Source: Parcubacteria group bacterium (GTDB taxonomy: Bacteria > Patescibacteriota > Minisyncoccia > Phycocordibacterales > UBA2135). From it: a stretch of 34,932 nt of DNA. The stretch's first letter is position 1. The number at the start of each line of letters is the position of its first letter. Made by a program: the position numbers and the translations under genes. Positions 1 through 34,932 of this stretch are shown one piece after another. The DNA is taken from contig JACQLS010000034.1 in assembly GCA_016204005.1 (NCBI GenBank), positions 1-34,932 on the forward strand. The letters are read 5' to 3'. The notes below the pieces were generated by a model. That model did no database searches, was not told the origin of the DNA, and saw only the letters and a list, made by a program, of their open reading frames with translations.

Positions 1-639
1 GTATTCAGCTTCCATGCGCTCGGGATTCGTAATCATGTATGGAGACACATACCCCTTATCAAACTCTAAGCCAAGCGCTACTTCCGACTCAACGCCGAAT
101 GACTGCGACTCCTCAACCGTCACAACGCCGTCCTCTCCGACTTTTTCAAATGTTTCCGCGATTTTTTTGCCAATTTCTTCTGATTCGGCAGAGATGGATG
201 CGACGTGCTCGATCTCCGTACGACCCTTAATCGGCGTCGCAATCGCACGAAGTGCCTCGATAACATCTTCTGCCGCGCGTTCAATACCGAAACGAGTCGC
301 CATTGGGTTTAAGCCCATTGCTATTTTCTTGAAACCCTCACTAACCATAGCCTGGAGAAGCACGACAGAGGTCGTTGTCCCATCGCCAGCTACTTCGTTT
401 GTCTTATTTGCGACCTCTTTGGCGATTTCAGCTCCCATATTTTCAAACTTGTCCTTGAGTTCAATTTCTTTCGCGATAGAAACACCGTCATTAGTGACAG
501 TGGGCGCGCCGAAACCCTTATCGAAGATGACGTTTCGCCCACGCGGACCGAGCGTCATTCCGACGGCCTCTGCTACAATATCAATGCCTCGCTTAATCGC
601 TCCTCGAGCCTGCTCCTTAAAAATAACTTGTTTTGCCAT
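1..639 (-). CDS. groL: Chaperonin GroEL (5' part; runs off the window edge)
   Basis: Not in the ORF track. Manual translation from ATG at 639 gives [20 protein letters not shown]...TLGPRGRNV...[11 protein letters not shown]...AGDGTTT, the GroEL signatures. Lies downstream of groES. Confidence 0.98.
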
Positions 640-806
640 GATAGATTTTTAATGAGTGATAACGAATATAAAAATCATCACCGAGCACATAGTGTGTGCA
701 AATTGATACCTGTGATAGACTTGCTTTATTTCAAGCTCATCTACCTTATCAATCTACTTACACTATGTGCTCGGTTAAGTAAATTATACTCGCTTCGCTC
801 CTTAAT

Positions 807-1115
807 TTACTTAATGATCGCCAAAATATTGGACTCGCTGGTAATGAGGAACTCTTCTCCATCGACTGTTATTTCATCGGGACCATACTTTGAGAAGAGG
901 ACGGTGTTACCCTTCTTGACCGTCATCGGCATAAGCTCGCCGGTGTCGCTTCTTTTCCCTTCTCCAACAGCAACGACTCTCCCGATTTGCGGACGCTCCT
1001 CTTTCGCGGTGTCAGGAATTATGATTCCCGAATCAGTCTGTTTTTCGTCTACAACAGCCTTGATGAGGACCTTGTCCCCTAAGGGGATGATCTCTTTCTG
1101 CTTTTTTGTGCTCAT
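807..1115 (-). CDS. groS: Co-chaperonin GroES
   Basis: PLGDKVLI, SGIIIPDTAKE, GRVVAVGEG, LFSKYG motifs; 102 aa; adjacent to groEL. Confidence 0.98.
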   Translation of the reverse strand: MSTKKQKEIIPLGDKVLIKAVVDEKQTDSGIIIPDTAKEERPQIGRVVAVGEGKRSDTGELMPMTVKKGNTVLFSKYGPDEITVDGEEFLITSESNILAIIK

Positions 1116-1344
1116 AGTTTTAATGAAAAAACGTAAAAAAGATAAGGATTAAAAGAATACTGCGTTCTGTAGCCTAGGCACCTCGGGAAAGAAGGCGACG
1201 TGGCCGCTCTGTACCTATACCATAACCCTGTATGAGGGGAAATTGTAACACAAGAAAACAAAAAAAGCTACTGCTCCATCCATCACTCACCAGGACCCCC
1301 TTGGGGAGCCCAGGGTTGACTTCACCCCTCTAGTACGCTAGAGT

Positions 1345-1581
1345 ATGGATTACATGGAATTGCTTGAATCGACCCTCCCTTGGGTCCAAATCGTACTGTC
1401 GGTGCTCCTCGTTGCGGCCGTGCTACTCCAACAAACTGGAGCAAGTTTAGGCGGGGCTTTTGGCGGTGCTGATCAAGGGGGCTACCATACGAGGCGTGGC
1501 GCGGAACGTGTTTTCTTCTTTGCAACAATTGTCCTGGGTATTCTTTTTGCTGTTACAGCGTTCATTGCCCTCCTTATTTAG
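1345..1581 (+). CDS. secG: Preprotein translocase subunit SecG
   Basis: Two TM helices flanking LLQ..G.SLGGAFGG, then TRRGAE. A TTGACT-17-TAGAGT promoter at 1316-1344 suggests the real start may be ATG 1354. Confidence 0.9.
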   Translation: MDYMELLESTLPWVQIVLSVLLVAAVLLQQTGASLGGAFGGADQGGYHTRRGAERVFFFATIVLGILFAVTAFIALLI

Positions 1582-1637
1582 GTTCGGCCTTTCCTAGAAC
1601 GTAGTACCTAGGCCCCAGAGCCTTACTTTTTCTTTTT

Positions 1638-3413
1638 GTGATTTCTCCGTTCGACAACACCACAAACGAACCTCAAAAGAACGAGGGTTCCATACCGAAA
1701 ACATCCTGGCTTCGAGAAAAAGCGGAATATGCTATCCGCTCTTTACGATTTGTCCTTCTTTCCCTTGAGGAAAGAGAGCGCCGGGTATTTTTCGGTCTTG
1801 TATCCCTTTTTGTTATTGGCACTCTCGGCGCTCTCTTTACCGTGAATGCTATGTTCCTCGAGACGGTACCCACAGAGGGTGGATCATTTACTGAAGGAGT
1901 TGTGGGAACGCCACGCTTTCTGAACCCCCTCCTTGCAACATCAGACGCAGACCGTGATATAACCGCTCTCGTTTACTCGGGACTCCTCCGCCCCGCTACA
2001 AACGGCACGCTCATTCTTGACCTTGCAAAAGAGTACGCCGTCTCCGCCGATGGGCTTTCTTACACATTCACACTAAAAGACAAACTAGTGTGGCATGACG
2101 GTAAACCGCTTACGGCTGACGATGTCGTGTTTACTATCAAAAGGGTCCAAGACAACTCATTAAAAAGTCCGAAGCACGCAAACTGGGAGGGTATCGAGGT
2201 TACAAAAACAGATACCAGAACCGTTGTCTTCACCCTAAAGCAGCCATATGCTCCGTTTCTCGAAAACACAACACTCGGCATATTACCGAAGCATGTCTGG
2301 GAAAAGGTGACACCCGAGCAATTTGCGTTCTCGCTCTTCAATGTAGACCCTATTGGTTCTGGGCCGTATCGCGTAGAGAAAATAAAACGCGACTCTTCAG
2401 GCATTCCCAAATATTACGACCTTGTTCCCTTCAAACATTTCGCCCTTGGCGCGCCGTTTATTTCAAAAATCCATATCAACTTTTATCCAGATGAGGAGCA
2501 CCTCTTAGAAGCTTTGCGCGGAGGAGCCGTTGAAGCAGTGAGCGCGATACCCACCGTGGAAGCAGCAAAACTCTCTGAAGAAGGATATCGCGTATTGAAC
2601 TTCCTCCTACCTCGCGTCTTTGGAGTCTTTTTCAACCACAATAAAAACGAAATCTTTACTCAGAAGATAGTCCGGCAGGCCCTAGAAACAGCGCTCGATA
2701 GGAAGAAAATAGTGAATAATGTGCTCCATGGCTACGGAACCCCGCTTGAGGGACCACTTCCACCGGGCGCATTAGGATACACAGAGCCCGAGACAGAAAG
2801 CAGTGGGGATGTGGAGGCTGCCATAGCACTGCTTGAAAAGAATGGCTGGGTGCTTGATAAAGAGACCGGCCTCCGAAAACGAAAGGGGCAGGCGTTGGCG
2901 TTTTCACTTGCAACATCAAACGCAGAGGAGCTTCTTCTTACGGCAAAGGCCCTTCAAAACGAATGGAAGGTCCTCGGAGCAGACATAACTATCCAGACGC
3001 TTCCCGTAAATGAGCTCAACCAAAATATTATCAGGCCGCGCGCGTATGACACACTCTTCTTTGGAGAAGTTATCGGACGAGAGTCGGACCCGTTCCCCTT
3101 TTGGCACTCTTCCCAAAGAAATGACCCGGGGTTAAATATTGCGTTGTACACAAATATCACCGTGGACAAGTTGCTTGAGAACGCACGCTCGATATCAGAT
3201 GTTAAGAAACGCGCGGAGTCGTATGTGAAGTTTCAAAAAGAGATCGCCAACGATCTCCCCGCAGTTTTCATTTATTCACCCGATTTCATTTACGTATTAC
3301 CAAAGCGGATTCAAGGAGTAGAGAGAGGCACGATTGCGCTACCGTCGGAGCGTTTCATCGATATTAACAACTGGTTTATAGAAACTAACAGGCAGTGGAC
3401 ATTCTTAAAATAG
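1638..3413 (+). CDS. Peptide ABC transporter substrate-binding protein (family 5) with N-terminal TM anchor
   Basis: EGVVGTPRFLNPLLA, YTFTLK...WHDGKPLTADDVVFT, PIGSGPY motifs; start codon uncertain. Confidence 0.9.
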   Translation: MISPFDNTTNEPQKNEGSIPKTSWLREKAEYAIRSLRFVLLSLEERERRVFFGLVSLFVIGTLGALFTVNAMFLETVPTEGGSFTEGVVGTPRFLNPLLATSDADRDITALVYSGLLRPATNGTLILDLAKEYAVSADGLSYTFTLKDKLVWHDGKPLTADDVVFTIKRVQDNSLKSPKHANWEGIEVTKTDTRTVVFTLKQPYAPFLENTTLGILPKHVWEKVTPEQFAFSLFNVDPIGSGPYRVEKIKRDSSGIPKYYDLVPFKHFALGAPFISKIHINFYPDEEHLLEALRGGAVEAVSAIPTVEAAKLSEEGYRVLNFLLPRVFGVFFNHNKNEIFTQKIVRQALETALDRKKIVNNVLHGYGTPLEGPLPPGALGYTEPETESSGDVEAAIALLEKNGWVLDKETGLRKRKGQALAFSLATSNAEELLLTAKALQNEWKVLGADITIQTLPVNELNQNIIRPRAYDTLFFGEVIGRESDPFPFWHSSQRNDPGLNIALYTNITVDKLLENARSISDVKKRAESYVKFQKEIANDLPAVFIYSPDFIYVLPKRIQGVERGTIALPSERFIDINNWFIETNRQWTFLK

Positions 3414-3516
3414 TCCTCAGTTTATAGTCGATAGTTTAACGATGACGTTCGTTTTCTATTCACTACTCCGCCAGCTCGCGAACTACAAACTACTGACTGC
3501 AGACTAAAAAATAATT

Positions 3517-5487
3517 ATGGAAGAAAAAAAACAAACATCACAAGGAAGACACGCGGGAGACCGCGCACAAAAGAAAGGAAGCGGAGAACGGGGATCACGC
3601 TGGAGGTCGCGCCCAGCGACTGGCCAAGGAGCGGGAGGCGGGCGACGCAAACCATATCATGGAGGTGGCAAGGGTGGAGGACCCCACAAAGCGCATGGTG
3701 GGCGTGGCCGTTCCCAGAGGCAAAGTGGAAATGCCGTGTGGAGAGATGAGCAACAGAAAGGAGGGCATGGAGCGAGGGACCGAAAACCCGCTGGAGAAAT
3801 CATCCCACCCTTGGGGAAAGATTCCATACGCATTATCCCACTCGGTGGAGTTGAGGAGGTTGGCCGCAACATGACCGCGATAGAATACGGAAATGACATC
3901 CTGATCGTTGATTGTGGCATTCAATTTCAAGCAGAAGAGACTCCCGGCATTGACTACATTCTCCCCAACACACGGTATCTCGAAGACCGGAAAGAGAAAA
4001 TCCGAGCGATGATCATAACGCACGGACACTTGGACCACATCGGAGGTATTCCCTATATCATGCCGCGCATCGGGAATCCGCCCATCTATACCCGGCTCTT
4101 GACCCTTCTCATGGTGCAGAAGCGACAGACTGAATTCCCCGAGTTGCCGCCGCTTAATCTGAATGAAATCAAAGGAAACGAAGTCCTCGTCTTTGGGGAA
4201 CTTCGTGTGCGCTTCTTCGCGGTAACACACACCATACCGGACGCCGCCGGCGTTATTATCGAGACTCCGCACGGGGTTATCGTCCACACAGGTGACTTGA
4301 AGCTTGAGCACAAAGAGGGCACGCCCTCTAAAAAAGAGGAGGAGGAATTCGGCATATTCGCAAAAGAGAAAGTGCTTGCCTTGCTTGCCGACTCTACTAA
4401 CGTCGAGAAGTCAGGGTGGTCAATCCCCGAGTCAGTGGTCTTCAAGACAATGGAGGATATCATTAAGAACTCTACGGGCCGCCTCATCATTGGAACATTC
4501 GCCTCTCAAATCGAGCGTATCGCAAGGATTATAGAAATCACAGAAAAATACGGAAAGAAGATCATCATTGACGGGCGAAGCATGAAGCAAAACGTTGAAA
4601 TTGCGATGGAGGCAGGGATCTTAAAACCCCAAAAAGGGACTATCGTCCCCATTGATGCAATGGATGATTATTCTCCCGAGAAAATCATCATCCTTGTTAC
4701 GGGCGCGCAAGGAGACGAGCACGCTGTATTGATGCGTGTTGCAAACAAGGGGCACAAGTATATACGTCTCTCGAAACGCGACACTATTGTCCTCTCCTCT
4801 TCCATAATTCCGGGCAATGAGCTTGCGATCCAGCGGCTTAAGGATAACCTTGCACGCCAAGGGGCAAACATCGTCCACTATCAGGTTTCAGACGTCCACT
4901 CAAGCGGGCACGCGAACCAAAGCGAGCTCGAGTGGATTCACAAACATGTGAAGCCACGGTTCTTCATTCCGATTCATGGATTCCACTACATGCTTACTGT
5001 GCACGGTAAGCTCGCGCAAAGAGTCGGTATGCCTGAAGACCGCGTGATTATTCCAGACAACGGTGCAATCATTGAAATACAAAATGGTGGTGAGAAAATA
5101 GTCCGCCTCAAGGAAATGGCCGCTCGTGGGCTAGTCCTCGTCGATGGATTTTCAATCGGTGACATACAGGAGGTTGTACTCCGCGACCGGCAAATGCTCG
5201 CGCAGGACGGCATGTTCGTCCTCGTCGTGACACTGGACGTCAATACGGGAAAGCTTCGAAAGTCGCCTGACATTATCTCTCGCGGTTTCGTATATCTACG
5301 TGAGTCCCAAGAACTCCTTACGACGGCGCGGACCCTCGTCAAGAAAACAGTTGAGAAAGAAGTCGGCGCAATGCATCCGATAAACTTCGACTATCTCAAG
5401 GGTATCCTTACGGACGAAGTGTCAAAGTACCTCTTCCAAAAGACTAACAAACGACCGATTGTCATCCCTGTTATCCTGGGAATATAG
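3517..5487 (+). CDS. rnj: Ribonuclease J
   Basis: IIPLGGVEEVGRNM, metallo-beta-lactamase THGHLDHIGG, HTGD, VHSSGHA, FIPIHG; C-terminal PDIISRGFVY...RPIVIPVI. Confidence 0.97.
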   Translation: MEEKKQTSQGRHAGDRAQKKGSGERGSRWRSRPATGQGAGGGRRKPYHGGGKGGGPHKAHGGRGRSQRQSGNAVWRDEQQKGGHGARDRKPAGEIIPPLGKDSIRIIPLGGVEEVGRNMTAIEYGNDILIVDCGIQFQAEETPGIDYILPNTRYLEDRKEKIRAMIITHGHLDHIGGIPYIMPRIGNPPIYTRLLTLLMVQKRQTEFPELPPLNLNEIKGNEVLVFGELRVRFFAVTHTIPDAAGVIIETPHGVIVHTGDLKLEHKEGTPSKKEEEEFGIFAKEKVLALLADSTNVEKSGWSIPESVVFKTMEDIIKNSTGRLIIGTFASQIERIARIIEITEKYGKKIIIDGRSMKQNVEIAMEAGILKPQKGTIVPIDAMDDYSPEKIIILVTGAQGDEHAVLMRVANKGHKYIRLSKRDTIVLSSSIIPGNELAIQRLKDNLARQGANIVHYQVSDVHSSGHANQSELEWIHKHVKPRFFIPIHGFHYMLTVHGKLAQRVGMPEDRVIIPDNGAIIEIQNGGEKIVRLKEMAARGLVLVDGFSIGDIQEVVLRDRQMLAQDGMFVLVVTLDVNTGKLRKSPDIISRGFVYLRESQELLTTARTLVKKTVEKEVGAMHPINFDYLKGILTDEVSKYLFQKTNKRPIVIPVILGI

Positions 5488-5502
5488 GAGATATACTAGA
5501 AG

Positions 5503-6708
5503 GTGATGCAACGATTTTTCTCCGCAAAATCTGCCCCGCTCTATCCCCTCTATCTCGCGCTCTTTTTCTTCTCGTTCCAGTTGGGATTGACGCTCTATAT
5601 TACCTCTTCGTTCCTCAAGAACTTCCTGCCGGAAAGCTTTGTCGGCTTTGTTTATATTGCGGCATCGGTTGCCTCGCTTTTTGCATTGCTATACACCCCA
5701 AAAGTACTCCCCACTCTTGGGAACTACCAAACGACTCTTGCCCTCTTGGGGCTCGAGTTTTTTGCGTTGGTGGCAATCGCTCTGTGGCCCGAATCGCCAG
5801 CGGTTATACCGCTCTTCATTATCTACCAAGGGTTTGTTACCATCTCGCTTTTTAACATTGATATCTTTATTGAACGCTACTCCGAGGAGCGTATAACCGG
5901 ATCCCTTCGTGGTATCATGCTCACGGTTCTAAACATCGCGATCCTTTTGGGCCCGCTCGTTGCCGGGCTCATTCTCACTAATGGGGATTTCTGGAAAGTA
6001 TATCTTGTTGCGGCGTTCTTTACGCTCCCTACATGGTGGATTATCGCGCGCCACTTCCGTAATTTTAAAGACCCCGTATACAGTGACATCTCACTATTCG
6101 TCGCCTTAAAGAAGGTGCTGTTTACAAAGCATCCCAAAGACGACATCCGCCATGCTGGCGTTGCAAGTTTCCTCATGAACTTCTTTTACTCATGGATGGT
6201 TATCTACACCCCCTTGTATCTCCATGACTATATCGGGTTTTCGTGGAGTGAGATCGGGGTTATTCTTACGATAATGCTCCTTCCCTTTGTGCTCTTTGAG
6301 ATTCCTGTTGGGCGTTACGCGGATGTAAGATCCGCAGAAAGGAAGGTTATGTTCTTCGGGTTCTTGATCGCCGCATTCTTTACCGGCGCCTTGGCACTGC
6401 TCAAAGAGCCTTCGCTTTTTGTCTGGGCTTTCTTCCTCTTTGGTACTCGTGTTGGGATGAGCTTTATCGAGATCACTTCAGAAAGTTACTTTTTTAAACG
6501 GGTTAAGGCGACAGATACAAGCGTCATAAGCATCTTCCGCGACATGCGCCCAATATCTTCTATTGCAGGCCCACTCTCTGCCTCAATATTGCTCCTCTTT
6601 TTTGATGTGCGCATCCTCTTCTTTGCTCTTGCGGGGATACTTCTCCTCGGCGCACTAAACGCCGCGCTTATGAGAGACGCCCGGGCTCTATCCCCAGTAG
6701 AAAATTAA
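5503..6708 (+). CDS. MFS transporter
   Basis: About 12 hydrophobic segments in 401 aa; GRYAD loop motif; start could be ATG 5506. Confidence 0.85.
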   Translation: MMQRFFSAKSAPLYPLYLALFFFSFQLGLTLYITSSFLKNFLPESFVGFVYIAASVASLFALLYTPKVLPTLGNYQTTLALLGLEFFALVAIALWPESPAVIPLFIIYQGFVTISLFNIDIFIERYSEERITGSLRGIMLTVLNIAILLGPLVAGLILTNGDFWKVYLVAAFFTLPTWWIIARHFRNFKDPVYSDISLFVALKKVLFTKHPKDDIRHAGVASFLMNFFYSWMVIYTPLYLHDYIGFSWSEIGVILTIMLLPFVLFEIPVGRYADVRSAERKVMFFGFLIAAFFTGALALLKEPSLFVWAFFLFGTRVGMSFIEITSESYFFKRVKATDTSVISIFRDMRPISSIAGPLSASILLLFFDVRILFFALAGILLLGALNAALMRDARALSPVEN

Positions 6709-6735
6709 AAACACCCCCCATCGGGGGGTGTTTTT
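6707..6735. terminator. Bidirectional intrinsic terminator
   Basis: AAAAACACCCCCC-ATC-GGGGGGTGTTTTT between convergent genes. Confidence 0.85.
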
Positions 6736-6744
6736 GTTGTTGCA

Positions 6745-7383
6745 TTAGTATTCGATACCCTCTCCGCCTTCACCGCCTGTGGTTGCAGTAAAGGAAGCCA
6801 TGACGCTTTCGCCAGATGCGACAGTAACAGGAACTTCTTTCTTGAAATCAAACTCGCTGTCAGCGTCATCTGCGTGTAGTACTACCTGATACACTTTTCC
6901 GGCCTCAGTGCTGCGTAAAAGCGCGACTGACTGTCCGAAGTGCTTACCAGCATCAAAACGACGTGCTCCCAGGATCCTACCAAGAGCGCCTCCGTCTAAT
7001 TGCTCATGAACAGCGACCCAGCCACTTTGCTCAAGCGATACAAGAGATACGATAACGGTGTTACCTGCGCCTTGGTTTGAGACAACAAGCGCGTTGTTGG
7101 GAGAGACCACGGCCACAATAGGCTTCATAAGCCCCGCTGTTTGTTCCGCGTCACGCGCGTTCTTCAGAATGTCTCCAACCGTGTCACCATTCTGCCCCTC
7201 TCCGCCATTCTCAACTTCTTCCGCGACTTCTCCTCCACGATCAGCAAAAAAATCGCCGAGAAGACCCTTCCCTTCTACACTCCAATACCCACCCACACCT
7301 ACGACAATACCCACAATGAAGGAGATAAAAAGTGCCCCCTTAGAGGTGCGCTTCTCTCCCATGTTGTAATCAATTGGTTCCAT
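6745..7383 (-). CDS. Membrane-anchored hypothetical protein
   Basis: N-terminal TM, acidic linker, beta-rich C-domain (GWVAVH...ILGARRF...VVLHADD..FD). Start may be 7362. Confidence 0.75.
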   Translation of the reverse strand: MEPIDYNMGEKRTSKGALFISFIVGIVVGVGGYWSVEGKGLLGDFFADRGGEVAEEVENGGEGQNGDTVGDILKNARDAEQTAGLMKPIVAVVSPNNALVVSNQGAGNTVIVSLVSLEQSGWVAVHEQLDGGALGRILGARRFDAGKHFGQSVALLRSTEAGKVYQVVLHADDADSEFDFKKEVPVTVASGESVMASFTATTGGEGGEGIEY

Positions 7384-7607
7384 CCCGATAGTGGTAGATC
7401 GCGATCCTCTCGCAATCTATAGCGTTAGAATTTGATAATATTCGTACTTTTATGAGTAACCCCCATGGAGACCGCGCGCGATCGCGACCACTATCGGGAT
7501 TCCATAGTAAATCACAGTATACACACCCCCCGGCAAGCTCCGCAAGAGAAAAAATGATTAGAAAATGAATCCCGTACAGTGCCAAGTCCTCTATGAAATA
7601 TTCATGC

Positions 7608-8234
7608 TCATGCGTCAAATCGCTTAAGCGGGTGCTCTTGTGGACACCCACGCGCCGGGCAGTAGTTGCGTCCGTATTCAATGAGGCGATACGTAAGCTT
7701 CCACCATTCTTTCTTAGGGAAAAGGGCCATTAAGTCTTTCTCTATCTTATTCGGGTCTTTCTCGCTCGAGAGCCCGAAGCGGCGTGCGAGGCGCATCACA
7801 TGCGTATCGACCGCAATCCCCTCTACCTTGCCGAAAGCATTGCCGAGAATGATGTTCGCCGTTTTTCGCGCAACACCCGGGAGCTTCACGAGCTCTTCCA
7901 TTGCGTCAGGAACGCGACCGCCATATTTCTCTTTCACCATCTTCGCAGCGGCAAGAATGTTTTTTGTTTTGTTGCGATAAAATCCAGTTGACCTGATATC
8001 CATCTCAAACTCGCGCGGATTGGCTTTTACATAATCATCGAGTTTTCTGTATTTCTTGAAAAGTTTTTCGGTAACCTCATTCACTTTTTTGTCCGTGCAT
8101 TGTGCGGAAAGCTCTACCGCAACCAAAAGCTCCAAGTTTGAGCGGTACTTAAGGACAATCTTTGGGTTAGCAAACAGTTTTTTAAGCTCCTTAAGGAGTG
8201 CCGCCGCACGCCGCTTTTTCCCCGCATCTTTCAT
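7608..8234 (-). CDS. nth: Endonuclease III
   Basis: LSAQCTDKKVN, HhH motif LPGVARKTAN, IAVDTHV. Confidence 0.95.
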   Translation of the reverse strand: MKDAGKKRRAAALLKELKKLFANPKIVLKYRSNLELLVAVELSAQCTDKKVNEVTEKLFKKYRKLDDYVKANPREFEMDIRSTGFYRNKTKNILAAAKMVKEKYGGRVPDAMEELVKLPGVARKTANIILGNAFGKVEGIAVDTHVMRLARRFGLSSEKDPNKIEKDLMALFPKKEWWKLTYRLIEYGRNYCPARGCPQEHPLKRFDA

Positions 8235-8289
8235 CCGAGCATTGTATCACGGCATACAAAAGAAAAAACAGCCCGCCTTAGCGGACTGT

Positions 8290-8850
8290 CTAATTATCTT
8301 TCTTCCATGCCTGTAACACTTTGTTTGATTGATAGTAGCTCTCGACACTCCCCGCATCCCACCAACCGGGAAGCTCAGGAGTCACAATAAGGCGAGGTTT
8401 ATGAAACGGCACATGGCCGGGAGACAATACCATAGAAAGCGGGTGTGTCCCCTTGCTATGACGAATGCGAAAGAGTTCATCTCCTTTGAACCAGAGCGCC
8501 ATACGGACAAGGCACCGCCGAATTGCTATGTCCTGAATGTGCGTCCGTTTCGTCTCCTGCACGGAATAATCGAGGCCCGAGTCTACATTGGACGGCTCGT
8601 CGTCATAGACCTCTCGCGCACCCGCAATGAGCTGCGCCAAAATGTCGGGGTGATCTTCTAAAAACTTGAAGTAGGCATCCTCATACAGGGCGCAAACACC
8701 GAGGAAGCCGATAGTATGCTCCCCAAGTTGCCACATGATGCGCCAGTTCCCCGGCCCGTACTTTTTCGCCCAACGAGCATGCGTTTCTTCACGATGCTTG
8801 CCGAGATATCCAGGCTGCCGTTCCACGGTAACCCAACCGTCGTCTTTCAT
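8290..8850 (-). CDS. Hypothetical protein (186 aa)
   Basis: Clean ORF with strong SD (AAGGAG x3) and a downstream terminator near 8264-8290; no family recognised. Confidence 0.75.
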   Translation of the reverse strand: MKDDGWVTVERQPGYLGKHREETHARWAKKYGPGNWRIMWQLGEHTIGFLGVCALYEDAYFKFLEDHPDILAQLIAGAREVYDDEPSNVDSGLDYSVQETKRTHIQDIAIRRCLVRMALWFKGDELFRIRHSKGTHPLSMVLSPGHVPFHKPRLIVTPELPGWWDAGSVESYYQSNKVLQAWKKDN

Positions 8851-8894
8851 GTACGCACTCCTTCTCCTTCTCCTTGAGATATATCACCACCCCT

Positions 8895-8969
8895 AAAAAG
8901 TGTAAAGCGCCACCGAAGTGACGCTTTACAGTGTGCTTACCGCTTACCCGAAGGCGCGCGACAAGCACC
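8895..8969 (-). ncRNA. Candidate small RNA or attenuator leader with two cUUCGg hairpins
   Basis: TTGACG-16-TAGAAT promoter (8975-9002), hairpin GTGCTTGTCGC/GCGGTAAGCAC, terminator hairpin TGTAAAGCGTCAC-TTCG-GTGGCGCTTTACA followed by CTTTTT. Confidence 0.55.
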
Positions 8970-9011
8970 TCTTAATTCTATCCGTGCTCCTAAGAGCGTC
9001 AATGAACGGGG

Positions 9012-9020
9012 TGTGGATAA
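9012..9020. promoter_or_regulatory. Perfect DnaA-box-like 9-mer
   Basis: TGTGGATAA, the reverse complement of TTATCCACA, in an intergenic region. Confidence 0.45.
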
Positions 9021-9216
9021 GTGCCAAAAAATAGGGAGGCTGTTGGGCCGACCATATTTTTTGAGCATCCCGTCCTTGTTTTTCCTCGGGAACCTTGTAC
9101 TTTCTCCAACTTCAAAATGACGCGGATGCTCTCGCGAAGCGCGGGCGCCGAATAGGCGCATCCCTTGTGAGCGAAGCGCTTCGCCGCAAAAAACATGAAA
9201 AACAAGAACTGGGATA

Positions 9217-9246
9217 GTAAAAACCCTCCGATTGGAGGGATTTTAC
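9217..9246. terminator. Intrinsic terminator downstream of the DUF378 gene
   Basis: GTAAAAACCCTCC-GATT-GGAGGGATTTTAC. Confidence 0.7.
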
Positions 9247-9278
9247 GTGAAGAAGAAACTGTTATGAATTTTGGGAGA

Positions 9279-9467
9279 TTACTTCTTAAAGAAGTAGAAA
9301 ATCTCAAAGAGTGCTGCAAGTCCGACGGCGATGTAGACGACTTGCGCAAGCATGGCATCCATGCCACCCAAGAGAACACCTCCGACTTCCCAGCCCAAGA
9401 CGAAGAGCAACCAGTTCAAACCACCGACGACAAGAAGCCAGAACGAGATTTTGTGGAGAACGTCCAT
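9279..9467 (-). CDS. DUF378-family small membrane protein
   Basis: LLVVGGLNW...VYIAVGLAALF pattern; 62 aa. Confidence 0.85.
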   Translation of the reverse strand: MDVLHKISFWLLVVGGLNWLLFVLGWEVGGVLLGGMDAMLAQVVYIAVGLAALFEIFYFFKK

Positions 9468-9573
9468 AATACAAAGGAACGATTGTTTGGATAATACTTC
9501 GACCTCAATACATTACATAAATACAGCTTTCCTACTAAGGATAGCAAAAGCGCCGTTGGCACAACAGTACTAG

Positions 9574-9582
9574 TTATCCACA
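9574..9582. promoter_or_regulatory. Perfect DnaA-box-like 9-mer
   Basis: TTATCCACA, intergenic. Confidence 0.45.
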
Positions 9583-9720
9583 CCATCAGAAGTTCAGCAA
9601 ATTAGCCCCAACTAGTATATTCTTGCGAGAGCGAACACGCCTTCGGCTTCTTTCTCTCTGTTGCGGAGTGAGGAGCGCAACTTCTAACGGTGCAGGCACT
9701 CCTCGCAGAGAAGGGCTCGT

Positions 9721-11001
9721 TCATTTTTTCCCGAGAGGGGCAGCGAGAAGCTTTCCAAAAGCAATAGCATACGCGGCGTCACGTAAAGACACCTTTTCTT
9801 TCTCTGCCCGCGCAAATACCTCCCCAAATGCATGCTCCATTGTTTCCTTGAGTCTCTTCCGAACCTCTTCTTTGCTCCAGACCTCCCCCTTTTTGTTTTG
9901 TAGCCACTCAAAATACGAGACCGCGACACCGCCCGCATTCGCAAGCACATCAGGAATCACCACAATGCCGCGTTCCTCGAGAATTGCGTCTGCTTCGGGA
10001 GTTGTTGGGCCATTCGCAATTTCCAAGATAACGGAGGCTTCCACTCTGGCGGCATTTTCTCCCGTAATAACACCGCCCAAAGCTGCCGGGATAAAAATGT
10101 CGCATGAGATTCCGAATATGTCTTCTCCGGTGATAACGTTCGCGTGATCGTCTGAGAGTTTTTTTGCGTCGCAGACAGAGCCCTTGCAATACAGTTCCGT
10201 AATGGAGCGCCCTTCTTCTTTTACGCGGTTCACTTCTTCGGGATCGAGGCCGCTCGGCTTGTGCACCCCGCCTTTCGAGTCAGAGACCGCGACAATAGTG
10301 TATCCAAGATTGCGGAGAACTCTCGCGGCATTAAACCCGGCATTGCCAAAACCCTGAATCGCGACGCGCTTGGTAGTAGAATCCATGAGGCCTTTCTTTT
10401 TTAGATATGCCTCGAGTACAAAAATAGCCCCATCTGCTGTCGCGGTGTCACGCCCCTCGCTCCCCCCCGCTTCGACGGGTTTGCCGGTAAACGCGGCAGG
10501 CGCCGGTCTCCCAATAACCTTCTCATACTCATCGCGCATCCACTGCATAATCTCTGGATTGGTATACACATCGGGAGCCGGAATATCTTTGTCGGGACCA
10601 ATATCTTCCGCGAAAGCACGCACATAGGCACGCGCCACTTTCTCTATTTCTTTTTTGCTATACCCCTTCGGATCAAATCCAACGCCCCCTTTTGCTCCAC
10701 CAAAAGGAATCCCGACAACTGCTGTCTTGATTGCCATCTCTGCGGAAAGTGCTTTGACTTCGTCTAGGCCTGCTTCGGGATGGAATCGTATGCCGCCCTT
10801 ATAGGGCCCTCGCGCATTTGAGAACTGGACACGATAGGCAGGCAAAGAGACCTTCTCCCCGTTCTCGCGCTCAACTACGAGTGTCTTTATGATACTTCTA
10901 TCCGGTTCACGAAGGCGCGCAATATCTTCTTTGGAAAGTCGGAGGATTTGAGCGGCTCTTTGGAGGTGTGAATGATAGGCCTCAAATGCACTGGTTTTCA
11001 T
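9721..11001 (-). CDS. gdhA: Glu/Leu/Phe/Val dehydrogenase (glutamate dehydrogenase)
   Basis: GPYKGGIRFHP, PFGGAKGG, DIPAPDV, IQGFGNAG, EIANGP, PDVLANAGGV. Start moved to ATG 11001 (MKTSAF), 6 nt after TGcTATCAT. Confidence 0.95.
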   Translation of the reverse strand: MKTSAFEAYHSHLQRAAQILRLSKEDIARLREPDRSIIKTLVVERENGEKVSLPAYRVQFSNARGPYKGGIRFHPEAGLDEVKALSAEMAIKTAVVGIPFGGAKGGVGFDPKGYSKKEIEKVARAYVRAFAEDIGPDKDIPAPDVYTNPEIMQWMRDEYEKVIGRPAPAAFTGKPVEAGGSEGRDTATADGAIFVLEAYLKKKGLMDSTTKRVAIQGFGNAGFNAARVLRNLGYTIVAVSDSKGGVHKPSGLDPEEVNRVKEEGRSITELYCKGSVCDAKKLSDDHANVITGEDIFGISCDIFIPAALGGVITGENAARVEASVILEIANGPTTPEADAILEERGIVVIPDVLANAGGVAVSYFEWLQNKKGEVWSKEEVRKRLKETMEHAFGEVFARAEKEKVSLRDAAYAIAFGKLLAAPLGKK

Positions 11002-11019
11002 GAACGTATGATAGCACAC

Positions 11020-11433
11020 TTAGCGTCCGCGTTTTTGTTCACGGGTGGCAACTTCGTCTTCATTCATACCAAAGTAGTGAGCAAACTCGTGCCACACTGT
11101 ATCAAAAATCACATCCCGAACCCTACTCTCGAATAGCGAGTCCTCACCACCGGCAAGTTCTGCCGCCGCCTCTTCAATCGGTTTTTGATAGAGCGTTATG
11201 GTGTCAGGTAATGTGGGTCCGACTCCGTATCCCTCTCCACGTTCTGTTGCCGGAATGCCGCGGTAGTATCCCAGGAGCGTTTCGTCGTGTCCAAGGCCTT
11301 CCTCTTTCCGCACTTCTGATGACGGCTCATCTTCTACTAAAACAGCCACATTTTTAATTCGATCGCGAAAACGCGGTGGCAACGCTTCACAACTTTCTAT
11401 AATAAGTTTTTCGAATGTTCTTCGAGATATCAT
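11020..11433 (-). CDS. Zincin-like metallopeptidase family protein
   Basis: LLGYYRG, PDTITLY, HEFAH (HExxH). ATGA overlap with the upstream amidase stop. Confidence 0.85.
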   Translation of the reverse strand: MISRRTFEKLIIESCEALPPRFRDRIKNVAVLVEDEPSSEVRKEEGLGHDETLLGYYRGIPATERGEGYGVGPTLPDTITLYQKPIEEAAAELAGGEDSLFESRVRDVIFDTVWHEFAHYFGMNEDEVATREQKRGR

Positions 11434-12674
11434 TTTCCACGGACTCCCTTGATTAGCGTGAGCGTCGACTCGTCTATAATTCCAGATGAAGAAAGTCCTT
11501 TCGCGTTTTGAAACGCCTTAACCGCAAAGGTGGTGCATGGCCCGTAAACCCCTGACAGAGGGCAACTCGCAAGTGAAAGCCCCGAAGGGGGATAATATCC
11601 TTCGATACGAAGTGCCGATTGAAGCGCAAACACATCTTTTCCACGCATGCCATCAGAAAATGTTTTGGATGGCCACTCATAGGGCAAGAGTGTTGTCGCG
11701 GAAACCCCTTCACGAGTGAGCGCGGTGGAGTCAAAGAATGTTTTTAATCCCAGATATGTCTGGTGCGCAAGTTCGCGCATGAAAAGGCGGCGAACTTCTG
11801 CGTCGTGAAGCTGGGGTTCGTAAATATAGCTATATTCGATGACGAGAGATGCTCCGTCTCGTGAACCATTTGAACCCACTGCGATAAGTTCTTGATCGGG
11901 GACGATAGGCCCTTCCACGCCGCTCGAAGTAAGCCCCTTCTCTTTCGGCAGATTGCTCGGCCCAACAACGCGCATAAGCCGTTCAGCTACGGTTTCAGCA
12001 AGCGCGGCGGAAGCGCGCGCATTTGGAAGCTGAGTCTCTGGGACGTAAATCGCGAAACCCGAATACTCGCCCGCTTCACCCGCCCTGCGTCGTGGGTAGT
12101 CATTGAAATGAAGATGGAGCACCACGGGAACATTCTGGTCATTCGCCCACTTGTTTATCGCGTAAAGCGAGAGGGAGACGTTATCTGCCGCCGGGTTGTG
12201 GTGGACGAGGCGACGCGGATCATAGAGGCCCTGGGCGGCAAAGTAGCGCGTCTTCACTTTCGATTGTGTCCGAAACTGTTCAATCGCGACTTTGTTTTCC
12301 TTCATATACGATTCAAACCAAAGCGCATACTCTCCATCGGGCGCACGGTTGATCATCGGGACGAAGCGCGGATCTTTAGCGAGAAGGTCGTAGAGGAGAT
12401 AACCGAGGGCCACATTGACATCGCTTTCTTTGAGCCCCTTGAATTGTGTTCCCCACGAATCGTTATCATGTCCCGGCACAATTAGAATTGGAAGAGGCCC
12501 AACCCAGTATTTGACGCGAAGTTCATCCGGGGAGAGTCCTACCCCAAAAATAGTATTTGCAACCAACTCACCAGGAAAACGGAGAACGGGTATGTCCAAA
12601 TACGCACTCCCGACAAGAAGAAGTCCTCCGATAAAGAGCGGCAGAATAACAGAAGGTGGGAGACGAGAAAACAT
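11430..12674 (-). CDS. N-acetylmuramoyl-L-alanine amidase (Amidase_3-like) with C-terminal peptidoglycan-binding domain
   Basis: N-terminal TM; IVPGH..E, LHLHFND, LVIEYSY zinc/catalytic pattern; GKDVFALQSAL...GVYGPCT..AVKAFQ PG-binding helices. Confidence 0.85.
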   Translation of the reverse strand: MFSRLPPSVILPLFIGGLLLVGSAYLDIPVLRFPGELVANTIFGVGLSPDELRVKYWVGPLPILIVPGHDNDSWGTQFKGLKESDVNVALGYLLYDLLAKDPRFVPMINRAPDGEYALWFESYMKENKVAIEQFRTQSKVKTRYFAAQGLYDPRRLVHHNPAADNVSLSLYAINKWANDQNVPVVLHLHFNDYPRRRAGEAGEYSGFAIYVPETQLPNARASAALAETVAERLMRVVGPSNLPKEKGLTSSGVEGPIVPDQELIAVGSNGSRDGASLVIEYSYIYEPQLHDAEVRRLFMRELAHQTYLGLKTFFDSTALTREGVSATTLLPYEWPSKTFSDGMRGKDVFALQSALRIEGYYPPSGLSLASCPLSGVYGPCTTFAVKAFQNAKGLSSSGIIDESTLTLIKGVRGK

Positions 12675-12734
12675 ACTTCTATTGTATCAAAAACCCGCGA
12701 TCTGCCAGCTGGCGGACGCGGGTACATCTATACG

Positions 12735-13031
12735 TTAATGAAGTTGCGCCTTGGGAGGCAGGTCATTCCGGTAGACGAGAACTGCCCCTCCATAGCTAAG
12801 CGTGGCGATAGTTTCAGCATCAACCGCCGCGGGATCAACAATATACAGACCATCTTTTTGCGGAACCGCGTTTGCGATTTTTGCGCGGTGCTGAACGCAA
12901 AACTTCTGGCAATCGTCTTGCCCCGCGTGAAGCGAATAGTGGACCACTTCTGTCTCATCATCGCTCGCAACCCACGGCTGACAATAAGCGACCGCGTGAT
13001 TGCCTGCTGCCGCATCTTGCGCCATCGTCAT
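12735..13031 (-). CDS. Hypothetical protein (98 aa)
   Basis: Own TTGACA-17-CATACT promoter (13065-13093), GGAG SD, downstream hairpin with T-run near 12690-12723. Confidence 0.6.
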   Translation of the reverse strand: MTMAQDAAAGNHAVAYCQPWVASDDETEVVHYSLHAGQDDCQKFCVQHRAKIANAVPQKDGLYIVDPAAVDAETIATLSYGGAVLVYRNDLPPKAQLH

Positions 13032-13141
13032 TGTGAACTCCGCACGAGTGTGTTGACTCCTGCGAGTATGCCAATCAAAGAAATATGTGTCAATACGAAT
13101 ACGCCCGCATGTCCCAAATTATCTTCACGATCCAAACAATG

Positions 13142-13717
13142 TTAAAACCGAGCTAGCGTGTAGCGCGCAAGCTTTTCTTCCAGTGTTTTGTAATTGGGAA
13201 ATGTTTCTTCAACGAGCCGCCAAAAAGGTTTGGAGTGATTCATCGCCGCGACGTGGCATAGCTCGTGCACGATCACATAATCGCGGAGGCGGGGCGAAAG
13301 AAAGATGATGCGATAATTGAAATTCAGATTCTTCTTGTCTGAACAACTTCCCCATTGTGAGACGAGGTTTTTAATATGAACGCCACGGTAATGGAAACGG
13401 TAGTATGCATTAAAGTGTTCGAGCCGCGAGGTGATAATGCTTCGCGCTCGTTCCTGGTTCAAGAGAAAATACCTACGGTTGGGTGGTGGTAATCGCTTCG
13501 CGCGCTCTGTTTTGGATTTTCGTATAAGCCCCAAGACCCAATCTGCCTTTGCCCGAAGGAAGGCTTCGGCGCTTCGCAGGGTGTCCTTTTGGGGAACAGT
13601 GAGCACCACGCCCCCGTCAGGGTAAATGGTAATACCAACCCTTCGCGCACGGGCGTTCCTTCTTACGGTATAGGGTATTTTTCTTCTCCCGAGTCGTGCC
13701 ACTTTGCGCTTCGTCAT
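13142..13717 (-). CDS. M48/YgjP-like (DUF45) metal-dependent hydrolase
   Basis: SQWGSCS, LNFNYRI, DYVIVHELCH...NHSKPFW. Confidence 0.9.
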   Translation of the reverse strand: MTKRKVARLGRRKIPYTVRRNARARRVGITIYPDGGVVLTVPQKDTLRSAEAFLRAKADWVLGLIRKSKTERAKRLPPPNRRYFLLNQERARSIITSRLEHFNAYYRFHYRGVHIKNLVSQWGSCSDKKNLNFNYRIIFLSPRLRDYVIVHELCHVAAMNHSKPFWRLVEETFPNYKTLEEKLARYTLARF

Positions 13718-13787
13718 GGCTCGGAGTGTATACCAGACGATGAAGCGAGCGACACTCCCGTGGCCTTCTTGTTTATGGCGTAATTGA

Positions 13788-13815
13788 TTGACAAATCATT
13801 AAAATATGATATAAT
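13788..13815 (+). promoter_or_regulatory. Consensus sigma70 promoter
   Basis: TTGACA-16 nt-TATAAT, with TG extension. Confidence 0.75.
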
Positions 13816-13865
13816 TCAAACGGCAAAGCTGAATGCCGAAAAACGTCCAAAAATCGTGAGGAAGC

Positions 13866-14609
13866 ATGGAACCAATCATCGGTCATCCAACCAACGGGTT
13901 TGCGGCAAGCGTCAAGCGACACACATTCGCTCGCGTCGTCGCCCCCGCCTTGCTAAAGGCAAACCGCAGAATCGATCAACTTCTCGCCGTCCCCTTTGTC
14001 TTGCTTGCGGACCTCGGCTACCGCTATGACGCGGAGTATCCTCTGGGCGGCATGCCGGTCATGTACATGGCGAACTATGGGAAATCCGAGATGGAGATTG
14101 CCGCTCTCAACATCGTCTTCCTGTCGAGTTGGGGTAAAGATGCGCCCGCAACCTCATGTACCACCTGCGCCTCGGGTACCTGCCAGAAGCCGCAGTACCA
14201 CTGGCACGCGGTACCCTGGCCGCGTCTTGTCGCCTATTACCTTGGCGGCTCCTCAAGGCAGAAGCGGCTCAAGCAATCGTTCGGCTATGACGGCAGTCTC
14301 TCCAAGTACCTCGCGTACGCAGAAGCCCTGCGTCTAGTGACGCACATTCGGGCGGAGGAGGAACAAACTGCCGAACACGTCTACGCCGGGCGCCGCGGTG
14401 ACCTGCACCTCTTTGAAGCGTCGCGCGTCAACGGAATCCCGCAGTCACTCGCCTTGGGTGTCGGCATGCTCGTTGAGCAGGGCTATGTGAAAGTCCTACC
14501 CAACTTCAGGGACGCTGACGGCACCTTGATCGACTATGTCATCCCGGCCGAGAAGATGCTCCAGAAGATCCGCTCCGATTTGGCGGAGAGGACGAAAGTA
14601 GCAGCGTGA
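13866..14609 (+). CDS. Hypothetical protein (247 aa), GC-rich orphan
   Basis: Consensus promoter, GAGG SD, own terminator; CxxC-x4-C..H cluster. Confidence 0.75.
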   Translation: MEPIIGHPTNGFAASVKRHTFARVVAPALLKANRRIDQLLAVPFVLLADLGYRYDAEYPLGGMPVMYMANYGKSEMEIAALNIVFLSSWGKDAPATSCTTCASGTCQKPQYHWHAVPWPRLVAYYLGGSSRQKRLKQSFGYDGSLSKYLAYAEALRLVTHIRAEEEQTAEHVYAGRRGDLHLFEASRVNGIPQSLALGVGMLVEQGYVKVLPNFRDADGTLIDYVIPAEKMLQKIRSDLAERTKVAA

Positions 14610-14626
14610 AGTTGCCTTGTGGCAAC

Positions 14627-14653
14627 AACCCCCCGACGGTGTCGGGGGGTTTT
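14627..14653. terminator. Intrinsic terminator
   Basis: AACCCCCCGAC-GGT-GTCGGGGGGTTTT. Confidence 0.8.
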
Positions 14654-14676
14654 ACGTATAGTCATTTGTTTATTCA

Positions 14677-15786
14677 TTATGGGGTGACAGAGAACTGCCC
14701 CTTCGTACAGTTGTTCTCTTCATTCGGCTCCTGTATACGATTTCCACTGTCGGCGCAGACTTCATAGGTGTGGTTGCCAGTAACTGCTTTCCAAATTGTG
14801 ATCCATTCAACCATCTTCTTCTCGCCTACGGGGATTAAGGACATACTCTTCTTCCCTGTCGCACTGCCATCAATGTACAGTGAAGCTTGTTGCGTGGTCG
14901 CCGTCTCCTTGCCCTGGTTCCCAACTTCCGCCCGGAATGTCACGGCCACTCCATCTTTTGGATCTGTTGGCGTGTATACGACAGAAGAAACAAACAGGTC
15001 GGCGTTATCCATCTTGGATCCAACCGAGAGTACGAGTGAAAGGCAGTTATTGCCCTCATCCGCTTCAACGGCGTGGTTCCCCACGTCGGCGCATACCTCA
15101 ACATGATGCGTCCCCGGGAGAAGCGTCCATGCGTTTTTCCACAGCAACATTTCTGTCTCCCCCTTTCCTAAGGGACTAATCTCTTGCGCGGAAAAGGCAA
15201 TATCGCGCGTACCGTTATTATCCCGATCCAAAAAAAGTTGCGAGATAATTTTTTCTTCAGCTCTCTTTCCTTTATTCTCAATGACAACCGAGAACGACAA
15301 AGCTTGCCCCTCATCGACAGGCGCGCCGAAGTGCGAGAATGCCGAAAGAGCGAAGTCGGGACCATTCACATCAGTTGGAAGCGCCTCTGCTGGGCTCGGG
15401 GCAGGTGGTACAACTTCTGCTGGGGGAGTTTCTTCTGTGGCTACACTACTCGCGGCGCTCGCCGCGAGGTTCAAAGATGCAGCAACGATGGGAAGTGTTA
15501 TTTTTGGTTTTGGTTTCTCCGGCTCTTTTTTAGGACTGACTGGGGCTTTCTTATCTTCTTCTTTTTTTATAACCTCCGTCTCGACAGCAACGCTTCTCGC
15601 ACCAAAGACATCTTCATACGAAAGAAGCGGTACTACATAGAGAGACATCCTTCCTTCATCCAGCACTATTGTTTCTGTAGGAGAATCTGGCGCAGGCATA
15701 ATGATTCCCGCGTGTACAGCAAAGGTCGCCCCGACAACGAGGCGCACGAGGAGTAAGCTCGTCTTTCTTGGAACACGACGTCTCAT
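14677..15786 (-). CDS. Surface protein with two CARDB (Ig-like) domains
   Basis: N-terminal TM, Lys/Pro/Glu linker, two repeats ending VCAD..N...E..E.NNC; start approximate. Confidence 0.8.
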   Translation of the reverse strand: MRRRVPRKTSLLLVRLVVGATFAVHAGIIMPAPDSPTETIVLDEGRMSLYVVPLLSYEDVFGARSVAVETEVIKKEEDKKAPVSPKKEPEKPKPKITLPIVAASLNLAASAASSVATEETPPAEVVPPAPSPAEALPTDVNGPDFALSAFSHFGAPVDEGQALSFSVVIENKGKRAEEKIISQLFLDRDNNGTRDIAFSAQEISPLGKGETEMLLWKNAWTLLPGTHHVEVCADVGNHAVEADEGNNCLSLVLSVGSKMDNADLFVSSVVYTPTDPKDGVAVTFRAEVGNQGKETATTQQASLYIDGSATGKKSMSLIPVGEKKMVEWITIWKAVTGNHTYEVCADSGNRIQEPNEENNCTKGQFSVTP

Positions 15787-15895
15787 ACTATACAACACAT
15801 ACTAGAACGATACACAACACTTTTCAATGCTCTAAAACGTACCGCTTACTATAGCTGTCATAAAGTAATACCCTTTCTTTTTCGTTCAATATCAG

Positions 15896-16573
15896 CTATT
15901 TGACGGCAATACTTTCAATGATGACGCTAGAAATCGGTCGGTCATACCCATCAGTCGGCACACCCTCTATCTCGCGCACAACCTCCATGCCCTTAGTCAC
16001 TTTCCCGAAAACGGTGTGTTTGGTATCGAGGAAGGTATTGTCAGCCGCGTTGATGAAGAATTGACTGCCGTTTGTATTTGGACCCGCATTAGCCATGGCA
16101 ATAGTGCCGGTAAGGTTCCTGTTCTCGGCGTGGATTTCATCCGCAAATGCATATCCAGGGCCACCAGTCCCCCATCTGTCTTTGAGCGCATCGTCTTTGG
16201 AGAACGGATCACCGCTTTGAATCATGAAGCCTTTGATGACGCGATGGAACTTCACTCCGTCATAAAAGCCACTCTTTGCAAGCGTGACAAAGTTCTCTAC
16301 AGTCTTCGGCGCGAGCGCGCTCAAGAGTGCGATCTCGATGTCGCCTTTATTGGTGTGTATGAGGACGGTCATGGGTGTTTGAGAAAGGGTTAGAACGGCA
16401 TTGCCTCCTTCAATTTTGATTGGGACAAGCTCCTCGAGACCACTCGGAACGCCCTGAATGGTATCCTCGATGGAGTTAATGCCCCCATCCTTATCCAGAA
16501 AGACAAGGGTCCCCGCAAGCGCGAAGACAATGACGGCAAAAATAATAATGCTTATGGTCGTGGCATTTCGCAT
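15896..16573 (-). CDS. Cyclophilin-type peptidyl-prolyl isomerase, membrane anchored
   Basis: APKTVENF, FHRVIKGFMIQSGD, AMANAGPNTNGSQFFI, HTVFGKV. Confidence 0.95.
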   Translation of the reverse strand: MRNATTISIIIFAVIVFALAGTLVFLDKDGGINSIEDTIQGVPSGLEELVPIKIEGGNAVLTLSQTPMTVLIHTNKGDIEIALLSALAPKTVENFVTLAKSGFYDGVKFHRVIKGFMIQSGDPFSKDDALKDRWGTGGPGYAFADEIHAENRNLTGTIAMANAGPNTNGSQFFINAADNTFLDTKHTVFGKVTKGMEVVREIEGVPTDGYDRPISSVIIESIAVK

Positions 16574-16622
16574 ATGCGGAGTATATCAGAAATGATATAT
16601 GTTACGCTCGCTTAATTATAAC

Positions 16623-16650
16623 AAAAAACGGCGGATTAGAAAATCCGCCG
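16623..16650 (-). terminator. Intrinsic terminator after guaB
   Basis: CGGCGGATT-TTCT-AATCCGCCG-TTTTTT on the minus strand. Confidence 0.8.
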
Positions 16651-16662
16651 CAACCATGTTCA

Positions 16663-18240
16663 CTATTGATACCAATCCGCCGCGTCATTTTCATCAAGAA
16701 ACCCCTCATCATCAAACGCTTCATCATCCGATAAATCCATAGCGGCGCTACTTACCGCTTCGGGAGTAACGGTGACATCGTGCGGGTCAGACTCCTTCCG
16801 ACCCTCCGAAGAAATGCGACGAAAATCTGCTTTCTCGTGAAGCTCCGGTATTGAGCTTGCGCCGACATAGCCCAACGAACTCCGAAGCCATCCTTCCAGA
16901 TTTCCGACGACCTCACTGACTGAACCCTGATACGGAACCACGGCCTCAACTCCCTCGGGGGCAAACTTATCGCTCTGACTATAGCGCTCGCGTGAAGCCC
17001 TGGAGTCACGCATTGCCGAACGTGAACCCATCCCGCGGTACACCTTTACCCTCTGCCCCTGCCGAAAGAGTGTCTCGCCGGGCGTCTCTTTGGTGCCCGC
17101 GAACATTCGACCCATCATCACACTTTCCGCCCCCGCAGCAAGCGCGAGCGTAACATGTGCCGGGGTTGAAATACCCCCATCAGCACATACGGGCACTCCA
17201 GAATCGCGAACAGCAAGCTCACACTGATGAATTGCTGTCATCTGCGGACAGCCCGTCCCCGTTACTGTACGTGTGGAGCAGATCGAGCCGGGGCCTTGGC
17301 CAACCTTGACGCCGTCTGCTCGGCCATCTTCAATAAGTCGTCTGGCCGAATCGCCTTCGGATACATTTCCGGCAACAACATCGAGCATGGGAAACTCCAT
17401 TTTTACGCGCCTGACTGCCTTGAGAACGCGCTCTGAATCACCGTGCGCGGTATCCACAACCACAACATCAACTCTCTCATTCAGAAGCAGTTCAACATGT
17501 TCAAGAACTCCATCTCCGACACCAATGGCGGCGGCAACGCGAAGATTCCCGCGCTCATCCGTATTGTGCATGTTGGTACCAGAACGGGCGCGCACAAGAT
17601 CGGAAAAAACAAAGAGGCCCGCAACGGTGCCATCCTCGTTTTCGAGGGGCAGTCGTTTCTTCTTCATCCTGACCATCGCCTCAAACGCCTCGTCGTCACT
17701 TATCTCCGGAGACGCAACTTCTAAGTCACTGCGCGGTGTCATTGCGGTACGGACCTGGCGTGTCTTATCAACACAGAAATCAAAATCCTGGCCGGTAATG
17801 ACGCCAACGAGTTTCCCATTTTCGTCAACGACAAGAAAGCTTTCAAATGGATATCGCTTTCTCCTTCGCTCATTGAGAACTTCTTCGACGGTTGCCGTGT
17901 CACGAACACATACAGGGGGTGGGTCCGCGATGCGTACATTAAGGTGATTCTTCACGCGAGCGACGTGCCACGCCTGTTTCTTGGGCGACATGTTGCGATG
18001 AATGACGCCGATGCCGCCAAGACGCGCCATTGCGATAGCCATACGATACCCTGTCACTGTATCCATGGCAGCGCTCACAAACGGCCGTTTTAAGGGACAA
18101 TTCCGTGAGAAGCGCCCGACAAGTGAAATCTTGGGAAGCTCTATTGTGGAATACCCAGTCTTTAAGAGCACCTCATCAAAAGTGACGGCATCCCGTTGAC
18201 GCTCCATCTCCGCAAAAAATGCGTCTTTCCTGCGCTCCAT
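16663..18240 (-). CDS. guaB: IMP dehydrogenase with CBS pair
   Basis: [23 protein letters not shown], catalytic [25 protein letters not shown]; GGAGG SD before ATG 18240. Confidence 0.93.
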
Positions 18241-18280
18241 TACAAGAATCCTCCAGAAAAGTCTAGCGGGACTATATGAC

Positions 18281-18312
18281 AAAAAAAGGCGGAGCGCAAG
18301 AGCGCAACCGCC
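18281..18312 (-). terminator. Intrinsic terminator after nadE
   Basis: GGCGG-TTGCGCTCTTGCGCT-CCGCC-TTTTTTT on the minus strand. Confidence 0.65.
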
Positions 18313-18332
18313 ATGATACAGAATATTTTCTA

Positions 18333-20288
18333 TTAAAGATCGTCAATCTCTTGTAGTGATCGCTCCAGCCATTCGGTTGAATGTACAACCGGAATCTGAA
18401 GCGCTCTTTTGCGATCGAGATCAAGTGTCCCGAGGTGGACCGACTGAGGCGCTTGCTCCCACTTAAAGATGGCTCTGCTAAAGAGCGTCACGAAGCGTTT
18501 CACCCATTCCTTGAGCATGCCGGGCGCATAGCGCGACGCCATCTTGAGCAATTCTTCATCGGTCCAGGTGCTTCGAAGAACACTATATATCTCTTTCGGA
18601 GACATCTTTTCTCCCGCAAAAAGCGCGAAACATGCATCCAACACGGGGAATGGCATGAGGTCGTCTTCGTCCGCTTGGCCGCGAGCAAGCTCGGCTGACG
18701 CTTTTGTCGCGAGAAGTTCCTTTGCGATAGCGATATGATGTCGTTCTCCAATATAGCGGAGAAGCTCGATCACGATCGTCTTCGGCACATTTCCAATGAG
18801 TGAGTAGCCGCCCGAAAGATCCCCTCCTACGGTCGTATAGCCAACGGCCTTTTCCGACATGTTGCTCATCTGGAGGACAAGCCCGCCCGCGCTATTCGCC
18901 CAATTCCACATACGTTCCGCGCGAATGCGCGCTTGTATGTTTTGCTTGGTTAACGCCGTAACCTCCTCTCCGGGCGCAAGCATTGCTTTTGCGGCCTCGC
19001 ATTCGCGCACAAAGGCCTCTTCGATGGATTCTTCCTTAAAGGAGACTCCGAGCTCATCGGCAAGACGAGAGGCGATTGATTTCGTTTCTTCGGAATTGAA
19101 CCGAGTGGGCATGCTGAAGCACCGGATAAAAGAGCGTACGCGGTCTTTGTCTCCCTCGAAACGGCGGAGCGCGTAAAACCACGCAATGATGAGCGAGAGC
19201 GCGGAGTCCTTACCGCCCGACAGTGCAATGCCAATTGTGCGGAACGCGTGTGTTTTGCTGAAATAATCGAGACCCATGATCATCGCCTCGATCAGATCAC
19301 CGAAGAATTGCTCGCGGCTGTTACCGCCTGCGAAATTCGGAAGGAAAAAATTCTTGCTCGTCGGCACTGGATACTTATATGCGGATTGATTGGGATGTGC
19401 GCTCGTAACAACCACCACTTCGGTTGGAGCTGGCGCTTCCGCGCGTGCTCGATATGCCTCACGGTCTCGCCTCCACGTGGTGTTCTCAACACGATGCCGT
19501 GCCGTGCGGTCGAGATCAACAACTTGAGTTGCGATTCCCTCGCGCCATCGAGGTGCATCAAAGAGCATTGTTCCGTTCTGGTTCACGAATCCACCCCCGT
19601 CAAAAACGAGAGCGTCGTTGCCGCCAACCTGGTTCGCATACACAATCGTAACCTGGTTATCTGCCGCACGGGTGGCGATCATTTCGCGACGTGTTTGCAC
19701 GACGCCAATACGAAACGGGGACGCTGAAAGATTCAGTACCAGTTCGGCCCCGGCGAAAGACCGGCGACGCATGGGACCATCGGGAGTCCAGATATCCTCG
19801 CACACTTCGACCGCAAAGACTCCGAACGGGGTCTTGAAGAGCAGGTCTCCAAAAGGCACACCGTTTACTTCTCCCAAAAGCCCGGGCATTCCCGGTGTAA
19901 ACACGCGCCCTTCATAGAAAACTCCGTAGGTAGGAAGCTTCTCCTTCGGGACAATGCCCCATATTTTTCCAGCCGAGACGACGGCCGCCGCGTTGTATGG
20001 CTGTCCATCGTATACGACAACCATACCGACGACAAACACGGTTGGAAATTGGAAACCCCATGTTGCGTTAGCAAACGTCACTAGGGCATCCCATTGGCCG
20101 GAGACAAAGCTTGGCCATTGCACCAAATCTTCGGCGGGGTAACCCCCAATCACTTGTTCTTGGAAAACGCCAACTGTGCATTCTGCATTCGACATTTCGC
20201 GGGCTTTATCAATAAGCGTCTTTGTGTTCGACGTGAAAGCCCCTACGGTCGTGTTTATGGTGCCGATGCCGATTTTGATGAGTCGCAT
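18333..20288 (-). CDS. nadE: Glutamine-dependent NAD+ synthetase
   Basis: Nitrilase domain E-K-C triad (FQEQ, PKEKLP, EVCED) fused to a synthetase domain with SGGKDS, QNIQARIR, NMSEKAVGYTT. Confidence 0.95.
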   Translation of the reverse strand: MRLIKIGIGTINTTVGAFTSNTKTLIDKAREMSNAECTVGVFQEQVIGGYPAEDLVQWPSFVSGQWDALVTFANATWGFQFPTVFVVGMVVVYDGQPYNAAAVVSAGKIWGIVPKEKLPTYGVFYEGRVFTPGMPGLLGEVNGVPFGDLLFKTPFGVFAVEVCEDIWTPDGPMRRRSFAGAELVLNLSASPFRIGVVQTRREMIATRAADNQVTIVYANQVGGNDALVFDGGGFVNQNGTMLFDAPRWREGIATQVVDLDRTARHRVENTTWRRDREAYRARAEAPAPTEVVVVTSAHPNQSAYKYPVPTSKNFFLPNFAGGNSREQFFGDLIEAMIMGLDYFSKTHAFRTIGIALSGGKDSALSLIIAWFYALRRFEGDKDRVRSFIRCFSMPTRFNSEETKSIASRLADELGVSFKEESIEEAFVRECEAAKAMLAPGEEVTALTKQNIQARIRAERMWNWANSAGGLVLQMSNMSEKAVGYTTVGGDLSGGYSLIGNVPKTIVIELLRYIGERHHIAIAKELLATKASAELARGQADEDDLMPFPVLDACFALFAGEKMSPKEIYSVLRSTWTDEELLKMASRYAPGMLKEWVKRFVTLFSRAIFKWEQAPQSVHLGTLDLDRKRALQIPVVHSTEWLERSLQEIDDL

Positions 20289-20416
20289 GGTGTTCCTCTA
20301 GTTGTGGAAGGTGCGTATCTTTAAGAGCATCCGATTCGCACCGGAAGGTGCGCATGCGGGTGCTCTATAAGAAAGGGGAAGCGCTTCAGCTTCCCCATAT
20401 AGAACGAATGAAAAGA

Positions 20417-21715
20417 TCAAACAGTGGGTTGGGTGTCAAAGTCTTGAACACCGAAATCGCCCTTGTATCTCTCGATCTCGCGCTTCGGACCAGTTTCCTT
20501 GCCACGGTTATCGGAAAGTTTTACCGCAGGACGCCCAGCAACTAGAACCAACTTGCAAGCCATTGAGAAAGGTCCGAAGTCCGGTAATGGAGGGACGCAT
20601 CCACGGAAATCATTGCCGAAGAGCGTGCCCCAACCGTACCGATCAATGATCCTACCTCCAAACTCTTGATGCAGACGCGTCATGTCCGAGACATCTAAGC
20701 CGTCTGAAAAGACGCCGACTTTTTCGCGCGGGTCAACACCATGTTTCTTGAACCAGTCTATGTGAAGGTTACCCCCCACTGACGGATCACCAGAGTCCAG
20801 GCGGAAGCCGCGGCTCTCTTGGGCAATCCATGCCGGAGCGTGCTTCAGAAATTCGGGGGTCCTGTAGGTGTCAGCGAGGAATATGCGAAATTGCGGACCG
20901 TATAATTCATGCCAACGAGCAAGAGCTCTGTACTGGGAGTCTCGCCGTTCACCACCAGGACCGGAAAGGGCCGCCAGCGCCATAAAGACTTCATGCGCGA
21001 CTGTTCCGACAGCGGGAATGCCGTAATAAAACGCCATCCAAACATTTGAAGTCCCGACGAATTGCTTGGGCATAGCCTGTATCGCCGAACCAACAGCAAA
21101 CTTCTGCCACTTGAAGCTATGCCGACGACGATGGGAAAAATCACTCCAGAAGAGATTTGGATATCTCGAAAGTATGTCGAACTTTCGATGCAGCTTGCTC
21201 CCTGCCCGCGTCATCGCATTTACCCATTCATCTACTGTTAGACCCTTCATGAGATTCTTGTAATAGAGTTCGGAGACGACGGAGAGGGCAATGGTCTCCC
21301 ACATGGTGACCTCGACCCACTTGCCCGTGAAGGTGAGACGATACTGGTCACCCTCCCTCTTTAATTCGTAGGGCGGAAGCTGGAACCGCTCGAGGAATTG
21401 CAGGTATCTTTCTCCAAAGACATTTTTGCCATCTGCCTGCATGTCGCGGAGAAATTTGATCTCAATGGGCAGATACCGAAGATCGCGCTTGCGATCGAGG
21501 GCGTCATGCAACTCATTTTCTGGAATGACTTTGGCAAGCTTGACCTTTGGATCGCGAATAATGAGTTCAAACGTCACCGGAACATTCCCGTAGCCATTGA
21601 TAAGAATCCATTGACCCATAGTGAATTTATAGAGATCAACATCCAAAAGTGACTCTGGTTTCAGGTAGGGATTGCCATCGGGCTTTGTCTCAAAGTAATC
21701 CAAGCGTGCGTCCAT
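20417..21715 (-). CDS. pncB: Nicotinate phosphoribosyltransferase
   Basis: SLLDVDLYKFTM, DFSHRRR, GTSN, GTVAHE, DTY, RLDSGD, FSDGL, VKLSDN; start at ATG 21715 after AAGGAAAGGGG. Confidence 0.95.
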   Translation of the reverse strand: MDARLDYFETKPDGNPYLKPESLLDVDLYKFTMGQWILINGYGNVPVTFELIIRDPKVKLAKVIPENELHDALDRKRDLRYLPIEIKFLRDMQADGKNVFGERYLQFLERFQLPPYELKREGDQYRLTFTGKWVEVTMWETIALSVVSELYYKNLMKGLTVDEWVNAMTRAGSKLHRKFDILSRYPNLFWSDFSHRRRHSFKWQKFAVGSAIQAMPKQFVGTSNVWMAFYYGIPAVGTVAHEVFMALAALSGPGGERRDSQYRALARWHELYGPQFRIFLADTYRTPEFLKHAPAWIAQESRGFRLDSGDPSVGGNLHIDWFKKHGVDPREKVGVFSDGLDVSDMTRLHQEFGGRIIDRYGWGTLFGNDFRGCVPPLPDFGPFSMACKLVLVAGRPAVKLSDNRGKETGPKREIERYKGDFGVQDFDTQPTV

Positions 21716-21772
21716 CGCGGCCCCTTTCCTTTTTTGTTGTGTGAAGAACGTGCCTTTACTGTCTCTACCGCA

Positions 21773-21827
21773 GAGACAGTTGACTGCGCAGAATGTACAA
21801 TAAAAACTGTGCGCAGTCAACTGTCTC
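21773..21827. repeat. Perfect 18-bp inverted repeat enclosing a promoter-like sequence
   Basis: GAGACAGTTGACTGCGCA (21773-21790) / TGCGCAGTCAACTGTCTC (21810-21827); minus-strand TTGACT-17-TACATT lies inside. Confidence 0.85.
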
Positions 21828-21933
21828 CTTTCTCTATTCAAAGTCCTTCTCTAAGGACATCCGACCCATTCGGGTGCCCTATAGAAAAGTGGAGGTTATG
21901 ACCTCCACCTCGGTATACACGTCCTCTTAAAGA

Positions 21934-22506
21934 TCAAATCGTAGCCGGCTCACGCAACACGTCTTCAACCGTTGCGAACATTGCGCCGATAGCGCGCATC
22001 TCTTCGATAGCGCGCTCGCCATCACCATCCTTGAGGTTGACGGCACGACACGCGTCAGTGAGAAGCGTCACCTTGTGCCCGTGCTCGATCGCCGCCCTCA
22101 CCGTCGAAAGCACGCAATAGTCGGTAGCCAGTCCGCCAACATAGAGATGCTCCGCTTCCGGCCTCATGCCGCCGTCAAAGGCAGAGTAGTCATCCGCATC
22201 TCCAAGCCCCTTGGAGATAACCTGGAATCTCACGTAGCCGTTTGGCAGACGGAGGTCAGGGTGGAATTCGGCACCGCGCGTGCCCTGCACACAGTGTACC
22301 GGCCAAATGCCGCCGAACTCTGCAAAATGCTTTGTCTGGCGCGGGTGCCAGTCACGAGAAGCAAAGATGTCCCAACGATGTCTCACCGCAAACGCAATCA
22401 TGCGGTTAAGCGGCGGAACGACCTCGTGTCCATTGGGGACAGCAAGCGAACCGCCCGGACAGAAATCGTTCTGGACATCAACGAGTATGAGCGCTTTTCC
22501 CTTCAT
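21934..22506 (-). CDS. pncA: Nicotinamidase (isochorismatase family)
   Basis: VDVQNDF.PGGSL, DWH, WPVHCVQ, ISKG, GLATDYCV (D-K-C triad). Confidence 0.95.
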   Translation of the reverse strand: MKGKALILVDVQNDFCPGGSLAVPNGHEVVPPLNRMIAFAVRHRWDIFASRDWHPRQTKHFAEFGGIWPVHCVQGTRGAEFHPDLRLPNGYVRFQVISKGLGDADDYSAFDGGMRPEAEHLYVGGLATDYCVLSTVRAAIEHGHKVTLLTDACRAVNLKDGDGERAIEEMRAIGAMFATVEDVLREPATI

Positions 22507-22638
22507 GGTCTGGTCTCCTCTTGTTGCGGGTTGTGAATGGGCGCACAGGTCGCCCCGTGCCCGGACGCTAAAGCAGTCCGGACGGCTTCGCCCCTTCTCG
22601 AGGCAGAACCGTCCGTACTCCTTTCTCTAACTGCACAA

Positions 22639-22659
22639 TTAGTGTATAAGTTACACTTA
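22639..22659. promoter_or_regulatory. Putative NrtR operator upstream of pncA
   Basis: TTAGTGTATAAGTTACACTTA: AGTGTA-N5-TACACT palindrome with the GT-N7-AC core typical of NrtR sites. Confidence 0.75.
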
Positions 22660-22694
22660 CCACGTCCAAAAAAATAGTACAAGTGCTACCCAAG

Positions 22695-22723
22695 AATATA
22701 GAACACGCAACAACCAATGTCAA
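22695..22723 (-). promoter_or_regulatory. sigma70 promoter for pncA
   Basis: TTGACA-17-TATATT. A second candidate, TTGGAC-17-TACACT, overlaps the operator. Confidence 0.65.
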
Positions 22724-22726
22724 ACA

Positions 22727-23413
22727 CTAGAGGATCTCGATCGTCTTCATTTTTTTCGCCCGAAAAGAATACAGCTCCGCCGGACGGCTTGCCTGTCCCC
22801 TTCTCTCCTTGCCTGTCCCCTTCACGAGCCCAATGGCAAGAATCTTTTTCCTGAAATTACGCTTGTCCAGCTTCTTTCCTAACACAACCTCGTACACACT
22901 CTGGAGCTCGGATAACGTAAACTCACTCGGTAAAAGATTCTGCGCGATGTTCGTATATCCCAACTTTGCGCGAAGCCGTTCAACTGCCGTTTCCAAGATT
23001 TCGCGGTGATCATACGCAAGTGCAGGTGCATCTTTGACAGGGAACCAGGTAATATCCGCATACTCCTCCGTCGTCTTCAAAGAAAGCTTGGTGCTTGGCA
23101 CAAGGGCCGTGTACGCGACTGACACAACACGCCCGAATGGGTCACGGTCGACACGGCCAAACGTGTGGAGTTGTTCCAGATATACATTTCGTACGCCTCC
23201 CTTCTCTCGCAAAATGCGTTCCGCGGCATTATCGACGGACTCATTCGCCTTCACAAGCCCGCCGGGCATTGCCCACTTTCCCGTGTACGGCTCTTTCTTC
23301 ATTTTAATAAGGAGCACCTGGAGCCCGCGGTTTCGTACGGTAAAAAGCGCGACGTCGGTCGCAATCACTGCGTAATCATATTTTTTATACTTGCTTGCTT
23401 GGGGCTTTTTCAT
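22727..23413 (-). CDS. nrtR: NrtR-type Nudix-related transcriptional regulator
   Basis: Degenerate Nudix box (GGLVKANESVDNAAERILREKGG), LEQL.TFG..DRDP.GRVVSVAY, LAYDH, wHTH FTLSELQ..YE...DKRNFRKK. Confidence 0.92.
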   Translation of the reverse strand: MKKPQASKYKKYDYAVIATDVALFTVRNRGLQVLLIKMKKEPYTGKWAMPGGLVKANESVDNAAERILREKGGVRNVYLEQLHTFGRVDRDPFGRVVSVAYTALVPSTKLSLKTTEEYADITWFPVKDAPALAYDHREILETAVERLRAKLGYTNIAQNLLPSEFTLSELQSVYEVVLGKKLDKRNFRKKILAIGLVKGTGKERRGQASRPAELYSFRAKKMKTIEIL

Positions 23414-23419
23414 ATGCTT

Positions 23420-23965
23420 TTAGTTCGCACCATATATTTCGTGACGTCTTTGTTCAAAAAGTTCTATTATCTTTTCCTTAATTCTCGCGTCAACCAATCC
23501 GTCGAGTCTGTCATACTCCCTTTTGTGCAAAAGACTGCGTATTGCAGTGGCTGATATAGAGGGGGATGAGCCACCGTGCCTGTCGATAATTTTTACATTT
23601 CGTCCGGCTTCTTCGAAAAAGGTGATGTCCTCAGGTGAGCCACCGTAGAAAAGGGTGTTCGCCGGGTCTATCCCCTCCTCCTCAAGAAGTTCATCGAGTG
23701 CGGCAAGCCACAATGTATTATTATGAAAATCAGGAAGGCCAAAGACTTTTATCTCCGGAAAAACAACTTCGCAAAAGTTTTTGCGTTCGTCGAAGGTGAA
23801 TGGGGTCTTCTCCGCAATCGGAGCATTAGTGCTTCCAATGACAATGGCGGAACGGTCCGAGCCAAAGTCCTGAAGCATCTCTTGAATGGCTCTCTCGTGA
23901 CCACGATGAAGGGGGCTGACTCGCCCAACAAAAACACCGTGTTTCTTCTTTGGTACATCCTGCAT
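23420..23965 (-). CDS. NadM-like nucleotide adenylyltransferase (cytidylyltransferase superfamily)
   Basis: GRVSPLHRGH (HxGH), VIGS, PFTFDERK, ISATAIR; NAD-locus context suggests NaMN/NMN adenylyltransferase. Confidence 0.8.
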   Translation of the reverse strand: MQDVPKKKHGVFVGRVSPLHRGHERAIQEMLQDFGSDRSAIVIGSTNAPIAEKTPFTFDERKNFCEVVFPEIKVFGLPDFHNNTLWLAALDELLEEEGIDPANTLFYGGSPEDITFFEEAGRNVKIIDRHGGSSPSISATAIRSLLHKREYDRLDGLVDARIKEKIIELFEQRRHEIYGAN

Positions 23966-23966
23966 G

Positions 23967-24002
23967 TTAGTGTATTCTATACACTTTATAGGCAGGTGTC
24001 AA
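23967..24002 (-). promoter_or_regulatory. Promoter of the adenylyltransferase-nrtR operon overlapped by a second putative NrtR operator
   Basis: TTGACA(23997-24002)-17-TAGAAT(23974-23979); operator TTAGTGTATTCTATACACTTT at 23967-23987. Confidence 0.8.
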
Positions 24003-24604
24003 GAGAAGAGATTTTTGATTCTCTCCACGAGTTCGGGAAATTCCCCCTGCAGGAAGTGGCCGCGATCGGCGAAGATGTGCTCCTCGGCATCGGGAAGCGC
24101 TTTGCCATACTTCTCAACCGCGGAGACGGGTACTACCGGGTCGTCCTCGCTGTGGTAGAGGAAGATGTCGCCTCCATGTTTCGCAAAATGCTCGAGTGAC
24201 GCAGGGAGATCAAAATCCCCCACCGAATGGGTCTCGCTATCCTCATCAAAGACCGCGCCAACGAGAAACGTCGCACGCACTTCTTTCGGAAATTCATTTT
24301 CTGAAAGATATTTCGCGAGGAAAAGTCCTCCCAACGAATGGCCGATGAGCACCACCCCATCGTGGACATAGGGGAGCACTTTCTCAAACCAAATCTTCCA
24401 CTCTGTATATTTCGCGTTATCTTTGCATGGCATTGCGGGGGCCAACACTTCAAAATCAGGCCCAAGCCGCTCTGCTAACGTATGTTTCCAGCGCTTCTCT
24501 CCCTGCACACTCGGCGTATACTCGACATTACGAAGCGCTTCGAGATATTTCTCATAGGATGCAAAGGCATCTCCTCCGTGAATGAAGACGACTTGTTTTA
24601 GCAT
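23999..24604 (-). CDS. Alpha/beta hydrolase (RBBP9/YdeN-like)
   Basis: VFIHGG, GHSLGG nucleophile elbow, HSEDDPVVP, GHF; start set at ATG 24604 (MLKQVV). Confidence 0.88.
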   Translation of the reverse strand: MLKQVVFIHGGDAFASYEKYLEALRNVEYTPSVQGEKRWKHTLAERLGPDFEVLAPAMPCKDNAKYTEWKIWFEKVLPYVHDGVVLIGHSLGGLFLAKYLSENEFPKEVRATFLVGAVFDEDSETHSVGDFDLPASLEHFAKHGGDIFLYHSEDDPVVPVSAVEKYGKALPDAEEHIFADRGHFLQGEFPELVERIKNLFS

Positions 24605-24690
24605 GGGTGTAGTATAGCACAGGGCCATCAAAGGCTTGACGTGGTAGCTCCTTTCATAGTTCAATCGGGGTAGATGATGGAGGAGACAAC

Positions 24691-25518
24691 GTGACTCTGC
24701 CCATAAACTTCGTTGTTGTTCGGCACGCTGAATCTGAAAGCAACGCAGCGAAGCGCCGCTCGAGGAAGGGCGATCACGATGCGGCAAACAAACTGCGCGG
24801 GCGGCATACAGCCAGTTTCCGACTAACGGGACGCGGAAAAGGACAAGCACGTACCACCGGTGGATGGCTTCAGCAAGAATTTTACGGCGATGAGGCACCT
24901 CGTTGGAAGGGTTGGGGGTTTGATCGTTGCTATGCGTCCGACTATCTCCGGGCTATGGAAACAGGTGGTCTATTCGCATTACCCGGCGCCAAATGGCTCT
25001 GCGATATGTATCTTACCGAGCGCGATTGGGGTGACATCCACGCCCTCCCTGAAGACGAGCGCTTGGCAAGGTTTGGAGAAGCGCTCCGCATGAAGGAGCA
25101 GGAGCCGTTCTTCTGGAGGCCACCCAACGGACAATCACTTGCCGATAAGTGCCTGCAGGTCGATCGTTTTTTGGACACGCTTCACCGCGAATGCAGCGAC
25201 ATGAATGTGCTGGCTACTTGCCACGGAGAGACGGCCTGGGCAATTCGTGTGCGTATTGAGAAGATGTCACAACAGCGTTTCAGGGCGCTTCACCTCTCGA
25301 AAAACCCTGATGACAAAATCAAGAACTGTCAGGTCCTCCACTATACGAGGAGAAATCCTTTCACAGGAGAGCTTACCCCCCGTGCAAATTGGCTCCGCAT
25401 GGTCCGGCCGGCCGAAAACCCCGTCTGGGACACTGGCTGGCAAGAGATCGAGCGACCGACCTATTCGAATGACGATCTTCTTCAGATCGTTGAGGCCGTC
25501 CCGCCTGACGTTACTTAA
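24691..25518 (+). CDS. Histidine phosphatase (phosphoglycerate mutase-like) family protein
   Basis: VVVRHAESESN, LTGRGKGQA, SDYLRAMET, LTERDWG, TCHGE; GGAGGAG SD and GTG start. Confidence 0.88.
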   Translation: MTLPINFVVVRHAESESNAAKRRSRKGDHDAANKLRGRHTASFRLTGRGKGQARTTGGWLQQEFYGDEAPRWKGWGFDRCYASDYLRAMETGGLFALPGAKWLCDMYLTERDWGDIHALPEDERLARFGEALRMKEQEPFFWRPPNGQSLADKCLQVDRFLDTLHRECSDMNVLATCHGETAWAIRVRIEKMSQQRFRALHLSKNPDDKIKNCQVLHYTRRNPFTGELTPRANWLRMVRPAENPVWDTGWQEIERPTYSNDDLLQIVEAVPPDVT

Positions 25519-25529
25519 GCCAGAGCAAT

Positions 25530-25551
25530 GCCGTCCCACCGACGGCTTTTT
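25530..25551 (+). terminator. Intrinsic terminator
   Basis: GCCGTC-CCACC-GACGGC-TTTTT. Confidence 0.7.
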
Positions 25552-25628
25552 AATAGTTTAGAAAAGCGCGCCATGCCCGCTTAACAGGCAAGAGACAAAA
25601 TGGTTATGTATAGGGTAAAATACCGAGC

Positions 25629-26675
25629 ATGAGCGAACGGCCCACTACAACCAACGCCTCTCACGCCCCCGCCTATATAAAGACTCTTCCCGCAGAGTAC
25701 TACCAAGTGCTTCTCGCCGAGGTACAGAGTCGGGGTTTATTCAAACGAACCTACTTTCACTACATCCTCGCGGGAGGCGTGGGGATGCTTGGTATGGGGC
25801 TCTCCTTGTACGCGCTTTCATTAACCGACAGCGCCCTTTTCCAAACACTCAATGCCTTCGCGTTTGCATTCTTTTCCGTGCAGGTCGGTATGCTTGGGCA
25901 CGACCTTTCTCATGAGGAAGTCTTTGAATCCAGGGAGCGAAATCGTTTCTGGGGGATGCTGGCGTGGGGACTCTTGGGTGGGTTGAGCGAAAGCAGGTGG
26001 TTCCATAAACACAACGCGCACCATAAAAATCCGAACCACATTGGCCATGACCCCGATCTTGAGATCCCGTTTGTTTTTTCCGACATTCAGGCGGTGCTAC
26101 GATCTCCCTTCTATAAACAGTGGGTATTCCCCTATCAACACGTCCTGTTTTGGTCCGCACTCTTCTTTGTGTATCCCTACAACATTGCCTACAGCATGAA
26201 GCACATCCTTGACAACATCACCATGCGAACCGTTGTCGAACTCGTTCTTATGGCCGTGCACTTTGTAATAACGATAGGGCTTCCCGTATACTTTTTACCG
26301 CTTCCCGTTGCCATGCTCTTTCTCGGCATAACATTCCTCGTAATCGGCGCGTATCTCGGTATGGTCTTTGCACCAAACCATAAAGGAGAATGGATGCTTG
26401 AAGAGAATGAACCCTTCAACTGGACGCACCAGGTAACCCTTACGCGCAACTTGTATCCCTCGCGGCTAGCATCGTACCTGTTCGGGGGACTAAATTTTCA
26501 AATCGAACATCACCTTTTTCCAAATATGCCCCGATTTAATTATCGAAAGGCTCAACCGATAGTGGAGAAGTTCTGTAAACAATATGGACTTCGATATCAT
26601 CAGACAACGTGGGTCGGGTCTATGCGAGAGATACACCAGTCGCTCAAAGAAGAAGCGTCGAGGTGGCGCGCTTAA
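25629..26675 (+). CDS. Membrane fatty-acid (acyl-CoA/acyl-lipid) desaturase
   Basis: Three histidine boxes, HDLSH, HNAHH and QIEHHLFP, plus TM helices. Confidence 0.92.
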   Translation: MSERPTTTNASHAPAYIKTLPAEYYQVLLAEVQSRGLFKRTYFHYILAGGVGMLGMGLSLYALSLTDSALFQTLNAFAFAFFSVQVGMLGHDLSHEEVFESRERNRFWGMLAWGLLGGLSESRWFHKHNAHHKNPNHIGHDPDLEIPFVFSDIQAVLRSPFYKQWVFPYQHVLFWSALFFVYPYNIAYSMKHILDNITMRTVVELVLMAVHFVITIGLPVYFLPLPVAMLFLGITFLVIGAYLGMVFAPNHKGEWMLEENEPFNWTHQVTLTRNLYPSRLASYLFGGLNFQIEHHLFPNMPRFNYRKAQPIVEKFCKQYGLRYHQTTWVGSMREIHQSLKEEASRWRA

Positions 26676-26780
26676 TAGGGTTAGCCTTTCTTCGGGCCTC
26701 CCCAGGTCCAAAATGAGTTGTCCTTTGGACGTGAGGGGGGCTCTATGGTAAGAAGGGCGGCAAAATCGCTCCCTTGCCAC

Positions 26781-27227
26781 TTACTCCTGGTCAGTTACAT
26801 GCTTTTTGAGCAACCTTCCGCGCGTTGTCTTTATGCTGTAATAGAGCGCGATAAGAAACAAAAGTGCGAGTACGTGGTTTTCTAGAAACAAGAAGCTTTG
26901 CTGCCAGTCGTCTGTAGCGGGAAGATGCGAAACCAGGAGTGCTTGGTATTCGAAAAACGCAACGGCTCCAGCTGAAATAATCGTATTCAGGACCATCGTC
27001 CACCGCTGAGCAGGATTCGCAATACCCGCCGCAATGACAAGCACCGCAACCACTGTGGCCGGGTATATGATCGTTTCAGTGAGGAGGCGTGTAAAAAGAG
27101 GAAGGGACAACAGCACGGCAATACTTCCAATCAAAAATATCGTGCGCACGTTGTCTCCGTAGTAATGAACTAACCCTTTCCTTTTATGCGCATCAAGACT
27201 GAACGCATCGAGATCGATGAGTGACAT
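26781..27227 (-). CDS. Hypothetical 4-TM membrane protein
   Basis: Four hydrophobic segments; start set at ATG 27227. Confidence 0.7.
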   Translation of the reverse strand: MSLIDLDAFSLDAHKRKGLVHYYGDNVRTIFLIGSIAVLLSLPLFTRLLTETIIYPATVVAVLVIAAGIANPAQRWTMVLNTIISAGAVAFFEYQALLVSHLPATDDWQQSFLFLENHVLALLFLIALYYSIKTTRGRLLKKHVTDQE

Positions 27228-27367
27228 AGAGTATACATAGTATAGCAACGTATCGCCGTAAGAAAAGAGGATAACTCAATTTGCTGACCCACTCGGTCTC
27301 GTATTTTAGAGATTAATCGCGATTGTCCCCGTTTTTTCTTTCGTTTAATGTGCCTTTTAATACCGCG

Positions 27368-27934
27368 TTATTTAGCAATACGCACGCTGTCTCTCACTGA
27401 TACAAAATCCTGCACGATCGGCGCGCCTATTTCTAAATACGTTACGCTCAAAACATACACCCACTTCGGCTGTGCAAGGGCAATTGTGGTGCCCAGATAC
27501 AAGCCAGACCACCGAAATGAAAGCGCCGGTAGACCGCTCACGGTCGTTGACGAAAGTCTCCCCTCCCCGAGTTTAAAGTTTGATGCGCTTGTATTGCGTA
27601 TCCACCCTTCCGTTGTCTGTTTATCAAGATCGTTCTGGTAGAGCTCAATAGTAATTGCCGGCGGACCTTCACCGTTTACGGGTAAGGGCAGATTATCTTT
27701 GTGAATCAAGGTAATGACGTGATGCTTCCGCATCGCGCTCCCTGGAGCATCGAGTTCACTAAGCACATACGCCCCGGGGTATGAAAAGGAAATGCCATAT
27801 GTCGCATTTGTATACTGTTTGCTTCCAGCAAGACCTTCGCCACCTTCCCGTTGAACAGCACGCTCATTCACCAGGAAAACACCTCCGATGAGAAGTACGA
27901 CGACTACGACAATGTATACTGCAAGTTTAGGCAT
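27368..27934 (-). CDS. Membrane-anchored hypothetical protein (PsbP-like pattern)
   Basis: N-terminal TM followed by YTNATYGISFSYP, later TVSGLPAL. Confidence 0.7.
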   Translation of the reverse strand: MPKLAVYIVVVVVLLIGGVFLVNERAVQREGGEGLAGSKQYTNATYGISFSYPGAYVLSELDAPGSAMRKHHVITLIHKDNLPLPVNGEGPPAITIELYQNDLDKQTTEGWIRNTSASNFKLGEGRLSSTTVSGLPALSFRWSGLYLGTTIALAQPKWVYVLSVTYLEIGAPIVQDFVSVRDSVRIAK

Positions 27935-28035
27935 AGATATTAATGCTCCTCGGAATCCCCATATAGGCTCGATATCTAGTCGAGGCTGGCGAGCCTATCT
28001 TAAGGTTACTGCGTGCCAGAGTTGACCTCTGGGTT

Positions 28036-28572
28036 TTATAAAGCTACAAAAACGTGCCCCTCCTTTTCAACAACATCTTTGAGAGATATGTCATAAAACT
28101 TAACACTTTTGCCATTATCAAACGTGATGAAATATGGTTTACACAGAGGTCCTTGATCTTGCCTACCAGTCATTACTGCTTTGTGTTTTTCCGCAAACAC
28201 CTTGAGCCCTTTGCCAATAACTATTCCGCAATGCTCGAGACCGGATTTATAAGGATGTCCTGGCTTCGGCGGCATCAACTCAATCAGAGCAACGCTGAAA
28301 CCACCGGGGAGTGGCAGAGACTCACGCAGTAGCAATTTGGAAATTGGTCGGCCATTGTGTTCATTTTCAACATAGGAAACACAAAACTTTTTTATTTCTT
28401 CTCGTAACCTCTCGTACTCCTCTACGGTCTCCGTCCTGACACCAAGGTGGCTCATTAAGTAGCCCGAAACATCAACACCTAGCCCCTTAAGCCTTGCGAG
28501 AATATCTGCGAAAAAAGATTCGTAATCTCCTATTAGTCCTTTAATTTCCATGCTACGGGTATTGGATTTCAT
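28036..28572 (-). CDS. VOC-family metalloprotein (YecM-like)
   Basis: SHLGVR, ENEHNGRPI, LIELMPPK, GLEHCGIVIG; start could be 28551. Confidence 0.75.
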   Translation of the reverse strand: MKSNTRSMEIKGLIGDYESFFADILARLKGLGVDVSGYLMSHLGVRTETVEEYERLREEIKKFCVSYVENEHNGRPISKLLLRESLPLPGGFSVALIELMPPKPGHPYKSGLEHCGIVIGKGLKVFAEKHKAVMTGRQDQGPLCKPYFITFDNGKSVKFYDISLKDVVEKEGHVFVAL

Positions 28573-28611
28573 TAGAACCTCAATAGTACAACAAAAGTAC
28601 GCTGTCTCGAT

Positions 28612-28923
28612 TTAGCGACTCCTCTTGCCACCCTCAAAACTGCCTGGTAGCCGACGTCCTTTATCAAAGATGTCCTCTCCGCTCGGCGGGCTTTCCTTTC
28701 TTGGCGCGCAACGAGAATGGTAAAAACTAAATGTTCGTGCGGCTTTCTTTTCTTTTTGCGACATTTCTTCAGAACCCTTGGGAGAGTGGGTTTCTTTTAG
28801 AGCGGCTTCCCCACTGAGTATTGTCTCGCCACAAGCCACACAGCGTTCCGGCTTTTCTACGATAACTCTCGCGAGGGGTAGTTTCTCAAAGTCGTTGTTA
28901 ATTGCATCAAAATGTTCTTTCAT
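28612..28923 (-). CDS. Small hypothetical protein, possible zinc finger
   Basis: CVACG...YHSRC. Start set at ATG 28923, 6 nt after TGtTATGAT; the longer ORF call overlaps the tRNA. Confidence 0.6.
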   Translation of the reverse strand: MKEHFDAINNDFEKLPLARVIVEKPERCVACGETILSGEAALKETHSPKGSEEMSQKEKKAARTFSFYHSRCAPRKESPPSGEDIFDKGRRLPGSFEGGKRSR

Positions 28924-28970
28924 ATTGAAATCATAACATAGTGACGAAAATCTTGAGCATCTTTGCGTAT

Positions 28971-29041
28971 CTGCGGAGCTTGGATTCGAACCAAGATGAC
29001 GACTTTCAGAGAGTCGCATCCTACCATTAGATGACTCCGCA
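28971..29041 (-). tRNA. tRNA-Gln(CTG)
   Basis: Acceptor stem TGCGGAG/CTCCGCA, D-arm with TGG, anticodon arm CGACT-CTCTGAA-AGTCG, T-arm CTTGG-TTCGAAT-CCAAG; CCA not encoded. Confidence 0.95.
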
Positions 29042-29160
29042 AAGAAAAAGCGCTTACGCGCATCTTGAGAATACTCCAAAAAGACTCATCATTCAAGCTG
29101 TGTTGCTCCACGACAAGTACCGTGATATAAAGGCATGAGGTTTCGCTGGTCGACTCCACA

Positions 29161-29415
29161 ATGAGCGGAAAAATCGTTGGCAAGGTTACTGTCGTGCTTG
29201 ATGGAAAGACCTACGAGAACGATATGGGAGACTGGGAACAGTGCCTCTTCGACCTCCGCCGTGCGGCGCGCAATGGCAAAAATGTCGGGGATGCACTGTT
29301 GTGGCTTGCCTTTGCCGGAAGTGAGCTGGCACGGCACGCACCGGGGGCGATTTCTCTTCAGAGTATTGGTTGGGAGAGACCCGCAGAAGAGGTGCTCGGT
29401 CCACACTTTTCATGA
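29161..29415 (+). CDS. Hypothetical protein (84 aa)
   Basis: Protein-like composition; fills the gap between the tRNA and a terminator; no family recognised. Confidence 0.5.
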   Translation: MSGKIVGKVTVVLDGKTYENDMGDWEQCLFDLRRAARNGKNVGDALLWLAFAGSELARHAPGAISLQSIGWERPAEEVLGPHFS

Positions 29416-29503
29416 CACTACACGCCTCACTTGAGGCGTTTTTAATTTCCTCAAAGAAACCGAGCAAGCAAAAACCCGTCGAATGACGGGTTCAACAAAA
29501 ACA

Positions 29504-29680
29504 TTAGGATGTCTTCTTCTCCCCCTTCCGAGGCGGAGAGAGGAGAATGATAAAAACGGCGGCAACAGGCCAAAAGATGATTGCCAAAAGCTTAAGATGC
29601 GGCGGAATTGTGTCCCAATACCCCCAAGCAATCCAAAGTCCAACAATGAGCCAAGCAAACACGATAGCGAGCCAAAGCAT
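29504..29680 (-). CDS. Small 2-TM Trp-rich membrane protein (58 aa), absent from the ORF track
   Basis: MLWLAIVFAWLIVGLWIAWGYWDTIPPHLKLLAIIFWPVAAVFIILLSPPRKGEKKTS; GGGGAG SD; terminator at 29470-29492. Confidence 0.7.
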   Translation of the reverse strand: MLWLAIVFAWLIVGLWIAWGYWDTIPPHLKLLAIIFWPVAAVFIILLSPPRKGEKKTS

Positions 29681-29800
29681 GTGCGTACTCCCCGTGGTTT
29701 CGCCTGCACTACATACCTTTTAGCATACTTATCTCTGCCTGTCTAGTCCCCGGTATAAATTAAAAACGCCGATTCCCGAGGGAATACGGCGCTTGCTTTC

Positions 29801-30619
29801 TCACTTCATCAAAAGGTGCAGTTTGACTTCCGGCCGCGCGAGCCACTGGGGGTATTCACCCATAAGGCGCGCGAAGAGCTCTTCGTCGGAGATGTCATCG
29901 GGCGACGGCGACTCAATGGCGAAGAAGTTCGCATTGTCGACGAACCGCCCGCGCACTCGTTCATCCAAGGAATTCAAGAAACGGAACTGTGACGGACACT
30001 CGACAGGAACCTCCTTCGGCCTGCCCCAAAGTCCCTTTCCGGTCGTCGTCTGCCCAGGCACATAGTCCGCGCCCAGAGCAACGAACTGCCAGAAGATCGG
30101 CTCGTGCGAGGTCGCACGAATCTGTTCAACAGTTTCCGATTCGTCGTACGTCTCACCGTCTGTGACAAACACAACATAGATCGGTGGGCCGCCGTCGGTG
30201 TGCGGAGCACGCCGAGGGCCATCGCTGCCGAAATAGTGCCGCCGTACCGCCCTGATTGCCTGGGCGTACATGGTTCCACCCTCAAGGTCATTCACCTTAA
30301 TGTGCCGCGCAACAAACCCATTGTGGTCGCTTGTCGATACCTCACCAATGTCATGCGCGTTAACGCCGAAGGTGAAGACGTCGACAGCGCCATTGTCATC
30401 GAAACGATGACCGAGCGGCAAAAGACGATCGACGAGACCTTGGATCAATCCTCGCTGATAGAGGCGCTCCATCGAACGGCTGATGTCGAGCACGAGCGCG
30501 ACGCGCGCAACGTGACCGACGAGGCCGTGCCGCTCCAAATGCGGATCGAGCTTCTGAACAAGCCTAAACATTGCGGGATCCTTTTCCGCAAGCACCCTAT
30601 CCTTCTCTGCGAGATTCAT
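29801..30619 (-). CDS. vWA-domain protein (TerF-associated vWA-like)
   Basis: MIDAS LVLDISRSM, FDDNG.VDVFTF, GGTMY, VFVTDG, PIFWQFV, VDNANFF, EYPQWL; AGAAGGAG SD before ATG 30619; terminator 29762-29791. Confidence 0.88.
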   Translation of the reverse strand: MNLAEKDRVLAEKDPAMFRLVQKLDPHLERHGLVGHVARVALVLDISRSMERLYQRGLIQGLVDRLLPLGHRFDDNGAVDVFTFGVNAHDIGEVSTSDHNGFVARHIKVNDLEGGTMYAQAIRAVRRHYFGSDGPRRAPHTDGGPPIYVVFVTDGETYDESETVEQIRATSHEPIFWQFVALGADYVPGQTTTGKGLWGRPKEVPVECPSQFRFLNSLDERVRGRFVDNANFFAIESPSPDDISDEELFARLMGEYPQWLARPEVKLHLLMK

Positions 30620-30699
30620 TTCTGCTCCTTCTCTGGGGGTTGGGGGGTGTGGTGGGGAACGGCCGCATGGCGGTTCCCCTTCCACTTCTTGGTGCCGCC

Positions 30700-31308
30700 T
30701 TAGGCGGCCGGCCGAACAAGGCGAATGAAATTCTCGGTGGTCATGTCCTTGGTGCCGCCGAAGAATGCCGTCGCACTCGAGTTCACGAGCCGAGCACCAG
30801 ACGGATCACGATTGTCGACGGTCGCGATAACGCAGACGTTCTCCTTGGACGCAAGGCCGACGGCCTCGGCGAGCGAGAGCTTCACGTCGTGCGCATTGCC
30901 ATTCTCGTCGGCGACATTGAGCGCCACGTTGCTTTGGCGGAACCGAGCACCTTCGCCCTTCTTGACCGCGCCGTAGTCCCACGCAACGATGTGCACTTCG
31001 TCCCACGGCGTGAGGCTGCCGATCTTGATCCACTCTTCGTTCTTGCCGCCGGCACCCTTGGTGTCACCGACACCGGCATCGCCTGACCGCAAGATATACG
31101 GAAACTTGTCCAAGCTCTGCGTGATCCCTTGGCCGTCATCGGCCTTGCCGGGGTCATTGCCGAAGTAGATGATCTTCGGTGCCCCGCCGCCCTTGGGGAT
31201 AGCGACGGCGGCGATATCGAGGTCGACGCCGGCAAGCCAGGTCATGGTCGCCTGCAGGGTCCGGAACGGCTTGACGGGCGCAGTCGCGCCCTTTTCGGCG
31301 AGGTTCAT
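30700..31308 (-). CDS. TerD/TerA-like stress-response protein
   Basis: W...VDLD, FPYI..SGDAGVGD...NEE.I.I pattern; Ter-cluster context. Confidence 0.7.
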   Translation of the reverse strand: MNLAEKGATAPVKPFRTLQATMTWLAGVDLDIAAVAIPKGGGAPKIIYFGNDPGKADDGQGITQSLDKFPYILRSGDAGVGDTKGAGGKNEEWIKIGSLTPWDEVHIVAWDYGAVKKGEGARFRQSNVALNVADENGNAHDVKLSLAEAVGLASKENVCVIATVDNRDPSGARLVNSSATAFFGGTKDMTTENFIRLVRPAA

Positions 31309-31492
31309 TGGTGTGCCTCTGGGTTGTGGTTGTCAGACAACATCTCGGCCCGCCTCTGACGGGGCAGGGCCGTGTTGCCACAAACACGCTAGCATTTATA
31401 TAGCATCGTGTCAACCCGTAGTGTCCCCCTGTTTTTAAACAATTAAAAACCCGCCAGTCGCACGAAGCGACCGACGGGGTATATCACCTGTA

Positions 31493-32506
31493 TTAGGCCT
31501 TCGCTTCTTCGCCCTCTCTTTCAGGGAAGACAAGCGAGGCGAGAATGCCAGTCACGAGCAACGTTCCAACCACCGCGAGGCTTACGCCCGCGGAGATGTG
31601 CTCGAAACCGATGAGCCCGAGTAGAGGCTTGCCGGTAAGCGGCATAGATGCCAGATCGAAGAGCGGGACCAGCATCTTGAAGCCGATGAAGACCAGGATG
31701 GCGATCACGGCCTTTTCGAGGTGGCAGAGAAGCTTCTTCGCGGCCGCCAAGAGGAAGTACATTGATCGGAGCCCCAGGACCGCGAAGATGTTCGAGGTGT
31801 AGACCAGGAACGGGTCCTGCGTCACCGCGATGACCGCGGGAACAGAGTCGAACGCGAACATCACGTCCGAGAACTCGATGCAGACGAGGCAGAGGAGAAG
31901 CGGTGTCGCGTAGAGCATCCCGTTCTGCTTCGTGAAGAAGTTGTGCCCCACGAGTCGCGGCCAAACCGGAATGAAGCGCTTTACGCCACGGACCGACCAA
32001 TGGTCCGAGTAATCCTCAATCTCGTCGTCTCCTCCGCCCATACCGGTCCACATCTTCCACGCTGACCAGAGGACGAAGACGCCAAAGGCGATGAGCACCC
32101 ATTCACCGAGGAAGAGGAGCGAGGTGCCGGCGCCGATGAAGAGGAACCGCAACACGATCGCGCCGAGAATGCCGTAGTAGAGAATGCGATGCTGCAAGCC
32201 GAGCGCAATGCCAAAGCTCGCGAAGATTGCCATGAAGACGAAGAGGTTGTCGACGGCAAGCGACTGTTCAAGGAGATACCCTGCCATAAAGAGGAAGGCG
32301 TCATCCCCCCCGCGCGTTTCGAGGATGTGCCACGCGAAGAGGAGCGAAACGCCCCACCACACGACACTCCACATGGCGGCATTCGCCAGCGTAATCGGCT
32401 TGTCGCCGCGGTGGGCATACAAGTCGATAAGCAGCATGCCAATAACGGCAAACCCAAAGAGGGTGACGGTAAAGAGGCTATACCCAAAAACGTCCACTCC
32501 AAACAT
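31493..32506 (-). CDS. terC: TerC/Alx family metal-homeostasis membrane protein
   Basis: YLLEQSLAVDNLFVF, QHRILYYGILGAIVLR, IEFSDVMFAFDSVPAVIAVT, SNIFAVLGLRSMYF; start set at ATG 32506. Confidence 0.93.
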   Translation of the reverse strand: MFGVDVFGYSLFTVTLFGFAVIGMLLIDLYAHRGDKPITLANAAMWSVVWWGVSLLFAWHILETRGGDDAFLFMAGYLLEQSLAVDNLFVFMAIFASFGIALGLQHRILYYGILGAIVLRFLFIGAGTSLLFLGEWVLIAFGVFVLWSAWKMWTGMGGGDDEIEDYSDHWSVRGVKRFIPVWPRLVGHNFFTKQNGMLYATPLLLCLVCIEFSDVMFAFDSVPAVIAVTQDPFLVYTSNIFAVLGLRSMYFLLAAAKKLLCHLEKAVIAILVFIGFKMLVPLFDLASMPLTGKPLLGLIGFEHISAGVSLAVVGTLLVTGILASLVFPEREGEEAKA

Positions 32507-32707
32507 CGAGGACACCCCTTGTGCTGTTGTCCCATGGACCTGCGTCCAAAGATTGTATAACATAAGTGAATAAAAAAGTCAAATATAAAGCCGCTCTTGT
32601 ACTGCATTGTATCTTTACCGGAAGAAAATGGGAACGGTTATCGTCTTATTTCCTCCCACCTGTATACGTAAAAGCCGCCCCCATAGGAAGCGGCGTTGAG
32701 GGCGATG

Positions 32708-33103
32708 CTAACAGCTATCGCCCTTCTTTTCCCACAAGCTTGTCGCATTGGGGAACCAACTCATGAAGGGAACACGCCAGCCGTAGGACTTGATGCAGAT
32801 GGCGGTCTCCGTACGCGCATACTGCTTTGCCTTGGCATTCAGATCCTGGCTGTCCCACTTGAGATAAAAGAAGAACGGGAACACGTAGACTGCATCGTCG
32901 TTCCGATACACATACACCTTCTTGGTGTCGGCTCGCACGGTTTCGATACGAAATTGGTCATTGGTAGTGCCGGTCGCGATCTTGTTCGAAGCGTCGATGA
33001 TCTTGACCTCGTCGACCGTCGGCCATGCCCACATCATATAGGGGGCGCCGACGACAAGCGCCAACGCAACCAATAGCCCGATTCCTTTTCCCTTCCACGT
33101 CAT
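32708..33103 (-). CDS. DUF1523-like membrane-anchored protein
   Basis: N-terminal TM, VYRNDD, FYLKWDSQDL, YGWRVPFMSWFPNA. Confidence 0.7.
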   Translation of the reverse strand: MTWKGKGIGLLVALALVVGAPYMMWAWPTVDEVKIIDASNKIATGTTNDQFRIETVRADTKKVYVYRNDDAVYVFPFFFYLKWDSQDLNAKAKQYARTETAICIKSYGWRVPFMSWFPNATSLWEKKGDSC

Positions 33104-33274
33104 CTGTGTGCGTGCTCCTTCGCTGTCGCTGGTGGTACTCGTGGGTACTTGGGGGAGACTACCATGAGACTACTAGTGTGTCAACCCTATATAAAAAGAA
33201 CGCGCCCAGCCGACTCTTGGCTGGGCGCGCGATACGCGTCGAAGGTACTAAACGTATTGGTGCTGGCGCCGATG

Positions 33275-33718
33275 TTACGCGGCAGCAGCGCGGTTGGTGG
33301 TGACGCCGCGGGCGGCCATGGACGTGCGGAACTTGTCGGGCATGGAGGTCGCCCGGCGAACGATCTGCGTCGCGGCCGCGCGTTCATTCGCGCCGAAGTC
33401 GCTGTTGGCGTCCCAGGCCTGCATGAGGGTCTCCGCTTCGGTCTCGCTGACCTCGCCCGGGGTCGTCTCGTCCTCGAGGACGTAGGCGGTGGTGACGTCG
33501 ACGTAGAGCTGCGCGAAGCCAGTGGTGTCGTGGCCGGCATCGGGCGTGGCGTCGATGTGGTTGTTGATCAGGGTGACGAGCCAGAACTCGTCAGCGCTGA
33601 TCTTGCCGTCCGCGTAGATGTACTGGCGGAGAGCGGTGACCTCGGCGGCGTCGACGACGCCATCAGCGAGGACCATGGCGGCAACGGCAATGGCAGTCAT
33701 TCCGGTGTAGGTCTTCAT
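33275..33718 (-). CDS. TerB-like protein with repeated acidic DG-x-x-[DS]-x-x-E loops
   Basis: ADGVVDAAE, ADGKISADE, LEDETTPGEVSETE, NSDFGANE. Confidence 0.72.
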   Translation of the reverse strand: MKTYTGMTAIAVAAMVLADGVVDAAEVTALRQYIYADGKISADEFWLVTLINNHIDATPDAGHDTTGFAQLYVDVTTAYVLEDETTPGEVSETEAETLMQAWDANSDFGANERAAATQIVRRATSMPDKFRTSMAARGVTTNRAAAA

Positions 33719-33948
33719 CGGTTGGGTTTCCTTGTCCTGCAGGGTTTGGCGCCCGGAACGTTTCCAGACGGATCCAACATTGGATCAAAAACCATACTAT
33801 CATACCCTGCAAATATGTCAAGCCCCACATACCCGGGTGGCTCTTGTGTGGCGAAGACGCGGGGGTAAAAACACTGAAAATGCAACGAAAAAGGCACCCT
33901 GTAGTGGGGGTGCCCGAAATAAAATGAATATAAGAACGCGAAGTCGGC

Positions 33949-34446
33949 TTAGAGCGCGATGCCGTGCTTCTCGGCGGCAGTCACGAGCGGCTGAACGGTC
34001 GAGGGCGTCAGGCCGAGAGCGATGCACGTCGCCTTGACCTTCCTGACCTCGTTGGCGTCAAAGTTGTCGTCGGCGCCGGCGACCGCACAACCGATCATGC
34101 CAATGACGCGGCGGACCGGTTCGGGCTTCGCGCGTGCAGCGCTGATCCATTGGACAGCCTGATCGTCACCCATGGTGGGATCGATCATGTAGACGCCGTC
34201 GAGCTCGCCCCAGACGGCCGTGATGTCGGTAGTCTTGAAGTGGGCCATGGCCGGATGCTTCGTGAGCACGGCCATTGCCTTGCGCTTCTCGTTGGGGTCG
34301 AAGCTGCCGTCGGCCCAGCCGGTCAGAGTCGCAGACGCGACCGCGGCACGGAGGGTGTCCTTGTCGGTGTAGCGCTTGAACTCGCTCAGGCCGTCTTGCA
34401 ACGCACGGTTGACCATGGCGGCGAAGCCAGAGATGAGCATACGCAT
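33949..34446 (-). CDS. terB: TerB family tellurite-resistance protein
   Basis: WADGSFDPNEK and VAGADDNFDANE metal-binding helices, then IALGL; AAAGGA SD before ATG 34446. Confidence 0.85.
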   Translation of the reverse strand: MRMLISGFAAMVNRALQDGLSEFKRYTDKDTLRAAVASATLTGWADGSFDPNEKRKAMAVLTKHPAMAHFKTTDITAVWGELDGVYMIDPTMGDDQAVQWISAARAKPEPVRRVIGMIGCAVAGADDNFDANEVRKVKATCIALGLTPSTVQPLVTAAEKHGIAL

Positions 34447-34597
34447 GGTGGTGGTCCTTTCGTCTTGGGGGTGGTGGTTTGCGTTGTGGATTCGAAACGC
34501 AGGATCGCGTTCCGAGGTCAACTTATCATAAAGGGCCTTGTCTGTCAACCCCCCTCTTTGTCAGACCCAGGATCCTGCTTTAAAAGCGTTAGTTCTT

Positions 34598-34636
34598 AAA
34601 GAAAAACAGGTCGCCTAAGGCGACCTGTTTTTCTTT
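34598..34636. terminator. Symmetric intrinsic terminator
   Basis: AAAGAAAAACAGGTCGCC-TAA-GGCGACCTGTTTTTCTTT. Confidence 0.85.
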
Positions 34637-34646
34637 ATTCTGAATC

Positions 34647-34910
34647 CTACTTCTTGAAACAAATCATACAGCGGAGGTTCCCTGTCTCACGCGGCTCAAA
34701 CGGGAGCTTTGTGATTGCGGTCCCACAATCCGCGCATGACCAGTTTCCTTCAAACATTTTGCGCTCGCCGCCACCTCCATTACTGCGACGATTGCCTCCC
34801 TTTGCGGCATGACACGTCCTACACAATAAGTTATCTGTGCTTCGCGGTTCAAACGGAAGTTGCGTAATATCCGCGCCACACCCACTACACACCCAGTTCC
34901 CTTGATGCAT
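34647..34910 (-). CDS. Tandem CxxC-x17-CxxC-type zinc-ribbon protein
   Basis: Two repeats of GNW.C..CG..IT.LPFEP.....L.C..C separated by a Gly/Arg linker. Confidence 0.85.
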   Translation of the reverse strand: MHQGNWVCSGCGADITQLPFEPRSTDNLLCRTCHAAKGGNRRSNGGGGERKMFEGNWSCADCGTAITKLPFEPRETGNLRCMICFKK

Positions 34911-34932
34911 ACCAAATAAAAAAAATAAACTA

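Follow-up and report, generated by a model that had tools for sequence, protein, structure and literature searches.

A conserved two-hairpin module at internal operon junctions of one Parcubacteria family, tentatively read as a leaky terminator with a processing hairpin

Described processing sites and the pncA-pncB-nadE locus

The closest described case to the element analysed here is the RNase Y processing site at the saeP-saeQ junction of Staphylococcus aureus, judged by the part of its report that concerns the junction. There, the stem-loop on the upstream side works as a partial rho-independent terminator, a double-stranded element beyond it sets the cleavage 6 nt upstream, and the downstream fragment is stabilised (PMC5449607). 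The outcome is a differential dosage of co-transcribed genes, and the same outcome is proposed below for our element.

Related arrangements occur in other Firmicutes. In Bacillus subtilis, a downstream hairpin is stabilising, a bulge in the hairpin has an effect and the stretch just 3′ of it contributes (PMC11780869). In the cip-cel operon of Clostridium cellulolyticum, stem-loops at the intergenic processing sites set the transcript ratios (PMC4423207).

The window, a stretch of 34,932 nucleotides from a Parcubacteria group bacterium, holds two copies of a module on its minus strand, copy A past pncA and copy B past pncB. Such a repeated structured module after both genes had been proposed in a preliminary description, and it is indeed a conserved intergenic element at those sites, with the sequence described. 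Each copy opens with a GC-rich terminator-like hairpin (T), which a U-rich linker of 7–8 nt with UAU at its end joins to a second hairpin (H2); the base of H2 is conserved, and a purine tract follows. The features are as follows.

21934–21936, minus strand: stop codon TGA of pncA (ORF 21934–22506, isochorismatase domain), the beginning of TGATCTTT
21888–21909, minus strand: T of copy A, GC-rich terminator-like hairpin GGUGGAGG(U)/(A)CCUCCAC with a loop of 4–6 nt (RNAfold)
21881–21888, minus strand: U-rich linker of copy A, TTTTCTAT (RNA UUUUCUAU), terminator tail and 5′ strand of the lower H2 stem
21854–21880, minus strand: upper H2 stem of copy A, arms AGGGCACCCG (21880–21871) and CGGATGTCCT (RNA CGGAUGUCCU; 21863–21854), 7-nt loop
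21844–21853, minus strand: purine tract of copy A, UAGAGAAGGA, pairing with the U-rich linker
21792–21820, minus strand: promoter-like site of pncB, TTGACT-17-TACATT, inside an 18-bp inverted repeat (21773–21827)
20417–20419, minus strand: stop codon TGA of pncB
20375–20396, minus strand: T of copy B, terminator-like hairpin GGGGAAGC, loop UGAAGC, GCUUCCCC (terminator scan and RNAfold)
20367–20374, minus strand: linker of copy B, TTTCTTAT (RNA UUUCUUAU)
20324–20366, minus strand: H2 of copy B, AGAGCACCCG, 23-nt loop, CGGAUGCUCU (arms 20366–20357 and 20333–20324)
20317–20323, minus strand: purine tract of copy B, TAAAGAT (RNA UAAAGAU), pairing with UUCU of the linker
20286–20288, minus strand: start codon of nadE, 35 nt past H2 of copy B

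The module resembles the saeP-saeQ site in lying between genes within an operon, with a partial-terminator-like hairpin upstream and a double-stranded element a few nucleotides past the junction; all eight copies known to us have a terminator-like stem-loop upstream and a double-stranded element downstream in this way. The module-bearing organisms also encode both RNase Y and RNase J. RNase Y (RNase_Y_N over cut-off) is present in the source genome (G000) and in G001, G003, G005 and G010 of its family, and RNase J (RNase_J_C) in 4/4 genomes (G000, G001, G005 and G010). RNase E/G was not found in G000.

The two sites have no sequence likeness, and at the module cleavage is a prediction. Its predicted duplex is 14–19 bp long versus 24 bp at saeP-saeQ. 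Going by the junction as that report portrays it, the pairing of H2 with the terminator U-tract, the conserved base sequence and the repetition within one operon belong to the module only.

The cip-cel (PMC4423207) and B. subtilis cggR-gapA (PMC11780869) sites share with the module that some stem-loops are terminator-like though the downstream genes are still transcribed, and in the cggR-gapA type a 5′ hairpin stabilises the downstream product. Unlike the module, these stem-loops are not a conserved sequence family, and the protection is mostly at 3′ ends, in the passages of the two reports that deal with them.

Anatomy and conservation of the module

T has the make-up of an intrinsic, rho-independent terminator, a GC-rich stem-loop followed directly by a U-rich tract. 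The tails hold 4–6 U in 8 nt with the one long U run interrupted (UUUUCUAU, UUUCUUAU and AUCUUAU). T of copy B was found by the terminator scan, and those of copy A and the other copies were recognised from sequence and folds. The stem sequence of copy A is kept in G001, G005 and G010. T differs from ordinary intrinsic terminators in its interrupted tail, its position within operons and its constant coupling to H2, which has no U-tail and hence is not a terminator itself.

In copy A, the upper H2 stem contains a single G-U pair and a single C-A mismatch, and its 3′ arm is followed directly by TAGAGAAGGA. The extended hairpin spans 21846–21889 with a minimum free energy of −22.4 kcal/mol and a z of −4.5. 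In copy B, the C-A mismatch is also present and the 23-nt loop contains a 6-bp hairpin of its own. The minimum-free-energy fold has the U-tract paired with the purine tract, thereby extending H2, in 7/7 copies folded (z −3.6 to −6.2), and the predicted extended stems have 14–19 pairs with a bulge and a mismatch. The distance from T to H2, once given as exactly 8 nt, is 7–8 nt across the copies, and the H2 arms are spaced by 4–5 to 23 nt.

Neutral divergence between G000 and G001, a genome of the same genus, is almost saturated, as only 231 of 565 4-fold degenerate sites are shared (41%). Between the two, hardly any differences fall in the H2 arms, the linker or the T stems, and junction B is least conserved in the spacer from stop codon to T. 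By this comparison, H2 is under strong purifying selection. Its base is conserved in sequence and not only in structure (UAUAGRGC/GCYCUUAG), together with the flanks, across paralogous copies and genera, while its top is variable.

Among the seven firm copies, 89.6% of the cells in the upper H2 stem pair, compared with at most 45.5% when the partners are slid. Compensatory changes, claimed from the two window copies, are present: three pairs are changed on both sides in the firm copies, a count reached in 23 of 500 shuffles. With the G004 copy included, five pairs are so changed and none of 500 shuffles reaches this, a count that is biased by the choice of the G004 copy with a structure-aware model. 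The C-A mismatch, described as conserved, holds in six of the eight copies and gives way to a C-G pair in the other two.

The pair counts fit both strands equally well without favouring the sense. Pairing is 89.6% sense versus 90.9% antisense in the upper stem, and 83.5% versus 84.2% in the extended stem. We dropped a strand assignment from the G-U versus C-A counts, which gave no discrimination.

Copies and genomic contexts

Exact matches to either arm pattern within the window are confined to these two sites. With up to two substitutions allowed, both arms match at the same two sites only in the whole 632,713-base genome, and covariance models give two sense-strand matches there. The covariance-model search that the preliminary description had put forward thus yielded no third copy in the source genome but did yield related copies in its relatives, all of the same family. 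In total there are eight copies in 5 of 11 family genomes (G000, G001, G004, G005 and G010). G001 keeps both copies, and the related ones are in two more genera. With one or two copies per genome at conserved operon junctions, the module does not show the many dispersed copies of REP or MITE elements, nor any sign of mobility.

Outside the family, no convincing copy was found in the rest of the order, the GTDB species representatives or the JGI metagenomes. A strict pattern matched in 3 of 401 order genomes, all of the same family. A relaxed pattern returned ten stretches from the GTDB species representatives, of which three are true (G005, G010 and L029, a near-identical duplicate of G005) and seven look like chance, being in coding context without a T hairpin. 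The same pattern returned 14 stretches from the JGI metagenomes, none convincing. The covariance model R2 gave three extra matches over 151 order genomes (E 0.002–0.008); two are ordinary terminator-like hairpins and one is in apparent coding sequence, so all were dismissed. Weak family matches in G009, G008, G006 and G003 were also dismissed after inspection. Among sequencing runs, those listed for the window DNA were four DNA runs of groundwater metagenomes, all from one study, and no RNA run.

The module was said to be an undescribed element, and it matches no Rfam family, the NAD+ riboswitch classes included. At the gathering threshold, Rfam finds only a tRNA in the window. In E-value mode, 20200–22800 has only sub-threshold miRNA, sRNA and lncRNA matches, and four related loci have no match.

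In all eight copies the anatomy is identical and the module lies 15–32 nt past a stop codon, co-directional with the operon. The genes around it vary, and the gene content between modules differs among the genera. Half of the copies have no flanking NAD genes, as two are between orf250 and a PP2C phosphatase gene, one is past a kinase gene and one is among unrelated genes, and the pncA-pncB junction of one relative has no module. The idea of a gate at every step of the NAD operon is accordingly too narrow.

The promoter scan of the window found no promoter-like site between pncB and nadE, as had been claimed, so either read-through or processing is needed for nadE. The next start codon is 35–47 nt past H2 in four copies (G000_B, G001_B, G005_1 and G010_1), and since the window copy among them has no promoter-like site before the next gene, read-through is required in these four. 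In three copies (G000_A, G001_A and G005_2), pncB has its own promoter-like site downstream of the module, the TTGACT-17-TACATT of the window being conserved in G001 and G005, and the downstream gene there needs no read-through.

H2 is absent from the terminators at operon ends, namely after nadE, IMPDH, the G010 kinase gene and G010 pncB. Likewise, G005 nadE has its own TATAAT-like box and there T is present and H2 absent. Tandem hairpins after genes are also seen elsewhere in the source genome, for example on contig C41.

A candidate mechanism and its alternatives

In these few tiny groundwater bacteria, the hairpin pair is most likely the point at which a long message either ends in part or is cut and stabilised, a familiar type of control in a locally new form. 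Specifically, we tentatively favour a leaky internal terminator joined to an RNase-Y-type processing and 5′-stabilising hairpin, both acting in the sense-strand RNA. T with its interrupted U-tract would be a partial intrinsic terminator, and termination at it would leave a short upstream message with a protective 3′ hairpin. The polymerases reading through would transcribe H2, which would fold into an imperfect 14–19-bp hairpin taking in the U-rich linker.

An endoribonuclease, most likely RNase Y, would then cut at or adjacent to the T/H2 junction with H2 as the downstream structural determinant. The downstream message would thereafter begin with H2, which would shield it against the 5′-exonuclease RNase J. 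The net effect would be a fixed and uncoupled dosage of the neighbouring cistrons by selective RNA processing and stabilisation. Hence, of the antitermination or processing element proposed earlier, processing is the part we retain and antitermination is not supported.

Several points count against this. The pair counts do not favour the sense strand, and the near-universal C-A mismatch would be a G-U pair on the opposite one. At the three copies with a pncB promoter-like site, the downstream gene can do without read-through, and the predicted duplex falls short of the 24 bp at saeP-saeQ. Compared with some terminal terminators, the A-type copies do not have a clearly weaker U-tail (UUUUCUAU). 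The linker is double-stranded in the folded state, which RNase Y disfavours according to the relevant section of the B. subtilis report (PMC11780869), so RNase III would then fit better.

The conserved sequence at the H2 base could instead mean a specific binding factor. A protein reading the stem base, flanks and mismatch would make the fate of the downstream cistron, be it read-through, decay or translation, conditional, possibly on NAD/ADP-ribose status. The stem base and flanks, conserved across paralogues and genera unlike the variable top, the mismatch retained in six of eight copies and the NrtR or NrtR-type box in the loci of seven copies agree with this. However, the module has no co-occurring candidate protein, H2 is a simple hairpin lacking a pocket-like junction, and two copies are without the mismatch. 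Moreover, the G004 copy has a different stem base, and allowing up to two mismatches its surroundings within 8.7 kb contain no NrtR-type box. We regard such a protein as unlikely.

It is similarly doubtful that T is accompanied by a mere accessory hairpin, H2 having no processing role but acting as a second barrier or pause, masking an AU-rich read-through tail from endonucleases, or being a remnant linked to T. T with its U-tract does score as terminator-like, H2 does pair with the U-tract, and the C41 example shows that tandem hairpins past genes occur elsewhere in this genome. These are opposed by the strong purifying selection on H2 with its compensatory change, by its lack of a U-tail, and by the terminal terminators having no H2.

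A more ambitious reading has a rather slim chance. The module would punctuate operons as an RNA specific to this lineage, and either a dedicated factor or one of RNase Y and RNase III would recognise it via the conserved stem base and the C-A mismatch. The dosage behind each internal terminator of the NrtR regulon (pncB, nadE and the PP2C/kinase pair) would thereby be set conditionally. If so, the reduced-genome Parcubacteria would have a second layer of control over NAD salvage, acting post-transcriptionally.

The Candidate Phyla Radiation bacteria have few regulators, and to our knowledge their post-transcriptional control is almost undocumented. A conserved, repeated coupling of a leaky terminator to a structured downstream hairpin would show how such organisms set gene dosage inside operons, and the module would be a small cassette open to testing. 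More broadly its importance is limited, with the principle established in Firmicutes and the element confined to one family.

A DNA-level role is quite unlikely, in which the imperfect palindrome would act as double-stranded or extruded DNA, serving either a protein as its site or as the boundary of a cassette or a recombination. The two strands are alike in their pair statistics, H2 ends 29–33 bp upstream of the pncB −35-like box in three copies, and the varying gene content between modules could suit a cassette boundary. Nevertheless, the arm spacing of 4–5 to 23 nt is incompatible with a dimeric regulator. The NrtR operator, in the portion of the report that defines it, is a palindrome of 21 bp built on a GT-N7-AC core (PMC2330246), which H2 does not fit with its arms 4–23 nt apart and no such core; true NrtR-type sites fitting the palindrome are elsewhere in the locus (23967–23987 and 22639–22659). 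The strict orientation relative to T, U-tract and gene direction favours RNA, and there are just one or two copies per genome, showing no sign of mobility.

Very improbably, the functional molecule is the antisense transcript. The sense C-A mismatch would read as G-U on that strand (U-G in 5 of 7 copies), and the antisense folds equally well or better for three of five modules. Yet no plus-strand promoter-like site is directed into copy B, neither hairpin has a U-tail on the plus strand, and every copy has T and its U-tract on the sense strand only.

The boxA-like site proposed at the stop codon, which would recruit Nus factors for processive antitermination, is hardly tenable: NusB is encoded in G001, G005 and G010 and TGATCTTT is common to G000_A, G000_B and G001_A, so that the likeness to rrn-type boxA/Nus and processive antitermination RNAs amounts to the in-operon position and a partial string match in three copies, but the string is missing from the other five, lies in the spacer where junction B is least conserved, agrees by hand count at only 8 of 13 positions with the boxA-like box that the G005 rRNA leader has 3′ of a boxB-like hairpin, and overlaps the stop codon where the terminating ribosome sits. 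Nor can H2 be an antiterminator in the usual sense, because it is transcribed after the terminator and U-tract to be overcome.

Three simpler candidates were rejected. The genome has an excess of TATAG upstream of start codons, but a promoter inside the module would have no −35 partner, a wrong last hexamer base and a varying loop length. A small ORF across H2 is broken in any frame by the 1-nt loop indel between G000_A and G001_A. As for TTTCT(T)ATAG being a general terminator tail, a hairpin precedes it, among 29 genome-wide matches, only at the two modules, one tRNA-adjacent terminator and one tandem-terminator site on C41.

The module in its gene run

A run of genes in the window follow one another on the minus strand in this order:

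Alpha/beta hydrolase, minus strand, first gene of the run
Cytidylyltransferase-like (nadD-like) gene, minus strand, second
NrtR, minus strand, third, with NUDIX and NrtR winged-helix domains
pncA, minus strand, fourth, with an isochorismatase domain
pncB, minus strand, fifth, an NAPRTase
nadE, minus strand, sixth, with CN-hydrolase and NAD synthase domains
IMP dehydrogenase, minus strand, seventh

The window is contig C19 of its assembly (G000; 632,713 bases, 43 contigs, 82% complete, GC 0.50), and its DNA is contained in groundwater metagenome runs of one study. Module copies A (pncA-pncB junction) and B (pncB-nadE junction) share the order of a GC-rich hairpin T, a linker, a second hairpin H2 and a purine tract. 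The linker is U-rich and 8 nt long with UAU at its end, the H2 arms are AGRGCACCCG and CGGAUGYYCU, and in RNAfold predictions H2 is lengthened by pairing of the linker with the purine tract. The preliminary description had read both copies exactly as the sequence has them. In the window, either arm pattern matches exactly only at copies A and B, and both arms together occur at these two sites only in the whole genome. The covariance-model search it had proposed gave two sense-strand matches in this genome with each of two models.

In the seven firm copies, the 11-pair upper stem of H2 is 89.6% paired, against at most 45.5% with the partners slid. Three H2 pairs are altered on both sides, a count matched by 23 of 500 shuffles. 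Adding the copy of relative G004 makes it five, reached by 0 of 500 shuffles, a count biased by the choice of that copy with a structure-aware model. The reverse complement scores equally, with 90.9% versus 89.6% in sense for the upper stem and 84.2% versus 83.5% for the extended stem. Hence, the counts prove H2 to be a hairpin-forming palindrome and are silent on which strand matters. We assign function to the sense strand from context, because T has its U-tract in the sense direction only, the module is always 3′ of a stop codon in the operon direction and no promoter-like site on the opposite strand is directed into copy B. The C-A mismatch of H2, earlier called conserved, is kept in six of the eight copies and is a C-G pair in G010_1 and G005_2.

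The H2 loop of copy B has an insert (20341-20356, minus strand) of CGCACCUUCC and its complement GGUGCG, absent from relative G001. Because this 10-mer is repeated just downstream of H2 (20306-20315, minus strand), the insert could possibly pair alternatively with the nadE leader.

Conservation and distribution

With G000 counted, pncB is present in 5 of 61 related genomes. G001, from the same genus, has an identical gene order and both modules. The two genomes agree at 231 of 565 four-fold degenerate sites (41%), so neutral sites are near saturation. Identity at the junctions is 74% (A) and 63% (B); the T stems, linker, H2 arms and purine tract have hardly changed, unlike the post-stop spacer and the loops. 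Kept despite such saturation, these nearly unchanged parts are under purifying selection.

G005, of another genus, has copy 1 in the interval that separates an unnamed 250-aa ORF from a PP2C phosphatase gene and copy 2 located 3′ of a protein-kinase gene, immediately ahead of the pncB promoter-like region. Its congener G010 also has a copy between the 250-aa ORF and the PP2C phosphatase gene. In a third genus, G004 has a diverged copy of the same architecture between hypothetical genes. Its E value of 0.25 with the first covariance model is at chance level, and we count it by judgement, not as a significant match, because of its adjacent T hairpin, U-tract, C-A mismatch and purine tract. In all, 5 of the family's 11 genomes have the module, with eight copies between them; L029, 99–100% identical to G005, is left out.

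Of 401 genomes of the order, 3 had matches to a strict pattern, every one in the module's family. Beyond the two G000 copies, model R2 gave three chance-level matches among 151 order genomes, with no module among them. A relaxed pattern gave only chance-like extra matches and no convincing copy in the GTDB representatives and JGI metagenomes. The module is clade-restricted.

In the second genus, the operon behind an NrtR-type box comprises an isochorismatase-like gene, the 250-aa ORF (no Pfam family), the PP2C phosphatase and the protein kinase (L009 2106-6459, from G005; L027, from contig C13 of G010). In G005 this operon is inserted between NrtR and pncB.

Possible role in the operon

In four copies the start codon comes 35–47 nt further on, without room for a promoter, and therefore the downstream gene relies on read-through of T. 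H2 is absent at the terminal terminators of module-bearing loci, and G005 nadE, with its own TATAAT-like box, has T without H2. Thus, H2 is tied to internal terminators. RNase Y, RNase J and RNase III are all encoded in the family, the RNase III and NusB genes being adjacent in G001. Neither RNase III and NusB nor RNase E/G were found in the 82% complete G000 assembly.

The closest described system is the saeP-saeQ junction. According to the accessible part of its report (PMC5449607), two stem-loops flank a cleavage site, the upstream one is a partial terminator, RNase Y cuts 6 nt upstream of the downstream duplex that guides it and the downstream fragment is stabilised. The general principle of processing and stabilisation is supported genome-wide in Clostridium (PMC4423207) and B. 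subtilis (PMC11780869), as far as the accessible parts of these papers go.

From the read-through need, the H2 placement, the enzymes and the saeP-saeQ parallel, we tentatively propose, at somewhat short of an even chance, a leaky terminator joined to a processing hairpin. T would terminate leakily and H2 would direct processing and also stabilise the 5′ end; we infer every step beyond folding. Weaknesses of this reading are that both strands score equally, that the duplex is short and that a separate pncB promoter-like site follows three copies. A further one is the conserved sequence at the stem base of H2, which may point to a specific binding factor instead. The module is a clade-restricted new form of known operon punctuation.

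The preliminary description had proposed antitermination or processing that gates NAD operon steps. Processing stays plausible. An NAD-only role is not borne out by the copies beside PP2C phosphatase, protein-kinase and hypothetical genes. Nor is boxA/Nus antitermination: TGATCTTT is in only 3 of 8 copies and agrees at 8 of 13 positions (hand count) with the boxA-like box of the G005 rRNA leader, which sits behind a boxB-like hairpin. H2 is transcribed later than the terminator tail, which rejects it as an antiterminator. Also rejected were a known RNA family (no Rfam match), a promoter (no −35 partner, variable geometry), a coding sequence (orthologues differ by a 1-nt loop indel that disrupts every frame) and a dispersed repeat (1–2 copies per genome only).

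Other signals of the locus

The module is not an NrtR operator either. The published operator is a 21-bp palindrome with a GT-N7-AC core (PMC2330246, accessible part), and the sites fitting it lie elsewhere:

23967-23987, minus strand, 21-bp NrtR-operator-like palindrome fitting GT-N7-AC, overlapping the nadD-like gene's −10 box and lying 1 nt upstream of the ATG
22639-22659, minus strand, 21-bp NrtR-operator-like palindrome fitting GT-N7-AC, flanked by −35-like and −10-like boxes upstream of pncA

Equivalent boxes are in G001, G005 (two) and G010. Behind each NrtR-type box, the first-gene leader folds into three hairpins in succession:

22507-22625, minus strand, leader in the window
L006 5332-5452, leader in a relative
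L007 5420-5550, leader in a relative
L009 1895-2105, leader in a relative
L027 6133-6330, minus strand, leader in a relative

The middle hairpin (P2, 22561-22581 in the window) is conserved, with CUGCUU at the loop start. For the five leaders RNAalifold predicts 26 pairs, 18 of them altered on both sides, and no Rfam match was found. The leader is a candidate new cis-regulatory RNA of NAD-salvage operons, possibly a riboswitch, and may exceed the T/H2 module in interest.

A perfect 18-bp inverted repeat (21773-21827, minus strand) surrounds the pncB promoter-like site TTGACT-17-TACATT, and its core TTGACTRCG...CGCAGTCAA is kept in G001 and G005. On its 3′ side, near the likely RNA 5′ end, is a small hairpin CUGUCUC-N-GAGACAG. 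They may be a second regulator's operator or a 5′ stabiliser.

The 16S rRNA 3′ tail of G005 (L051 1501-1515, minus strand), from the one 16S gene that the family's genomes yielded, reads ...GGAACAAUUUCUAA without the CCUCC core of the canonical anti-Shine-Dalgarno expected there. Among 430 long ORFs of G000, the top-enriched 5-mers 4–20 nt before the first ATG belong to TATACT-like −10 boxes, and AGGAG is enriched only about 3-fold. Together these hint at mostly leaderless messages. A YUCACA(CA)AC motif, which may be a CA-rich translation enhancer, stands 15–25 nt before the pncA, pncB and nadE starts in G000 and G001, not in G005:

About 22530-22520, minus strand, YUCACA(CA)AC site
About 21745-21735, minus strand, YUCACA(CA)AC site
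About 20305-20298, minus strand, YUCACA(CA)AC site
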